DNA from: Gemmatimonadota bacterium
GTDB taxonomy: Bacteria > Gemmatimonadota > Gemmatimonadetes > Gemmatimonadales > GWC2-71-9
Reading direction: 5' to 3'
Assembly (NCBI GenBank): GCA_039586365.1
Contig: JBDHKN010000037.1
Coordinates: 10,846-74,845, forward strand
Length of the DNA stretch: 64,000 nucleotides
Part shown: one piece after another, positions 1 to 64,000 of the stretch
How the letters are laid out: each line of letters begins with the position of its first letter
How positions within the stretch are numbered: position 1 is the first letter of the stretch
Made by a program: the position numbers and the translations under genes
The notes under the pieces: model-generated
Told to the model about the DNA's origin: nothing
Seen by the model: the letters and a program-made list of their open reading frames with translations, nothing else
Databases searched by the model: none

Positions 1-363
1 GCAGAGCGACAGCTGGCCGCTCGGCCCGATTCCGTTCCACCCCAGCCGCAGGCGACGGTCATTGCCGAGGAATCTCCCGCAACGTCCCTGGATTCTGCTC
101 CGGCAAGAAGCCCGACAACGTTCCAAAGGACGCGCCCGGTCTCGGCCCGGTCCGGAGGCCTGACCGAGATCAGGTGGGCCTCAGATTATGTCAACGTGAG
201 AGAACTCCGTGCAGTAGGTTCGGACATCGTTCGCGTTCTCAGCCCAGGCGAACGTGTCGAGGTCGGACTATCTTGGCAGGGCTGGTGGGCGGTCTTCGTG
301 AACGGGCAGCCGGTGGGGTACGTTGACGGCTCATACCTACAGGACCAGCCTCCTTCTGGCTGA
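1..363 (+). CDS. Partial protein: Pro-rich linker plus C-terminal bacterial SH3 domain
   Basis: Frame +1 is open from base 1 and ends ...DYVNVRELRAVGSDIVRVLSPGERVEVGLSWQGWWAVFVNGQPVGYVDGSYL, an SH3b pattern (VNVR...W..V...GYV); not in the ORF track. Confidence 0.7.
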   Translation, partial: AERQLAARPDSVPPQPQATVIAEESPATSLDSAPARSPTTFQRTRPVSARSGGLTEIRWASDYVNVRELRAVGSDIVRVLSPGERVEVGLSWQGWWAVFVNGQPVGYVDGSYLQDQPPSG

Positions 364-410
364 CACCTCGAGATCACGAGACTGCATCTGCCCGCCGCGC
401 TGTTCCATAC

Positions 411-1793
411 TCATGGGGCACCTTTTTCCAACCTCATCCAGTCCGGCAGATCTGAGGGAATGGGCTTCTTGCCGTAGAAGAGATCATCCATTACAATCGC
501 CAGTCTTCTAAACAGAGCTGAGTTACTCACGCCCCTTCTCACGACGTTGTGGAGCGGGTTGTCCGGGTGGGAATAGGGGCAGACCTTCATGCAACGCGCA
601 CAGTCGGTCCCGATTTGGCACCAGAAGGTGAAACAGGCTTCGGAATTGATCTGCCATCGTATCACGCCCCCGATCTCGACTCTATCAGCGAAGGAGATCG
701 CCCTGCTGGGACAGACGTCGGCGCATTTCCGGCAGTGACTACAGAAGTCGATCACCGTCTCATCCCGACGAGGCTCATCCGCCACGAGGGGAAGATCGGT
801 TGTGACGACAGCAATTCTCACCCGAGGGCCGAGCTCGGGCGTCATCAATAAACCCATGCGACCGATTTCGCCCAGGCCAGCGTCTCTCGCCACCAAGGGA
901 CATACCACACGGTAGTTGCCGTCGATATGAGCCCGTGCTGGATAGCCCAATCTCCGGGAGAAATCGGCAATTTGCACTGCGATGGTACCAGACTCCAGAT
1001 ACTGCTGCGCAGATTCCATCACGGTGGGACTGTGGGGGGCACGATCGAGCATAGCTTTGTCCATCTCGACCGTCAGGGCTATCGCGAACGCATGGTTAAG
1101 CTCAACCGGCTCACCGTATTGCTCACCGCGGCCCACTACGCTGTACAGGTGGTAGTCCCGCAGCTGCGTAACGCCTACTGAGAGTGCGCCGAGTTTGAGC
1201 GCCCATTGTTTGACGAACTTCGTGATCTCTCCAGGATCTGCCACCGCTCTCTCGCTGGCGGTTTCTCCGTCCACGAATGGCCTGAGTCGTTCAATCGTCC
1301 AGAAGCTGGCATCGGCAGCGGGAAAGGCATAGGGATGGTAACCCGTGGCACCCCTGGCCAGCAGCCCTGGTTTATTCCTGAATCTGTCATCGAGGTGCTT
1401 CTTTCCCGGATGCGCCTTGTAGTACTGCTCGAACCTCGCGGAACCCACCTCCAGCAGTCTTCGCGAAAACATGATGTCACGCTCGTCTATGCGGGTCCGC
1501 GGAGTGTCGTCCGCAATCCGGACTTTCCCGCGCATGGGAAGAACGAGAAGCAGTGCGACCACTGCCGTCACAACGAGCAATATCCCAGCGATAGTGTTCT
1601 GGTATTTGAGGTGCAGCATTCCAACCAGCAGGTACGGAAGTGGTAGGAGCAGGACCAGTGTGACAGCGAGCTTGGCAGCTCTCGGCTCGCCCTCCAGCTT
1701 GGACACGATGGCTACGTATAGCAGCAGGACGACCATGAGTGTCCCAACCACAAGGTTGGCGACCTGCAACACGGTAAGTTGGTGCGTCAACAT
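411..1793 (-). CDS. Reductive dehalogenase-like cobalamin/2x[4Fe-4S] protein with N-terminal TM helices
   Basis: Motifs CSHCRKCADVCP and CFTFW..GTDCARCMKVCP, AGLGEIGRMG, GPRVRIAVVTTDLPL; about 3 hydrophobic N-terminal helices; AGGAGG just upstream of the 1793 start. Confidence 0.8.
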   Translation of the reverse strand: MLTHQLTVLQVANLVVGTLMVVLLLYVAIVSKLEGEPRAAKLAVTLVLLLPLPYLLVGMLHLKYQNTIAGILLVVTAVVALLLVLPMRGKVRIADDTPRTRIDERDIMFSRRLLEVGSARFEQYYKAHPGKKHLDDRFRNKPGLLARGATGYHPYAFPAADASFWTIERLRPFVDGETASERAVADPGEITKFVKQWALKLGALSVGVTQLRDYHLYSVVGRGEQYGEPVELNHAFAIALTVEMDKAMLDRAPHSPTVMESAQQYLESGTIAVQIADFSRRLGYPARAHIDGNYRVVCPLVARDAGLGEIGRMGLLMTPELGPRVRIAVVTTDLPLVADEPRRDETVIDFCSHCRKCADVCPSRAISFADRVEIGGVIRWQINSEACFTFWCQIGTDCARCMKVCPYSHPDNPLHNVVRRGVSNSALFRRLAIVMDDLFYGKKPIPSDLPDWMRLEKGAP

Positions 1794-1871
1794 CCCTCCT
1801 GCTTTGAGTGATGCGTTGCCACGATCACTCGACATAGCCTTCACGAGAAGTGGTCTGGTGGTCTTCCAGCG

Positions 1872-3221
1872 CTACGACGATGCGCCATACGTTGCAGCAC
1901 CGGCCAGTTCCAATTCGCCAGTCGCCTGCTGTCGCTCAATCGAGTGCTGCCTCCGTCCCAGCCATAGCCCGATCAACAACCACACCCCCGCCAGCGGTGC
2001 CACGGCGAATGAGATGGCGGCCATGCTCAGCCCCATCCAAGCCACCAAGGTGTATGACCAAGCTGCGATCTGGTCGCCGCTGCGATACACGAATGTGTCG
2101 ATGAGACTCTTGGCCTTGTACCTGTCCTCTCTACTCACGACTGTGTACAGGGTCTCACGTGTGGGCCTGGCCACAGCGAACTCTCCTGCTCTCCGCAACA
2201 CCTGGAAGACGACCAGTATCGCTAGGGTCGGGACCAGACCAAAGGCAGTGAAGCCGACCATGCAAAGAGCGGGCAGCAACGCGAGCGTTGCTGCAACGCC
2301 CAGCGCCTTTATGATCCGTCCGGTCAAGAAGACTTGCGTCACAATGGCCAGCCCGTTCACGGCGAAGTCCAGCTTCGCAAAGAACGCGGTCCTTGCGGCG
2401 CGGTCCAGGAAGTACTGATCGGCGATCTGGGCTTGGTGGAAGTACAAAGTGGTGGAAGCCAACGTGTACATCAGCATGTAGCCGCAGATCCCCAGCAGAT
2501 ATGGCGACCGAGCGACATGGGAAAATCCCGCTAACATGGTACCGCCGATCGGTCGTTCTTCATCTGCCTCAGTTCCTCGTGCTCGCCGGAGATTGACAAA
2601 CAAGTCCGACAGCCGGCGGACGAAGAGCACAGCCATTTCCAACAGCATTGCCGAGATGAGCAACAGGTTAGCCGCACCAAGTCGCTGGACGAGAAACGCG
2701 GTTATTGCAGCACCGAACAGCCCACCTAGGGTTCCTCCGACTCCAATGAAGCCGAATAGTCGCTTACTCTGTTCTGTGCGAAACACGTCCGCCATGAAGG
2801 CCCAGAATATGGAAACCACAAACAGATTGAACACGCTGGTCCAGACGAACAAGGTCCTGCCAATCCAGATCTCGTATGGCTCGGGCAACACGTTCAATGC
2901 GACGAAGAAGATGACCAGATTTGCCATGAAGAACCGGTACGTCATGGAGACAAATCGCCTCCGAGAGAACCTCATCACTAGTCCCGCAAAGATGGGGTTC
3001 AAGATCAGCATCGAGATCAGCGTACCGGTGAAGAGCCACGGGAGGTTGCGCACGCCGCCAGCCACACCCATCTCGTCGCGGATGGGGCGGATCACGTAGT
3101 AGGCGGACAGGATGCAGAAGAAGTAGGCGCCCGACAGAATCAGCGCACGAATCTCGCTATCCCGCACATCTACGATGCGCTGCAGAACGCGGCTCAGAGT
3201 TCCGCCCGGATTGGAAGACAT
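1872..3221 (-). CDS. MFS transporter, Npt1/TLC nucleotide-translocase-like family
   Basis: About 12 TM segments; YYVIRPIRD, FWAFMADVF, RETLYTVV..EDRYKAKSLIDTFVYR motifs. Confidence 0.8.
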   Translation of the reverse strand: MSSNPGGTLSRVLQRIVDVRDSEIRALILSGAYFFCILSAYYVIRPIRDEMGVAGGVRNLPWLFTGTLISMLILNPIFAGLVMRFSRRRFVSMTYRFFMANLVIFFVALNVLPEPYEIWIGRTLFVWTSVFNLFVVSIFWAFMADVFRTEQSKRLFGFIGVGGTLGGLFGAAITAFLVQRLGAANLLLISAMLLEMAVLFVRRLSDLFVNLRRARGTEADEERPIGGTMLAGFSHVARSPYLLGICGYMLMYTLASTTLYFHQAQIADQYFLDRAARTAFFAKLDFAVNGLAIVTQVFLTGRIIKALGVAATLALLPALCMVGFTAFGLVPTLAILVVFQVLRRAGEFAVARPTRETLYTVVSREDRYKAKSLIDTFVYRSGDQIAAWSYTLVAWMGLSMAAISFAVAPLAGVWLLIGLWLGRRQHSIERQQATGELELAGAATYGASS

Positions 3222-3254
3222 GCGCCCGATGAAGAGCCGATCTCGTTCCCTAGT

Positions 3255-3908
3255 TCATGGATAGAGACGTACGACTTGCCAGTCGCCGTCGACCCTCTGG
3301 TAACACAAGCGATCGTGCAGGCGGTTGAGACGGCCCTGCCAGAACTCAATCCGCTGAGGTCTCAGCCTGAACCCGCCCCAGAAGTCCGGGAGCGGGATGT
3401 CACCACCCTCGAATCGGCGTTCGTACTCCAGGAAACTCTGCTCCAATTCCATGCGACTGCCGAGTACAGAACTCTGCTTGGATGCCCAGGCCCCGATGCG
3501 GCTCCCCCTGGGCCGCGACCGAAAGTAGGCTTCAGATTCCCGTTGCGCGATCTTCGCGACAGCTCCCTCCACCCTCACCTGCCGCTGCAGAGTGGGCCAA
3601 TGGAAGACTAGAGCGGCCTGCTTACTGTCAATCAGCTCAGTAGCTTTTCTACTCTCATAGTTGGTGTAGAAGACGAACCCTTCGCTATCTACCCCTTTCA
3701 ACAACATCATGCGTGCCGAAGGAGCACCATCCTTCGTGCAGGTCGCCAGAGTCATGGCTTCAGGAAGGAACAGACCTGCTTGCTTGGCACTGGCATACCA
3801 CTGCTTGAATAGGGCGATAGGATCATCGGCTGTGGTCAGCTGGGGTAGACCGCCGACCATTCCCTGTCCCAAGGTGATAAGCGCCCGCAACTTCGCAATC
3901 AATGACAT
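3255..3908 (-). CDS. pdxH: Pyridoxamine 5'-phosphate oxidase
   Basis: PSARMMLLKG, FYTNYESRK, RQVRVEG, EFWQGRLNRLHDR motifs. Confidence 0.95.
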   Translation of the reverse strand: MSLIAKLRALITLGQGMVGGLPQLTTADDPIALFKQWYASAKQAGLFLPEAMTLATCTKDGAPSARMMLLKGVDSEGFVFYTNYESRKATELIDSKQAALVFHWPTLQRQVRVEGAVAKIAQRESEAYFRSRPRGSRIGAWASKQSSVLGSRMELEQSFLEYERRFEGGDIPLPDFWGGFRLRPQRIEFWQGRLNRLHDRLCYQRVDGDWQVVRLYP

Positions 3909-4066
3909 ACTGAATCTGGCCTATGGCTTTCAGGTTCTCCGAGACGTCCGTGGCTCCCAATAGATGGTGTCAAAGTTCACTCCGTTTGCGTGGTTGCCTC
4001 AATCTAACAGTCCCCGTTGTCCGTACCGGAGCATGTCACGGTCGAAGGGAGATGTAGGAGCGCAGC

Positions 4067-5176
4067 TCATGCTACTGCGTCGACTTCGATCTCAAACAAC
4101 AGATCGTCACGACATATGACGCCTTGGGTGAGCGCCAGCGGTAGGCCAGATAGTCCGTGCTCCTGGCAGTGGGAATCGAACACGGGTCGATCGCCAAGAT
4201 CTTTGAAATAGGCAATCCCTCTCGACACGTTGCGCCAGTTCATGCCCCGGGAGGAGAGTATGGCCTCGACCACCTCCATGGTCAGCGATATCTGGCCCGC
4301 AACATCACCCACGTGAGCCGTTTCCCCATGTGGTGCGATGCTCGCGGTGCCTGAGACGAATAGTCTTCGGCGATCCCCCCACTTGATCTCGGCTGCGCGA
4401 CTGAAGGAACTCCGGTAGTCGCTGGCAGGACACTGTAGCGGCGAAGGTATCGCCTCCGCCCGTACCTCCCTCCTAGCACCTCTCATCGCGACGCACGCGG
4501 CGACTACCGCATGACGGGCCGGATTTGATACGCCTATCCCTGTGCTCGCCGGCATCCTGCCCTTGGTAATGCCCCGGTTCTCAAAGAACTCCCAGCGCAC
4601 CGTATTGAAGTCGCTGTACCAGTTCAGAATGTCGTCGATGTACAGCCAGGTCCGCACCACATCAGTGAAGTCCATTCCAACCAGCTGCAGTACCTCCTCC
4701 AGTTCCCGGAATGTCGCCCGCGCCTGTACCGCATTCGCCGCCGACGAATCGGGTGCCGATACTCCGCCGACATGGCAAAGGCGTACATCGTCGTCCCAGT
4801 ATGCTGTCCCCACAACGCGCTCTTCGAGTTCCAGTGTCTGCACGCTGACGCCGCGCACCGCTGACATCTGGGTGCACACGAAAGAGGGACCGCCGTCGAT
4901 CCAAGTCACGGGCCACGCGATCGTCCCCACCGCTTGCTCGAGTGCCGCTAGACCTGGTGCAGCCAGTTCCGGAGCCCCGAACACAGTCTGCGACAGCGGC
5001 TGCAGTTTCTTGTCGCTCACCGTCCTGGCAAGATCCTCAAACATGGCAGCGAGGGCGCTGGGCGCCACAGGACACGAGGTCAGGTGTGCCGTCTCGAAGC
5101 CGCCGTCACGCGACGTGACAACAGTCAGGCCGGTCGACGTTTCTACCAACAGTGGTGGTCGATGGTCAGTTACCAT
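4067..5176 (-). CDS. RidA/YjgF-fold (chorismatase FkbO/Hyg5-like) tandem-domain protein
   Basis: DVVRTWLYI, PASTGIG, SFSRA, FVSGTASI, ICRDDLLFEIE motifs. Confidence 0.8.
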   Translation of the reverse strand: MVTDHRPPLLVETSTGLTVVTSRDGGFETAHLTSCPVAPSALAAMFEDLARTVSDKKLQPLSQTVFGAPELAAPGLAALEQAVGTIAWPVTWIDGGPSFVCTQMSAVRGVSVQTLELEERVVGTAYWDDDVRLCHVGGVSAPDSSAANAVQARATFRELEEVLQLVGMDFTDVVRTWLYIDDILNWYSDFNTVRWEFFENRGITKGRMPASTGIGVSNPARHAVVAACVAMRGARREVRAEAIPSPLQCPASDYRSSFSRAAEIKWGDRRRLFVSGTASIAPHGETAHVGDVAGQISLTMEVVEAILSSRGMNWRNVSRGIAYFKDLGDRPVFDSHCQEHGLSGLPLALTQGVICRDDLLFEIEVDAVA

Positions 5177-5431
5177 GACTCATTTGCACGTACGGTTCCC
5201 CGAGATTCGGCAAGGCTGTTGCCTCCGAGCCGACACTACCTCTTCCAACGCGTCGGCCCGACTGAGGTGCACGCGAATTCGCAGGCCGACCATCATGCTC
5301 GGGAAGAATAACCTCCCTCCTCCATCTCGCACACTACATCGATACAGTCGCGCGCTTCCAGCGACGGAACATCCTTACTGTGCCGTTGGCCGGCTGGTAA
5401 CTTAGCAGCGCATAGCAACAAGGAGATCGTC

Positions 5432-5890
5432 ATGCAGAGAAAGCTGCTCGGGGCTACCGTCCTCGCCATCGTGTTGCCGGTCTGCCTGCAAGCACAACAA
5501 TGGTCCCCCGCACAGCAAGCGGTGTGGCGGGGTGTTGAGTCGTACTGGGGCTTGTTTGCGAAGGAAGATATCGACGGGTTTCTCTCCCAGCTCCACGACG
5601 ACTTCAGCGGCTGGTCCTACGGTGCCGCGTTGCCGCGCACCAAAGCGGACATGGAGCAATCACTGACACACGATTTTGCGACGTCGGAGACAATCATCTA
5701 CGATATCAAACCCGTAGCGATCAAGCTGCACGGTGATGTTGCGATTGTGCACTACTACTTCAGCCGAACGTACCTGGACACCAATGGCGACCATCACACC
5801 GCGACCGGGCGCTGGACGGACATACTCATCCGCCAGGGAGATCGTTGGATAATGATTGGCGATCACGGGGGAGCTGGCACCGGTGCGTGA
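5432..5890 (+). CDS. Secreted NTF2/DUF4440-like protein
   Basis: Signal peptide; GDVAIVHYYF...GRWTDIL...W.MIGDHGG; AAGGAG RBS. Confidence 0.8.
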   Translation: MQRKLLGATVLAIVLPVCLQAQQWSPAQQAVWRGVESYWGLFAKEDIDGFLSQLHDDFSGWSYGAALPRTKADMEQSLTHDFATSETIIYDIKPVAIKLHGDVAIVHYYFSRTYLDTNGDHHTATGRWTDILIRQGDRWIMIGDHGGAGTGA

Positions 5891-6020
5891 ACGGAGATTC
5901 GACACCCACACGCCAAACGCCTGGTAGATGCCCGGGCGTTTGGCCGTCCGTTTCGGAATCCTCGGTGCAGACAGTGCACGGGAGCCCTCCCTGCACCACG
6001 TCAGCTCAACAAGGCCGAAT

Positions 6021-7157
6021 CTAGCTGCTCCGAGCACTAGAGAGAGGATTCCCGCCCGAGGTGTCCGGCAGGAACTCTTTGAAGGCCACCCCGTATATGT
6101 CCCACACGGTCACGAACAACGCCGCGACGATCGGTCCGATGATGAAGCCAACAGCACCAAATAGTAGGATGCCACCCAACGTACTCAGCAGAATCATCAG
6201 ATCGGACATCTTGGTGTCTTTGCCGACGAGCCGCGGTCGGAGCACATTGTCCAACGTCCCGACGACGAGCGCACACCAGAGCGTGAGACCGACGGCAGCC
6301 GCAAGCTTCCCCGCAGCTAACAGGTATATCACCGCCGGCACCCAGACCAGAGCAGCGCCGACTCCAGGAATGACAGACAGGACTGCCATCACGGTTCCCC
6401 AGAAGGCCGCTCCCCCAAGCCCGGCCACCAAGAAGCCCAGTCCCGCCAATCCACCTTGGAGAATCCCGATAACCAGCGTGCCCTTGAGAGTCGCTCGTGC
6501 CACCGAAACGAACTTCTCAACCATCCTATCCTCTTCTTTGGGCGCCAACGGCATGTAGTAGAGAATGCGATTCAGAATCGAGCCCCCATCTATCAAGAAG
6601 AAGAACATCGCATAAAGCATGATCAGGAGCTGAAACAGAAACCACACCGTTCCCTTTGTTGCTGCCGTAACACTATTCACGAGAAACGTGCCTACGCTGC
6701 TGGTCAATTCACCGACTTTGCCGATTATCTGATCCTGAAAGGGCTCCAGTCGCTCAACTAACGGAATGCGTTGGAGCCATCTGTCAACCGCGTCCGGTCG
6801 ACTTACCTCCTGCTCGATCCAGGGCCCCACAGATTGACTCACATCAACTGCCTGCGAGGTAACTACTCCCAAGAAGCCGGTAATTGGAATCACGATCACA
6901 AGCAGGACAATGAAGATCGTGGTCGCTGCGGCCAGCCCGCGCTTGTTCTTGAAGGCGCTCAGCAAACGACTATAGAGAGGATGTGTCATGCCAGTGAAGA
7001 TCCCGGCCAGTAAAACGGCCATCAGAAACCGTCGAATCATCATGATGAACACGACCGAAATGGCTATCGCTAGGAGGATCAAGAAACCCTTCGCGAACTT
7101 GTCCCGAGTCTGATCTGGCGGACTCATGCGTAACTCCGAAATTTGGGGGTGAATCAT
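6021..7157 (-). CDS. AI-2E family transporter
   Basis: MFFFLIDG, DNVLRPRLVG, GFIIGP motifs; polytopic. Confidence 0.9.
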   Translation of the reverse strand: MIHPQISELRMSPPDQTRDKFAKGFLILLAIAISVVFIMMIRRFLMAVLLAGIFTGMTHPLYSRLLSAFKNKRGLAAATTIFIVLLVIVIPITGFLGVVTSQAVDVSQSVGPWIEQEVSRPDAVDRWLQRIPLVERLEPFQDQIIGKVGELTSSVGTFLVNSVTAATKGTVWFLFQLLIMLYAMFFFLIDGGSILNRILYYMPLAPKEEDRMVEKFVSVARATLKGTLVIGILQGGLAGLGFLVAGLGGAAFWGTVMAVLSVIPGVGAALVWVPAVIYLLAAGKLAAAVGLTLWCALVVGTLDNVLRPRLVGKDTKMSDLMILLSTLGGILLFGAVGFIIGPIVAALFVTVWDIYGVAFKEFLPDTSGGNPLSSARSS

Positions 7158-7269
7158 CGCGCGCCGCGAGCACTTGTCGCCTAAGGATGCACATCAGATG
7201 GAGCCAAGCAAAGTGGGACACGGATCCGATGCCCTGTCCCACCTCATGCACAGCACCGCGTGCGGACTG

Positions 7270-8823
7270 CTAACCGAATGTGATCCCCTGCGCCAGCGGC
7301 AGCTCCGTGCTCCAGTTCACGGTGTTTGTCTGACGCCGCATATAGGCCTTCCAGGCATCCGACCCCGACTCTCGACCACCACCCGTTTCCTTCTCCCCAC
7401 CGAAAGCACCACCGATTTCGGCACCACTCGTTCCGATATTCACATTCGCGATTCCGCAATCGCTGCCCCTAGCCGATAGGAAGTACTCCGCCTCACGCAA
7501 ATGCTCGGTGAAGATCGCCGAGGACAAACCTTGCGGCACAGCATTGTGGAGGTCAACAGCCTCCCCGATTTCATCAACCGCTTGTTTCGGTGAAGACGAT
7601 GCAGATCCGTATCCGATGATATAGAGGATCGGCGCAAAAGTCTCCTCTTGCACGATTTGATACTCGTTCCTAGCCGCCGCCACGCACGGCTTCACGTAGT
7701 GACCTCCAGGAAAGCCTGGGCCATCCAACGACTCGCCGCCGTAGAGAATCTCACCGCCCTCTTCAAGGACGCGCTTGATGGCGTTTTGTAGGTCGGAGAC
7801 AGCGTCGCGAGTGACCAAGGGACCCATCAGCGTTTCCGGCTTGCGAGGGTCGCCGATTCTAATGTCGTGGTATGCTGCAACGAGGCGAGAGACCAACTCT
7901 TCTTTGATCGACTCGTGGACTATGATCCGGCGCGTACTGGTGCACCGCTGACCCGCGGTACCAACGGCTCCGAATAGGATCGCAGGAAGCACCAGATCCA
8001 TATTGGCATGGGGTGTCACGATGATCGCGTTGTTGCCGCCCAACTCGAGAATCGTGCGACCCAAGCGCTTACCGACCACCGCGCCGACTCGGTATCCCAT
8101 TTGGCAGCTGCCAGTGGCGGACACCAGCGGTATGCGACTGTCATGTAACAGCTTGTCACCGACAGTCGATCCCTTCCCCACAATTAGTGAGAAGATCGCC
8201 GGATTCACGCCGTTCGCTCTGCAAACTTGCTCAGCGATCTTGGTGCAGGCAACTGCTGTAAGGGGCGTCTGACTCGACGGCTTCCACAGTGTGCTGTCAC
8301 CGCACACTGCCGCGAGAGCGGCATTCCAGCTCCAAACCGCCACCGGGAAATTGAAGGCACTGATCACAGCCACGACCCCGAGGGGATGCCATTGCTCGAA
8401 CATCCTGTGGTCTGGCCGCTCCGACTTCATCGTGAGTCCATATAGCTGACGCGAAAGGCCTGTGGCAAAGTCGCAGATGTCTATCATCTCCTGAACTTCA
8501 CCCTCCCCCTCAGCGATGATCTTGCCCATCTCAAGGGTCACGAGGGCCCCAAGCTCCTGCTTGACTTCACGCAGCCGATTGCCCAGTTGGCGGACCACTT
8601 CGCCTCGTTTGGGGGCCGGTATGGTTCGCCACTCTAAGAAGGCCCGCTGGGCTTCAGCTACGATTCGGTCGTATTCACCCTCGGTGACTTGCTTGACGCT
8701 GGCTATCGCAGATCCGTCGATTGGAGTGACGACCTGGGAGTCGGGGCCGGAGCCGATCCATTCACCACCGAAGCCACCCAAGTTGACGTCCCTTATGCCA
8801 AGTGTCCTGAGAAAGTCAGACAT
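7270..8823 (-). CDS. Aldehyde dehydrogenase family 7 (piperideine-6-carboxylate/alpha-aminoadipate semialdehyde dehydrogenase-like)
   Basis: SAFNFPVAV, LELGGNN, TAGQRCT, EETFAP, GAFGGEKETGGGRESGSDAWKAYMRRQT. Confidence 0.92.
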   Translation of the reverse strand: MSDFLRTLGIRDVNLGGFGGEWIGSGPDSQVVTPIDGSAIASVKQVTEGEYDRIVAEAQRAFLEWRTIPAPKRGEVVRQLGNRLREVKQELGALVTLEMGKIIAEGEGEVQEMIDICDFATGLSRQLYGLTMKSERPDHRMFEQWHPLGVVAVISAFNFPVAVWSWNAALAAVCGDSTLWKPSSQTPLTAVACTKIAEQVCRANGVNPAIFSLIVGKGSTVGDKLLHDSRIPLVSATGSCQMGYRVGAVVGKRLGRTILELGGNNAIIVTPHANMDLVLPAILFGAVGTAGQRCTSTRRIIVHESIKEELVSRLVAAYHDIRIGDPRKPETLMGPLVTRDAVSDLQNAIKRVLEEGGEILYGGESLDGPGFPGGHYVKPCVAAARNEYQIVQEETFAPILYIIGYGSASSSPKQAVDEIGEAVDLHNAVPQGLSSAIFTEHLREAEYFLSARGSDCGIANVNIGTSGAEIGGAFGGEKETGGGRESGSDAWKAYMRRQTNTVNWSTELPLAQGITFG

Positions 8824-8888
8824 TACCTCAACTCGCTGTTTTTCGTGGTTGGCAGAACGCGAAGCTCCAAGGTCTGAATGCTGCGCCA

Positions 8889-8994
8889 GAAAACTGGCCG
8901 AAATGATTCTACCAGTTTTCGTGCAACGAGGCCACGGTATCGTGGGCGACGTTGTGCCAATTTCTGTAATTGCCTGTTCTGTAACAGGTTACAG
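8889..8994. promoter_or_regulatory. Palindromic operator candidates upstream of the ALDH gene
   Basis: GAAAACTGG-N14-CCAGTTTTC (8889-8920) and CTGTAAC-AG-GTTACAG (8979-8994). Confidence 0.45.
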
Positions 8995-9146
8995 TATTGC
9001 CCCAGATTTGTTGGGTCGTGGAACGTCCTACATTGAGGACGCTTGCGGGAGGCCAACCACCACGGGCTGCCAGCTGGAGTGTGACCTTCGCCACAGATGA
9101 GGGTCAGGGGGAGGCGGTATGGTGCCGCGAGCAGAGGGGGTGCTGC

Positions 9147-9299
9147 ATGACAACCTACGCCACTATGGTATGGCTTGGATTCTGGATAGGCTTGACGCTG
9201 GCCTCGACGGCTGCCGCACTTGTGGCCGTCGATTGGGTCTCATGGTACCTAGGCCGTCGGCGCCCCCGCTCCAGCCGCTGTAGATCACCCCAGTTCTGA
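9147..9299 (+). CDS. Small membrane protein (hypothetical)
   Basis: Purine-rich RBS, one long hydrophobic segment, basic tail. Confidence 0.3.
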   Translation: MTTYATMVWLGFWIGLTLASTAAALVAVDWVSWYLGRRRPRSSRCRSPQF

Positions 9300-9550
9300 T
9301 CGGGAGATCTGTCAGACTTCGGCTCCGTTCGGGGGTGCCCCCGTCGACGTTCTCACCTCCTGCGACGTAACACAACACAGCCGGGAAACACGGCCCCCTC
9401 CAGCGATCCCGACACCCAGGCATATTCACACGTGGCACCACTGACAGCTCGTCAGGCCGCTTCCAAGTCGTGCCGGACTTATTGCCCCATCTCCCGACTC
9501 GGTTTACGTTGGTCGATCTGTCACAGCTACGACATGCATGAGGTTGTTTC

Positions 9551-9772
9551 TTGAGGCCCGACACCTGGCACCCTCCGAAGGCCTTTCTCACTTGGCTGAC
9601 AGCCGGAGTGACTCTGTTCGCGGTGGTCGCCGTCGCCCTGACTACCGCATATCTGCTGACCTTTCTCTCCCGAGGCAAGCTCCCGCCAATCACGCCCTCA
9701 GCCATCTGGTTGCTCTACACCGCAGTAGCTGTCACTGGAGGCAAGGCCTGGAACGAGTGGCGCAAGGAATAG
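9551..9772 (+). CDS. Small two-TM hypothetical protein
   Basis: Two hydrophobic helices; GAGG upstream of TTG. Confidence 0.45.
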   Translation: MRPDTWHPPKAFLTWLTAGVTLFAVVAVALTTAYLLTFLSRGKLPPITPSAIWLLYTAVAVTGGKAWNEWRKE

Positions 9773-10074
9773 CGCAGCGTGTCACTCCGTTCGCAGACGT
9801 AGCATTCTTGGAAACAACACCGTGAGCATCACTAACGGCAGCTTCGTCACGAAGCGAGCACCTGGATGCTTTGGCGGCTGCTGATCCCCGAACTCCGACA
9901 GCAGGGGCTGTGACATTAGCACTCGATGAACGGAAGGGGCTCCCAACGGACGGGCGGCGAACCGGACGTGGCCCGATCAATCAGAGTGAACCCCGAAAGA
10001 CATGAAGGAAGCCGCTGAAGCCTGTGGAACAACTACGACCCGCGGCTCAGCACGTACGTCTCACTATGCCGACC

Positions 10075-10626
10075 TCACCGCGAAGTCTGCAGCACCGCCG
10101 CCGTCAACTCCGCGATCTCCCTCTCCAGGACGCCCTTGGATGAGCAGTTCACAGGGTACGAGTTCACGTCCCTCGCCTTGGCACTCGCATCGATTGCGGT
10201 GTGGACCTGGGTGCCGCCACCCGACCGCTCACTGACCCAGGTTACCAAAGACACGGTCACACGATAGGTATCGGCATTGGCACCGGTCATGCCGCGTCCG
10301 CAATCCAGGTAGCGCGAGAGTCGTCTGCCACCGATGCGGCTGGGATGGAAGCTGCCACTCCCGAGCCGCATGTTCATCGTGTCGACCACCGCTATGGGGA
10401 TACGCAGCGAGTCGTAAACGACCGGAAGGGCACCCCACGCGGCCACCACACCAGCGCCAACCGAGTGTGCGGAGGCCGCGGTCCCATGAATCAGTTGGGC
10501 TTCGATGTCACCGCTCAGCTGGGTGATCGTCTGCCTGCCCGCTTCCGTGGGCGCGCCGTGTCGCGAGCTGGCGCAGCCAACGAACGCTAGAGCGACTGCA
10601 ACGAGAAGCGTGCGAACGTGCTTCAT
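10075..10626 (-). CDS. Hypothetical lipoprotein
   Basis: Lipobox FVGC; YLDCG...CSSKG Cys pair; CAGGAG RBS. Confidence 0.75.
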   Translation of the reverse strand: MKHVRTLLVAVALAFVGCASSRHGAPTEAGRQTITQLSGDIEAQLIHGTAASAHSVGAGVVAAWGALPVVYDSLRIPIAVVDTMNMRLGSGSFHPSRIGGRRLSRYLDCGRGMTGANADTYRVTVSLVTWVSERSGGGTQVHTAIDASAKARDVNSYPVNCSSKGVLEREIAELTAAVLQTSR

Positions 10627-10914
10627 TCAGTCTCCTGCAGGATCGCGGTCAACCTCCCACATCAACAAGTCCACCCCACGAAGAGTGCAGACTAGGCATA
10701 ATGCGGCCTGCGCTGCCGCTGTGCCAATGTAGGATCACGAGAGCTTGGATCGCAACTCTTGGAACACGGGTAGAGTCACGACCTGAGCTTGATTGCGTGG
10801 TGGTGGCGATGCCATCTGCCTGCGTGCGTCCAGCGTAACGGACTCGGTCCTGGCATGAAACCACAGTATCTTGGCATACGTCAGGATTCCGAGTGACTAT
10901 CACAGGAGCCTCGC

Positions 10915-11238
10915 ATGGATCCGCAGCTCATCGACCTCATCGAGGGCCCCCTGATCATCTCGTTCTTGGTGGGGATCACCTATGTCGTGAAGCTCATGTT
11001 CTGGGGTAAAGGGCCCGTACGTAGGCTCAAGGGATCCGCCGAGCCTGAAGCGCTGGAGCGGCGTATCGCAGAGCTGGAGGAGCGCTGGGAGCATCACCTC
11101 ACTCAAGTGGAATCCCTGCATTCAGGCCGCCTCGAGGAGTTGGAAGAGCGTGTCGATTTCACCGAGCGGTTGCTGGCCCAACGACGGCAGGAGGAACCTC
11201 CGGCGGCTCTTCACCCGGGGGTCTCGAATCCCGAATGA
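10915..11238 (+). CDS. Single-TM coiled-coil hypothetical protein
   Basis: N-terminal TM plus ELEERVDFTERLL motif; paralog at 56229-56522. Confidence 0.75.
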   Translation: MDPQLIDLIEGPLIISFLVGITYVVKLMFWGKGPVRRLKGSAEPEALERRIAELEERWEHHLTQVESLHSGRLEELEERVDFTERLLAQRRQEEPPAALHPGVSNPE

Positions 11239-11617
11239 CGGACGTCCGGCGGCACCAACTGCGACGGTCCCGCTTCAAACCAGCACAACCATGAACCTGA
11301 TCCCCGACACGCCGAGCGTGCCGGGGCCAATCGGACTGAATACTCGCAAATTCACTCATTTCCTGTTTGCTTCGACCACCACTTCAATCTCATCATTACC
11401 CAACACCAACAGGCCCGGAAAGATCAACGGTTTCCTCATGAGTTCCTCCCACCAATTGCGGTGTCTTTGTATCGCTTCTTGGAATGTAGGAACGCAGCAG
11501 GCCCTGGAGGGTTCTCAAGGTCGGCTCCTCGGGCCGCGGCGAATTTCGCCGGACCGACGAGGTAACGCGACCAGCCTAGTAGTCCGTCGGCCACGTGACT
11601 CTAACGAGCCTGCCGGA

Positions 11618-12301
11618 CTAGAAGTGGTAGTTGAAACCGAGCATGATCACCGGCTCGAACTTCGGCTGGCCGATAGCTGCGTCAGCCTCAGCGTACGTGT
11701 AGTCCTCGCGTGGGTTCACGTTGTCACCATCGGGACTGTACGCGGTATCATGACCGCTCAACGTACTGGAGACGAAGTATTCAGCGCCGGCAGTGACAAC
11801 CATATCCACCCGCGACCCGACACCGAAATGGCTCTCCAAGCCACCACCGAATCCCCAGTGTCTGCTCGAGATATCGAAGTCTTCGTTGCCCCCGACGAAA
11901 TTGAAGTTGCCGGTAAACCTGGCGTGGCGCACACCGCCGAAGAAATAGGCCCGCCGTAGCGACAGCACCTGCGCGGGGTATAGGAAGTCCAACCTGAAGT
12001 TCCAGGTCCTGCCACTCTCCTCCGGTATACCGTTGGTGTTGTTGTTGATGAAGATGCGCCGAGCATCAATGGCTACTCCGGGTTCGACCGAAGTGCGACG
12101 GATACCCAAACGGGCCTGAAACGGGAAGCCCTGTGCGAAGTCTGCTACGACACCCTGCAATTCGACACCCAGACCAGAGTTGTAACCCACCTGGAGACCG
12201 GCTGCAAACCGTGGCTGCGACGATCCGCCCGGTACTTGCGCGGTCAGCCCGGAGCTGAGAGCGCCCAGTAAAGCGAGTCCCACCGCTGTCTTCCTGACCA
12301 T
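11618..12301 (-). CDS. Outer-membrane beta-barrel protein
   Basis: Signal peptide, alternating beta strands, C-terminal GFNYHF. Confidence 0.8.
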   Translation of the reverse strand: MVRKTAVGLALLGALSSGLTAQVPGGSSQPRFAAGLQVGYNSGLGVELQGVVADFAQGFPFQARLGIRRTSVEPGVAIDARRIFINNNTNGIPEESGRTWNFRLDFLYPAQVLSLRRAYFFGGVRHARFTGNFNFVGGNEDFDISSRHWGFGGGLESHFGVGSRVDMVVTAGAEYFVSSTLSGHDTAYSPDGDNVNPREDYTYAEADAAIGQPKFEPVIMLGFNYHF

Positions 12302-12443
12302 TGTGATCCCTCCAACTCAGTGCGATGACGCAACTTCCAGCAGGCTGAGCCAGCCAGCTATGACTTAAGTCACAGCCTACACGCAATGGCAAAAACCGTT
12401 CCCAAGCCCCGCACCACAATAGTCTAACTGCCACCCGCGATCT

Positions 12444-12842
12444 TCAGCGGTGCCCGCGGCCGCCACCCCTGTCAATTCTGTGAGGCGGCATTCCGGCCGC
12501 CCTTCTCAGTTCGTGCGGCTTGATCGCTACAGGTACGAGTCGAACGGTCACAGCGGTGTCAGCAGACAGCTGTATCGCGACCTCCCGCGGTTGGTGTCCC
12601 ATGCACCGAATCCGCAAGGTGTAACTGCCTGCTTCGGCCACCAGAACGAACCTACCGTCGGTCCCCGATTTGGTTGCAACGACCGTGTCGCGGTCGGAGT
12701 TCAGCAGGACAACATCGAGACCCTTGATGGGCGCTGCGGTCACGCTGTCAACCACCTGGCCACGGATGGTCTGGGAGTGAAGCGGAGTCACGAGAACACC
12801 GACCAAGGCTGCAACTGTAAGCACGCTCTGCCAGAAACTCAT
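12444..12842 (-). CDS. Secreted carboxypeptidase-regulatory-like domain protein (possibly truncated)
   Basis: Signal peptide; TIRGQVVDS...DGRFVL...AGSYTLRI pattern. Confidence 0.7.
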   Translation of the reverse strand: MSFWQSVLTVAALVGVLVTPLHSQTIRGQVVDSVTAAPIKGLDVVLLNSDRDTVVATKSGTDGRFVLVAEAGSYTLRIRCMGHQPREVAIQLSADTAVTVRLVPVAIKPHELRRAAGMPPHRIDRGGGRGHR

Positions 12843-13182
12843 CTGCCCACCTCTGGTCAAGATGACGGTGTGCACAGATACCTCCTGAGTAGGACGTTAG
12901 TGGTAGCGTCGGTGGTCTTGGTCTCGTCGTCAGCGGGCGTCGTACTGCGGCGTCTGTCAGGCGGCGGGGCAGGCTAAGGCCACCGGCGTACTCCATGCAT
13001 TCGCAGTGAGGCTCAGGTGACTACAGAATCATGTGTCCTGGGTGGGGCGTCGGCAAGTGGCAGTTATGACAGCACCACGCTCTCGGGCTTGCTTGAGCCA
13101 GGGCGATCATCCATATACCATGTGCCCTGCGTAATGCCGGCCAGCAGTTGGAATCCAGAACTACCCTACCGGGAGGCTATAG

Positions 13183-15291
13183 ATGTTCAGACGAGCGACT
13201 TTCCTCGCAGCCGCATTTGCGCTGCTGTCCAGCGCAGCGGGTCTGGCTCAAATGACGCCGTGGTACCAATGGACCTTGCTTACCCCAGAGACCATGGACG
13301 AGATCATCGGGGAGGCTTCGGGCGAGACAGCGTACAACACCATCATGGAGACCGGCGGATACAACAAGGACCGTTTGGCGCCAGAGTACGAGGGGACCTA
13401 CTACGAAACACAGTACATCTACGATCAGCTGTTGCTCTACGGCCTCCCGGGTGCTGAGATAGCACGTTTCCCTGGCGGGCAAGTCTGGGATGGTATCAAA
13501 GGAGAGCTTTGGGAGGTAAGCCCCATACGACAAAAGCTCGCTTCCTATCAGGACATGAGGGCGATGCTCGCCAATGGGAGCACGGACGCGGACGTCACCG
13601 CCGAGCTCGTATGGGTAGGCAGGGGAACGACGGAGGAGTTGGAGGGGATGGATGTCCGCGGCAAGATAGTTGTCACTGAAGGCTCGATTGGCAGCGTGCA
13701 CCAGCAAGCTTGCCAGACAATGGGCGCACTTGGCGTCGTCTCGGTTGCCAACAACCGGCCTCACTTTGATCCACTGCAGATTCCGTGGAGTGGTGTCAGG
13801 GGACGGGGTGCAGGAGATCAGCCAGCAAAGTTCGGTTTCTTCATCCCCCCACGCGAGGGGGCAGAGCTCAAGAGGCGGCTGCTGGATGGACACCGGATTA
13901 CAGTCCGTGCCGAGGTAGAGACTACAATCAGACAATACGATCTCGAGGACCCAGTCGCGTACATCCCCGGCACCGATCCCGAGGCCGGTGAGGTGATCCT
14001 CTCAGCGCACCTGTTTGAGGGCTACGTTAAGCAAGGTGCCAATGACAACAAGTCTGGCAGCGCCACCATTCTCGAGGTTGCCCGCACGCTCCACACACTC
14101 ATCGAGCAAGGCCGGATTCCCCGTCCCAGGCGGACGATCAGGTTCCTGTGGGGACCGGAGTTCTCCGGCACCGGTCCGTGGGTTGTGGCGCACAAGGACA
14201 TCATGGAGCGTACGCTGGCCAACATAAACATGGACATGGTGGGCGAGTGGCTGAGCTTGAACAAGGCCTACATGACACTCGTGCGAACCTCGTACGGCAA
14301 TCCTCACTTCGTCAATGACGTGATGGAGAACTACTATCGGTTCGTAGGAGAGGCCAACCGGGAGCGAATCCAGAACCGACGGGATTATTTCAAGATCCCG
14401 CGCAGGATTGTGGCACCTTCCGGAGCAGATGAACCATTCTACTACGCCATCGACACTCATTACGGCGCATCGGATCACATGGTGTTCAACGATTGGGGAG
14501 TTCAGGTGCCCGGCATCATGATGATTGCGTGGCCGGACCAGTGGTACCACACTTCCGGCGACAGGGTCGATAAATCCGATCCGACCCAGCTGAAGCGGGT
14601 AGCGGTAATAGGTGCAGCCGGTGCATACACGATAGCGAGCGCAGATGACGACATGGCGATAAGGCTCGCCGGCGAGATCGCCAGCAACGGGACCCGGCGC
14701 CTCGGCCATCAGTTTGCGATGGGGCTGGAGCGACTAAACGGCGCGGGCGCCAGCGACCTGCTCGATCAGTACAAATGGGCTCGGGCACACGTCGAAGCGG
14801 CGATTATTAACGAAAAGAGCACGCTGGAAACGGTGCTACAGCTCGCGACTGACACGGACAGGGTCGGAGCCTACGTGAGTAAGATGCAGGAGACCGTCGC
14901 ACAGATCGGAGAGACTCATCTTGCAGCGCTAGAGACGCACATGGAGGCGGCGGCTCTACGGTGTGGGGCTCAACCGGTCCAGCTGCGGATGACCGATCTG
15001 GAGCGCAGGGCAGCACGCCTGGTCCCGAGGCAGACCTCACGGGTGAAGGAGAACGGATACCGCGGCTGGCAGGTCTATCTGCAGCAAGTCGCGCCAGAAG
15101 CGCGGCAGCGGTTTCCGTATGGCAACGAAGACATCGCCAGCACCAGTGAACTGAATCTGCTCATCAACGGTAAGAACAGCGTATTGGACATCAAGAAGAT
15201 GCTGGATGCTCAGTACCAGACCACCTCAGATCTCCAGGCGATCATCAACTACATCGAGATCCTCAAGCTGGCAGGCCTGGCAGAAATGTAG
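13183..15291 (+). CDS. Secreted M28-family aminopeptidase with PA domain (DUF4910-like)
   Basis: SAHL, GANDNKSG, WGPEF, NINMDMVG, SDH, WYHTSGD zinc-ligand motifs. Confidence 0.88.
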   Translation: MFRRATFLAAAFALLSSAAGLAQMTPWYQWTLLTPETMDEIIGEASGETAYNTIMETGGYNKDRLAPEYEGTYYETQYIYDQLLLYGLPGAEIARFPGGQVWDGIKGELWEVSPIRQKLASYQDMRAMLANGSTDADVTAELVWVGRGTTEELEGMDVRGKIVVTEGSIGSVHQQACQTMGALGVVSVANNRPHFDPLQIPWSGVRGRGAGDQPAKFGFFIPPREGAELKRRLLDGHRITVRAEVETTIRQYDLEDPVAYIPGTDPEAGEVILSAHLFEGYVKQGANDNKSGSATILEVARTLHTLIEQGRIPRPRRTIRFLWGPEFSGTGPWVVAHKDIMERTLANINMDMVGEWLSLNKAYMTLVRTSYGNPHFVNDVMENYYRFVGEANRERIQNRRDYFKIPRRIVAPSGADEPFYYAIDTHYGASDHMVFNDWGVQVPGIMMIAWPDQWYHTSGDRVDKSDPTQLKRVAVIGAAGAYTIASADDDMAIRLAGEIASNGTRRLGHQFAMGLERLNGAGASDLLDQYKWARAHVEAAIINEKSTLETVLQLATDTDRVGAYVSKMQETVAQIGETHLAALETHMEAAALRCGAQPVQLRMTDLERRAARLVPRQTSRVKENGYRGWQVYLQQVAPEARQRFPYGNEDIASTSELNLLINGKNSVLDIKKMLDAQYQTTSDLQAIINYIEILKLAGLAEM

Positions 15292-15315
15292 GTCCGGTAG
15301 CAAGCAGCTGTGCGT

Positions 15316-15350
15316 CAAGAGGGGCGAGTGAGACCCGCCCCTCTTGTTCT
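15316..15350. terminator. Intrinsic terminator between convergent genes
   Basis: CAAGAGGGGCG-N9-CGCCCCTCTTG stem. Confidence 0.7.
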
Positions 15351-15351
15351 C

Positions 15352-15765
15352 TCAAATCCCAAGGGCCTTTACTGCTCTCTGGTATTCTTCGGCTTCTACA
15401 TACAAGACATAACCAAAACCACCCCTACCATCAGCCACTCCGCTGGACACAGAGACATTGACATCGGCTTCATACAGCGTTTCGTGGATACCCTCCAGCG
15501 CACCAAGCTCGTCGTCCCCCTGAACCAGCAATGCCGGGTGCGGTCCATCGACCTTCCATCCGGCCTGTTTGGCCTCGTGCGCCAGCTTAGCCGTATCCTC
15601 CGGAAACAGCGTGACCCGAGTGTTCATTGGACCCTCGGGGAACAAGGCAAAAGCAACGAGATTGACCCCCAACGCTTTGAGCTGGGAGAGCCGCTTATAC
15701 GCTTCTCCCGGACGGTCTCGTACTTTCGTGTTGTAGTAGTAGATCCTGCTGATCGTCGTCGCCAT
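15352..15765 (-). CDS. Tandem ACT-domain-like protein
   Basis: VRDRPGE and GDDELGAL ACT-like repeats; AGGAGGAGG RBS. Confidence 0.75.
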   Translation of the reverse strand: MATTISRIYYYNTKVRDRPGEAYKRLSQLKALGVNLVAFALFPEGPMNTRVTLFPEDTAKLAHEAKQAGWKVDGPHPALLVQGDDELGALEGIHETLYEADVNVSVSSGVADGRGGFGYVLYVEAEEYQRAVKALGI

Positions 15766-15926
15766 GACGCCTCCTCCTGGCCTCCTGCCGCCAGGGCAGC
15801 AGGCCGTCGGCACCCCTCGATTGCCATCGTTCTGAATCCTACAGCTGCGCGGATGCCGCAGCTATGATGCAGCTTGGAGCCCGCTCCTGCAAGTAGGGGA
15901 CAAGAGCCTGCACAGACAGATCAGCA

Positions 15927-15957
15927 ACACCGGCTACCGCCGTGGCGGTGCCGGTGT
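15927..15957. terminator. Hairpin downstream of the LysM gene
   Basis: ACACCGGCTACCGCC / GGCGGTGCCGGTGT stem. Confidence 0.45.
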
Positions 15958-15968
15958 CATACCGCTGC

Positions 15969-16415
15969 TCAAAGCGATGGAATGCGGAGGACCTGACCGG
16001 GGTAGATCAGGTTGGGATCCTCCAACATGGGCTGGTTGGCCTCGAAGATCACGGTGTACTTCATGACATCACCGTAGTACTCCTTGGCAATCTTGGACAG
16101 TGAATCGCCCTTTTTCACCGTGTAGAACTGTGCCTCTGCAGCCGTTTCGGCCGTCTCCAGGCGGTCGTCGACCCGAGCAACACCCTCAGTGTTCCCTAGC
16201 GCTAGTACGACCTTCTCACGCTCGGCCTGAGTCTTGGTGGTGCCCGACACGGTAACCACGCCATCGTCGAATTTCACCTGCAGATCATCAACTTCTAGCC
16301 CGAGACCCATCACGAACCTTCTCAACTTGTTCGACTTGATAGCCTCGTCGACCTGCTCCTGTGACACGTCCTCTTCCTTGCGTCCAGAGCTCTTGAGAAA
16401 ATCGAACACACCCAC
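15969..16415 (-). CDS. BON+LysM protein (YgaU/Kbp family)
   Basis: GTG start after AAGGAG; GVFDFLK; YTVKKGDSLSKIAK...IYPGQVLRIP. Confidence 0.9.
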   Translation of the reverse strand: MGVFDFLKSSGRKEEDVSQEQVDEAIKSNKLRRFVMGLGLEVDDLQVKFDDGVVTVSGTTKTQAEREKVVLALGNTEGVARVDDRLETAETAAEAQFYTVKKGDSLSKIAKEYYGDVMKYTVIFEANQPMLEDPNLIYPGQVLRIPSL

Positions 16416-16452
16416 GCTAGTCTCCTTGTTCCGGGTTATGTCGAGATACGAG

Positions 16453-17052
16453 TCAGCGACCCCCAAAGAGGCCACCCAGCAAACCCTTCCCAAGCTTCGC
16501 GGCAATGTCGTCTGCGATGCTCCCGTCCCCATCCGCGTCCAGCAGTTGCCCGAGCATCCCGGCCGCGGGGCTCGACTGTTCCATATGTTGCCGCTCCGAT
16601 CCCAGCATGCTGGCGAGTGCCCCGGCATCCAGGTTCTGCTGGCGCTTCTGTCGACCCAACGCACCCATCACAATCGGGGCCAAGATGGGGAGCAATTTCG
16701 TGACCATCGAAAGATCCAAGCCACTTGCTTTGCTGACACCGGTCTCAACCGCGTTGCGCCGGCCACCCAACAAGTGGCCGAGGATTCCGTTGCCGTCATC
16801 GACGTCGGGGGAGTCCAGAAACCCGCCTAGGTTGTCCATCACCCCGCCGTCGTGCTTGCCCAGCGCCCGTTCCAGCGCCTCAGCACCGCTCGTCTGGGCC
16901 GTGTTCTTCGCGAGGGCACTGAGCAAGACTGGCAATGCCGCTCCCACAGCATTCTGAGTTGTGGTGGGATCGGCACCGACCTGGCGACTCAGCCGGCCCA
17001 CGCTCTGTTGGTTGGTCAGTTGCTCCAGGAGCATCTGTGCTAGTGATGACAT
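16453..17052 (-). CDS. DUF937 family protein
   Basis: DGNGILGHLLG, LLPILAPIVMGAL, LDADGDGSIADD. Confidence 0.85.
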   Translation of the reverse strand: MSSLAQMLLEQLTNQQSVGRLSRQVGADPTTTQNAVGAALPVLLSALAKNTAQTSGAEALERALGKHDGGVMDNLGGFLDSPDVDDGNGILGHLLGGRRNAVETGVSKASGLDLSMVTKLLPILAPIVMGALGRQKRQQNLDAGALASMLGSERQHMEQSSPAAGMLGQLLDADGDGSIADDIAAKLGKGLLGGLFGGR

Positions 17053-17452
17053 TTGTCGTCTCCGCGGCGAGAGTTAGCAGCAGTCACAGCGTTCGCGTCT
17101 CCGACCACAGGATCGTAGTGCGCCCCCGCAAACCTGAAGTGAGTAAAACTAAGCACCGGCCGGCTCAACGAAAGGACTCGCTTGAGCAGTAGTCCTCGCT
17201 ACCATCCCGTACCCGCACCACCTTGCAGGTTTAGCTCAGTTCGACAGCAAGGTCCCGATCTTCGATCAGCGAAGGACCAACAGTGACGGATCGTGGGACA
17301 GAGCTGTACTCACGCGCATGATAGTGAGGTCAATCACAGTTTCGTAGATCGACCGGCGGGATATTGAGTGCCACCAGCAGCGATGGCGGCTGTAGGATCC
17401 GGTACGCCGTGAAACTCAACTTGAGTCAGTCAGAAACGGGAGTGCTCCGACC

Positions 17453-17950
17453 ATGAAAGCACGCGGACTAATCTCCATCATGGCCTGCACAATCGTGTGT
17501 GCCTGCGGCAGCGATACAGACCAAGTGAGACAGGTCGCCGAGGCGTTCTGGGACGCCAGCAAGGCCGGGGACATGGAGTTGGCCCAAACATACGTGAGCG
17601 AGTCCAGTACCTTCAGGCCCAACCAATCAGACAACGATTCACCTCCTGGCGATGTGAAGCTCGGACGGATCGAGGTGAACGGAGACGAGGCCACGGTCGA
17701 AACCACCGTCACAGGACTCAATGAGGAGACCCCCTTTGATGTAGAGTTCGAGACCGCCATGGTACTCGAGAACGGCGAGTGGAAAGTGAATATGGACAAG
17801 ACCGCCGGTAGCATGATGCAGGGTGCTTTTGCAGCTATGGCTGAGGCGATGGGTAGCGCAATGTCTGGATTGGCGGAAGGGATGGCCGGTGCGCTCAAAG
17901 AGGGTTTTGAGAACATGGGGGATTCACTGGCAAACACCGCCAAGAGATAG
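17453..17950 (+). CDS. Hypothetical lipoprotein (DUF4878-like)
   Basis: Lipobox CACG; NGDEATVE...ENGEWKV. Confidence 0.7.
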   Translation: MKARGLISIMACTIVCACGSDTDQVRQVAEAFWDASKAGDMELAQTYVSESSTFRPNQSDNDSPPGDVKLGRIEVNGDEATVETTVTGLNEETPFDVEFETAMVLENGEWKVNMDKTAGSMMQGAFAAMAEAMGSAMSGLAEGMAGALKEGFENMGDSLANTAKR

Positions 17951-17987
17951 ACTGACAGCTATCGGCGGTCGGCTGTCGGGAGTGAGC

Positions 17988-18788
17988 ATGAGGAAACTAC
18001 TGGTCATCGGTACTTCGATGCCGGTCATCTCATTCATTGGCTTCGGCCTGACCAGCTGCAATAACAGCCCATTCGAAACCGACGACGCCTTCGCAGGTGC
18101 CGTCATCGCCGGGCATGAAGCGGCTGTGGCCTTCGACACGCTCCCGTTGAATCTGCTCGACTTCATCCGGGACAACTACAGGATCTACTACGGCCACACC
18201 TCGCATGGCAGCCAGATCATGACTGGGCTCAATATGCTGGCGACACAGAGCGCCGACTACGCACTCCCCGACTTCCACGAGGTGAGTGGAGATCTGGGCT
18301 ACAACGGCGACGTCACTTGGGCCAGTTCCACTCGCACCTTCCTGGAAGCCCACCCGGGTGAGTACAACGTCGTAATGTGGTCATGGTGTGGCGGTGTGTC
18401 GGACAACACCACTGCCGGTATCCAAACCTATCTGGACACCATGTCACAGCTCGAGGCGGATTATCCATTCGTCACATTCATCTACATGACCGGCCACTTG
18501 GACGGCACTGGTACCAGCGGGAACCTCTACGCACGCAACGACCAGATCCGTGTCTTCACATCCACCAATAGAAAGGCGCTGTTCGACTTCGCAGACGTCG
18601 AAAGCTATGACCCGGCGGGTCACTACTACTCGGACGCATCCGACGACTGCGGTTGGTGTTCGGATTGGTGTGCCACACACAGCTGTCCCACCTGTTCCTC
18701 GTGCGCACACTCACACTGTCTCAACTGCTATCTGAAGGGGAAAGCGTTCTGGTCGATGATGGCGCAGATCGCCGGCCGTGAGTCGTAG
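17988..18788 (+). CDS. Hypothetical lipoprotein, alpha/beta hydrolase-like with Cys-rich C-terminus
   Basis: LTSC lipobox; YGHTSHGSQI, MWSWCGG, YMTGHLDG, CAHSHCLNC. Confidence 0.75.
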   Translation: MRKLLVIGTSMPVISFIGFGLTSCNNSPFETDDAFAGAVIAGHEAAVAFDTLPLNLLDFIRDNYRIYYGHTSHGSQIMTGLNMLATQSADYALPDFHEVSGDLGYNGDVTWASSTRTFLEAHPGEYNVVMWSWCGGVSDNTTAGIQTYLDTMSQLEADYPFVTFIYMTGHLDGTGTSGNLYARNDQIRVFTSTNRKALFDFADVESYDPAGHYYSDASDDCGWCSDWCATHSCPTCSSCAHSHCLNCYLKGKAFWSMMAQIAGRES

Positions 18789-18889
18789 CCGTCAAACGTC
18801 GGCTCATAACAGGACCGATGCTCAGTTGGAACCCAACCGATCCTTGGCGGGTGGAGCGTTGCGGGCGCCCTGGTTGAGATCGGAGCGCT

Positions 18890-19240
18890 CTAGTTAACAC
18901 CAGGTCTGCCAGCTACCATGTTGGCGTATGCCTCGAGTGCCTCGGCAGTCGACACGTACTTGAAGGTCATGTCGGTGATCCTAAGTAGCTCCTCCTCGCT
19001 CATGAGAAGTTCCATGTCCGCACGCTGGAAGTGAGCGTAGATGTCCTGGGCAGAGACGACTACCGGCACCAGAGTAAAGCGTTGCACATCGATCCTTAGA
19101 TTGAGGATAGCGAGAGTGAACCACAGATCTCAAACGGCCTTGAGAGAGGACCGCAACAAGTCTCGCGCATCCCATGGATCGAGGCTGTGAGTCAGATCAC
19201 GGTGTCGGTCTCGGTTTTGATCCGGTTGTCTCGTTGGCAC
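18890..19240 (-). pseudogene. Possible hypothetical gene interrupted by an in-frame TGA (19130-19132)
   Basis: Frame is open on both sides of one TGA (..SSLKAV*DLWFTLAILNLRIDVQRF..). Confidence 0.3.
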
Positions 19241-19303
19241 TCAACATCACCTTGAGTCAAGTCTCCGGCAGCCTAACCACGAGGGAGCCTCCCGCTGGCT
19301 GTT

Positions 19304-22288
19304 CTAGCTCTCCTCACAGAGAACAATGCCCCGCCCAGTGTTCCCATCCACCAGCACCTGCACTGGATTTTCCAATCTGATATGGCGGATCACTCCGTCC
19401 AGTTCCTCTTGCAGCGACGGTTGCTGTTTGAGCCAGTCCCAGTTCACCCGCCCCTTCCCCCGGCGTTGGTGCACAGTGAGGTATGCAATCCCAAATGCGG
19501 TGATGTTATGGAAGAAGTGCGAACCGTGCGACGGTTCCACTTCGGTGTCTCCAAAATCGGTCTCGACGATTGCGCGAGCTGCTGAGATCTGTGGCCACGC
19601 CACCGGAATGCCGTACCAGGAGTCTTGCGAACCCCAACGGCCTGGCCCGATCAGTATGTAGTTCCGTCCCTCCTGATAGAGGGTGCGGTTCATGCGTTCT
19701 ATTATAGTCGCCGTTTGCTGGGTATTGGCACGATCGAACCGGTCCGCGTCGATCACGACCAAGTCGGATACCGAGGTCCTGCGCCCATGCCCCAAGACAT
19801 CCTCGGAGTACACCACGGCCGCCGCAGGAAAGTCACTATCCACCACTACATCGATGGAAGCCTCTTCAACCATGATAGGACGCACCTGTAGCAAGTAGAA
19901 GATGGGTGATCCCTTCTGCTGGTCATTGAAATCCACGGCGAACTCGATCTCGACCGGGCACTCCATTGCCTCTCGTGCCAGATCTAGAACCTGGCAGAGC
20001 ATCTGGGGAAGAGGGAAGGCACGGTCCTTTAGCAACGGGGCAAATGTGATCACCGGGCTGCCTCCACGGACTCTGCCACCGGTGATGGCATCATCCGCCC
20101 GCACATAGCTGGACACCACCATGCTGGCTGCACCCTGCTCGACCGCCTCACCCGCTTCTCGATGGAGGAGATTGGAATCTGGGGGCATGGCGGCTATCAT
20201 GTCATCGCGGGCCATATCCAGGGCATAGAATCGCCGCTGAGCATTGCGCAGGGTGTCCTTGACGCTGGAGAACTGAGGTACGATCTCGGGGTGGCGGGGA
20301 CAGAACCGCAGCGATTCATATCCTTCTACTACTGATTTCCCAAGCCCCAACGCAACATGGGCCACACCATCCTCCCGCCTGATGTTGCCGAACGGATAGA
20401 AGTTGTATGAGGAGGCCACGCCAGACAGGGTTGGGTAGAACAGATCGTCGCGGCGGCTTCCGACCAGCTTCTGCAGCAAGACCGCCATCCGTTCTTCCTC
20501 AACCCGATGCGGCGTGCCCCCCAAGTAGTCGCGGGCCTGGCTCAAGAACGTGGAGGCGTAGACCAACTTGATCGCCTCCAGCAGTTGCGCCAGCCGGACG
20601 TCGAGCGAGGGGTGGTTGTTGGGCAACATGAACGTGGCGTAGACCCCTGCGAACGACTGGTACAGGGAATCCTCGAGGATGCTCGAAGACCGAACCGCCA
20701 GTGGCTGGGTGAACTGCGCCAGAAAACTGGCCAGCTCCGCACGCCGCTCCCGGTTGAACCGGGCTTGGCGAAAAACCCGTACTATATCGGCGTCGGTCAG
20801 GGAACTCACTTCCCGGGGAAGCCGCTGTAGCTGGTTCTCGACCAGAAACTGCTCGAAAACATCGCCGGCCAGGGCCACAGTCTGGGGGATGTCGATTTCG
20901 ACACCAGGAATGTCCAGCCTCTCAACGGCGAGGAGCTTCTGAACAAAGGCGAGCCCCCTTCCCTTCCCACCCAAGGAGCCCGACCCAATCTTAGCGAACG
21001 CGACATACTCATCGAACTCCTCAGCGTTATAGTCGATCATTGCATGCCGCTGAAGTTGCCGTAGATAGTCCGTGATCGAGGAGATCAGCCACTGTCGCAG
21101 GATCTGGATCGAGGGGAACTCTTCGACCCCGACCGGGCGGAGCAGAGCTGCTAGCTCGAACTCAGTTCGCGCCTTGAACCAGGCTGAGAAGTGATTCCGC
21201 TCAGCATGGTACTGGATCGACTCTTCGGGTATCTGCTGCAACGAGCGGATCATCTCGCGCATGTCGCGGGCGCGCGCGATCTCGCTACCATCCGGGTGCC
21301 GGAACACAAAGTCTCCGAACCCGAAATTTTCGATGATGAAATGCCTCAGTTCATCGAGCATGTGCGGGGAGCGCTTGTGTAGGAAGCTGGTGCCTATTTC
21401 CTGACTCGCTTGCCGGTGCGCCTTGTTCGTCGATTGGAGGAGGAATGGCAGGTCCGGCACCTGCTCCCTCACCTGGTGAGCGAGATCGATACCAGCATTC
21501 TCTGTCAGCTTGCCGCGCTTGGGAAAACTGACATCCGAGATAATCCCCAAGATATTGGAGCGGTACCGCTCGAACAGTGCCCAGGCCTGTTCGTAGTCCT
21601 GGGCAAGCAGGATCTTGGGACGGGCCCTTATCCGCAGCAAGCGATGCGATAGGTTCAACCCTTCAGCCATGAGGCGGCCGGTCTGCAGGGTAACCTCGGT
21701 GTAGATGTGAGGCAGGTAAGTGGAGTAGAAACGCACCTCGTCCTCGACCAGGATAATCACTTGCACTCCACCCACGAGAATGTCATGGTCCGCGTTGCGT
21801 TGATCCTCAACCTGCTTGATCATCGCCAACAGCGCCTTTACGTCACCCTGCCAGAGGAAAAGGAAATCGACATCACCTGACGCGCGGAGGTCTTCCAGTT
21901 CAGGCAGGTTCCACGCGTGGGCAACGAGCACACAGACTGATAGGTCAGGACGCGACTGTTTGACGTGCCGGGCGAACTTACCCACGTCCATATCAGGCAG
22001 CCGGGGGCTCGCCACGACCATCTCGAAACTGCGTTCTTCCTGCTCCAACAGTCGCAACGCCTCTGCCCCACTCGTCGCCCCAGCGAAGTGGGGCGTAAAG
22101 CGAAGGTTCAGCGCAAGGCTACGGTATTCCTCGAGGAGTAGCTCCGTAAGCTGACCCTCTTCCTCGAGCACGAACGTGTCATAATGGGAAGCAACAAGCA
22201 GGATCTCCTGGACCCTGAACTCCATGAGATCCTTGAACTCGTCGGTGCGCATCCCATAGCGGGTCGTGAGTTCGAGCTCGGCTGTCAT
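19304..22288 (-). CDS. Receiver-domain plus PEP/pyruvate-binding (PPDK_N-like) protein
   Basis: ILLVASHYD, ILVEDEVRFYS, GSLGGKGRGLAF, LAVRSSSILED, PVEIEFAV, LLQVRP, SHGSHFFHN. Confidence 0.88.
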   Translation of the reverse strand: MTAELELTTRYGMRTDEFKDLMEFRVQEILLVASHYDTFVLEEEGQLTELLLEEYRSLALNLRFTPHFAGATSGAEALRLLEQEERSFEMVVASPRLPDMDVGKFARHVKQSRPDLSVCVLVAHAWNLPELEDLRASGDVDFLFLWQGDVKALLAMIKQVEDQRNADHDILVGGVQVIILVEDEVRFYSTYLPHIYTEVTLQTGRLMAEGLNLSHRLLRIRARPKILLAQDYEQAWALFERYRSNILGIISDVSFPKRGKLTENAGIDLAHQVREQVPDLPFLLQSTNKAHRQASQEIGTSFLHKRSPHMLDELRHFIIENFGFGDFVFRHPDGSEIARARDMREMIRSLQQIPEESIQYHAERNHFSAWFKARTEFELAALLRPVGVEEFPSIQILRQWLISSITDYLRQLQRHAMIDYNAEEFDEYVAFAKIGSGSLGGKGRGLAFVQKLLAVERLDIPGVEIDIPQTVALAGDVFEQFLVENQLQRLPREVSSLTDADIVRVFRQARFNRERRAELASFLAQFTQPLAVRSSSILEDSLYQSFAGVYATFMLPNNHPSLDVRLAQLLEAIKLVYASTFLSQARDYLGGTPHRVEEERMAVLLQKLVGSRRDDLFYPTLSGVASSYNFYPFGNIRREDGVAHVALGLGKSVVEGYESLRFCPRHPEIVPQFSSVKDTLRNAQRRFYALDMARDDMIAAMPPDSNLLHREAGEAVEQGAASMVVSSYVRADDAITGGRVRGGSPVITFAPLLKDRAFPLPQMLCQVLDLAREAMECPVEIEFAVDFNDQQKGSPIFYLLQVRPIMVEEASIDVVVDSDFPAAAVVYSEDVLGHGRRTSVSDLVVIDADRFDRANTQQTATIIERMNRTLYQEGRNYILIGPGRWGSQDSWYGIPVAWPQISAARAIVETDFGDTEVEPSHGSHFFHNITAFGIAYLTVHQRRGKGRVNWDWLKQQPSLQEELDGVIRHIRLENPVQVLVDGNTGRGIVLCEES

Positions 22289-22389
22289 ACTCTTCCTCTG
22301 GGCGAGGTGAAGCGGATTGCCCTCAGGCTCACAGTGAGGTCACTTCAAACGGAACGGGGTAGCGACCTTGTGCCCTCGTCCCCGACTCC

Positions 22390-23556
22390 TCAGACACCAC
22401 CTCCCGCCGCTTCACGCAGCAGATTTCGCGCAATCACCAGACGTTGAATCTGATTCGTTCCTTCATAGATCTGGGTGATCTTCGCGTCGCGCATGTATTT
22501 CTCGATCGGATAGTCCTTGCAGTAGCCGTACCCACCGAACAACTGGACAGCATCCGTCGTCACTTTCATCGCCACGTCGGTGGCCATCAACTTGCACATC
22601 GCGGAGACTTTGGTGATGTGTTTATGGCCTGAGTCGATGGTCCGAGCTGCGTGATGCACCAGGGCGCGGGCGGCCTCGATCTGAGTCGCCATGTCCGCCA
22701 GCATCCACTGGACGCCCTGAAACGAACTTACCGACTGACCGAATTGTTGTCGCTCGTGCGTGTATTGGAGTGCTAGATCGAGGGCACCCTGAGCCAGACC
22801 GACAGCCTGCGCCGCCACGCCCGGGCGGGCCCGATCCAGCGTGATCATGGCATGCTTGAAGCCGCGCCCCTCCTGGCCACCCAACAGGTTCTCTGCCGGC
22901 ACCCGACAATCGTCCAAGTGGATCTCGACCACCGGAACGCAACGGATACCCATCTTGTCCTCATGCTTGCCAATGCGATAGCCGGGGGTTCCCTCCTCGA
23001 CGAGAAACGCTGACACACCACGCGCACCGCGACCGGGTTCGGTCACAGCGAAGATGGTATTCAGCGACGCGACGGCACCACCGGTGTTCCATTTCTTCTC
23101 ACCGTTCAAGACGTAACTATCCCCATCCCGCTCGGCGCGTGTGGTCATGGATCCTGCGTCCGACCCGGCTTCCTTCTCGGACAAGCCAAATGCCACGAGC
23201 TTTTCTCCGGCCGCCACTGGGGGTAGCCAGCGTTCCTTTTGCTCATCCGTACCGCCGACTATGATGGGGAACGATCCCAGAGCGTTCACGGCGAAGCCCA
23301 CCCCCATGCCCCCACAGGCCCGCGAAAACTCCTCGACCACGATGCACAGATCGAGCACACCTCCACCGAGACCGCCGTATTGTTTGGGAATCCAAGCACC
23401 CGAGAGTCCTGCCTGCTTGATAGCTTGCTGGACCTCCCAGGGATAGGTCTGCTCAACATCGTACTTGGCGGCGACAGGACGCATGACCGTGTCAGCCAGT
23501 TCCCGTGCCCGGTTTCTGAGGTCGATCTGCTGAGGCGTGTAGAGCTCTTCTATCAT
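22390..23556 (-). CDS. Acyl-CoA dehydrogenase
   Basis: AFGLSEKEAGSD, KMGIR, RQQFG, GGYGY, IYEGTNQIQR; start MIEEL. Confidence 0.95.
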   Translation of the reverse strand: MIEELYTPQQIDLRNRARELADTVMRPVAAKYDVEQTYPWEVQQAIKQAGLSGAWIPKQYGGLGGGVLDLCIVVEEFSRACGGMGVGFAVNALGSFPIIVGGTDEQKERWLPPVAAGEKLVAFGLSEKEAGSDAGSMTTRAERDGDSYVLNGEKKWNTGGAVASLNTIFAVTEPGRGARGVSAFLVEEGTPGYRIGKHEDKMGIRCVPVVEIHLDDCRVPAENLLGGQEGRGFKHAMITLDRARPGVAAQAVGLAQGALDLALQYTHERQQFGQSVSSFQGVQWMLADMATQIEAARALVHHAARTIDSGHKHITKVSAMCKLMATDVAMKVTTDAVQLFGGYGYCKDYPIEKYMRDAKITQIYEGTNQIQRLVIARNLLREAAGGGV

Positions 23557-23822
23557 TGTTCTACTCTTGTTCCTTGTTTGCAGTGTCAATTGGTAGGTCT
23601 GTCCCCGCGGACAAAGAATACTACACGGTGACGCAACTCTGAACCACAGGCCTGTTCTCCCACCATCCGAGAAGTCGCCACACACCCAAGAGGGAGCAGC
23701 CTCTAAACGGGACAACAAAGACTTGGCTGTGTTGTGACCGGGATCACGCCGCTTTGAGCGATGTTGTGAGATTATGTAATGCGGTGTAAAACGCACATGG
23801 TCCGGAAGGTGAGGGACACCAG

Positions 23823-24215
23823 TTGATAGTCCGAGAGGCTCTACCCCGGCTCGCACTCAACGTGCCGCTGATAGCCCGGAAGACAGCCGCTGAGGTGGAA
23901 CGAATCCTGGGAAGACCGTCCAGATGTTCGAGACTGCAGCTCAACGGGCAGGTCAGAAACATCTACCGCAACGGCGCCATCGAAGTCGTCTTCATTGAGG
24001 GAAAGGCCAGCTGGATCAAGCTATTCGATACACGTGACCTGGCGTTTGGGGTAGACTCGCTCCCCAAACTCGGTCTGCCCGCCGTCAAGCCAACTTACGT
24101 CAACAAGAAGCACGTGATGAGCTGGGGCAACGTCTCCAACTTGAAGGAGGTGAGTCTGTATTCAGACGGAAATTCAGGAGTCTCATATGTTCTGATCTGT
24201 GCATGCGTTTCTTGA
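23823..24215 (+). CDS. Hypothetical protein
   Basis: 130-aa ORF with GAGG RBS and globular composition. Confidence 0.6.
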   Translation: MIVREALPRLALNVPLIARKTAAEVERILGRPSRCSRLQLNGQVRNIYRNGAIEVVFIEGKASWIKLFDTRDLAFGVDSLPKLGLPAVKPTYVNKKHVMSWGNVSNLKEVSLYSDGNSGVSYVLICACVS

Positions 24216-24457
24216 AGCCGACCGCAACAAGTTCCGTTCGACCAAATACACTGTGAATCCGCTCCAGCGTGGCCTGTTATATGCGAGAGTACGCTAAATC
24301 CCATCCTTCAGGCTGGCCACACGTCGCCGCGGGAGTATTGTCCGCGGGGCGCGCCAATTGCATTATTGGGATGACCCCGTTCCTCCCAGCACGGCTCCGA
24401 AGCGCTGCCGCGGCAGGCGGACCACGACCCAAGCGGGACGCTAGGAAGGAAGTGATT

Positions 24458-24691
24458 ATGTCTTGGTGCCGGACATGCAACGAATACCATTTTGGCATGT
24501 GCCCCACGGTCTGGTTCTGTTCCAACTGTCAGACGGTACACGAGGATGTATGTCCCCAGAGTGGCGCCGGGCCGCTGCCCCCGGAGACGGATGAAGCTCA
24601 CCTGAAGTGCCTGCGGTGCGGCTGGTATCACCACCACAATGAAATGTGTCGGCCGGCAGCAAGTGACACTCACGACCAAGAGCCGGACTAG
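24458..24691 (+). CDS. Small triple Cys/His zinc-knuckle-like protein
   Basis: AGGAAGG RBS; three CxxC-x3-H-x3..5-C units. Confidence 0.65.
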   Translation: MSWCRTCNEYHFGMCPTVWFCSNCQTVHEDVCPQSGAGPLPPETDEAHLKCLRCGWYHHHNEMCRPAASDTHDQEPD

Positions 24692-24831
24692 AACCCGCCC
24701 TGTGACCGGCCCGGTTGTCCTGAGGCAATTCCGCATACTGAAATGCCTACCATGGTTCACCACAGGCCCCTGGAACCTGGCACGATACGACCAGGATACC
24801 GACCTTGTCGGCAACCCGCCGGGGTAATACG

Positions 24832-25050
24832 ATGACTCGGGAATATTGCTACCACTGTGGGGGTGAATTGGCTGACGGTGCTCCTCCTCGCATCACCTCA
24901 ACCGAGGTCGCTCCCGCCAATCCGCGACCCGGCCAACCTTGCCGCTGCGAGGAGATCCCCAAGGACACCGGAATCAAACTCCGCATCAGCGGCCCCTACA
25001 ATGCCGATCAACCCGCTCAGGACACCAGCAAACCGGAGGCCGATGGCTAG
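24832..25050 (+). CDS. Small CxxC...CxC putative zinc-ribbon protein
   Basis: YCYHCGG...PCRCE. Confidence 0.5.
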   Translation: MTREYCYHCGGELADGAPPRITSTEVAPANPRPGQPCRCEEIPKDTGIKLRISGPYNADQPAQDTSKPEADG

Positions 25051-25120
25051 CCCAGCTCAACCGACCTCACGACCACTAGCGCGACAACGAGCGAGCGGCA
25101 TCCTCTGACACGGTACCCTG

Positions 25121-25435
25121 TCACTTAGTGCTGTTTATGATGGAGCTAGCTGCATCGTGGTACGCCTGCATCATATTGGAGAACGCCTGCATTGCCTCCA
25201 GCTGTTGGCGTTGTTGCTGCTTGAGAGCGTCCAACTGACGAATGTCGCCCAATACCGAGAAGTGTTCCGCATCCTGCTCGTCTGTACTACCATCACTTTC
25301 CTGAGGTTTGAGATGGCCGGACTCAGCGGTGGCAAACTCGAAACCGTATCTTGCCGCGAGCTCGCCCAGTTCACGTGAGAGTACAGGGTCCTTCGCTATC
25401 AGCTCGAGAAAATCGATCATAGTGCCCTTACGCAT
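25121..25435 (-). CDS. Hypothetical protein with Nif11-leader-like N-terminus and helical needle-subunit-like C-terminus
   Basis: GGGAGG RBS; FLELIAKDPVL...AARYGFEF; QAFSNMMQAYHDAASSIINSTK. Confidence 0.65.
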   Translation of the reverse strand: MRKGTMIDFLELIAKDPVLSRELGELAARYGFEFATAESGHLKPQESDGSTDEQDAEHFSVLGDIRQLDALKQQQRQQLEAMQAFSNMMQAYHDAASSIINSTK

Positions 25436-25815
25436 AGTGCCCTCCCAGTAACTCCAGCGGCTGATCCTCCAAATGTGCGGCTCGGCACCAGCGGCGACAA
25501 GCGTGACAGACTGTGCCGATCCACGCCACCATCGGAGCGCTGGGGCAGTTGGCCGAACCATCCGTAGGGGGCCTCTGAACATGGCGACTGGCGGACGTCA
25601 CACTGTCCGTCGGCTCGGTATCCGGCGTGCAAAACCCGTGTGCTCGAGATCGGTGGGGTGCCCTCCGGCTCTACCGACACATATGTTTCATTCCAAACAG
25701 GCGTACCCATCTGCACTGTTCCACCGTGTCCGGCACGCCAACCGTGCCCGGCGCGTGATGAACGGGTCTGCGCCTTGACGAATTGATGGTTTCCCTCTCG
25801 ATCCTCGAGGTACTC

Positions 25816-28101
25816 ATGGTTAGCTCCATTCGAGAAAGAACCTGCACCGCGCTAGCCCCTTTCGTGCTTGCCGCCTGCGCCGCGGGCATCGCGTCACAAA
25901 TGGCCTGGGCCCAGGTAGCCGGCGAAGGCCTGCGCCCCATGACGTTCATGGACGTACAGCTCTTCAACAGAGCCGGTTCACCTACACCGAGCCCCGATGG
26001 CAAATGGCTCCTCTATACCGTCACAACGCCGGATTGGGACGAGGCCGAGAGCCAGACTGATATCCACCTCGTTTCTCTTCAGGAGGGCCTTCCCTCCCAC
26101 AAACAGATGACTTTCACCGAGGGGAAGAACGAGACCTCACCCCGCTGGTCCCCAGACGCGAGCTTCTTCGTGTTTGCGTCGAATCGCGAAGCGTCGGGCA
26201 GCGGGAATCAGAACCAGCTCTATCTCATGCGCCTCGACGGAGGTGAGGCACGCCGCATCACTGATGCGAAGGACGGAGTCTCCAACTTCGCTTTCAGCCG
26301 CGACGGGCGGTGGCTGGTCTTTCGGGCTGGTAAGTCTGGGGAGCAACAGCTCTGGCGCCTGCCGGTCGAGGGGATTGTCGCTGCCGACGCGGAGCAGATC
26401 ACACACGAATCGGCAGGCATCGAGGAATGGGAGTGGGCGCCGGACAGCCGCAGCATCTACTTCACGCGACCGGACTCCTTGGACGAGGACCAGGCGCTCC
26501 GCCGGGAGAAGGGCTTCACGGTGGATATCAAGAACATGGTGACACCCCTCTCCAATCTGTGGGTCCTGAATCTGGAATCAGATTCCCTGTCCACGCGGCA
26601 GCTTACCGATGACCCCAGCATCAGCGTCACTGGATTTGAGATCTCGGATGACGGCAATTGGATCGCGTTCACCGGGGGCTCTGCCAAGCGCTATGAGCGC
26701 AATATCACCGGGGCCCGCCTCTACGCCGACCAGATCCTACTCGAGACCGCCACCGGCCACATCGAGCGCTTGACGGACAATTACGAGGTTGGCGAGGGTG
26801 GGGCGAGCTTCTCTCCCGACGGACGCTGGATTGCGTTCTCCGCCCCGGACGACATGACGCGATACACGATGACCGATAATCGCGTGTACATCCGGGAAGT
26901 GACGGATCGCGGCGGCGCTTTCCGGAAGCTTGGTTCTGCGTTCGATGGCGGAGTGAGCGTGGGTTTCTGGTCCGACGACAGTCGCACGATCTACTTCAGC
27001 ACTGGCGTCAAGGTCACCACGCAACTCCACGCGCTCGACGTACGCAGTGGCGAGGTGCGCCAAGTGACCGACGAGAGGGCCGCTCTCTCCGTTGACCGCG
27101 ATGACGATACTGGCGTCCTCCTCATCGGCTACTCTGACCCCACGACGCCACCGACCTACTTCACGGTCGCCTCGATCGATCGGATCACCAGCCGGTCGAA
27201 CTGGATCCAGCTCATGGACGTGAACCCGCAAGTGCGCGAACTGGCTCTGGGCGAGGAGGTCGAGATAAACTGGACCTCGAGCGACGGCAAGACAGTCGGC
27301 GGAATCCTGGTCAAACCAGTAGGCTACCAAGAGGGCCAACGCTACCCGCTCATAGTTGCCATTCACGGGGGGCCTGCCTCGGCAGACGTGCTCCGGTTCA
27401 ACGGTGGCTATAACTCGCAGGTGTTCGCGGGCGCAGGATACGCGGTCCTCAAACCGAACTACCGCGGCTCCCGGAATTACGGTTACGCTCACCGGACCGA
27501 CATCGTAGGTGACTACTTCACGCTGGGCTTCGACGACATCATGACGGGTGTTGACTACCTGATCGAACAGGGGATCGTCGATGGCGATCGCATGGGCGCC
27601 CTGGGTTGGAGCGCCGGCGGCCACTGGTCCAACTGGATCCTGACCCACACCGACCGGTTCAAGGCCATCAGCTCCGGTGCCGGTACGATGAACTGGATCT
27701 CCATGTACGCCCAGAGCGACGTGCAGCGGAATAGGCAGTTCTACATCGGTGACGACTTCCTGTACGACAACTTCGAGCCATACTGGGACCAGTCACCGCT
27801 CAAATACATCAAGAACGCCAAGACCCCGACCATGATCCATGTCGTTGAAGGGGACCCGCGAGTACCGAGCCCGCAGTCGGTGGAACTGCACATGGCCTTG
27901 AAGAAACTGGGAGTCGAGACGGAGCTCTTCATGTATCCGGGCCGCAGCCACGGCATCCCCGATCCCCGCAACCGGTTGGTGAAGGCGGTGGCCGAATTGG
28001 CATGGATGGACTATTACGTGCGTGGCAAGGGACAGAAGTTCGCCTGGCGTGACGTATTGCAGACGCTGGAGTCTGACGAGTCAGGGGAACAGAGCCACTA
28101 G
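25816..28101 (+). CDS. S9 family peptidase (acylaminoacyl/dipeptidyl peptidase) with beta-propeller
   Basis: PD40-like SPDG repeats; IHGGP, NYRGS, GWSAGG, DPRVP, HG catalytic triad. Confidence 0.93.
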   Translation: MVSSIRERTCTALAPFVLAACAAGIASQMAWAQVAGEGLRPMTFMDVQLFNRAGSPTPSPDGKWLLYTVTTPDWDEAESQTDIHLVSLQEGLPSHKQMTFTEGKNETSPRWSPDASFFVFASNREASGSGNQNQLYLMRLDGGEARRITDAKDGVSNFAFSRDGRWLVFRAGKSGEQQLWRLPVEGIVAADAEQITHESAGIEEWEWAPDSRSIYFTRPDSLDEDQALRREKGFTVDIKNMVTPLSNLWVLNLESDSLSTRQLTDDPSISVTGFEISDDGNWIAFTGGSAKRYERNITGARLYADQILLETATGHIERLTDNYEVGEGGASFSPDGRWIAFSAPDDMTRYTMTDNRVYIREVTDRGGAFRKLGSAFDGGVSVGFWSDDSRTIYFSTGVKVTTQLHALDVRSGEVRQVTDERAALSVDRDDDTGVLLIGYSDPTTPPTYFTVASIDRITSRSNWIQLMDVNPQVRELALGEEVEINWTSSDGKTVGGILVKPVGYQEGQRYPLIVAIHGGPASADVLRFNGGYNSQVFAGAGYAVLKPNYRGSRNYGYAHRTDIVGDYFTLGFDDIMTGVDYLIEQGIVDGDRMGALGWSAGGHWSNWILTHTDRFKAISSGAGTMNWISMYAQSDVQRNRQFYIGDDFLYDNFEPYWDQSPLKYIKNAKTPTMIHVVEGDPRVPSPQSVELHMALKKLGVETELFMYPGRSHGIPDPRNRLVKAVAELAWMDYYVRGKGQKFAWRDVLQTLESDESGEQSH

Positions 28102-28317
28102 GCTCCTGGCAGTTGGTATGGGGCACGAGCGCATCGAGTCTCGTCACCCATCATCGGTCGGAGATGATCCAGCCCCGGGCGCCGCTGGCGGTCGGGGCTT
28201 TGGGCGTGAGCCGCCCGCTGCGAGGCCACGCGTTACGCAGCCGGCAAAACTGTGACCCAGACTGCGACCCTGGGCCCGGCAGTCAGGGAGAGTTCCACGT
28301 CGGCGCGGCAGGGAGTG

Positions 28318-28716
28318 CTAAGCGACTGCGATCGAGAGCAGCACGGCGAGCAAAGCCATCAAAACCGCCCATAGGGACCAACGGTTGGCGCTGCGGGACG
28401 CAGTGTTTGCCACCAGTGCGAGTTTCGAGGCTTCAGCTGCCAACCGGTAGGCGCCGCGAGCGATTTCGACTGGATCGGTTTGCCAATCCGCTTCTGCTGA
28501 CGGCTGGCGCCGGTCATCGTTTGAATCCCCAGAATAGGTTGGCCCTTGTTGCTGGGGAGCACCCCAGGCACGCCTCTGGGATTTGTCCCCGGAGTTCTCC
28601 AAGGAGATCTTGTGTTGGATTCTCTTGATCTCGTCCGGGTCGCGCTGTGACAAGAAAACCTCTGCTGGCTCGCTCTGGATGTGGCTCACTTGGTGCACCT
28701 GCAAGAGGAGCCCCAA
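28318..28716 (-). CDS. Hypothetical protein with C-terminal TM anchor
   Basis: ANRWSLWAVLMALLAVLLSIAV tail; start uncertain. Confidence 0.4.
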   Translation of the reverse strand: MGLLLQVHQVSHIQSEPAEVFLSQRDPDEIKRIQHKISLENSGDKSQRRAWGAPQQQGPTYSGDSNDDRRQPSAEADWQTDPVEIARGAYRLAAEASKLALVANTASRSANRWSLWAVLMALLAVLLSIAVA

Positions 28717-28907
28717 GAATGATCTTTGCTGCTAGGCGTCGTCCGATCAGATGCCTGTGTTCAAGGCGCGCGATTCCTTGGAAACACATTTTGCAAGTAC
28801 CAGGCCAGCTACCTGTCGGCAGCATCCGCGCGGACCAGTCTTGGCAGAGCCGGGCCGAGGGATGGTGTTACTCACCGCAGCCTGCCACTCGTACCCGGTG
28901 TGTAGTA

Positions 28908-29231
28908 TCAAGGAGCTTCCCAGCGCCGCTGCAGCTCGCCCAATGATTCGACGTCAATGGCGTACTCGATCCCGGCTGCATCTAGCGAATCCTGCGCCGC
29001 CATGGCTACCGAGTGAGCCGGCCAGAAGCGCGACTTCGGCCACAGGCGACGCTTGCGGCTCGAGGTTGTCCGGATTAGCTGAGGACCCGCCCGGTGCTTC
29101 AGCTCCACTAACCACTCCTTGCCAATCGGCGCGTCGATCCACCCCATGTCTGCCGCGAATTGGACGCAGACCTCGACGAGTTGAGTCGGGGTCAGGGTTA
29201 TTCGTTCGCTGGTGGGTCTGTCGGGTGGCAT
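28908..29231 (-). CDS. Hypothetical protein
   Basis: AGGAGG RBS; N-terminus similar to the stump at 63651-63722. Confidence 0.6.
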   Translation of the reverse strand: MPPDRPTSERITLTPTQLVEVCVQFAADMGWIDAPIGKEWLVELKHRAGPQLIRTTSSRKRRLWPKSRFWPAHSVAMAAQDSLDAAGIEYAIDVESLGELQRRWEAP

Positions 29232-29682
29232 CGGTGTCCTCCTGCAGGAGTTGACGTCGCCCACGTCGTTGGCCGGGCACAACCCATCTTGCACTGCAAG
29301 ACTGATGCTCGCACCGGGCGACTTCAACTAGCAGGCTTTGCCGTGCAAGTGGCTGGAGGACCTCTGTCGCATGTGATGATCATCGACGCCGGCGAACACC
29401 ATCTCGGTCATCGATTCGATAAGCGCTAGGACGGTGTACGGTAGTCCCGGCCTCTCAGGCGGCGGGTCTCGCATAGATTCAACAGTGTCGCCGCAATCCC
29501 TACTTGCTCCCGTAGCGACAGTACCACGGTGTCGTATCTTCGCCACTCTTGCCGACCCTGAAATTGCACAGCATCATAGTATGTACGAGGTCCAAAGGAT
29601 TTCACACGGCGTCACGGGACCTTCGATCCCCAGCTGATCCGACACCCGCGTGACCCGTTGAGTCAGCGAACCGAGCTGAGTC

Positions 29683-30195
29683 ATGACCAAGAGATCGAGA
29701 CAAGCACTCTATGTCTTCGCGGGCTGCTACTTCCTTGCTCTAGCAGGAGCGACAGCGGTGTGGTCGGTGCGCCACGACGTTGCGCGGTTCCTCACACTGG
29801 AATGGTTCGGCGATCTGACAGCCCATCTGTGGTCCATAGTGAGCGCCGATCTATTGAGCTCCGTGATCGCACTGGAATTGGCTGGTTTGGTGGTCTTGGG
29901 CTATGTGTGGTGGCTGGGGGACATGCGGCAGCGCACGTGGCCACCAATCCTTAGAAAGGTCGCGCGCCTGCGCCGATTCTTGGCCGTGTTGGCTTTCCCC
30001 ACCTACCTGTTGATTACTCCCGTGGCCTTTCTCGTAGCGTACCTCGGACTGCGCGACAACATGACAGTCCGGGGAGCCGACCGCCGCAAGTTCCAGGATC
30101 CGGCATACACCGGCCCCGAACGGCGATTGGGCAGTGCCCGCCGTACGATAGAGCGGCGTGCATTCGCTGGACATGCTCGCTTTCACGCTGCCTGA
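29683..30195 (+). CDS. Three-TM protein with C-terminal (D/E)RR repeats
   Basis: Hydrophobic helices; GADRR..YTGPERR..RRTIERR. Confidence 0.65.
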   Translation: MTKRSRQALYVFAGCYFLALAGATAVWSVRHDVARFLTLEWFGDLTAHLWSIVSADLLSSVIALELAGLVVLGYVWWLGDMRQRTWPPILRKVARLRRFLAVLAFPTYLLITPVAFLVAYLGLRDNMTVRGADRRKFQDPAYTGPERRLGSARRTIERRAFAGHARFHAA

Positions 30196-30338
30196 GAGCT
30201 AATCCCCGAACTCGCTTCCAGCTATCGTTGGGCGCACTGCGCGACAGAGGTTGCCGCTCCTGAGGAGGAGGTCAGCTGCTCAGCTGACTGCGCTGACTTC
30301 ACTCGCGCGGTGGCCGGCTTGGCCCGACGCGTAGGGCG

Positions 30339-31484
30339 CTAGCGATACAGTCCCAGCGTCAGGATGGCCAAGAGACAACCATTCTGTGGTGGGGGTAGCG
30401 GCGGTTCTGGCGGAGGTATTTCGCCACTAACCATGATTCCCACCGCGTCCCAGCCGTTCTTCACCGCTTCTTGTTCCAGGCTGTCGGCACCGTAGAGGTC
30501 GCCGGCGACCGCAACCGTCCGGTCAGCCACGACCTGGAAACCGGCCTGCGCACCCAACTCACCGTCCGTCAGTGTCCGGTACCAGATCAGACCAGTTTTT
30601 TCCCAGGCACGCCCCCCCAGCTCAGTCGCCACGAGGTAAAACGCACGGTTGGGAATCCCCGAATTGATGTGGACACCACCGTTGTCCTGAGTGGTGCTTA
30701 CGTAGTCATCCATGTGCCCAGGCTGCGGATCCCTGCCGAGCACCGGGTCGTCATAAGCGGTCCCAGGCGCTTTCATGGACCGAATCCCGGCCCCATTGAC
30801 ATTCGCCGTCAGCAGATCGGCGCCAATCAGCCAGTCCGCCTGGTCTGCCGACTGACCCAACTTCCACTGCCGCACCAGCGACCCGAACACGTCCGAGAAA
30901 TGTTCGTTCAGCGCTCCCGGCTGGTCTTGATACTCCAAGTTGGCCGTGTGCTGGGTCACGCCGTGCGTCAACTCGTGTCCGATGACGTCCAACGACTTGG
31001 TGAACCGATTGAACAGACGCTCGTCCACAGGCAGATCCTCGTCCCCGTCGCCGTAGATCATCTGTTGTCCGTTCCAGAAGGCGTTGTCGTAGCCCCGGCG
31101 GTAGTGTACCGTCGAGTCCACGCGCATGTTGTTCCCGTCGATGGAGTCTCTGCCGTATACCTGCTGGTATAGGTCGTAGGTGTCCCCTGAGCCGTCGTAC
31201 GCTTCATCCACGGCCGCGTCGCCGCTGGGAGGATCGCCCTCCCCTCGTATCCTTTGGCCTGGCAGATCGGTGCCGAAATTGGCATTGTAGACGGTCCGCT
31301 CCTTTGCTCCCGGCTGGACTGCCGGCATCGCCTCCTGCAGGACTATCTGGCGCTCTTGCCTGATCTGGTCAGACGCGGCGAGGCTGGCCCTCGCAATCTC
31401 CTGTTGGCGCGGTGTGCCACGCTGCGCAATCGACTCGAGGATGTGCGGCGGAACGATGCACTGAAAGGGAAGACGGTACCGCAT
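30339..31484 (-). CDS. Protealysin-like M4 metalloprotease
   Basis: Propeptide CIVPPHILE, NAFW, HELTH, GALNEHFSD, GGVHINSGI. Confidence 0.93.
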   Translation of the reverse strand: MRYRLPFQCIVPPHILESIAQRGTPRQQEIARASLAASDQIRQERQIVLQEAMPAVQPGAKERTVYNANFGTDLPGQRIRGEGDPPSGDAAVDEAYDGSGDTYDLYQQVYGRDSIDGNNMRVDSTVHYRRGYDNAFWNGQQMIYGDGDEDLPVDERLFNRFTKSLDVIGHELTHGVTQHTANLEYQDQPGALNEHFSDVFGSLVRQWKLGQSADQADWLIGADLLTANVNGAGIRSMKAPGTAYDDPVLGRDPQPGHMDDYVSTTQDNGGVHINSGIPNRAFYLVATELGGRAWEKTGLIWYRTLTDGELGAQAGFQVVADRTVAVAGDLYGADSLEQEAVKNGWDAVGIMVSGEIPPPEPPLPPPQNGCLLAILTLGLYR

Positions 31485-31581
31485 GGGGACTCCTTTCTCA
31501 GTGACGTTGGTTGAGCGGCGTCCGGTGGCAGGAAGCGTGACTCACACTGTGGGCCCCAGCCTCAGCCGCGACGTCCACGCA

Positions 31582-31884
31582 TCAAGTTCTCCTGCGGGCG
31601 GCCCGAGCCAACCATTCCAGCAGAGGTCGGAGCGCTGGTGGCACGGCTCCCTCAGTCACCTCCACAGTGTGGCTCCGCCCTGCGATCTCAACACTCACCT
31701 TGTAGCCAAATTGATCGGCAGCGGCACCGGTGTCGTGCAGCACTGCTGGAAGGTCGAAGAACCCGGCCTCATCGATCAGCTGACGCAAGCGCTGTTCATC
31801 CTGCTGAGACAACGTGTCCGACTCGACGGTGGTTGCCAACACCAGCCCTGCAAAACCACCCGTTCGCTCGAAGTGGATGCGCAT
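31582..31884 (-). CDS. Emfourin (protealysin inhibitor) family protein
   Basis: MRIHFERTGGFAG...ADQFGYKVSVE...PPALRPL; next to the M4 protease. Confidence 0.88.
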   Translation of the reverse strand: MRIHFERTGGFAGLVLATTVESDTLSQQDEQRLRQLIDEAGFFDLPAVLHDTGAAADQFGYKVSVEIAGRSHTVEVTEGAVPPALRPLLEWLARAARRRT

Positions 31885-32717
31885 GGTATCCCTCACCAAC
31901 ATACTCGCGCCCGGCTGGTCCCTTGCTACGTGGTGCTCGGCACTGGGCCTACAACCGTGCAACGACGTGAAAGCACAAAGCCACATGAGCACCGACCCCG
32001 GCATCATGCACGCAGTGCTCAGGCAACGACCTGCCGCAATAAGCTTGGACTTCACGACTCCCAGCCCTCGCCGCAGCCAGGCGTCCTGGCATTCTCTTGC
32101 CCACCCACCGTCCCCCGGGGGGCTTCCGAAGGGACCGTGCGGTACGACAGGGCACGCGCAACGAGCGAGCTGCCAACGACGACAGCTAATGGTACCAAGC
32201 GCATCCACAGTCCTTTCGGTGGGTAGTCCGTAGCACAGCACTGGGGCTGAGCCATGGCTCAGAACTCAACGTATCTCGATGTAGCCACGTACGGCAAGCA
32301 GGAGCTGGTAATCTTCGGCGACTGGGTGGACCTGGCGCGGCCCTCTGGACCACCAATGGATCTCTCAATCCCGCGCGCCCCACTCAAAGTGGCAGCGTCG
32401 ATCCGAACCGCCGTGCGCGGTCGCGTTGTCCTCGGGAAATCGCACATCGCGCTCCCGGTGAATGATCTGGCCGCCGCACCACAATAACGTAGGTTAGAGC
32501 GGATCGGGCTGGGGCCTTGTCGCGATCCATCCTGCGCCGGATATGCGGACATCTGATGAATCGGTGGCCCGCTTTTGAGACATTGGAAGCGCGGTGCGGC
32601 ATTCATCCTGTGGGCAAACTCAGTGGGATGCAGCCCCGCGAACTCGGTTAGCGTGCACGGGTACGGGGAGAGGCAATAGTCTCAATTCAGCTGCCAAGGC
32701 ATCAAGGAGGTAATCAG

Positions 32718-33086
32718 ATGCTGTGTGAGATCAAGGACGAGCGCCATAGGACAGTGCTTAAGGGGGAATTCAGTACGGTGTTCGTCGAAGTGGCCCAAGG
32801 CGGGCACGGAGTGGAGGGAGACCCTGACCAGCGTCTGACAAACCTGATTATCACGCCCGTGAAATGCCAGGTTGATGGGGGCGGTTGGGAGAAGGCCGGC
32901 AGCGTCTTCGTGAGGCTCGACGAGGATGCGGCCGAGTTCCTGGCCCAGGCACTCATGAGGGTCTCATCTGGCCAGGAGTTGGGAGTGGTAAGGCCGATCC
33001 AAGCCGCGCTCGACGTGGGTCGCCAGGCCAGCTCACCGAGGAAGGACTCCACAACCCATTCCAGGTGGGGTGCCGCGCGGCGTTAG
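32718..33086 (+). CDS. Hypothetical protein
   Basis: AAGGAGGT RBS; 122 aa. Confidence 0.6.
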   Translation: MLCEIKDERHRTVLKGEFSTVFVEVAQGGHGVEGDPDQRLTNLIITPVKCQVDGGGWEKAGSVFVRLDEDAAEFLAQALMRVSSGQELGVVRPIQAALDVGRQASSPRKDSTTHSRWGAARR

Positions 33087-33218
33087 CCACGGCGGGCCCG
33101 GTGTGACGTGTTGCGGGAACCAGCTCGACTCAATGATGTAATCGGCTGAGAACAGGCCACCCGGGACGGTGTGCTGTCGCGCCGGCCCGGCAATCGTCAG
33201 CCGTTCCCCACAGTCTGT

Positions 33219-33689
33219 TCATTCCAAGTCGTGCAATGTTATCAGATTCGTGATCCGCAACCTGCGTGTCGCAAACGGCAGCTTGACGGTGACGACTTCT
33301 TTTTTCTTCTTGTCCAACAGCGCTCGGCCGAGCGGTGACGAAACCGAGATCTGTCCGTCCCGTAGGTCGACGGCGTCAGGAATCACCACCTCATAGACCT
33401 CCTCTTCCTTGGTGTCGACATCCCTCACCGTGACCCGCGAGCCCAACCCGACTCGGTCCGCCGGGACCCTGGAGAGATCGACGTCCGACAGCTTGTGTAG
33501 CCGAGACCGCAGGTGCTCGAGGCGCGCAGCAATCACTCCCTGCCGTTCGATAGCAGCTTGGAAGTCCGCGTTTTCGCGCAGGTCACCGTGCTCGAGCGCT
33601 TCATTGAGGGTCGCTGGCAACACCACATGCAGCTCCTGATTGAGCGCCTCCACCTCCGCGAGGAGCTTGCCGCGAATCTCTTCGATCAT
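33219..33689 (-). CDS. greA: GreA/GreB family transcription elongation factor
   Basis: HGDLRENADF, VGLGSRV, ISVSSPLGRALL. Confidence 0.88.
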   Translation of the reverse strand: MIEEIRGKLLAEVEALNQELHVVLPATLNEALEHGDLRENADFQAAIERQGVIAARLEHLRSRLHKLSDVDLSRVPADRVGLGSRVTVRDVDTKEEEVYEVVIPDAVDLRDGQISVSSPLGRALLDKKKKEVVTVKLPFATRRLRITNLITLHDLE

Positions 33690-34241
33690 AACACCGTCGC
33701 TTGATGAGGTTGAGCTTCAGTCACCCACATTCATCAGGCGCACGGCACCCCCTGCAGGACATTGCAGCTCAGAACAGCATTGGGGTGAGATTGTCCGGTG
33801 AACGATCATGAGCAAGGAAGAGCGAGTGAAGTGGAATCGGGCCTAGGCCAGGCAGAGTATAAGATAGGGGACCGCGGCCAATAGCGCCACTGGAGGTGAC
33901 GGGAAGTCGCCGGCATCGGAGGTCAGTCGGTGAGTCATAATCCGGGTCAGTGCGGCCAATTCGGTTTCGCCCTTCGGCGATTTGGCCGAGTTGGCATCCC
34001 CCACCCTCTGGTATGGTGTTAGATCGTTTCTCTGGGCGTTGAGGGCTCGCTGCGACCTCGCACGATATCCCACCAACCCAAAGGGTAAGACCGCGACCTC
34101 AAACCAGCCTATGTTCCCTGCCCCATCCTCAACGATTCCGATCGCCGGCCCGCACCAAATCCTGGCTGCCGAATTGGCACCCATAGTGTTCGCTCCATAG
34201 ATTGCTTTGGGTCACTCCCGATGCGGAGGAGCCGCTCAGTC

Positions 34242-34445
34242 GTGTTCCCCCACTCGGAGGTCGCGTGACCAGCAACTGAGGAAGAGTTCCCGGTCAGGGG
34301 GAACACATTGCCCGTCACCGGCCACGTGTTTCCTGTCGCCCAGAACGCAATCTCGGTGGTCGGCAACTCGTTCCCGGGCTCCGAGACCGCGAGCTGTGTC
34401 GGCCAGGCGGCGAGCTGACTGAGCGAGCCGCCGTTCCCGATAGCT
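34242..34445. repeat. Degenerate 21-bp-period repeat tract
   Basis: GTTCCC-like cores at 34244, 34286, 34307, 34328, 34370 and 34433, all separated by multiples of 21. Confidence 0.6.
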
Positions 34446-34645
34446 CAGGAACCTCGGCTCGTGGCGCGCAACTGCCTGTGAAACAAGGACATAGCGCATC
34501 GGGGGTGGGTGGGTTGGTGGGGTCGAGGGTGAGTCGCATCCGCTGGCCAAAGGCGACGTACCACAGCTCTGCCATCGTGCCAGTGGAGACGTCCTGTGTC
34601 GTATCAAGGAGAACCGGCGGCGCAGTCCTATAGCGGAGAGGGTAA

Positions 34646-36031
34646 TCAGTCCGGACTGCCGACCCTTCGATACCTCCGGTCGTTGAACATGAACCGGGCA
34701 CGGAGACCTTCCACAGTTCCATCGTCGGCGACTTCGAACTCGAGGCCCACGTCGACAAGATCCATCAGAGTACCGCGGAATCGGGTCGTGCTGAGTGGTG
34801 TGAGTTGGAGCGGGGTGGGGTCGGACGACTCACCAATAAGCCGTCCATCCCGTTGCTCGATCGAGAATCGATCCTGATCCCACTCATATTCTCCGACGTA
34901 TCGGGACAGGACCGCAGCATCTAACTCAACGGGCTCTGTTGTCGCAGCTGTCGCATCCGCGGACGGCAGAACGTATCGGCCGAGAATCGCGCTGTTGCGG
35001 ATTTCCCCCATCGGGTTATTGAAGACTTCGTGGGTCAGCACGACCACCATATCGAAATCCGGAAGCACGAAGATCTTCTGGCCGCCATGGCCTGACGCGA
35101 AGAAGGTGAATACCGAACCTGCCGCGTACTGGAAGTCCCCAGCCCACCACTGAAACCCGTAGTTCGGCGATCCTTCGTTAATGATGTGTTCCCGGACTGA
35201 TGCACGCACCCATTCCTCAGAGACGATCCTCGCTCCGTTCCAAATACCGCCATTCAGATACAATTGGCCGAGCTTAGCCATGTCACGGGGTCGAAGGTGC
35301 AACCCGCCATCGGTGTCGGTCATCCCGTTGTGGAGGTGCTCCCACTCGTAGTCGGTAATACCGAGCGGGCCCAACAAGTACTCCTCCGCAAAGCGGTCCG
35401 CCCGCATGCCGGACCTGGTCTCGACGAGATGCGCCAGTATGATGGACAGGCCACCGTTGTAGTTGAACACGGCGCCGGGAGGGTGGACGATCGGACGATC
35501 CAGCACGAATCGCACAGGATCGCCACTCCGGCTCGCACGGATCCAATCGTTTTGTGGATCGCTGTATGGGAGCGATCGCTCATCCCATTCCAACCCTGCA
35601 CTCATCGTGAGCACGTGCCTGAGAGAGAGTTTCCGCTTGTCCGGATGGGAGAGCAGATCCTCGTATTCCGGGAGGACCTGGGAAAGCGGGACGTTCACGC
35701 CACGGTCATCCATCCCGCGCACGAGCCCCAGGTCAAGAGCAATGCCGAAGAGCATGGACCCGACGCTCTTCGAGACGGAAGCCGTGTACTGGCGTATCTC
35801 ACGATCGAACTCGTTGAAGTACTCTTCCATGACGAGTTTGCCGTCACGAACGATGAGGATCCCGTGTACGTTGGGAAGTTCACCCTCGGCAACGTCCCGG
35901 CGTAGACGGTCGAGTGGTTCGGGATCGAGACCGACACTCGCCGGTGTATCGGTCACCCACTCATCCGTGGTCTGACTCGCGCACGCTGCCGATCCGCATA
36001 GGAGCAGGCCTAGGACCAGTCGCGATTTCAT
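34646..36031 (-). CDS. Serine hydrolase, beta-lactamase class C-like lipoprotein with C-terminal DUF3471-like domain
   Basis: SVSK, VLTMSAG, FNYNG, RPRDMAKLG, SGHGGQ; SAAC lipobox. Confidence 0.9.
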   Translation of the reverse strand: MKSRLVLGLLLCGSAACASQTTDEWVTDTPASVGLDPEPLDRLRRDVAEGELPNVHGILIVRDGKLVMEEYFNEFDREIRQYTASVSKSVGSMLFGIALDLGLVRGMDDRGVNVPLSQVLPEYEDLLSHPDKRKLSLRHVLTMSAGLEWDERSLPYSDPQNDWIRASRSGDPVRFVLDRPIVHPPGAVFNYNGGLSIILAHLVETRSGMRADRFAEEYLLGPLGITDYEWEHLHNGMTDTDGGLHLRPRDMAKLGQLYLNGGIWNGARIVSEEWVRASVREHIINEGSPNYGFQWWAGDFQYAAGSVFTFFASGHGGQKIFVLPDFDMVVVLTHEVFNNPMGEIRNSAILGRYVLPSADATAATTEPVELDAAVLSRYVGEYEWDQDRFSIEQRDGRLIGESSDPTPLQLTPLSTTRFRGTLMDLVDVGLEFEVADDGTVEGLRARFMFNDRRYRRVGSPD

Positions 36032-36235
36032 TCTGTGCCTTCGCCCTCTTTCAGATCCGCTAGAGTGTTGGGCCGAGCTTTGCTGCAGGAGGAGCAACCG
36101 TGTCGCTCACAGCATTCTCCGGAGACGGACAGAAAGATGTCACAACTCGCCGTCGTCCACCGGAGGCCCAACTCCTCGGTCAGGTGCGGCACCTCGTGCC
36201 CGCCGCCGCACGGTACCCTCACCGACGTTCGCGCG

Positions 36236-37174
36236 TTACCTGGAGTTGCCGAGATAGCGCAAGAACTCGCTGTCGGTACTCAGCACCAGCACCGTGTTCG
36301 AGTCCAGGGTCTCCTTGAGAACCTCCATGGTCTTCAGGAAGCGGTAGAACTCCGGATCGCGGGTATAGGCCGCCGCGTAGATGTCGGCCGCCTCGGCGTC
36401 GGCCCGGCCCTTGATCCCTTGAGCCTCGCGATAGGCCTCCGAGGTGATTTGTTGGAGCTCGCGTTCCTTCTCACCAGTGATCCGGGCCGCTTCGCCGCCG
36501 CCCTCCGAACGGAACTGCTCGGCGATCCGCTGCCGCTCGGAGATCATCCGGGCATAGACTTCCTGACGCACCTGCTCGACGTAGTTGAGTCGTTTGAAGC
36601 GGAAATCGAGGATCTCGATTCCCAGATCCTCTGTACGGGTCTGCGCCGCCAGCAACACCTCTTCCTCGAGCTTTGCCCTCCCGCTCCTGATGGTTGCGCC
36701 GGCCTCGTCCGCGGCTCCTCCGGTACTGTCTTCGGAGATCTCGAACGCCCGGTTGCTGCTGCGCACCACCTCGATCAGGTCGTGGTTGGCGATCACATTA
36801 CGGGTCTCACCGTCGAGGATGTCATCCAGCCGGGACTGGGCCCCCCCTTCGCTGCGCAATCGCTGGAAGTACTTGAGGGGATCGGTGATCCGCCATCGAG
36901 CATAGGTGTCGACGTGGATGAACCGCTTGTCCCGGGTTGGCACCTCATTCGGGTCGCCATCCCATTCCAGGAAACGCTTGTCAAAGTAGTTGGCCTTCTG
37001 AATGAAAGGCAGCTTGACCTTCAAGCCTGGCGTGATGACCGGATCGCCTTTCGGCTCACCGAACTGGGTGATCACCACCTGCTCGGTCTCGCTGACGACG
37101 AAGAACACTCCGCCAACAACGAGTACGCCCAGCAGCACCACGATGCCGATGACGACGATCAGCCCGGTCTTCAT
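36236..37174 (-). CDS. hflC: Protease modulator HflC
   Basis: SPFH domain; RMISERQRIAEQFRSEG, DPEFYRF; follows hflK. Confidence 0.95.
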   Translation of the reverse strand: MKTGLIVVIGIVVLLGVLVVGGVFFVVSETEQVVITQFGEPKGDPVITPGLKVKLPFIQKANYFDKRFLEWDGDPNEVPTRDKRFIHVDTYARWRITDPLKYFQRLRSEGGAQSRLDDILDGETRNVIANHDLIEVVRSSNRAFEISEDSTGGAADEAGATIRSGRAKLEEEVLLAAQTRTEDLGIEILDFRFKRLNYVEQVRQEVYARMISERQRIAEQFRSEGGGEAARITGEKERELQQITSEAYREAQGIKGRADAEAADIYAAAYTRDPEFYRFLKTMEVLKETLDSNTVLVLSTDSEFLRYLGNSR

Positions 37175-38178
37175 GGCTTCACCCCCTGGGGCAGCGGCAA
37201 CAGCGGCAGGATCCCCTGCAGAGTCTGGTCCAGCACGAGCTTCTGCTGCACGTTGGGGTACACGGACTGCATGGTCTCGAGATAGATGCGCCGGCGGGTC
37301 ACCTCCGGCGCCCTGCGATAGGCAGCCAGCAGCTCGTTGAACAACTCGGCGTCACCCCTGGCGCGGTTGACCCGATCGGTGGCGTATCCCTCGGCCTGCT
37401 GGATCGTCTGTTGGGCTTCGCCGCCAGCGCGAGGAATGACCGCATTGTACTCGGCCCTGGCCTCGTTGATCATCCGCTCCTTTTCCTGCTGAGCCTGGTT
37501 GACCTCGTTGAATGCCGCCCGGACCTGATCGGGCGGGTTGACGTCCTGCAGCACGATCTGCTCCACCTTGATGCCGGTCTCGTACTGATCGCAGAGATCC
37601 TGCAGGCGGACTTCTACCTCCGAGGCGATCTCCTGCCGACCTATGGTCAAGACTTCGTTGACACTCCTGTCGCCGATTACCGCCCGCATGATCGCCTCGT
37701 TCATGTCACGGAAAGTGTCGGAGCGTTCCCCGGAGCCGAAGAGGTTTCGGACCTTGAACAGGTACTTGTAGGGATCGTTGACCCGGAACTGCGTAGTCCA
37801 TTCGACCACGGCAACATTCAGATCACCGGTGAGCATCAACGACTCGTCGTTGAACGCCCCCGGCGCATACTGCGTGCGCACGCCTGCGCTGGCGGTGCGG
37901 AAACCGAACTCCGCCTTGAGCTGGCGCTGTACAGGAACCTTGGTCACGGTCTGAAACGGCATCGGCCACTTGATGCGGAGCCCCGGATCGGCCTGGCGGC
38001 TGTACTTGCCAAAGGTCAGCACGACACCGACTTCCTCAGGCGCGACCGTGAACACCGAGCTCCAGATCAGAACGATGCCCACCAGGGCAAGGACGCCGAT
38101 ACCGATGGCCTGGGGGTTCCGTATATCGGTCGGCCGCAAGCGGCCGAGGTCACCCCACTTAGGTCGTTGCGACGTCAC
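37171..38178 (-). CDS. hflK: FtsH protease modulator HflK
   Basis: MLTGDLNV, QDVNPP..V..AFNEV, APEVTRRRIYLETM. Confidence 0.95.
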   Translation of the reverse strand: MTSQRPKWGDLGRLRPTDIRNPQAIGIGVLALVGIVLIWSSVFTVAPEEVGVVLTFGKYSRQADPGLRIKWPMPFQTVTKVPVQRQLKAEFGFRTASAGVRTQYAPGAFNDESLMLTGDLNVAVVEWTTQFRVNDPYKYLFKVRNLFGSGERSDTFRDMNEAIMRAVIGDRSVNEVLTIGRQEIASEVEVRLQDLCDQYETGIKVEQIVLQDVNPPDQVRAAFNEVNQAQQEKERMINEARAEYNAVIPRAGGEAQQTIQQAEGYATDRVNRARGDAELFNELLAAYRRAPEVTRRRIYLETMQSVYPNVQQKLVLDQTLQGILPLLPLPQGVKP

Positions 38179-38679
38179 AAACGCCTCCTCTCTTTGGGAT
38201 TGGCGCGATGATGTACACTTGCAGTTTAACCACTACACCCCCGGCCACAACCTGGGTGATTCTCACGATGGGTGGCTAGTTCTTCGGTTCTGCGAGCACT
38301 AGGTCGGGGATGATGTCGACACCGCATGCAACGGATTGGTGCAGTCGTCACGCGTCGAGAGCTCACGGCGCCCCGGAATTGGCGTGTTCGCTTTGTCGAG
38401 TCGTTGGGAAGCCAGTCTGGAGCGAAGACCCTCGATCGACCTTTCATGACCCGACCTCACACCGAGTGGAACAGGGGCTGCGAAACTCAAGGTTGGGGGC
38501 CGCGGACCGAACGTATCGAACGAGGGGTGCCATGTCCCAGCGGAGAACGCCATACGCTGGTCGCGCTTACCGTTAGTTGAACGGGACTGCCATCAGTCAC
38601 GGACGCCATACCTCGATGATGCCTATGCCGACATTCGGAGTGGGCGGACTTCACATGGTGGTGACCGGCTAGGTGCCGC

Positions 38680-39687
38680 TCAGGAACTTGCGCTCGTCGC
38701 TACAGCCGCCCCCGCGGCACACAGCAATACCGCTTGCTGCGCGGTCATGATAGCCTGCATGTCAATCAGCACTTTGGCTCCACTCAGGGTCGTCGCGTCC
38801 ACTTCTCGACCTGCCAGTTCGATGAACGTCATGGCCACCGCCAAGTTGAACGTGGTTGCCCGATCGATCTTCGGCTTGATTCGCCTGAGTTCCTCTCTCT
38901 TACCGAGCACTGCGTCGACGATCCGATCGGCACGCAGCTCTAGGAAGCACAGGATAGCCAACTCGTCGTAGTCGCGTTGATATATCCGCACTCCGTTTTG
39001 CCTGAACCCATCCTTCAGTCTCACTGCGCGATCCGCCAGTTCTCGTGGCGATGACCGAGCTAGAGAGAGAACGTTGGCCATAGTTTGAAGTGGATTGCCT
39101 TTCTGAAACTTGTGGTGCCTCAGCTCGCCATGTATCGCTTCGGTCTTGTCGACCAGGTGCTTCGGTGTTCCTTCCTGCCCCGTCAAGATCGCACACGCCG
39201 GGAAATCATCGGCACCTGTGATCCAGCGGTGATGTCGTTTCATCTCATCGTAGATCTCACGTAGCTTACGCACCCTATCCGGAGAGATCGCTCTGCCGTC
39301 GTTTTGAATCCGCAGAATGAGAACGGCGATCAACTCGAATGCGAGACTGCGTGGCAGCCGTTCTCCCCTGAACATCTTCCGCACCCGAACCAGTTCGTTC
39401 ATGAAGGCCTTGGCGCTATCGCCGTTATGGTACAGGGTGGCCGCAACGACGAACCGGAGGTGGGAGCCCATGTCTAGGTTCCACGGCGACGCCTCCTTGA
39501 GAGAACTCTCCATGCGTCGGATGCCCCGAGCGATGGTTGCAGGATCTCCTTCGCTACCCAGCGCCGCCATCGCAGCGTAACGAAGCCGGCGCGAACCCCT
39601 CCACCAGCGCCGGTCCTTCTCGAGCGCCTCGTACAGCGATCGGAAACGGGAGAGCGGATCTTTGGGGAACGCTGTTCTCGTCTTCAT
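38680..39687 (-). CDS. DUF4003-like protein
   Basis: IYDEMKRHHRWITGADD, FQKGNPLQ, C-terminal AAAVATSASS tail. Confidence 0.7.
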   Translation of the reverse strand: MKTRTAFPKDPLSRFRSLYEALEKDRRWWRGSRRLRYAAMAALGSEGDPATIARGIRRMESSLKEASPWNLDMGSHLRFVVAATLYHNGDSAKAFMNELVRVRKMFRGERLPRSLAFELIAVLILRIQNDGRAISPDRVRKLREIYDEMKRHHRWITGADDFPACAILTGQEGTPKHLVDKTEAIHGELRHHKFQKGNPLQTMANVLSLARSSPRELADRAVRLKDGFRQNGVRIYQRDYDELAILCFLELRADRIVDAVLGKREELRRIKPKIDRATTFNLAVAMTFIELAGREVDATTLSGAKVLIDMQAIMTAQQAVLLCAAGAAVATSASS

Positions 39688-39727
39688 ACTGGTCTCGAGT
39701 TACCGGCTAATCTGTTGTCTGTCGTGG

Positions 39728-40900
39728 CTACGAGCCCTGCGCCTCCGCGAGGAACATCTTTGCGATCGTTTGCAGCTGCATGTTGCTCGTGCCCTCGTAG
39801 ATGGCGCCGATCTTTGCGTCGCGATAGAACTTCTCGACCGGATACTCTTTGGTGAATCCGTAGCCGCCGAACAAGTCGACGCAGAGGCTCGTCACGCGCT
39901 CCGCCATCTGGGCGGTGTAGAGCTTCGCCATGGCAGCTTCAATCACATATGGCTGTTTGGCGTCACGGAGCCGCGCAGCATTGTAGACCAAGAGGCGCCC
40001 AGCTTCGAGCTCCGTGGCGGCCTGCGCGAGCTGGAATTGCACGGCCTGGAAGGCGGCAATGGGCTTCCCAAACTGCTGGCGTTCCTGCACGTACGCACGG
40101 GTAGCATGGAGCGCACCGCGCGCCACGCCGACCATCTGCGCACCAATCCCGATGCGACCCACGTTCAGCGTCTCGATCGCGACCTTGTAGCCTTTGCCGA
40201 CTTCCCCTAGCACGTTTTCGCCGGGCACGTGGCAATTCTCGAGTACCAACTCGGTGGTGCTCGAGGCACGAATCCCCAGCTTGTTCTCCTTCTTGCCGAC
40301 GGTGAACCCCTCGAAGCCGCGCTCGACTACGAATGCAGTGATACCTTTGTGGCCCTTTGATGGATCCACGGTTGCGAAGATGACGAAGATCTCGGCCTCG
40401 CCCCCGTTGGTGACCCAAAGCTTTGGTCCGTTCAGAATCCAATCGTTGCCAGATTGCTCGGCACGACACGTGAGCGCGAATGCGTCGGATCCCGAGCCTG
40501 CCTCGGAAAGAGCGTATGCTCCAACCGCGCCCGCACAAAGCCTCGGCAGGTACTTCTGCTTGAGCTCCTCACATGCCCAATCCAGAAACGGGGTGTTGAC
40601 GAGGGTGTTGTGGACATCGACCAAGACCGACGCGGAAGCGTCGACGGCAGCGAGCTCCTCTACTGCGAGCATCGTCATGAAAGACGTCCCGCCGGCGCCG
40701 CCGTGCTCCACGTCGACGTCGATTCCCAAGAGACCTAACTCAGTGAATTTCGGTATCAGGTCCGGGTCGTATTCGCCCTCCTGTTCCATCTTCTCCACAC
40801 GCGGTCGCACTTCGGTTTCCGCGAAATCCCGCACGACATCCCGGAACATGGTCTCGTCTTCCGTCAGCGCGGTGAGTGGCATAGCTGGCATATCGGTCAT
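39728..40900 (-). CDS. Acyl-CoA dehydrogenase (short/branched-chain type)
   Basis: YALSEAGSGSDAF, KLGIRASST, RQQFG, IYEGTSNMQL. Confidence 0.95.
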   Translation of the reverse strand: MTDMPAMPLTALTEDETMFRDVVRDFAETEVRPRVEKMEQEGEYDPDLIPKFTELGLLGIDVDVEHGGAGGTSFMTMLAVEELAAVDASASVLVDVHNTLVNTPFLDWACEELKQKYLPRLCAGAVGAYALSEAGSGSDAFALTCRAEQSGNDWILNGPKLWVTNGGEAEIFVIFATVDPSKGHKGITAFVVERGFEGFTVGKKENKLGIRASSTTELVLENCHVPGENVLGEVGKGYKVAIETLNVGRIGIGAQMVGVARGALHATRAYVQERQQFGKPIAAFQAVQFQLAQAATELEAGRLLVYNAARLRDAKQPYVIEAAMAKLYTAQMAERVTSLCVDLFGGYGFTKEYPVEKFYRDAKIGAIYEGTSNMQLQTIAKMFLAEAQGS

Positions 40901-41258
40901 CTGATACCCATCCTCTTCAGTTGCAGTGCCTGGTGGCCCCTACGACTAGTCGAACGGCCAGCAGCGGTTTGATCATCAACTGGTCAAATGATACCCAATT
41001 TCCCGCCAGTTGGCGGCCACAGATCTATCGTGAGCATCTCCTGGCTGTATTTCTGCAGCTCAAACTTGAAAAGCCTCCGGCTTGGCCTCAGCAGTTGGTT
41101 CTCCTCGTCGGGGAGGCCAGGGTGTGTCCACCATTCCGACTCGATCCTACGAGTCTGACGGTAGGTCCGATAGATGGCTCTAGGCAATGGGTTGCGGCCG
41201 GAGATGGCTAGGACGGTTCTGAGCGCGGGCCGAGCGGTGTTGCGGTAGGACTACTACA

Positions 41259-41711
41259 CTAGCGGCTGGCTTGCCACGAGCCGCCGAACGCTTTCGTTTG
41301 TCCGGCAATGCTGCGGCTACACGTTGCAGCACCACTCATGCCGTTTGGCGGGCTGCCGGAAATCGTTCCCGAATATTGACAGAATGGTGCGGTGAATGTG
41401 ACCTGATTTCCTTTGATCTCACCACCGGTCATTTGCAGCGAACCGGTATTAAAGACGACTGTCCCATCAAACAACGCGCACGCACCAACCGCTGCTATCA
41501 TGGTGCCCTTGAACTGCGCACCGGTTTGCTCAATCGTGATTGCGCCCGAGCTAATGCAGGACGCGTAGCCCTGCGCGGTGATGCCATCCGAGAATCGCCA
41601 AAGCCCACCAATAGATGGGACAACTGGACCCTCGATATCAGGTCCCGTACTATCACCGCATCCCGCAGCCACGGTGCACGTCAGAGCAATGGTGAGTGCG
41701 GAGCGGCGCAT
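41259..41711 (-). CDS. Hypothetical lipoprotein
   Basis: AAGC lipobox; beta-rich with Cys pairs; GGAAGG RBS. Confidence 0.7.
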   Translation of the reverse strand: MRRSALTIALTCTVAAGCGDSTGPDIEGPVVPSIGGLWRFSDGITAQGYASCISSGAITIEQTGAQFKGTMIAAVGACALFDGTVVFNTGSLQMTGGEIKGNQVTFTAPFCQYSGTISGSPPNGMSGAATCSRSIAGQTKAFGGSWQASR

Positions 41712-42078
41712 GTTCCTTCCTGTCGGTTCCGGTGGACATCTCAGAGGTTCGCAAGGTGTGTGCCGGGATGGGAGGCGGTAGACTATGAGCCGCAACATTG
41801 CTGGTCGGGTTCGTCGGATGCAGGACGATGGAGCGACGCTGGGTAATCGGCTAGGGATCCAGAATGCCGCCTCTGGCGGGTGCCAGATTGGCGCTCAGCA
41901 CACCGTCCGGCATGGAGCCGGGCGGTGTGCACGTTTCTCTGGCGGTCTCAACGTTACGTGGATTCAGGCGTGGCAAGAGACTCGTTACCGATGAGCGCCT
42001 TCCACCCTCCGGAGCTTCATCTGGCACTAGCGAGCGAGAGTGAGTTGTACTCTCCTTCCTCGAGCGAGCTCGTGCTGC

Positions 42079-45000
42079 TCAAGGCTGAATCGTGAGTAGT
42101 CCCCCGAGTTTGTTATCACTCAGCAGACGATTGAAGGTAGACAGGTCGTCGCTCACTAACGTTCTGAACCTACCTTGATAGGTCCGTAGTCTGCCCTTGA
42201 GAAGCTCATGCACTTCGATGGCCTGCGAAGTTGGCGCCCAGTCGGAACCGACGCCACCCCAGGAAGTTTCGACATCCGCGTACAGGAATCCGAAACGCGC
42301 ATATAGCATCGCGGGATTCCTGAACACGTCTTGGCCTCCGCCCGTCAGTCTCATCTGGAATAGGTTCTGCTCGAAGTCGATGAGCGTCGAGTCGAGCGTA
42401 TTTGCCGCTTCGATGATCGGCTGGTACTGCTGCTGTCCCGCGAGACGGTCCTTGAGATCGTAGATCTGCTTCCGGATCCATTCGACCTCGTTGATCATCT
42501 CCACGACCTCGGTCAGGTTGTCCCGTATCTCAAGGGACATGCCTACCTGTCGCCTGATGTCCTGCAACGTGCCCGTGGAGCTGGGGTCCTTTCTCACGAC
42601 GAGCGGCTGAGTGAACTCCTGGCCATCCACTTCCAGCCTAACCGTGTAGGTGCCGGGAGCCGCCAGTGGTCGAATCCCGCTGCCACGAACTCCCCAGGTG
42701 ACGATGGGACGCCATCCTTCATCTCCGAGTTCGACCCAGTCCGCGTGCATTGCCGGAGTGCGGAGCTTCGCCTGCTTGGATACTTGGTGCCTCAGGTCCC
42801 ACCACACCCGATTGATCCCGGCCTGCTTCGTCGCCGTCACTGTGTCCACCACGTCCCCCTGCTCGTCGAGAATGGTGATCTTGACAACGCTGTCGGGCTG
42901 CCCTTTCAGGTAGTAATGGATGGAAGCACCGTAGGGTGGATTATCTCCCTGGGCCGGATCGTCGTGAACCTCCATGGGAGCGGCTTTCCTCAGAAAGCGG
43001 TAGGCCGCACGCGGCGCGAATAGGTGAACGTCGGAATCGACAATCTGCTGGGTGAGTTGCTGTATTGGAGTGATGTCATCCAAGATCCAGAAACCCCGTC
43101 CATACGTTCCCACCACCAGGTCGTTGAAGTGCTCCTGCACGACCAGCCAATGAACCGGTGCGTGAGGGAGATTCGTCTGCAGTGGCTGCCAGTTCTGCCC
43201 GTCATCGAACGAGGCGTAGAGCCCGTTCTCCGTTCCCGCATACAGCAGGCCTTGGCGCGTCGGATCCTCCCGCACGACGTGCACGTAGCTGAACACGCTT
43301 TCGGGAATGCCGTTGGTGATCCGCCGCCAGCTCTCACCGTAGTCGGTGGTCTTGTAGATGAACGGTTGGCGGTTGTTGACCTGATGCAGATCCACAGTGA
43401 TGTAGGCACCGCCCTCAGCGTAGCGGGAAGGTTCGATATTGCTCACGGTGCCGAGTGGCGGCAGGTCCGGAATGTTCTGGGTCACGTTGGTCCAATTGGT
43501 ACCGCCGTCTCTCGTAAGCTGTACTTGTCCATCGTTTGTGCCAGCCCAGATTACACCCTCTTCGAGCGGCGACTCGGCAATCGCAAAGACGAGGGCCGCG
43601 TATTCAACGCCTAGATTGTCTCGCACCAGTCCTCCAGAGTTGCCAAGCAGTTCCGGATTGCCGGTGGAAAGGTCGGGGGAGATGACCTGCCAACTGGCTC
43701 CCCCATCGGTTGTCTGGTGAACGTATTGGCTTCCTGTGTAAACCTTGTTGTGGTCGTGCGGTGAGATGGCGATGGGGAAGGTCCATTGAATCCGGTACTT
43801 CACCTCTCCCGCGGGCCAGCCCATGTAACTCTCCGGCCACACGTCCACGGAACGCGCGTGCCCCGTGTTCCGTTCGAACCGGGTGAACCCGGCGGCGAAG
43901 CAGCCCGACCAGACGATGTTGTTGTCGACAGGATCGGGAATGGCAAAGCCACACTCACAGGCTCCCACGTGGCGCCACTCGCTACTGCCTATTCCTCCAG
44001 CTTCGAAGGAAGCGTACAGGCTGTTGCTGGGGCCGTGGGTCGAGGGACCGTCCTGACGATTGCCGTAGACGTTGTAGGGGATCTCATTGTCGACCGCCAC
44101 GTGATACATCTGCGCGATTGGTAGGCGGATGCCACGCCAGGTCTTGCCGCGGTTCACGGAGATGGCCACATACTGATCGTTGCCCACCACCATTCGGTTC
44201 GCGTCGGTGGGATCAATCCACATATCGTGGTGGTCTCCGCCGGCGATGCCGAAGCGTTCTACGGTTTCTCCTCCGTCCAACGTGATCGACGCGCTCGGGG
44301 CGAGGAAGTAAACCTCGTTGTGGTTGTCAGGTGCCACCGCGCACCGGGTGTAGTAGTGCGGACGCTGCGTCAGCTCGTGATTGTGGCTTGCGAGCTTCCA
44401 GTGATCGCCACCGTCGTCCGAACTCCACAACACGCCGCTCTCCGTCTCCCTACCTTCACGCGGCTCTCCATCCGACGTCTCGATTAGTGCGTAGACGCGA
44501 TTCGAGTTGCTGGGTGCGATTGCGAGGCCGACCTTGCCCGTGGTGGTAGTAGGTAGGCCGTTACCTTCGAGCCGCGTCCACGTGGTACCGCCATCGGTGG
44601 AACGGAATATCCCGCCGTTGGTGCTACCGCTTTTGCGGCCCCAGGTCCTGATCTCCAGCCGCCACATCCCTGCAAACAGGATACGCGGGTTGTTCGGGTC
44701 CATCGCGATATCCGATGCCCCCGTTTCCTCATCCACGAAGAGGACCCTCTCCCACGTCTCGCCCCCGTCGGTTGTGCGGAAGACGCCTCGCTCCGCCTGC
44801 GGCCCGTAGGAATGCCCCATCGCCGCGGCGAAGACCACGTCGGGATTCCGGGGATCGATCAGGACGCGGCCAATACGCCCCGTCTGGTCGAGTCCCATAT
44901 GTTCCCAGGTCTTACCCGCATCGGTCGATTTGTAGATCCCGTTGCCGATGGAGATGTTGCTCCGAATGAACGTCTCACCGGTTCCCGCCCAGACGACATT

Positions 45001-45318
45001 GGGATCCGCGGCGGCTACGGCCAACGCGCTGACCGAGGACACCTCCTGGTCATCGAAGATGGGTTCCCAGTGCGTGCCGCCGTCGCTGGTCTTCCATATC
45101 CCTCCGGAAGCCGCGCCAGCGTAAATGATGTTTGGGTCACCAGGTACTCCCACGACTGCGGCCAACCGATTGCCGGGAGGGCCGATGTGGCGGTACTTGA
45201 GCGGCGCGTAGAGCTCCGGCTCAATGCTCTGAGCAACGGCTCCGGCGGAGCAACCGATGAGAAGAATCGTCGGGACAAACAGTCTGGGACATATCGGACC
45301 CAGTCGAACTCTTGGCAT
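42079..45318 (-). CDS. VPS10/sortilin-like BNR-repeat glycosyl hydrolase (secreted)
   Basis: Many Asp-box repeats (S/T.DGG.TW); signal peptide; AAGGAGG RBS. Confidence 0.9.
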   Translation of the reverse strand: MPRVRLGPICPRLFVPTILLIGCSAGAVAQSIEPELYAPLKYRHIGPPGNRLAAVVGVPGDPNIIYAGAASGGIWKTSDGGTHWEPIFDDQEVSSVSALAVAAADPNVVWAGTGETFIRSNISIGNGIYKSTDAGKTWEHMGLDQTGRIGRVLIDPRNPDVVFAAAMGHSYGPQAERGVFRTTDGGETWERVLFVDEETGASDIAMDPNNPRILFAGMWRLEIRTWGRKSGSTNGGIFRSTDGGTTWTRLEGNGLPTTTTGKVGLAIAPSNSNRVYALIETSDGEPREGRETESGVLWSSDDGGDHWKLASHNHELTQRPHYYTRCAVAPDNHNEVYFLAPSASITLDGGETVERFGIAGGDHHDMWIDPTDANRMVVGNDQYVAISVNRGKTWRGIRLPIAQMYHVAVDNEIPYNVYGNRQDGPSTHGPSNSLYASFEAGGIGSSEWRHVGACECGFAIPDPVDNNIVWSGCFAAGFTRFERNTGHARSVDVWPESYMGWPAGEVKYRIQWTFPIAISPHDHNKVYTGSQYVHQTTDGGASWQVISPDLSTGNPELLGNSGGLVRDNLGVEYAALVFAIAESPLEEGVIWAGTNDGQVQLTRDGGTNWTNVTQNIPDLPPLGTVSNIEPSRYAEGGAYITVDLHQVNNRQPFIYKTTDYGESWRRITNGIPESVFSYVHVVREDPTRQGLLYAGTENGLYASFDDGQNWQPLQTNLPHAPVHWLVVQEHFNDLVVGTYGRGFWILDDITPIQQLTQQIVDSDVHLFAPRAAYRFLRKAAPMEVHDDPAQGDNPPYGASIHYYLKGQPDSVVKITILDEQGDVVDTVTATKQAGINRVWWDLRHQVSKQAKLRTPAMHADWVELGDEGWRPIVTWGVRGSGIRPLAAPGTYTVRLEVDGQEFTQPLVVRKDPSSTGTLQDIRRQVGMSLEIRDNLTEVVEMINEVEWIRKQIYDLKDRLAGQQQYQPIIEAANTLDSTLIDFEQNLFQMRLTGGGQDVFRNPAMLYARFGFLYADVETSWGGVGSDWAPTSQAIEVHELLKGRLRTYQGRFRTLVSDDLSTFNRLLSDNKLGGLLTIQP

Positions 45319-45343
45319 CTAGGACCTCCTTGTAGCCTTCGTG

Positions 45344-45412
45344 AATCCGGTGCAATGGCATACCAGATATTCCCGGCACTCTGCGGGAAAGCACAGCGTG
45401 CGGCGCGGGGCC
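45344..45412. repeat. 69-bp upstream element, copy 1 (copy 2 at 56067-56135)
   Basis: 52/69 ungapped identity by manual alignment. Confidence 0.75.
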
Positions 45413-45653
45413 TGGGGATGGGGATGGGGTGAAACTACGGTCGGGGGCAGGGCATGGTAAGACGGAGGTAGAGCCCAAGCGCGGCCCGGCCTAGACAAGA
45501 CACAATCAGTGCAAGGAATCAACGGGCCGCGTGCGACGGCCCGTTGCCCGCCCCGAACGCCAGCAGACCTTGATCGAGCTAAAGGACTGGCGAGCGTCGG
45601 CTGGTACTGGTTAATGTTGACCCACACAACGGCATCTTTCTCTAGGGAGGCAC

Positions 45654-46295
45654 ATGCTGGACAGAAGGCGTTTCAGCGTTCTGGCGATGGTACTCGCCGT
45701 CGGACTCGTTCTGTTCGTGGCAGGTTGTGGGAACAGCGACAGCGTGCTCGGCATCGACGGAGGCCGGGTACGATTCGTCCTCTCATCGGACGCCGGGGCT
45801 GTGGTGGCAAACGGGTCGGCTCAGCTCGGGCAGGCGCCCGGCGCGCTACAGGACGGTTCCGTCGCGACCGACGGGGACCACGGCGATGGTCATCGCCGAC
45901 TGTTCCAGTCCGCCAACGTGACGTTCTCGAGCATCCTGGCACGCAATCTGGACGGTGTGCTGGTCAACGTCGCGATGGACCTGCCGGCCACGGTGGACGT
46001 TCTTTCGTTGGACGGTGGTAAGGAGGTCACGTTGCCGGTGGGAGAACTGCCGGCTGCGACCTACGACCAGGTAGTCGTCGTCATGACAGAGGTCGAGGGG
46101 GTGACCCTCGACGGCACCACCATCACCATTACCCCTCCGGGCGGCGGTTGGACGGCCATGGTCCCCGTTTGCCCGTTCCTCGTGCACGAGGGCGGGACGA
46201 CCACAGTCCCCATCAAGTTCATGCTCGATCAGGCGTTTTCGTGGCGCGACAACCGCCACCACTTCCACCCGCGCTTCGTCTGCGAGGAGAGCTGA
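45654..46295 (+). CDS. DUF4382-like lipoprotein
   Basis: VAGC lipobox; VDVLSL...LPAATYDQV. Confidence 0.7.
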   Translation: MLDRRRFSVLAMVLAVGLVLFVAGCGNSDSVLGIDGGRVRFVLSSDAGAVVANGSAQLGQAPGALQDGSVATDGDHGDGHRRLFQSANVTFSSILARNLDGVLVNVAMDLPATVDVLSLDGGKEVTLPVGELPAATYDQVVVVMTEVEGVTLDGTTITITPPGGGWTAMVPVCPFLVHEGGTTTVPIKFMLDQAFSWRDNRHHFHPRFVCEES

Positions 46296-46573
46296 CGCTC
46301 GGAGCATCCGGGGGTGCGCTCGACACGCAGCGTCGGATGAGTCGCTACGGAAACGTGAAGGTCGTGATCTCCGTGACGCATCGGCGAGTGGCCGTACAGC
46401 GATTACGCATGGGAGTCCTGGGGGGTCGGCTGGGCCTGCTTGCACAGCAGGTCCCGTCCTACCTCCCTGTCCCTTAGGTACCCTGGCGTATCCCCTCATT
46501 GACAATCCGGCTCAAACTAGGAGCAGTGTATGGGATAGCCGGGAGGCTACTGCCTGGGCGGTAGGCGGTACAC

Positions 46574-46975
46574 GTGACTGACACCTTCGCAAGTCTCGTG
46601 CATGCTTTGGCGGATCGCTACTCCGACGAGCGCGAACTCGGCGCCGGTGGCAGGGCAACTGTCTATCTCGCCGAGGACCTGAGACACCATCGCAAGGTGG
46701 CCGTCAAGGTGCTGCGCCCCGAACTCGCAGCGGCCATCGGCGCAGAACAATTTCTGCGTGAAATCGGGGTCACCGCCGGACTGACACATCCGCACATCCA
46801 AACGCTTCACGACTCCGGCTCTAGCGCCGGTCCGCCGGTCCGCCGAGTTTCTGTACTACGTCATGCCGTTCGTAGAGGGAGAATCGCTAGGGGACCGACT
46901 GAATCGCGATACACAGCTCCCCATCGACGACGCGCTACGCATCACAGAACAGGTTGCGTCCGCACTCGACAGGCT
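46574..46975 (+). pseudogene. Ser/Thr kinase N-terminal remnant, frameshifted and truncated
   Basis: ELGAGGRATVYLAED..VAVKVLRPE; CGCCGGTC tandem repeat at 46825-46845; FLYYVMPFVEGESL continues in another frame; ends before HRD. Confidence 0.85.
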
Positions 46976-47028
46976 ATCCTTTGATCTGCAGGTTTGACCA
47001 CAACGACTGAAAAAGGCAAAACGGACTG

Positions 47029-49053
47029 TTGATTTTCTCTACGTTAGGAACTCTAACGCTCGTCTCCATCGCGGGCTTCCCCGCACCACAAGTACAAGAT
47101 TCAGTTTTCCAACTCCGCGGAGTGATAGCTCCCGCACCCCCCACCATTGATGGACTCGTCGATGAGAGTGAGTGGGCTGGGGCCGCGGTTGCGAGCAACT
47201 TCATGCAGTTCGAGCCGCGTCGAGGGGAGCCATCGGAACTCAGGACCGAGGTCTTGGTGATGTACGATTCCGCTCACCTGTATGTTGCCTATCGCTTGTG
47301 GGACTCTGAGCCGCCGGCGGCACAGCTCACGCGGCGGGATGCAGATATGCTGAACGACGACGTGGTGGCGTTGTTCATCGATAGTCACCACGACAGACAG
47401 TCAGCGTACTACTTTGTAACGAACGCGCTCGGCACCCAAGCTGACGGACGCATCGCCAATGACGGGAGAACGGAGGACGGTACGTGGGATGCACCGTGGG
47501 TGTCGGGGGCGTCACGTACAGACTTCGGGTGGTCTGCGGAGATGTCGATTCCATTCACGTCGATTCAGTACGCCGCTGGTGACAACCGAACGTGGGGTAT
47601 CAATTTCCTTCGTACACGCAGGCGAACGCTGGAAGTGAGCAACTGGGCAGGGCCACTCGACAACATCTCCCGTGTTTCTCAGGGCGGCGTACTCGTTGGA
47701 CTCGATGTGCCTCCACCGGCGCGAAGGCACCAGATTATCACTTACGGGTTGACCCGCATTCAGGAAGACACGTCCGATACTTGGGATGCCGGACTGGATG
47801 CTCGGTATGCCATCACGCCTGAGGTGTCGGCGTTTGCGACGGTGAACCCCGATTTCGCCACCATCGAAGCCGATCAGGAGCAGATCAACCTGACAAGGTT
47901 CGAGCTGAGCCTGCCTGAGAAGAGGCCGTTCTTTCTCGAGGGTGCTGAGTTGTACCGGCAACGCATCCGTACTTTCTATTCCCGCCGCATTCCCGATATC
48001 AAGGGTGGCGCTCAGGTGCTTGGAACGCGGGGTCCATGGACGTTTTCCGGGCTGGGTGCTATCTCAGAACCGGCGGGTGATACCGAAACCGCGGCCTACA
48101 GTGTTGGGCGAGTCCAGAGAGCCCTGGGTTCATCCAACGTTGCCCTAATGGTTGCGAATAGAACGCTCGGTGGAGAGAACCGCGGTTCCCTTGGCATGGA
48201 TGCCACCCTCTTCTTTACCAGCACATTCGGCATGACCGCGCAATTGGCACAGAGTTGGGGGCCGGAAAGCGCGGGAACATGGGCCTATTTCATTCGCCCG
48301 TCATTCGACTCTCCGACCAGCCACTTCCATGTGCGCTATACGTACCTGGGCGATCGCTTTGCGGACAATGCGAACGCGATGGGTTTTATCCGCGATGACG
48401 ACAGGCGGGAGTTGGATGCAGCCCTGAGTCACACGTTCTGGATCCGCCGAGGTTTGTTTGAACAGCTTAGGTACAGTTCCAACTACAACATCTACTGGAG
48501 CCAGGCCGGAGTGCGTCGCAGCTGGCAGATCGACGAATCCGTCGACTTCGAGTTGCGGAATCGTGTGAGTTTCCGAACAGCTCACACCGAGGAATTCAAA
48601 CGCTTCGAGGACGATTTCCGGAATAGAAAGACCCAGTTCCGCCTCGGTTACAACACCAGGGAGTTCCAGTCCGCAGTAGTGGGTTTCCAGTTTGGCAGGA
48701 ACTTCGATGCGGATTTTCAGCTCTGGACGGCTGCAGGAGGCTACAAGATGACGGACGAGCTTTCAGTTGAGTACGAACTGCAGCGCCTCACGCTCGATCC
48801 CGATCCTGATTTGGAGAGCACCTGGATTCACGTGGTTCGGGTAAACCACTTCTTCACCAAGGACCTGTTTCTACGCGCTTTCTTCCAGACCAACTCGGCC
48901 ATCGACCGCCGGAATATCCAGGCTGTCTTCGTGTACCGGTACAAGCCGCCCTTCGGCACAATCCAGCTTGCCTACCAGCGCGGAACCGCCGAGTTCGGGC
49001 AGGAGTCGGGACAGGGGAACACATTATTCTTGAAGGTGACTTGGGTCTTCTAG
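47029..49053 (+). CDS. CBM9-like plus DUF5916 outer-membrane protein
   Basis: PTIDG..DE.EW, GWSAEMSIPF, NPDFATIEAD, EKRPFFLEG, FYSRRI, C-terminal KVTWVF. Confidence 0.88.
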   Translation: MIFSTLGTLTLVSIAGFPAPQVQDSVFQLRGVIAPAPPTIDGLVDESEWAGAAVASNFMQFEPRRGEPSELRTEVLVMYDSAHLYVAYRLWDSEPPAAQLTRRDADMLNDDVVALFIDSHHDRQSAYYFVTNALGTQADGRIANDGRTEDGTWDAPWVSGASRTDFGWSAEMSIPFTSIQYAAGDNRTWGINFLRTRRRTLEVSNWAGPLDNISRVSQGGVLVGLDVPPPARRHQIITYGLTRIQEDTSDTWDAGLDARYAITPEVSAFATVNPDFATIEADQEQINLTRFELSLPEKRPFFLEGAELYRQRIRTFYSRRIPDIKGGAQVLGTRGPWTFSGLGAISEPAGDTETAAYSVGRVQRALGSSNVALMVANRTLGGENRGSLGMDATLFFTSTFGMTAQLAQSWGPESAGTWAYFIRPSFDSPTSHFHVRYTYLGDRFADNANAMGFIRDDDRRELDAALSHTFWIRRGLFEQLRYSSNYNIYWSQAGVRRSWQIDESVDFELRNRVSFRTAHTEEFKRFEDDFRNRKTQFRLGYNTREFQSAVVGFQFGRNFDADFQLWTAAGGYKMTDELSVEYELQRLTLDPDPDLESTWIHVVRVNHFFTKDLFLRAFFQTNSAIDRRNIQAVFVYRYKPPFGTIQLAYQRGTAEFGQESGQGNTLFLKVTWVF

Positions 49054-49399
49054 TCACCTTCAGAGGAACGCTGACAGGTGCGGACGACTGTGCGGCTTGG
49101 TCTGGGTAGCGAGTTTCAATCTCCTGTTCCCGCTGACCACCACGCAACATAAGTACATCGCAGCGTCTGTGCGTCACGCACGTTTCAGGTGCTGAGCTTA
49201 CGTTGGTGGTGTGCCGGTGGCACGCTGCACTGTGTCCCGGACCATCCCAGCCGTGGCTATCCTGGCATGGCTCTCAGAGGATTTGGATTCACACATAATG
49301 CCTTACCTTTGATAGCGCGGAGGACCAGACGAGTTCTTGGCGGAGCACGGGGGTACCAGGAGAGCTCGCCCTCGTCCTCGCGGCAGGGCGGGACTTCCT

Positions 49400-50854
49400 T
49401 CAGCGCTCCGGACGTCCCTGTTGTCCGACCCGCAGCAAGTGTTCGACGGCACGCTCGAGCGGCAGGTCACGCCCGTCGGCAATCGACCCCGGACTGTCGA
49501 GGACCTCCACATCAGGGGCCAGCCCGACGCCAACGATATCTTCTCCCTCCGGGGTCATGTCACGCTTGGTAGTGATGCCGGCGTAGATGCCGTGCGGGAG
49601 CCGTAAGATCAGCGGCTGGCCCGTGCTGCCGGCGGTCGTGGTCCCCATGGTGGTGACCTGGGGCATCTGCTGCATGACCAAGACGAAGTTCTCCGCCGCT
49701 GAATACGTATAGGCGCTCTGGAGCAATACGGTTGGAACGCTTAGCGCCGGTCCCGGCGCCGGATCCACCATTATCACCTGTGGTTCGATGGTGGCCCTTC
49801 CAACTCCGTAAGCTCGATACTCGCCGGATTCGTCCTGCCTGGACCCCCAGGCCTTGTATGCGGCGACGTGTTTTGGCGACGTCCATGTCATCACCGGCAC
49901 GCGGCGCTCTGTGAAGTAGCTTCCGATCCGGTCTCCATAAGCCGAGTTGCCGCCCCCGTTGAGGCGCACGTCAACGATGATGCCCCGGGCTCGAGCACGC
50001 AGTTGGGGCACGATCTCCTCGAACTGCTCGACTACGGCTTCGTCCCAGAAGACGTGGATACCCACGTAGGCGATATCGTTGTCCAACCAACGCCATTCGA
50101 AGTGGGGTTTGTTGACTCGGCCCTGTCGGAGCCAGTCGGCGCCAACGAATTCCGCTAGCGGTTGGCGAACGAATGCTTCGGTGTGGCCGGAGCCGTCGGG
50201 AGCGACGAAGCTGAGTGTCACCTCCGTTCCAGGTCGGCCCATGAGGGCACCGGCGATCTGCTCGTCCTCACCCATCAAGGACATGGCGAACTGGTACTGC
50301 GGGGTCGACGCCCCGACCCAGGGATCGACCTCCTCTGCGAGATACTGCCGCAACGGCTTTCCTTCGATCTCGTTCACCACCGATCCGATGGGAATTCGGT
50401 CGGCGAGACCCGAGGCGACATTGGTCACCACCGCCTCGTTTCCTACCGGCGACAACTCGATGAACGGCTGCGCGCCGTACGCTGGCCATAGACGGCTGGG
50501 CAACGTCAGGTTGGCGTGCCCTTCGCCGAGCAGGTCGCCGAACTCAATGGCCAAACGGAAGAACTGAATGTCGGATTCGACATCCAGGGCCCGCTCGGCG
50601 TACTGGGCGAAGGCGGCGTCCCAATCGAGCTCAGGAACACGATCCCAGAACGCGAAGTTGTACTTCGCTTCGCTCCAGAAGGTCGCTAGCGTCAGGATCC
50701 GATCGGCTGGAGGGATGGTCAGCTCGGTCCCGTCGGGAATGCCGTCCTGTCCCAGGAGGGTGGCGGGCAAAAAGGCGAAACCGAACAGCACTGCCAGCAC
50801 AGGCCATCGGGGTGAAACTCGGATGAGCATCGGATCCTCCGGTTCGTAGTACAT
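49400..50854 (-). CDS. S41 family peptidase
   Basis: FWSEAKYNF, IVDVRLNGGGNS, TYSAAENF, TAGSTG, GVGLAPDV. Confidence 0.9.
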   Translation of the reverse strand: MYYEPEDPMLIRVSPRWPVLAVLFGFAFLPATLLGQDGIPDGTELTIPPADRILTLATFWSEAKYNFAFWDRVPELDWDAAFAQYAERALDVESDIQFFRLAIEFGDLLGEGHANLTLPSRLWPAYGAQPFIELSPVGNEAVVTNVASGLADRIPIGSVVNEIEGKPLRQYLAEEVDPWVGASTPQYQFAMSLMGEDEQIAGALMGRPGTEVTLSFVAPDGSGHTEAFVRQPLAEFVGADWLRQGRVNKPHFEWRWLDNDIAYVGIHVFWDEAVVEQFEEIVPQLRARARGIIVDVRLNGGGNSAYGDRIGSYFTERRVPVMTWTSPKHVAAYKAWGSRQDESGEYRAYGVGRATIEPQVIMVDPAPGPALSVPTVLLQSAYTYSAAENFVLVMQQMPQVTTMGTTTAGSTGQPLILRLPHGIYAGITTKRDMTPEGEDIVGVGLAPDVEVLDSPGSIADGRDLPLERAVEHLLRVGQQGRPER

Positions 50855-50907
50855 TCGGGCGGCGATGGACGTCGACGCCTGTCACGAAAAGGGTGACTGA
50901 CCCTGTG

Positions 50908-51048
50908 GGTATTGTCAACGTAATGCGGCGCGACGTGAATTAAGGTAGTCGGCCGTGGCTGATGCGCGGCGGTCGGAGCCTGGGGCGAGATTTTACGGCT
51001 CCATGGATCGCCCTTTTAGCACGAGATTTCACTTAAGTTGACAATGCC
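50908..51048. mobile_element. MITE copy 1 with IS6-like terminal inverted repeats
   Basis: Ends GGTATTGTCAACGTAA / TTAAGTTGACAATGCC (14/16 inverted match); homologous to 53203-53338. Confidence 0.7.
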
Positions 51049-51518
51049 CCTAATCGAACTCGAGGTGTGTTCTGCTGGCTCTTCGTACCGGAGACATGCT
51101 CGCCTGCCGCGCCCCGAGCTGCACCTCTGGGTATGCCTTCATGCCTGGTGCAGCGACGACACACGCAGGCCGAGCTGGTTCTGATGATACGTCGCAAGCC
51201 GCACGGGTTAGCCACGTTGCGCAAGATCACCCGGCGGTTGTCTGGCAAAGGCGAGCAGCCACTCGATATCAACCTTGAAGTGCAACAAGTTGTGTCGGCG
51301 TAGAAGCGTTTGTCACGTTGTATGAATTCCCTGGTGATGCCAGACTTCATTGGCCATCCATCTTCGTCTCTCTTCCGCGAGGTCTGGGTGGCAACGGCTC
51401 GAGTTGACAACACCGCGGCGCCGTAGCTCTTTTGCGTATCCGTTTCTTTGCCGCCAAGGCGGCTGTGACCGGCTGTCTCTAGAGGCCGGTCGATGTCCGG
51501 TTGCGAGGGAGCTGGCCC

Positions 51519-53192
51519 ATGTCCTTGTTCAAGAATCGTCCCCACCATCTGCTCGGCGCCGCGCTGCTCGCGGTCTCGCTCTTGGCCGGCACGTCGTGCG
51601 GTGCAGGTGAGGAGCACTTCGACGTCGTCGAGGCTACCATCACCGAGATGCAGCGCGCGATGGAGGAAGGGCGCGTTACCTCGCGTGAATTGGTCGAGGC
51701 CCACCTGCTGCGTTACGCTCTATACGAGGAGCGCGTGAACGCGGCGATCGCGATCAACGCGAACGCGCTGGCGGAGGCGGACCGACTCGACGAGGAGCGC
51801 GCTGAAGGGCGCGTGCGCGGCCTGCTACACGGCATCCCCGTCGCACTCAAGGACAATGTCCACACCACCCACATGCCGACCACCGGAGGCGCGCTGGCCT
51901 TCGAGGGCTTCGTCCCTCCGTACGAGGCCACGTTGACGGCTAACCTCCGTGAGGCTGGTGCCATCATTCTCGCGAAGACGGTGATGACCGAACTGGCAAA
52001 CTACATCGCGTCAGGCATGCCCGGTAATTACAGCGCGGTTGGGGACTTCGGCCTTAACCCGTACGACCCCCGCCGTGATCCGCGGGAGGGCCGCAACGAC
52101 GGCCGCCCCGTGATGGGCACGGGTGGCTCGAGTTCCGGCATCGGCACCGCGATGAGCTTCTGGGCCGGGAACGTGGGTACCGAGACCTCGGGCTCGATCC
52201 TGTCGCCGGCCAACGCGAACATGCTGGCGGCGATCAAGCCGACCGTCGGGCGTGTGAGCCGCTATGGCGTGATCCCAATCACGGCCGATCAGGACATCGC
52301 CGGCCCCATGGCGCGAACCGTCACCGACGCGGCGATCTTACTCGGGGCCCTGGAGGGTGCGGAGCCCGATCCGAATGACGCCGCAACGCAGCGTTGTGAG
52401 CCTCCGCCGAACGGAGATTACACCGCGTTCCTCAGGGCCGACGGGCTGCAGGGGACCCGCATCGGCATTCCTAGAGCCTCGTATTACGACTCCGTTCAGG
52501 TCCCCGGAACCGATCGGTTCCGCGGTGGGCTGTCGGATGAGGGTAGGGCCCTGATGGCCGAGGTCATCGAGATCCTCGAGGCACAGGGAGCGACGATCGT
52601 CGATCCGGCCGACATCCCGAGCGTGGTCGACCCCGATGCCGAGAACAACCTGCTCGTAAACGGACGTAGCAGCGTGCTCAGTTACGGCATGAAGCGGGAT
52701 TTCAACGCGTGGCTCGCGACGCTGGGCGAGTCCGCACCCGTCAAGACACTGACGGAGCTGCGCGAGTGGAACCTGGCTCACGAGCAGGCTGGCGCGCTCA
52801 AGTATGGTCAGGCCCGGCTCGATGAATCCGACGAGATCGATCTGGAGGACGACCGTGCCGAGTACGAGGCCGATCGCGCGCGGGACCTGCGCCTGAACGG
52901 CGAGCACGGGATCGACGAGGTGATGACCAACCTGGAGTTGGACGCGCTTCTATTCCCGGGGTCGAGCGGCGCCGGCATCGCGGCCCGGCCTGGCTACCCG
53001 ACCGTGATCGTACCATTTGGTTTCCTCGAATCCGCCGGCGGCACACCGATGCCGGAAGGGTTCGACGCGAAGCCACGGCCCTTTGGCGTTAGCTTCACCG
53101 GGATGGCGTGCAGCGAGCCTCGGCTACTCGAGCTGGCTTATGCGTTCGAGCAGGCGACGCAGCGACGGGTCGCGCCTCCCGGAATGCCGTAG
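51519..53192 (+). CDS. Amidase signature family protein (secreted/lipoprotein)
   Basis: LHGIPVALKDN, GGSSSG, VGTETSGSI, IKPTVG, GPMARTV. Confidence 0.93.
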   Translation: MSLFKNRPHHLLGAALLAVSLLAGTSCGAGEEHFDVVEATITEMQRAMEEGRVTSRELVEAHLLRYALYEERVNAAIAINANALAEADRLDEERAEGRVRGLLHGIPVALKDNVHTTHMPTTGGALAFEGFVPPYEATLTANLREAGAIILAKTVMTELANYIASGMPGNYSAVGDFGLNPYDPRRDPREGRNDGRPVMGTGGSSSGIGTAMSFWAGNVGTETSGSILSPANANMLAAIKPTVGRVSRYGVIPITADQDIAGPMARTVTDAAILLGALEGAEPDPNDAATQRCEPPPNGDYTAFLRADGLQGTRIGIPRASYYDSVQVPGTDRFRGGLSDEGRALMAEVIEILEAQGATIVDPADIPSVVDPDAENNLLVNGRSSVLSYGMKRDFNAWLATLGESAPVKTLTELREWNLAHEQAGALKYGQARLDESDEIDLEDDRAEYEADRARDLRLNGEHGIDEVMTNLELDALLFPGSSGAGIAARPGYPTVIVPFGFLESAGGTPMPEGFDAKPRPFGVSFTGMACSEPRLLELAYAFEQATQRRVAPPGMP

Positions 53193-53202
53193 CGGTCCTG
53201 GC

Positions 53203-53338
53203 GGTATTGTCAAGCTGAGCTCCTGCGGGTCCGCTCCTTCGAAGCTTGGAGTGCGGCTACGGGCATCTGACAATCGCGCACCAGCGATCGCCAACGACTA
53301 CCTTAACTCACGTCCCATCGCGTTAAGATGACAGTACC
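53203..53338. mobile_element. MITE copy 2, inverted relative to copy 1
   Basis: Ends GGTATTGTCAAGCTGA / TTAAGATGACAGTACC; its reverse complement shares GACGTGA(A/G)TTAAGGTAGTCG with copy 1. Confidence 0.7.
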
Positions 53339-53344
53339 CTTACT

Positions 53345-54304
53345 GTGGGTGAACGCCTCATGCCAGCTACCTCTGTTCCACGCCCGGCGGGAAAGACCCA
53401 GACCTTCCTCGCCATCTTTCTCCTGGCGGGGTGCTCCCCCTCCCCCTCGCCCTTCGCGAGCGAGGATCTTCGCAGCTTCTATCCAGGGGTGCCGAGGATC
53501 GTGGCGGTGGGTGATCTCCACGGGGACCTGGAGGCGGCTCGGCGGGCTCTGAGCCTTGCCGGGGCCATGGACGCGGCCGGGCACTGGTCCGGGGGCCGAC
53601 TGGTCCTGGTCCAGACCGGGGACATCCTCGACCGGGGGGATCAGGAGCCCGAAATGCTGGACCTCTTCGATTCCCTAGCCGCCGAGGCCCGGGCCCGCGG
53701 GGGGGCCGTCCTCCTCCTGAACGGCAACCATGAGCTCATGAACACGTACCAGGACTTCCGGTACGTCACCGATGACGGGTTCGCGGACTACGCCGGCACA
53801 CCTCCGCCTGCATTCCCGGATTCCGCGTTCCTAGCGCTGGACGCCGCGCATCAGGGACGGGCCGCGGCCTTCCTCCCAGGGGGACCGATGGCCCGGCGCC
53901 TCGCCCGGCGGAACACGGCGGTGGCGGTGGGAAACACTCTTTTCGTCCACGGCGGGATCCTCCCGGCCAACGTGGATCTGAAACTGGATTCCCTGAACGC
54001 ACGGATCCGGGCATGGCTCCTGGGAGACGCCCCCCAACCCGAATGGATCCGGGGCGACGAGAGTCCAGTCTGGAACCGCGTGTACTCCAATGCGCCGGGG
54101 CAGGGCGCCTGCGATACCCTTTCGAACGTCCTCGAACGACTGGGCATGGCCCGGATGGTGGTGGGGCACACCGTCCAGCGGACGGGCATCACCGCTTTCT
54201 GCGGAGGGAGGGTTTGGGCCATCGACGTGGGGATGGCCCGGCACTACGGTGGCCGGCCCGAGGTTTTGGAGATCCGGGAAGACGTCGTTCGAAGCCTGAG
54301 GTGA
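53345..54304 (+). CDS. Metallophosphoesterase (Shewanella-like phosphatase), lipoprotein
   Basis: GDLHGD, GDILDRG, GNHE, FVHGG, VGHT, IDVG motifs; LAGC lipobox. Confidence 0.92.
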   Translation: MGERLMPATSVPRPAGKTQTFLAIFLLAGCSPSPSPFASEDLRSFYPGVPRIVAVGDLHGDLEAARRALSLAGAMDAAGHWSGGRLVLVQTGDILDRGDQEPEMLDLFDSLAAEARARGGAVLLLNGNHELMNTYQDFRYVTDDGFADYAGTPPPAFPDSAFLALDAAHQGRAAAFLPGGPMARRLARRNTAVAVGNTLFVHGGILPANVDLKLDSLNARIRAWLLGDAPQPEWIRGDESPVWNRVYSNAPGQGACDTLSNVLERLGMARMVVGHTVQRTGITAFCGGRVWAIDVGMARHYGGRPEVLEIREDVVRSLR

Positions 54305-54437
54305 GGAGCCCCTCAGGGTACTACCTCAGAGATGCATTGGCCGGTGGCGTGACAGGTTGGACATGAAGCAGTAAGCAGGCGGGGCCGAACTCGCGGCTGG
54401 CCAAACGGAGAAAGTGACGGCCACTCCACACGCAAAG

Positions 54438-54650
54438 CTAGAGACAGAACGCCATCCCCCATGCATTGTCCTCTGGGGGGAGCTTACATCTGTTGGGGGA
54501 ACAGCAGCCAGGGCCAGTACTATGGCATACCGCATCCTTCGTCAAGCAACGGGCTGTCGGGGCTGTTGGCTCCATGCACCCTGTGGTCGTAGGCGCAGCA
54601 AACATCACGCTGAGTATGAGAGCCAAGAGTACTATTCGCGTCCGTTTCAC
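54438..54650 (-). CDS. Secreted six-Cys knottin/conotoxin-like peptide
   Basis: Signal peptide then C-x6-C-x6-CC-x4-C-x13-C; GTG start at 54650 (or TTG at 54662). Confidence 0.65.
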   Translation of the reverse strand: MKRTRIVLLALILSVMFAAPTTTGCMEPTAPTARCLTKDAVCHSTGPGCCSPNRCKLPPEDNAWGMAFCL

Positions 54651-54942
54651 GGAGTCTTCCAAGCACGGTACAACGTCAAGTTGGCCTGGAGGTGTCAGAG
54701 GACCGTCAACACTTGTAGCTCAGATGTGTAGCCAATTCACCTGCAGCCTTGTGGGATTGCCAAGCAAATTGGGCCGAACTTGCGCCCGGCCCCAATACAT
54801 AAAGCCCCGAGCGCCCCGAGACGCCCGGGGGACCTGCGCTGACCCGAAAGACATTCCTTCCTGGTGTTAGACGGCTCCAGGCATCAAACGCAAAAGTGAC
54901 AACGCTACCAATGCGAACGCGGTCGTCAACTGGGGGGAGTGG

Positions 54943-55578
54943 ATGCGACCGGGCGCCGCTTCGAACGAGGGATTTCTCGCGCCCGGGGAATCTCTCCGGG
55001 ACGTCATCCACCGCGATGAGCAGACTCTCCAAAGAGTGAAGGTAGAGCCGGAGCGCATCGCTGACCACATGGAGGAAATCATCGGCAAGGCCTGCCGTAT
55101 CGAACTGGCCGATCTTAGGAATGGTGGCTACGGCAACCATAGAGAGAAAGTGCGACAGTGGCACTGCTCTACGTGTGGGTGGCAATCGCGTATTGGCGAT
55201 GAGAGCGATTGGGACGGACGGAATTGCCCGCGCTGTGGGGACAAGCTTCGTAGGCGGTTCACGCGGGCACCGTGGATTGTAGTTGACGGCAGATGGAGAG
55301 TCACAGGATTCGACGTGGTAAAGATGGGTCACCAGGAGTGTCCGTTTGAGGATGTACGAGGCGTTGCCTGCGATTAGTACAAACTGCCAAGTGATTGGAC
55401 CCATGGATCTCAGGACCTGGCGATCACCAACATTGTCAGTGGAGCCGCCCTTGGTGTTCCCAAACTGTCAATTCACCTGATCCGTGACCATCACTTCTTT
55501 GAGGGTAGTGTCCCGTATCGTGTCGATCCTGAACTGGCAGTTGCGGTTCTGGAAATACGAGAGCCGCTGCGGGGCTAG
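54943..55578 (+). pseudogene. Hypothetical protein with Zn-ribbon insert, split by an in-frame TAG at 55375-55377
   Basis: MRPG..S..GFL...GHQECPF, then after the TAG the same frame gives ...HLIRDHHFFEGSVPYRVDPELAVAVL. Confidence 0.7.
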
Positions 55579-55641
55579 ATGTGTGGTTGGGGTTAGTCGC
55601 CGTCCAACACATTGGTAGATGGTGGAACAGGAGGCGAGATC

Positions 55642-56058
55642 ATGACCGATATGTCGGAGTTCCGCCACCTAGCGGGATTGACCACAACTCTCAAGGTCTT
55701 TCTCGGGTTTTACGTTGCGATAGCAGCAATCGGCCTCTGGTCCGGCTGGTTGGAAATCGATCTTTTGCGGCGGATCGCAGATGGTGCAGTTGTCTCTGAG
55801 AGCGAAGCTGCGGCAAATGACTCGCGGCAAGCACTCATCGGCGGGCTTTACCTCCTCGTCTGGTTGGTCATAGCGGTTGTCTTCTTGCGGTGGACGTATC
55901 TATCGAACAGGAATGTCAGAGCCCTGGGTGCTGATGGTCTAGAGTTCACTCCCGGCTGGGCTGTCGGATGGTACTTAATTCCGATTGCGAATCTGTGGAA
56001 GCCCCACCAGGCTCTGAAGGAGATCTTCAGGGCCTCGCATCCCGACTTCCCCCTCTGA
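55642..56058 (+). pseudogene. DUF4328 membrane protein, 3' truncated
   Basis: FLRWTY..NRN, TPGWAVGWYLIPIANLWKP; stops right after this motif at a repeat junction. Confidence 0.7.
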
Positions 56059-56066
56059 GCTTAGCA

Positions 56067-56135
56067 AATCCAGCGGTACGGCCTGCCAAGTATTTGCAGC
56101 ACTCGGCGGGAAAGCACCACGCCCGGCGCGGGGCC
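56067..56135. repeat. 69-bp upstream element, copy 2
   Basis: See 45344-45412. Confidence 0.75.
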
Positions 56136-56228
56136 GTTCCGCCGTGATGGCCCTCATTGCTTGACTGCCCAGCGTCGCTGCATCCTATTACGGGCGCATC
56201 GCTCGACAACACAACTGGCGGATCTATC

Positions 56229-56522
56229 ATGGAGACCGTTCTCTTAATCGTGGTCGCTGCCGGTGGACTCGTTGGTGTTGGGGTCCTCGGCGTCTTTGGT
56301 TTGACCCTGGTGGACCGACTCAAATCGGCGCCGACCGATTCCAGAATGCTCCACCAGAAGCTCGCTGATCTTGAGCGGCGGCTGATGGAGACAGAAGAGC
56401 ACCTGGCGCAGTTGTCTCGGTCCAACGAGCAGATTCTCGAACTTGACGAGAGACTCGAATTCGCAGAGCGCCTTCTTCAGCAGATACGGAACAGGGATAG
56501 GCTCCCGCCTACTAACTCCTAG
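56229..56522 (+). CDS. Single-TM coiled-coil hypothetical protein
   Basis: ELDERLEFAERLL motif; paralog of 10915-11238. Confidence 0.75.
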   Translation: METVLLIVVAAGGLVGVGVLGVFGLTLVDRLKSAPTDSRMLHQKLADLERRLMETEEHLAQLSRSNEQILELDERLEFAERLLQQIRNRDRLPPTNS

Positions 56523-56640
56523 TACGAACCGCTCCAGCATCGCTCAGACTGCCGTCCGATCGTCGGCTTCGTGGGTGCCACGGGTATCGGCCTGGTCATC
56601 GGAAGGACGATCCCGTGAAGAGCCCATTTCCCATCGTTGT

Positions 56641-56870
56641 TTGCTGGCCCACGAGGCCCGTTTGCCGGTTCACAAGCGTCGCTTGCAGCGGTGCACCCGA
56701 CGTTCGCAACCATACCTCCGCCGAGTGCAACCTTCCAGCGGGTGTGTGCAACGGTACAAACCGCACGGACGGCCTTGTATGTGTCGTTTGCAGCGTTACA
56801 CAGGCGTTGGGCCGATTTTCATATGGGTGTTGCGGGCCTGCAAACATCGTTGGTGGCTCGGTATGGCCAC
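56641..56870. repeat. Degenerate 21-bp-period repeat tract
   Basis: TTGCAG/GTGCAA-like cores at 56641, 56662, 56683, 56704, 56725, 56746, 56788 and 56830. Confidence 0.6.
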
Positions 56871-57042
56871 GCTTTTCCCGGCATTTCCTGAGTCGCCGGC
56901 CATATGTCGTGGTCTTGCTGGCGCGTCCTCCGGTGGAAGACGTGCGATACCGCGGAGTGTGGCCGGCGGTTCACGTTGGTTCCCCCATTCACATCTCACA
57001 AGGAGGTACCCTATGCCTCGGTTCCCCCGAACCGAGCCAGAG

Positions 57043-57648
57043 ATCGATGTCCGCTCTGTGGTCTATGTGTGAATCAGCAGCGGCCTGTTCCGGCGACATG
57101 TATGCGGGCGTGCCGAGTGCAACACCCTCCGTAGTCAACTGCTGACGGCCTGTGGCTTCACTCGCAACCTTGGCAACGCCAAAGTCAGTCACCAATGCGT
57201 GACGTTCTGACAAGAGCACGTTGTCTGGCTTGATGTCCCTATGCACGACTCCGTGCTGGTGGGCGTGATCGAGCGCGTCAACGACGTCTTTCAGGATCCG
57301 GACAGCCGCACCGACAGGCAGTTCACCCTCCTTCGCCAGCTTGTCCCGCAAAGACTCGCCTTCGATGTACGGCATCACGTAGTACAGAAAGCCGTCAGCT
57401 TCACCGGAGTCTTAGAGAGGCAGGATGTGAGGGTGATGCAGATTGGCCGCGATCTTGATCTCTTGGTGGAACCGCTCGGGACCCAACGCGGCTGCCAGTT
57501 CTGGACGAAGGACCTTGACCGCGACCTTGCGTTCGTGCTTGCGGTCATGTGCGAGGTAGACCGTCGCCATCCCACCGCTACCGAGCTCTCGCTCGATCCG
57601 GTGGCGGTCAGCCAGCGCAGCTTTGAGGCGGTCCAGAATGTCGGCCAC
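57043..57648 (-). pseudogene. Ser/Thr kinase pseudogene (in-frame TAA at 57412-57414; truncated after DHRADI)
   Basis: ADILDRLKAALADR...HILPL*DSGEADGFLYYVMP...HRDIKPDN...DFG...GTPAYMSPEQ. Confidence 0.9.
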
Positions 57649-57676
57649 AGGGACGGCTCCCGATTGGCGACCAAGC

Positions 57677-57708
57677 TAAGGTATGGGTTGTTGGCAGGGA
57701 GGGCCAGA
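57677..57708 (-). promoter_or_regulatory. Conserved kinase promoter motif TCTGGCC-N18-TACCTTA
   Basis: Same motif and spacing at 58444-58475 and 63224-63255. Confidence 0.65.
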
Positions 57709-57882
57709 TTGGGCGGCATTGCGTTGTGGTGACGCGTACAAAGCCGCATTGAGTGGGACGCCGGCGAGTTAAATAACCATCAGGCGTCCGAGGTGAGATT
57801 CGCGCCAGTCACCCCACGCCTCCAGTTGAGGATCCCAACGAACTGAGCCTCCGGCCACCCCGGGGCGATTCGCTATCTGTGC

Positions 57883-58308
57883 CTACTTCGGACGTAGGAA
57901 TGCAGTCGTAACGACCGTAACTCCCGTGAGGAAATCAACTGCAGCACAGACGAACAGTAGTATCGACGCGGATTGCATCGAGGGACCATGTCCTTGGTAG
58001 GCAGAAGCTGCGTCGGCAAGGGCGAGTCCCAAAAACAAGACGACAAGTCCTACGATAACAAGAACGGATGTCGAGATCCAACTTCGACTCTTTGACCTGA
58101 CGGCAATGAAGGCGAGAGTCAAGGCCGAGAGAAGATTCAGGCTGATATTGAGCCAAAAGGCCAGCACGGCTCTCTCTGGAGTGGCGCCACGAGAAACCTC
58201 AGCTTTGACCGGCTCAATGACGCCCAGTGCCAGCACCAAGGCTACGACAACGGCAATAACCGCGCAGACCAAGAGCATTCGTCGGAAGAGCAAAGGGTCG
58301 AGCTTCAT
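57883..58308 (-). CDS. Four-TM hypothetical membrane protein
   Basis: GGAGG RBS before MKLDP; four hydrophobic helices. Confidence 0.75.
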   Translation of the reverse strand: MKLDPLLFRRMLLVCAVIAVVVALVLALGVIEPVKAEVSRGATPERAVLAFWLNISLNLLSALTLAFIAVRSKSRSWISTSVLVIVGLVVLFLGLALADAASAYQGHGPSMQSASILLFVCAAVDFLTGVTVVTTAFLRPK

Positions 58309-58349
58309 GAGTCCTCCAAACAGGCCACCCGTAGTAGAGGAAGCCGTCG

Positions 58350-58418
58350 TCATCGCTCTCGCTCGATCCGGTAGCGATCAGCCAGCGCTGCTTTGAGGCG
58401 GTCCAGAATGTCGGCCAT
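58350..58418 (-). pseudogene. 22-codon kinase N-terminal stump
   Basis: MADILDRLKAALADRYRIERER*. Confidence 0.85.
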
Positions 58419-58443
58419 ACGGCGACTCCCCTGGGTTCTGCTC

Positions 58444-58475
58444 TAAGCTACGATTCGTGGTAGGAATCGGCCAGA
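58444..58475 (-). promoter_or_regulatory. Conserved kinase promoter motif TCTGGCC-N18-TAGCTTA
   Basis: Matches 57677-57708 and 63224-63255. Confidence 0.65.
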
Positions 58476-58516
58476 TAGCCGTCTGCGGGGATTGCGGGGC
58501 TTTTTTCGGCTATCTG

Positions 58517-59090
58517 TTACAGAGAGAACAACACTCTCGATTTACAGGAAAACGAATCCGCCTGTTTGTCAGAGTCGTCTGAGAACAACGGCTCCGGTGT
58601 ACCCGTGCCATCCGCGCGCACGCGATAGAGGTCAAGTTTACCGCCACCGCGAAACGAGCTGAACATCACGCTTTGTCCGTCGGGCGCCCAGATCGGCCAA
58701 AAGTCGCCAGCACCGGCATCGGTTAGTGGTTGTACGCTCTGTCGGGCTCCGTCGTACATCCAAAGTCGTGAAGCCGCCTGCCCGCCCGACAGGCCCGAGG
58801 GATCAGGTCCCCAGTACACTATCCGGTCTCCCTCCGGGGACAACTGAGGCCCCCACGCCGTCCAGTTACCCACCTCGAAAGGGATTCTCTCCATCAAACC
58901 CGACCAATCCACCATGTATATCGAAGTCCGAACATCCGGCACCGGCCCGGGCGCATATACGAGTGTACCGGACTCGGAGATCTCGTACAGCATCGTGAAG
59001 GTCATGCTGAAGAGAGAATCGAGCACAGGTGCAGGCGAGCCCACGATCGTCGACCGCTCGACATCGTACGGAACCGCCCAGAGCTGGCCC
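58517..59090 (-). pseudogene. Internal fragment of a TolB/PD40 beta-propeller (kinase C-terminal type)
   Basis: GQLWAVPYDV...ISESGTLVY...PQLSPEG...PIWAPDG; lacks a start and a proper end. Confidence 0.7.
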
Positions 59091-59644
59091 TTACGCCCCT
59101 GCTTCTTCTTTTGCCGTCAACTGGACTTGTAGGACAATCCGAACCGCACCCTGTCGTGCCGGGATCGCGGGTCCGCGTCACCGGAATCTGTGCCGAGGAG
59201 GAGTACGCGCCGAGACGAGTCCGAAAAGTCTGTCCCAAGAACAGGGGTACGGTCCTCGCGATTGGGGCTGACGCTCTAGTGCTGCAGTCAGAGGAGACCG
59301 GAGATAGCGTCGTTATGCTACTCGGTTCTGTATCACGCCTTGATTTGCATTCAGGCCGTAGGTCAGCGGAGCTGAAGGGGCTTTTCATAGGAACTGGGAT
59401 TGGAGCGGTGGTCGGCATGGTTGGTGGCATGCTCTGCGATGATCGGTCACTCGTCATGAGCCAATGCAATCCACTTGAGACTAACGCCAGAGGCGCGGTT
59501 GTGGGCGCTGCGTTCGGCAGCCTCATCGGATTGTTCGCTACCGCCGACCGTTGGGAGCGGATTCCCCTCGACCAACTACGGGTGCAACCTCTGGTGACAA
59601 CCGGCGGACGATTAGGACTCATGGGGTCGATTCGGTTGTGGTAG
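59085..59644 (+). pseudogene. Secreted hypothetical protein (glycine-zipper-like) lacking its start
   Basis: Residual signal core LALTPLLLLLPSTGLVG; GSRVRV, GAVVG motifs, RWERIPL. Confidence 0.55.
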
Positions 59645-59775
59645 CCAGACTCAGATGTCTCGCGGCGCTCGGGGCTTTGTCTTGCGGACCAGTGTACCTG
59701 GCTGCAAGCTATTGTGTCGCCCTCCAGCCACTGAATGGACAGTAAACGCCGGTGGCCTTCGTGGCCCCGCCGCCT

Positions 59776-59850
59776 GAGTAGACGCCATAGCTGGACGCCG
59801 TTGCAGACGCCGCAACAAGACGCCGCAGTAGACGCCACAGTAAGACGCCC
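59776..59850. repeat. Six GACGCC direct repeats with alternating 13/12 spacing
   Basis: GACGCC at 59781, 59794, 59806, 59819, 59831 and 59844. Confidence 0.8.
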
Positions 59851-59920
59851 GCCCGACGACGAGACCACGTTGTTAGCCGACTGGAACCATCATATCAGGC
59901 AAGACAATAGGGGCAGGCCA

Positions 59921-60058
59921 ATGAAGCTCAGCGCGCTCATGGTCGTTAACGCGATCGTCGCCATTGTGTTTGGGCTAGCGTTCCCTCTCGCTCCGGGCCA
60001 GGTCACCTCACTCTGCTGGCCCGCGTCGGCCTATCCCACCAATCACCTAAGTGACTAG
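59921..60058 (+). pseudogene. Truncated membrane protein
   Basis: MKLSALMVVNAIVAIVFGLAFPLAPGQ followed by abrupt unrelated-looking sequence. Confidence 0.5.
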
Positions 60059-60132
60059 CAGCTCGATCTACGAGCACGCGATTCTGACTCACGCGGCTCT
60101 GCGTGCGATCCCCAAGTGAAGGGAGAAGACGG

Positions 60133-61188
60133 ATGACTGCCAGATACACGATTCCCCTCATTGTCGTTGGCTCACTGTTCGTGGTATGGGGCCTCTTCGG
60201 ATTGGTCGACATACGTAACACACCCTACCACGGGTTCATCAACAGTTCGGACTACACGATAGTCGAAGTCGAGGAGGGGAGTCCTGCCGCCGCTGCGGGG
60301 CTGAAAGTCGGCGACCGCATCATCACGTTCAGCGGCATCCCAGTCGAAGACTCGCGGGCGTTCACGCGGATGTCCCGGCCCGAGATCGGTGAGACGCGCG
60401 TGCTCGTGGTGGAGGAGGGTGTCGAGACTACGTTGCCAGCTGGTGAAGCAGAGTCCGTATCTCGTGAGGTGGAGCTCACGTTCGGGACCCTGCCTGTAAG
60501 AGTCGTAGCGTTGACCTGGGCCGCGTTCATCATCGGACTTTGTTTCATCGGCTTCGGGCTACTCGCCTATATCAAGACGCCAAGTCGGCCCGCCATGTTG
60601 CTTGCACTGACTGGGCTCTGCATAGGAATCGGGCTGGTCGGCGGTCCGTACATCGGCTCGTATGCGTTGCGCGCGATCGTCGAAACCATCACCCTCTTGT
60701 TGCTGCTGTTCGGCTTCGCCACCCTCCTCCATTGCCTCATGGAGTTCCCGAAGCCCAAAGCGGTTCTCAGGAGACGGCACGCGACAAAAGTACTCTATGC
60801 CCCGGCAGTATTGACCGCACTGTTCTCCCTCTGGCTCACCGTAATCGTGCCACGGGGCACCAGTACACTCAACACCGTAGTGAACACGATCTACGGTATC
60901 TTCGTCGTCCTCTACTTCGGCCTGGCGCTCGTGGCGCTGATTCACAGCTTCGTGAAAGCCACTCGGGACGAGCGATCTAGCTACGGTCTGAACCTGCTGC
61001 TCGCCGGCGTGATCATCGGCCTGCTGCCAACGATCATAGAAGCACTCGTCACGGTCGTCGCTCCGAGAGTCATCATGCCAGGCTCCGACTTCCTCTTCAT
61101 GACCGCGGTGCTGATACCGATCACTATGGCGTTGGCCATCATGAAAGTGGAAGCTGCTCCTGCTGCGGAGCCCGCACCGGTGATGTAG
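60133..61188 (+). CDS. PDZ-domain polytopic membrane protein
   Basis: VEEGSPAAAAGLKVGDRII PDZ motif followed by about 7 TM helices. Confidence 0.85.
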   Translation: MTARYTIPLIVVGSLFVVWGLFGLVDIRNTPYHGFINSSDYTIVEVEEGSPAAAAGLKVGDRIITFSGIPVEDSRAFTRMSRPEIGETRVLVVEEGVETTLPAGEAESVSREVELTFGTLPVRVVALTWAAFIIGLCFIGFGLLAYIKTPSRPAMLLALTGLCIGIGLVGGPYIGSYALRAIVETITLLLLLFGFATLLHCLMEFPKPKAVLRRRHATKVLYAPAVLTALFSLWLTVIVPRGTSTLNTVVNTIYGIFVVLYFGLALVALIHSFVKATRDERSSYGLNLLLAGVIIGLLPTIIEALVTVVAPRVIMPGSDFLFMTAVLIPITMALAIMKVEAAPAAEPAPVM

Positions 61189-61699
61189 CGGCGAGCTGCA
61201 TGGATGCTGTGCGAGTCCGCCTATGAGGCGGGGCGGTCTCTCCGTTTTCGTCGTCGGGCGGGCGTCGTGCTGCGGCGAAGCTCCTTGGAAGTCTCCTCCA
61301 TGAACTTGGTGGCGGGAGTAATGTTACCGGATACGAGCGGCTGAATGGTGTGACAATTGCGGTATTGGCACTTATCACATTCGTATTCCTGGTACTCGTG
61401 GTGGTGCAGAGTGTCTTCGCATTATACGCGGCTCAGACATGCCCCTCGCGCTGTCGGCGTCTAGGAGCTGTCACAGACGAAGCGACCGCTCGCACCAAAC
61501 CAGCCTCGACCGCCGATCTTTGCGGGCCTGCTTTAATGGATAGGGACTTGCCGCGTGCGAGCGTCGAGAGTCAGAGGATCGTTCGAAGGGGGCGATCCCC
61601 CATGGGGTGCCTCAGATACAGCCGTAGTCGCGGTCAGGAATTCGCGGCGCAGAATCGAGAATTGGCTGCGAGGGTTGCCAGCCGTTCGGCCTCATTGAC

Positions 61700-63199
61700 T
61701 CATTGCCTCTCATTAGGCCGGGCAAGCTCCGTTCTCGCTCGATCAATATCAGACATCAGGGCTGGGTCTAAATCAGTGCGGTGGCTCAGAAGGGAGAGGT
61801 AGCGAAGGTAGGCCCGGACCGCGCCTTCGACATCTCCCACAGCAGTGGCTGCCGTAGCCTCGGAGAGGTAGCTTGTGATGAGAGCTTCGGAAGTTTCTAC
61901 GAATTGAGAGTGAGTCGAAGGCTGCGGGTATTCTGGGCTCAGATCCAGAAAGACAGCAACGAACTCGCGGTCCCGCACACTCAGGCTGTCCCGTAGCTGC
62001 CATGCTCGTCGAGCACCACGCTCGGCCAGGGTGCTGTTGCCCATCAGGGCACCTGCCTGGAGAAGGCCCACAGCTGCAGGAGCGAAGGTAGGGAATGAGT
62101 CAAGTACCTGTTCGCACAGGTCACTTGCTTCTCCGTAGTCCCCATTCAGCAACATCCCTTCGACCAACTCCAAGTATGCCCGCGCCCACCTCGGCGAGAA
62201 CGGCAGCACTGCGATAGCCGTGCGCTGGTGAGTCGGAGTGGACAGACGCTCTCGCACCTAAAAGCCAATGATGACCGCAATCACTGCGGCCAGGCCGCCT
62301 ACTGCGGCCAGGAGCCGCACCGGCGGCTTGGACCTAGCTGCGACAGTCGAAACCGAGATCGTCACTTGCTCGGTGGTCAGTTCCGCTCCCAACTCTTCTG
62401 CTGTCCGATGCCGATCCGCCGGAGCTTTCGCCAGAGACTTGATGATTGTATCCACCACGGTCTCGGGTACAGAAGGCCGCAGTCCCGTCACCTCTGGTGG
62501 CGCTGACGCAATGTGCTGATGGACGATGCTCTCGACCGTCGGACCAGTAAAGGGTGGTTCACCCGCCAACATCTCGTACAGCACGCATCCAAGCGCGTAG
62601 ATGTCGCTCCTACCGTCCAACTCCCGTTCACCGCTCGCTTGTTCGGGACTCAGGTAAGCTGGCGTGCCGATGGCGATCCCTGTCTCCGTGAGCCTCGCTT
62701 CTCCCGCTTCCTCTATAGCGCGGGCGACGCCAAAGTCGGCCACAACTGCGTGTTTGGCTTCGAGCAGAATGTTCTCGGGTTTGATGTCTCGATGTATGAC
62801 ATTACGGTCGTGCGCGAAACCGAGCGCGTCGGCCACCTCGCCAGCGATCTTGAGAGCATCCTCGATAGCAAGCTGCTTCTCACGCTTCAGACGATCCCGG
62901 AGCGACTCACCCTCCACATAGGGCATCACGTAGAACAGGAACCCGTCGGCTTCTCCTGAGTCCAACAGCGGCAGGATGTGAGGATGGTTGAGGTTGGCGG
63001 TGATCTTGATCTCGCGCAGGAAGCGGCCAGCACCAAGTGATGCAGCAAGCTCAGGACGGAGGACCTTGACGGCAACCTGCCGTTCGTGCTTTGAGTCCTG
63101 AGCGAGGTAGACGGTGGCCATCCCGCCGCTGCCCAACTCACCTTCTATCTGGTAGCGGTCAGCCAGTGCAGCTTTGAGGCGGTCCAGAATGTCGGCCAT
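61700..63199 (-). pseudogene. Membrane Ser/Thr kinase with TolB_N/TPR C-terminus; in-frame TAG at 62258-62260 and apparent internal deletion; kinase domain itself intact
   Basis: Full kinase motifs (GSGGMA, VAVK, HRDIKPEN, DFG, SPEQ, SDIYALG); GF*VRE; AIAVLPF jumps straight to TPR-like helices. Confidence 0.85.
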
Positions 63200-63223
63200 T
63201 CGACGACTCCTCTGGGTCCGGTA

Positions 63224-63255
63224 TAAGGTATGCCTTGCGGCTGGAGACGGCCAGA
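63224..63255 (-). promoter_or_regulatory. Conserved kinase promoter motif TCTGGCC-N18-TACCTTA
   Basis: Matches 57677-57708 and 58444-58475. Confidence 0.65.
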
Positions 63256-63453
63256 CTGGCGGAGGCAAGGAGTGAATGGCGTGGGCTATTGGAGTCTTCG
63301 GCGACCATGGGAAGATTAGGAGGATAGTTACGGCACTCATGTAAGGGGAGGGGGGAGCGGTGGTCACGGTGGCAAGGGAGCGGTAGACTCCCGACGTACA
63401 CGACACACCGACCAGCTATCCAAAGTCGAACGCACGAAACGGAGCGAGCGATC

Positions 63454-63654
63454 GTGAGACAGAACTACGAATACAAATTCGTCCGGTTGGGCGAAGGGAT
63501 CGTGGCTGCCCGGAAGGCGGCCAAGCAGACTTACCAGGACGTAATCCACCAACACGCGCGAGACGGTTGGCGCTTGGTGCAGGTGTTTGCTCCAGGGATA
63601 GGCGGCTATGGCGCCGCGAAGTATTACGAGATCATCCTCGAGAGAGAACGCTAA
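63454..63654 (+). CDS. DUF4177/DUF4177-like small protein
   Basis: YEYKFV...DGWRLVQVF...IILERE. Confidence 0.8.
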   Translation: MRQNYEYKFVRLGEGIVAARKAAKQTYQDVIHQHARDGWRLVQVFAPGIGGYGAAKYYEIILERER

Positions 63655-63722
63655 GCTCGGACGCACACCTCGGTGAGTTGATCTGGAGTCAAGGCGTAGA
63701 GCTTCTCGGATTGGTTCATCAT
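63651..63722 (-). pseudogene. 23-codon stump paralogous to the N-terminus of 28908-29231
   Basis: SEKLYALTPDQLTEVCVR vs SERITLTPTQLVEVCVQ; GAGG RBS. Confidence 0.55.
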
Positions 63723-63796
63723 CGTGGCCTCACTGGTTAAGAGTCGGGCTACTATAGCACACGACCCTCAACACAGACTCAACGTTGGCTCACCTG

Positions 63797-64000
63797 TGTC
63801 AGAGTGAAATAGAAAAGTCCGGGGGTAGCGTGAAATAGAAATGTCCTCCCCCCGGGGCTTAGGTTGAAGAGTGGGCGGGCTGTTGAGCAGCCTGCGCGGC
63901 GATGTATCTGGCGAGGGCACGCGGATTGGCGATGAGTTTGTTGTGCTTTCGCCAGGGGTGATCGGGTCCGGGCTTTGGCGGTTTCGGCTGAGGCTTCGGG
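63797..64000 (-). mobile_element. End of an IS1202/ISNCY-type insertion sequence with the transposase C-terminus (63859-63999)
   Basis: TGT terminus; two 17-bp repeats GTGAAATAGAAA(A/T)GTCC at 63804 and 63830; minus frame reads PKPGPDHPWRK...*. Confidence 0.8.

Follow-up and report, generated by a model that had tools for sequence, protein, structure and literature searches.

Research on knottins, the peptides that carry an inhibitor cystine knot, has dealt almost entirely with animals, plants and fungi, and the examples named in the available text of PMC8005815 come from fungi, plants and animals. Loop a in these peptides has a length of 3 or 6, with a bias to 6 in knottins whose Cys III and Cys IV are adjacent, according to the part of PMC2238874 open to us. 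The KNOTTIN database lists bacterial knottins that were predicted from sequence and have no experimental structure (PMC5753296, accessible text), and a literature search for the phrase 'bacterial knottins' returned that paper only. A preliminary description of the locus reported here had called the knot spacing uncommon in bacteria, a remark that needs the caveat that bacterial knottins are already on that list.

Small lipoproteins with a tethered disulfide domain include RcsF, MliC, the entericidins and the receptor-blocking lipoproteins of phages. In promoters controlled by SARP activators the repeats are 11 bp apart, with the 3′ repeat 8 bp away from the -10 region, the upstream repeat over the -35 (PMC10936776, in the sections available). 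We did not find a lipid-anchored single-knottin family or a TTGAC box described in the literature that we covered, chiefly papers available without a subscription. The portions of PMC13418204 and PMC6262176 that are available contribute nothing on the family reported here.

Here we describe a gene in a window (the whole stretch of 64,000 nucleotides that was analysed) of a Gemmatimonadota genome. It is an ORF on the minus strand (54438..54650), recognized from its sequence and its homologs, that runs from a GTG start at 54650 to a TAG stop at 54438 and encodes 70 amino acids. Residues 1-24 (54579..54650, minus strand) read as a signal peptide with a basic n-region, a hydrophobic core and a polar c-region ending in PTTTG. 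On the same strand there follow Cys25 (54576..54578), which is the predicted lipid-attachment residue (+1), and a linker of residues 26-34 (MEPTAPTAR, 54549..54575) that resembles the tethers of the genome's other predicted lipoproteins. The rest of the protein is a six-cysteine domain that ends in Cys-Leu (54441..54548, minus strand), a predicted inhibitor cystine knot on the basis of PDB matches to the family profile and of weak fold matches. With cysteines at residues 25, 35, 42, 49, 50, 55 and 69, the spacing is C-x6-C-x6-CC-x4-C-x13-C and the loops are 6-6-0-4-13. The features listed in the preliminary description are all present as it gave them: the basic N-terminus, the hydrophobic signal, TTTG|C, the short linker (here of 9 residues) with its final R, and the Cys spacing. 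The gene stands alone, with a plus-strand metallophosphoesterase gene on one side and small plus-strand ORFs, including one for a DUF4328 protein, on the other.

It had also been suggested that annotation could miss such a gene, and indeed the exact sequence of the window protein is absent from a collection of 15 billion proteins, as are the paralog described below and four of the seven genome-derived relatives that were looked up. The family exemplifies the small genes that are often overlooked by gene callers.

The Cys spacing by itself is no better than chance. In the six frames of the 5.4-Mb source genome a loose six-Cys pattern occurs 67 times; a tighter pattern is found in 24 frames, and a signal with a [GAS]C start in 114 small ORFs. 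These last two features meet in only 2 ORFs, the window gene and its paralog. A reversed-genome control contains 14 tighter patterns, 51 signal and [GAS]C starts and 0 coincidences. The tight Cys pattern and the signal therefore coincide twice in the genome and never in its reverse, which places the gene beyond chance, and we are practically certain that the ORF is a real gene.

The paralog (G000:C30:749-964, where G000 is the source genome) is 51% identical to the window protein and keeps all 7 Cys and the same C-L-stop end; the two genes have ~70 nt of upstream sequence in common. A HMMER search of 1.84 billion representatives found two further homologs, P0004 (62%) and P0005. An iterated profile of 8 rows gave matches at E<=0.001 in 16 same-family genomes and 19 same-class genomes, out of 400 searched in each set. 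Inspection left intact members in 8 and 13 of these genomes respectively (two are common to both sets), spread over three families; scoring was limited to about 15 candidates in each genome, which makes the genome counts lower bounds. The other profile matches were short two-Cys relatives, unrelated lipoproteins, a frameshifted copy (L045) and a five-Cys relative (L046). The final alignment has 33 rows, two from the source genome, 29 from 19 other genomes and two from protein databases. L045 and L046 are not in it, and neither the short two-Cys tails (L031, L032/L048, L047, L050, L052, L053 and L066) nor four other proteins (L049, L067, L068 and L069) were counted as members.

Searches in other directions added little. 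The 33-row profile had no match in 7 same-genus genomes, one of which (G003) carries the frameshifted L045. A word-indexed protein search with the single window protein gave no match, and one with alignments returned only proteins already aligned. The single-protein search of 60 relatives gave chance-level matches only (5 of its loci were inspected), a tblastn search of phages and plasmids gave chance matches only, and a genome-contig scan yielded one spurious frame (L029). Scans of metagenome contigs and of viruses found no relative. Two sediment runs, X1 and X3, contain short stretches of DNA from the locus and the paralog, none of which spans a gene. Atlas matches for the family are all at or below 0.80, and the Atlas contains no model for it.

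All members share one architecture, a signal peptide, Cys(+1), a short linker and a C-C-CC-C-C domain, and the only columns of the 33-row alignment that are at least 90% conserved are the Cys residues and the start Met. A genome can hold up to 5 copies, some of them in tandem; in one genome the five copies form a pair and a triplet. Eight close pairs, chosen by hand and pooled, give pN 0.19, pS 0.42 and a dN/dS of about 0.36 (0.35 in the Cys domain). The preliminary description had asked for homologs that preserve the frame and the Cys with dN/dS<1, and the 33-member family, evolving under purifying selection, supplies them. Comparison of the window gene with its paralog shows a conserved signal (pN 0.14, pS 0.34, with the same amino acid at 18 of 24 codons) and rewritten loops; we do not claim positive selection here, since the loop values (pN 0.45, pS 0.43) come from one divergent, gapped pair near saturation. 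Most of the family tree is unresolved, stars marking 4 of its 30 branches, and it gives no information about where the family arose or about a transfer from eukaryotes. The gene is real, and the family to which it belongs is undescribed in the literature that we covered.

We consider it very probable that the domain adopts the inhibitor cystine knot fold. The window protein has six Cys, a loop a of 6 and adjacent Cys III and Cys IV, as the loop lengths of knottins require, and loop a is 6 in 31 of the 33 members. Beyond Cys(+1), 29 members have 6 Cys and the other four have 8; none has an odd number. An even count is what disulfide pairing predicts, although the observation is to some extent circular, since six-Cys proteins were what the profile picked out and the five-Cys L046 was left aside.

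The single domain had 0 matches in the PDB. With the family profile the matches deepen as rows are added, from a best E of 0.015 (4 rows) to 0.0033 (8 rows) and 1e-6 (33 rows). Small Cys peptides make up 14 of the 15 matches to the 4-row profile. The 33-row profile matches 79 sequences at E<=1, and the best 60 of these 79 are small cysteine peptides, nearly all of them knottins to judge by their names. E-values of Cys-rich profiles reflect Cys spacing, overstate kinship and do not prove common descent. In Pfam, Toxin_12 matches 11 of the 33 members at E<=0.1, and the window protein alone is below every cut-off, its single match being Toxin_7 (E 0.31 and 11.8 against 27 bits). AlphaFold2 models have low confidence (pLDDT 56.6 from the single sequence, 55.7 from four rows) and were made without a disulfide read-out. 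The 5 rows that a Foldseek search returned for the four-row model, omega-Aga-IVB at E 3.0 and asteropsin A at E 6.5 being two of them, are not significant, and in a comparison with 48,161 chains SOTI-III was the only one with Z>=2, a match within noise (Z 2.0, rmsd 2.1 Å over 33 residues). The single-sequence model matched nothing in the structure comparison.

The predicted knot is not that of a conotoxin. Conotoxin precursors of the O-superfamily (framework VI/VII) have a propeptide that ends in a basic cleavage site, and here a K or R stands before Cys I in only 3 of the 33 members. The Pfam models Conotoxin and Toxin_18 leave the window protein unmatched, and each of them finds three of the 33 members, with E-values of 0.012-0.017 and below its cut-off. 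By the propeptide site and the Pfam scores alike, the family is not a conotoxin family.

Judged from its sequence, the protein probably carries a lipid anchor at Cys25. Cys(+1) is present in all 33 members, G, A or S stands at -1 in 32 of them and the hydrophobic stretch scores at least 2.3 in all, so that with the basic n-region the signal has the features of a lipoprotein signal. The lipobox is atypical, which speaks against the anchor; its canonical form is [LVI]-[ASTVI]-[GAS]-C. The window protein has TTGC, and in the family -3 is Thr in 17 of 33 members and Leu in 1, with Pro at -2 in 12; among 161 other predicted lipoproteins of the genome, -3 is L, V, A or I in 120 and Thr in 9. The genome encodes the lipoprotein machinery, with two copies of Lgt and with LspA. 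A second Lgt-like domain (G000:C51:52860-53525) lies inside a 707-aa frame and could matter for atypical lipoboxes. There are two VKOR genes and four DsbA-like matches, two of the latter beside or in frame with VKOR; DsbB was not found in the source genome.

A linker of the pattern C..D/E..P is seen in 18 of the 33 members and in 50 of the 161 other predicted lipoproteins. Basic residues occur within the last four linker positions in 10 of 33 members, inclusive of the three that have K or R directly before Cys I. The net charge of the mature chain ranges from -10 to +4, with a median of -2 and a value of 0 for the window protein, and is positive in 7 of 33. We also observed predicted lipoproteins of 42-53 aa that combine a similar leader with a C-x7..10-C tail, often GSNTC-like (L031, L032, L047, L050, L052, L053, L066 and one on contig C40 of the source genome). 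These form a separate family of small lipopeptides, without the promoter box described below. A further exported-looking Cys-rich ORF of ~110 aa, with a CC pair and CxxC-like motifs, lies on the minus strand near position 294 of contig C78 and is unrelated.

Upstream of the gene there is a probable ribosome-binding site, GGAAG (54656..54660, minus strand; GGAGG in the paralog), and further upstream a direct repeat, TTGAC-N6-CTGAC (54694..54709, minus strand). Its 11-bp period makes it a predicted SARP-type activator box, with a geometry like that given in the available part of PMC10936776. A -10-like hexamer, CAACTT (54678..54683, minus strand), can be proposed 10 nt past the second repeat, and the locus has no sigma-70 consensus promoter. 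Allowing one mismatch, 13 of the 33 loci have TTGAC-N6-TTGAC within 150 nt of the start, and in 11 of the 13 it lies at -59 to -66. This count has to be read with the facts that the box was first picked out by eye from the very sequences counted here, that it is absent from 20 of 33 and that relatives are not independent. Among the 33 loci the repeat occurs with period 11 only, with 0 at periods 9, 10, 12 and 13. As background, the same box precedes 31 of 4860 likely genes of the source genome, and among these genes, with one mismatch, period 11 is not enriched (31 against 40, 11, 22 and 19 at the other periods). Exact boxes number 15 in genome G693 and 10 in genome G107, against 1 and 0 for the reversed pattern. 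The -10-like hexamer, 10 bases past the second repeat, is weak (A at position 2 in 9 of 13, T at position 6 in 10 of 13); with that hexamer the arrangement would match the geometry of SARP promoters. In the whole source genome TTGAC also recurs strongly at periods 7, 14 and 21 (83, 69 and 44 pairs), pointing to 7-bp tandem arrays somewhere.

SARP proteins combine an OmpR-type HTH with a BTAD domain. The source genome has six BTAD-domain genes, none with a TTGAC box upstream. A 1104-aa ATPase-TPR gene (G000:C96:30881-34192, L125) has a degenerate triple TTGAC-type repeat before its own start, and its ortholog in G107 (L119), a copy that is frameshifted in the assembly, has an exact box. The N-terminus of this regulator resembles two of the BTAD genes only by way of the G107 ortholog (tblastx E 2e-7 and 4e-5), and Pfam, NCBIfam and the PDB give no SARP call for it. 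On these sequence features we regard it as a candidate activator of the TTGAC box. The genes behind the boxes are mixed and share no single function. Many encode exported proteins or lipoproteins without an assigned function, and others a subtilase, a fasciclin protein, nuclease or phosphatase lipoproteins, a phosphopantetheinyl transferase, radical SAM enzymes, SSB, Uma2 and NAD kinase. The shared box would connect the family with a regulon of exported proteins that has not been described, in a phylum that has received little study. Five boxed loci of the source genome, before genes for a phosphopantetheinyl transferase, a PEP-utilising enzyme, a diacylglycerol-kinase-like protein and two radical SAM enzymes (C118:52897, C130:10604, C130:15861, C80:20512 and C9:95958), possibly belong to specialised metabolism. 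TTGAC repeats, of the GTTGAC type in G693, also precede genes for Uma2 nucleases, a ComEA-like protein, SSB and topoisomerase IB (L105, L108, L109 and L111 in G693, L121 in G107), and these may be those of another regulator, one of DNA damage.

Around 29 loci we inspected 98 neighbouring ORFs, most of them no more than 1.5 kb away, and no family recurs among them beyond close kin. None of the 98 is a recurring transporter, peptidase, modifying enzyme or immunity gene, although unidentified ORFs could hide immunity. The window gene lies between left and right partial copies of a dispersed non-coding repeat, the first part in its downstream flank (54327..54402, plus strand) and the second in its upstream flank (54760..54831, plus strand), which overlap by 30 nt. 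This repeat has 19 merged loci in the genome and ends in a GC-rich hairpin; there is no Rfam match in 53000-57500, and the one match to an IS91-type (Y2) transposase is elsewhere in the genome and not linked to the repeat. The C30 paralog has a full tRNA(CAT) on one side and, on the other, a 41-nt copy of that tRNA's 5′ half (L001:284-356 and ~1090-1130), an arrangement that looks like the scar of a small insertion. Two members from another family, L070 and L072, are divergent from tRNA(CAT), and a tRNA lies within 1.5 kb at 4 of 28 other loci. The five-Cys L046 (genome G249) is flanked by attC-like sites (L046:112-251, 1368-1425 and 1803-1942) and so reads as the gene cassette of an integron. 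Signs of mobility are scattered across the family loci. We rejected an integron cassette as an explanation of the window gene, for which our scan gave no attC-like flanking site, in an 86%-complete genome with no integron integrase above the cut-off. Elsewhere in the window, several Ser/Thr kinase genes and gene fragments (46574-46984, 56989-57749 and 62258-63406) have almost the same N-terminus, and two are split or truncated. Among plasmid records one kinase of the window is closest to Gemmatirosa (57-62%, with about 45% for the others), which on this one gene makes Gemmatimonadota the probable host.

We propose that the product is a lipid-tethered knottin that binds or inhibits a protein on the envelope side, a reading whose chances we consider evenly balanced. 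The gene, which has its own ribosome-binding site and upstream repeat, would be transcribed alone and activated by a large SARP/AfsR-type activator at the TTGAC repeat. The protein would be exported by Sec, lipidated at Cys25 by Lgt and cleaved by LspA, and the DsbA-VKOR pathway would make the disulfides 35-50, 42-55 and 49-69 of the inhibitor cystine knot. Held on its 9-residue tether, the knot would present its variable loops, and paralogs with different loops would bind different targets. The most likely targets may be foreign or own hydrolases or surface receptors, and the role that of an inducible envelope guard. The fixed frame, the exchangeable loops, the expansion of paralogs and the patchy presence fit a binding module, and an enzyme is unlikely given that no surface residue is conserved.

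Four other explanations have to be set beside this one. That the ORF is a chance frame opposite non-coding DNA is hardly credible. The Cys spacing alone is frequent, as the 67 frames show, and the lack of any RNA run that contains the stretch among the listed sequencing runs is not evidence either way. Against chance stand the paralog, 31 further homologs, the dN/dS of 0.36, the conserved upstream box and ribosome-binding site, and six relatives annotated as genes in public sets (the P0004, P0005, P0007-P0009 and P0011-P0013 clusters); the family alignment and dN/dS refute it. It is also improbable that the Cys bind a metal (Zn or Cu) or act as a periplasmic redox buffer rather than form a knot. 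Six Cys within 35 residues, models without visible disulfides and one locus (L062) that adjoins genes for SelR, a ferric-reductase-like protein and a molybdopterin oxidoreductase would suit such a role. The exported location in a genome that encodes DsbA-VKOR would not; nor would the absence of both a CxxC motif and a conserved His, the gain of Cys in pairs, or loop lengths that equal those of knottins as given in the available text of PMC2238874.

The preliminary description had proposed a secreted toxin, inhibitor or binding mini-protein. An exported knottin-like mini-protein that binds or inhibits fits our results; the released toxin fits poorly, in view of the Cys25, the mostly neutral or acidic chains and the lack of a conserved Arg for cleavage. 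Conotoxin precursors, too, have a conserved leader and a variable mature part, and this likeness is one reason to consider a released knottin, a distant antagonist of competitors or grazing protists in the manner of an animal toxin or bacteriocin, freed by signal peptidase I at T-x-G, by proteolysis of the linker or in membrane vesicles. The atypical lipobox also obeys the (-3,-1) rule of signal peptidase I, the nearest Atlas clusters of P0004 are a spider toxin (0.79) and a conotoxin (0.78), at lead level, and SARP control is typical for antagonism genes of Streptomyces in the accessible part of PMC10936776. We nevertheless think release unlikely. The Arg is not conserved, as just 3 of 33 members have a basic residue ahead of the knot, and net-positive mature chains number 7 of 33 in a range of -10 to +4; no transporter, peptidase, immunity or modifying gene recurs in the 98 ORFs; release would not account for an N-terminal Cys that is free and has no partner; and scores with the CCPGW bacteriocin model reach 12-15 bits, where its cut-off is 80. 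Somewhat less likely again is an envelope lipoprotein of the housekeeping type, a stress-induced subunit that stabilises or plugs an outer-membrane protein of the cell itself. In related genomes the same type of leader bears short two-Cys tails, and so appears to be a general tether, and many boxed genes encode exported proteins or lipoproteins. Such a role sits badly with the patchy distribution, intact members being present in 8 of 400 genomes of the same family and in 0 of 7 of the same genus, and with the absence of both a conserved surface residue and a partner gene.

The tethered binder or inhibitor can be placed in a broader picture, which we offer only tentatively. It is conceivable, though on balance doubtful, that a bacterial class keeps an inducible set of true knottins that diversifies behind one unchanging lipoprotein leader and is aimed at predators, phages or competitors. 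STAND/SARP sensors would serve as its switch, and the whole would be a prokaryotic counterpart of a venom or a library of plant-defence peptides. If the repertoire exists, it offers an experimentally accessible bacterial knot and bears on whether the fold predates eukaryotes. With ~30 natural single-domain candidates of 30-45 residues, open to direct synthesis or expression, a true bacterial knot and its use are both testable.

How, then, does the family compare with what has been described? With lipoproteins of the RcsF, MliC and entericidin type and the receptor-blocking ones of phages it shares the signal, Cys(+1) and a flexible linker, and would share a small binding domain that acts on an envelope protein. 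It differs in having no Pfam or NCBIfam match to such families and in its predicted fold. The putative bacteriocin model NF047792 (CCPGW, NCBIfam) is also short and Cys-rich with a CC pair; it matches 3 of 12 scanned proteins weakly, far below its cut-off, and leaves the window protein unmatched. With no recurring cluster either, the family is not a classical bacteriocin. The predicted promoter box resembles the afs box of AfsR and other SARP promoters of Streptomyces in its 11-bp repeats with the upstream one at the -35, and, if the unit is a heptamer, in a downstream repeat ~8 bp from the -10 (PMC10936776, as far as its text is available). Its repeat is TTGAC, and it is found in another phylum, before genes for exported proteins rather than an antibiotic cluster.

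Among knottins, the bacterial set of the KNOTTIN database is named without taxa or architecture in the available text of PMC5753296, and neither the window protein nor its paralog is in the protein collection. The nearest likeness is to the knottins with adjacent Cys III and Cys IV (Xt3a, DkTx/Hs1a, murinotoxin, tachystatin B, gurmarin, the asteropsins and wrightide), which have the same C-x6-C-xn-CC-x3/4-C-xn-C pattern and also a signal peptide, variable loops and, as in most members of our family, a Gly before Cys II; the best seven PDB sequences match the family profile at E 1e-6 to 1e-3. Unlike those knottins, the members of the family are bacterial, have no conserved propeptide cut, are mostly neutral or acidic and carry an extra conserved Cys after the signal. 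If that Cys does carry a lipid, a knottin tethered in this way would put the scaffold to a new use.
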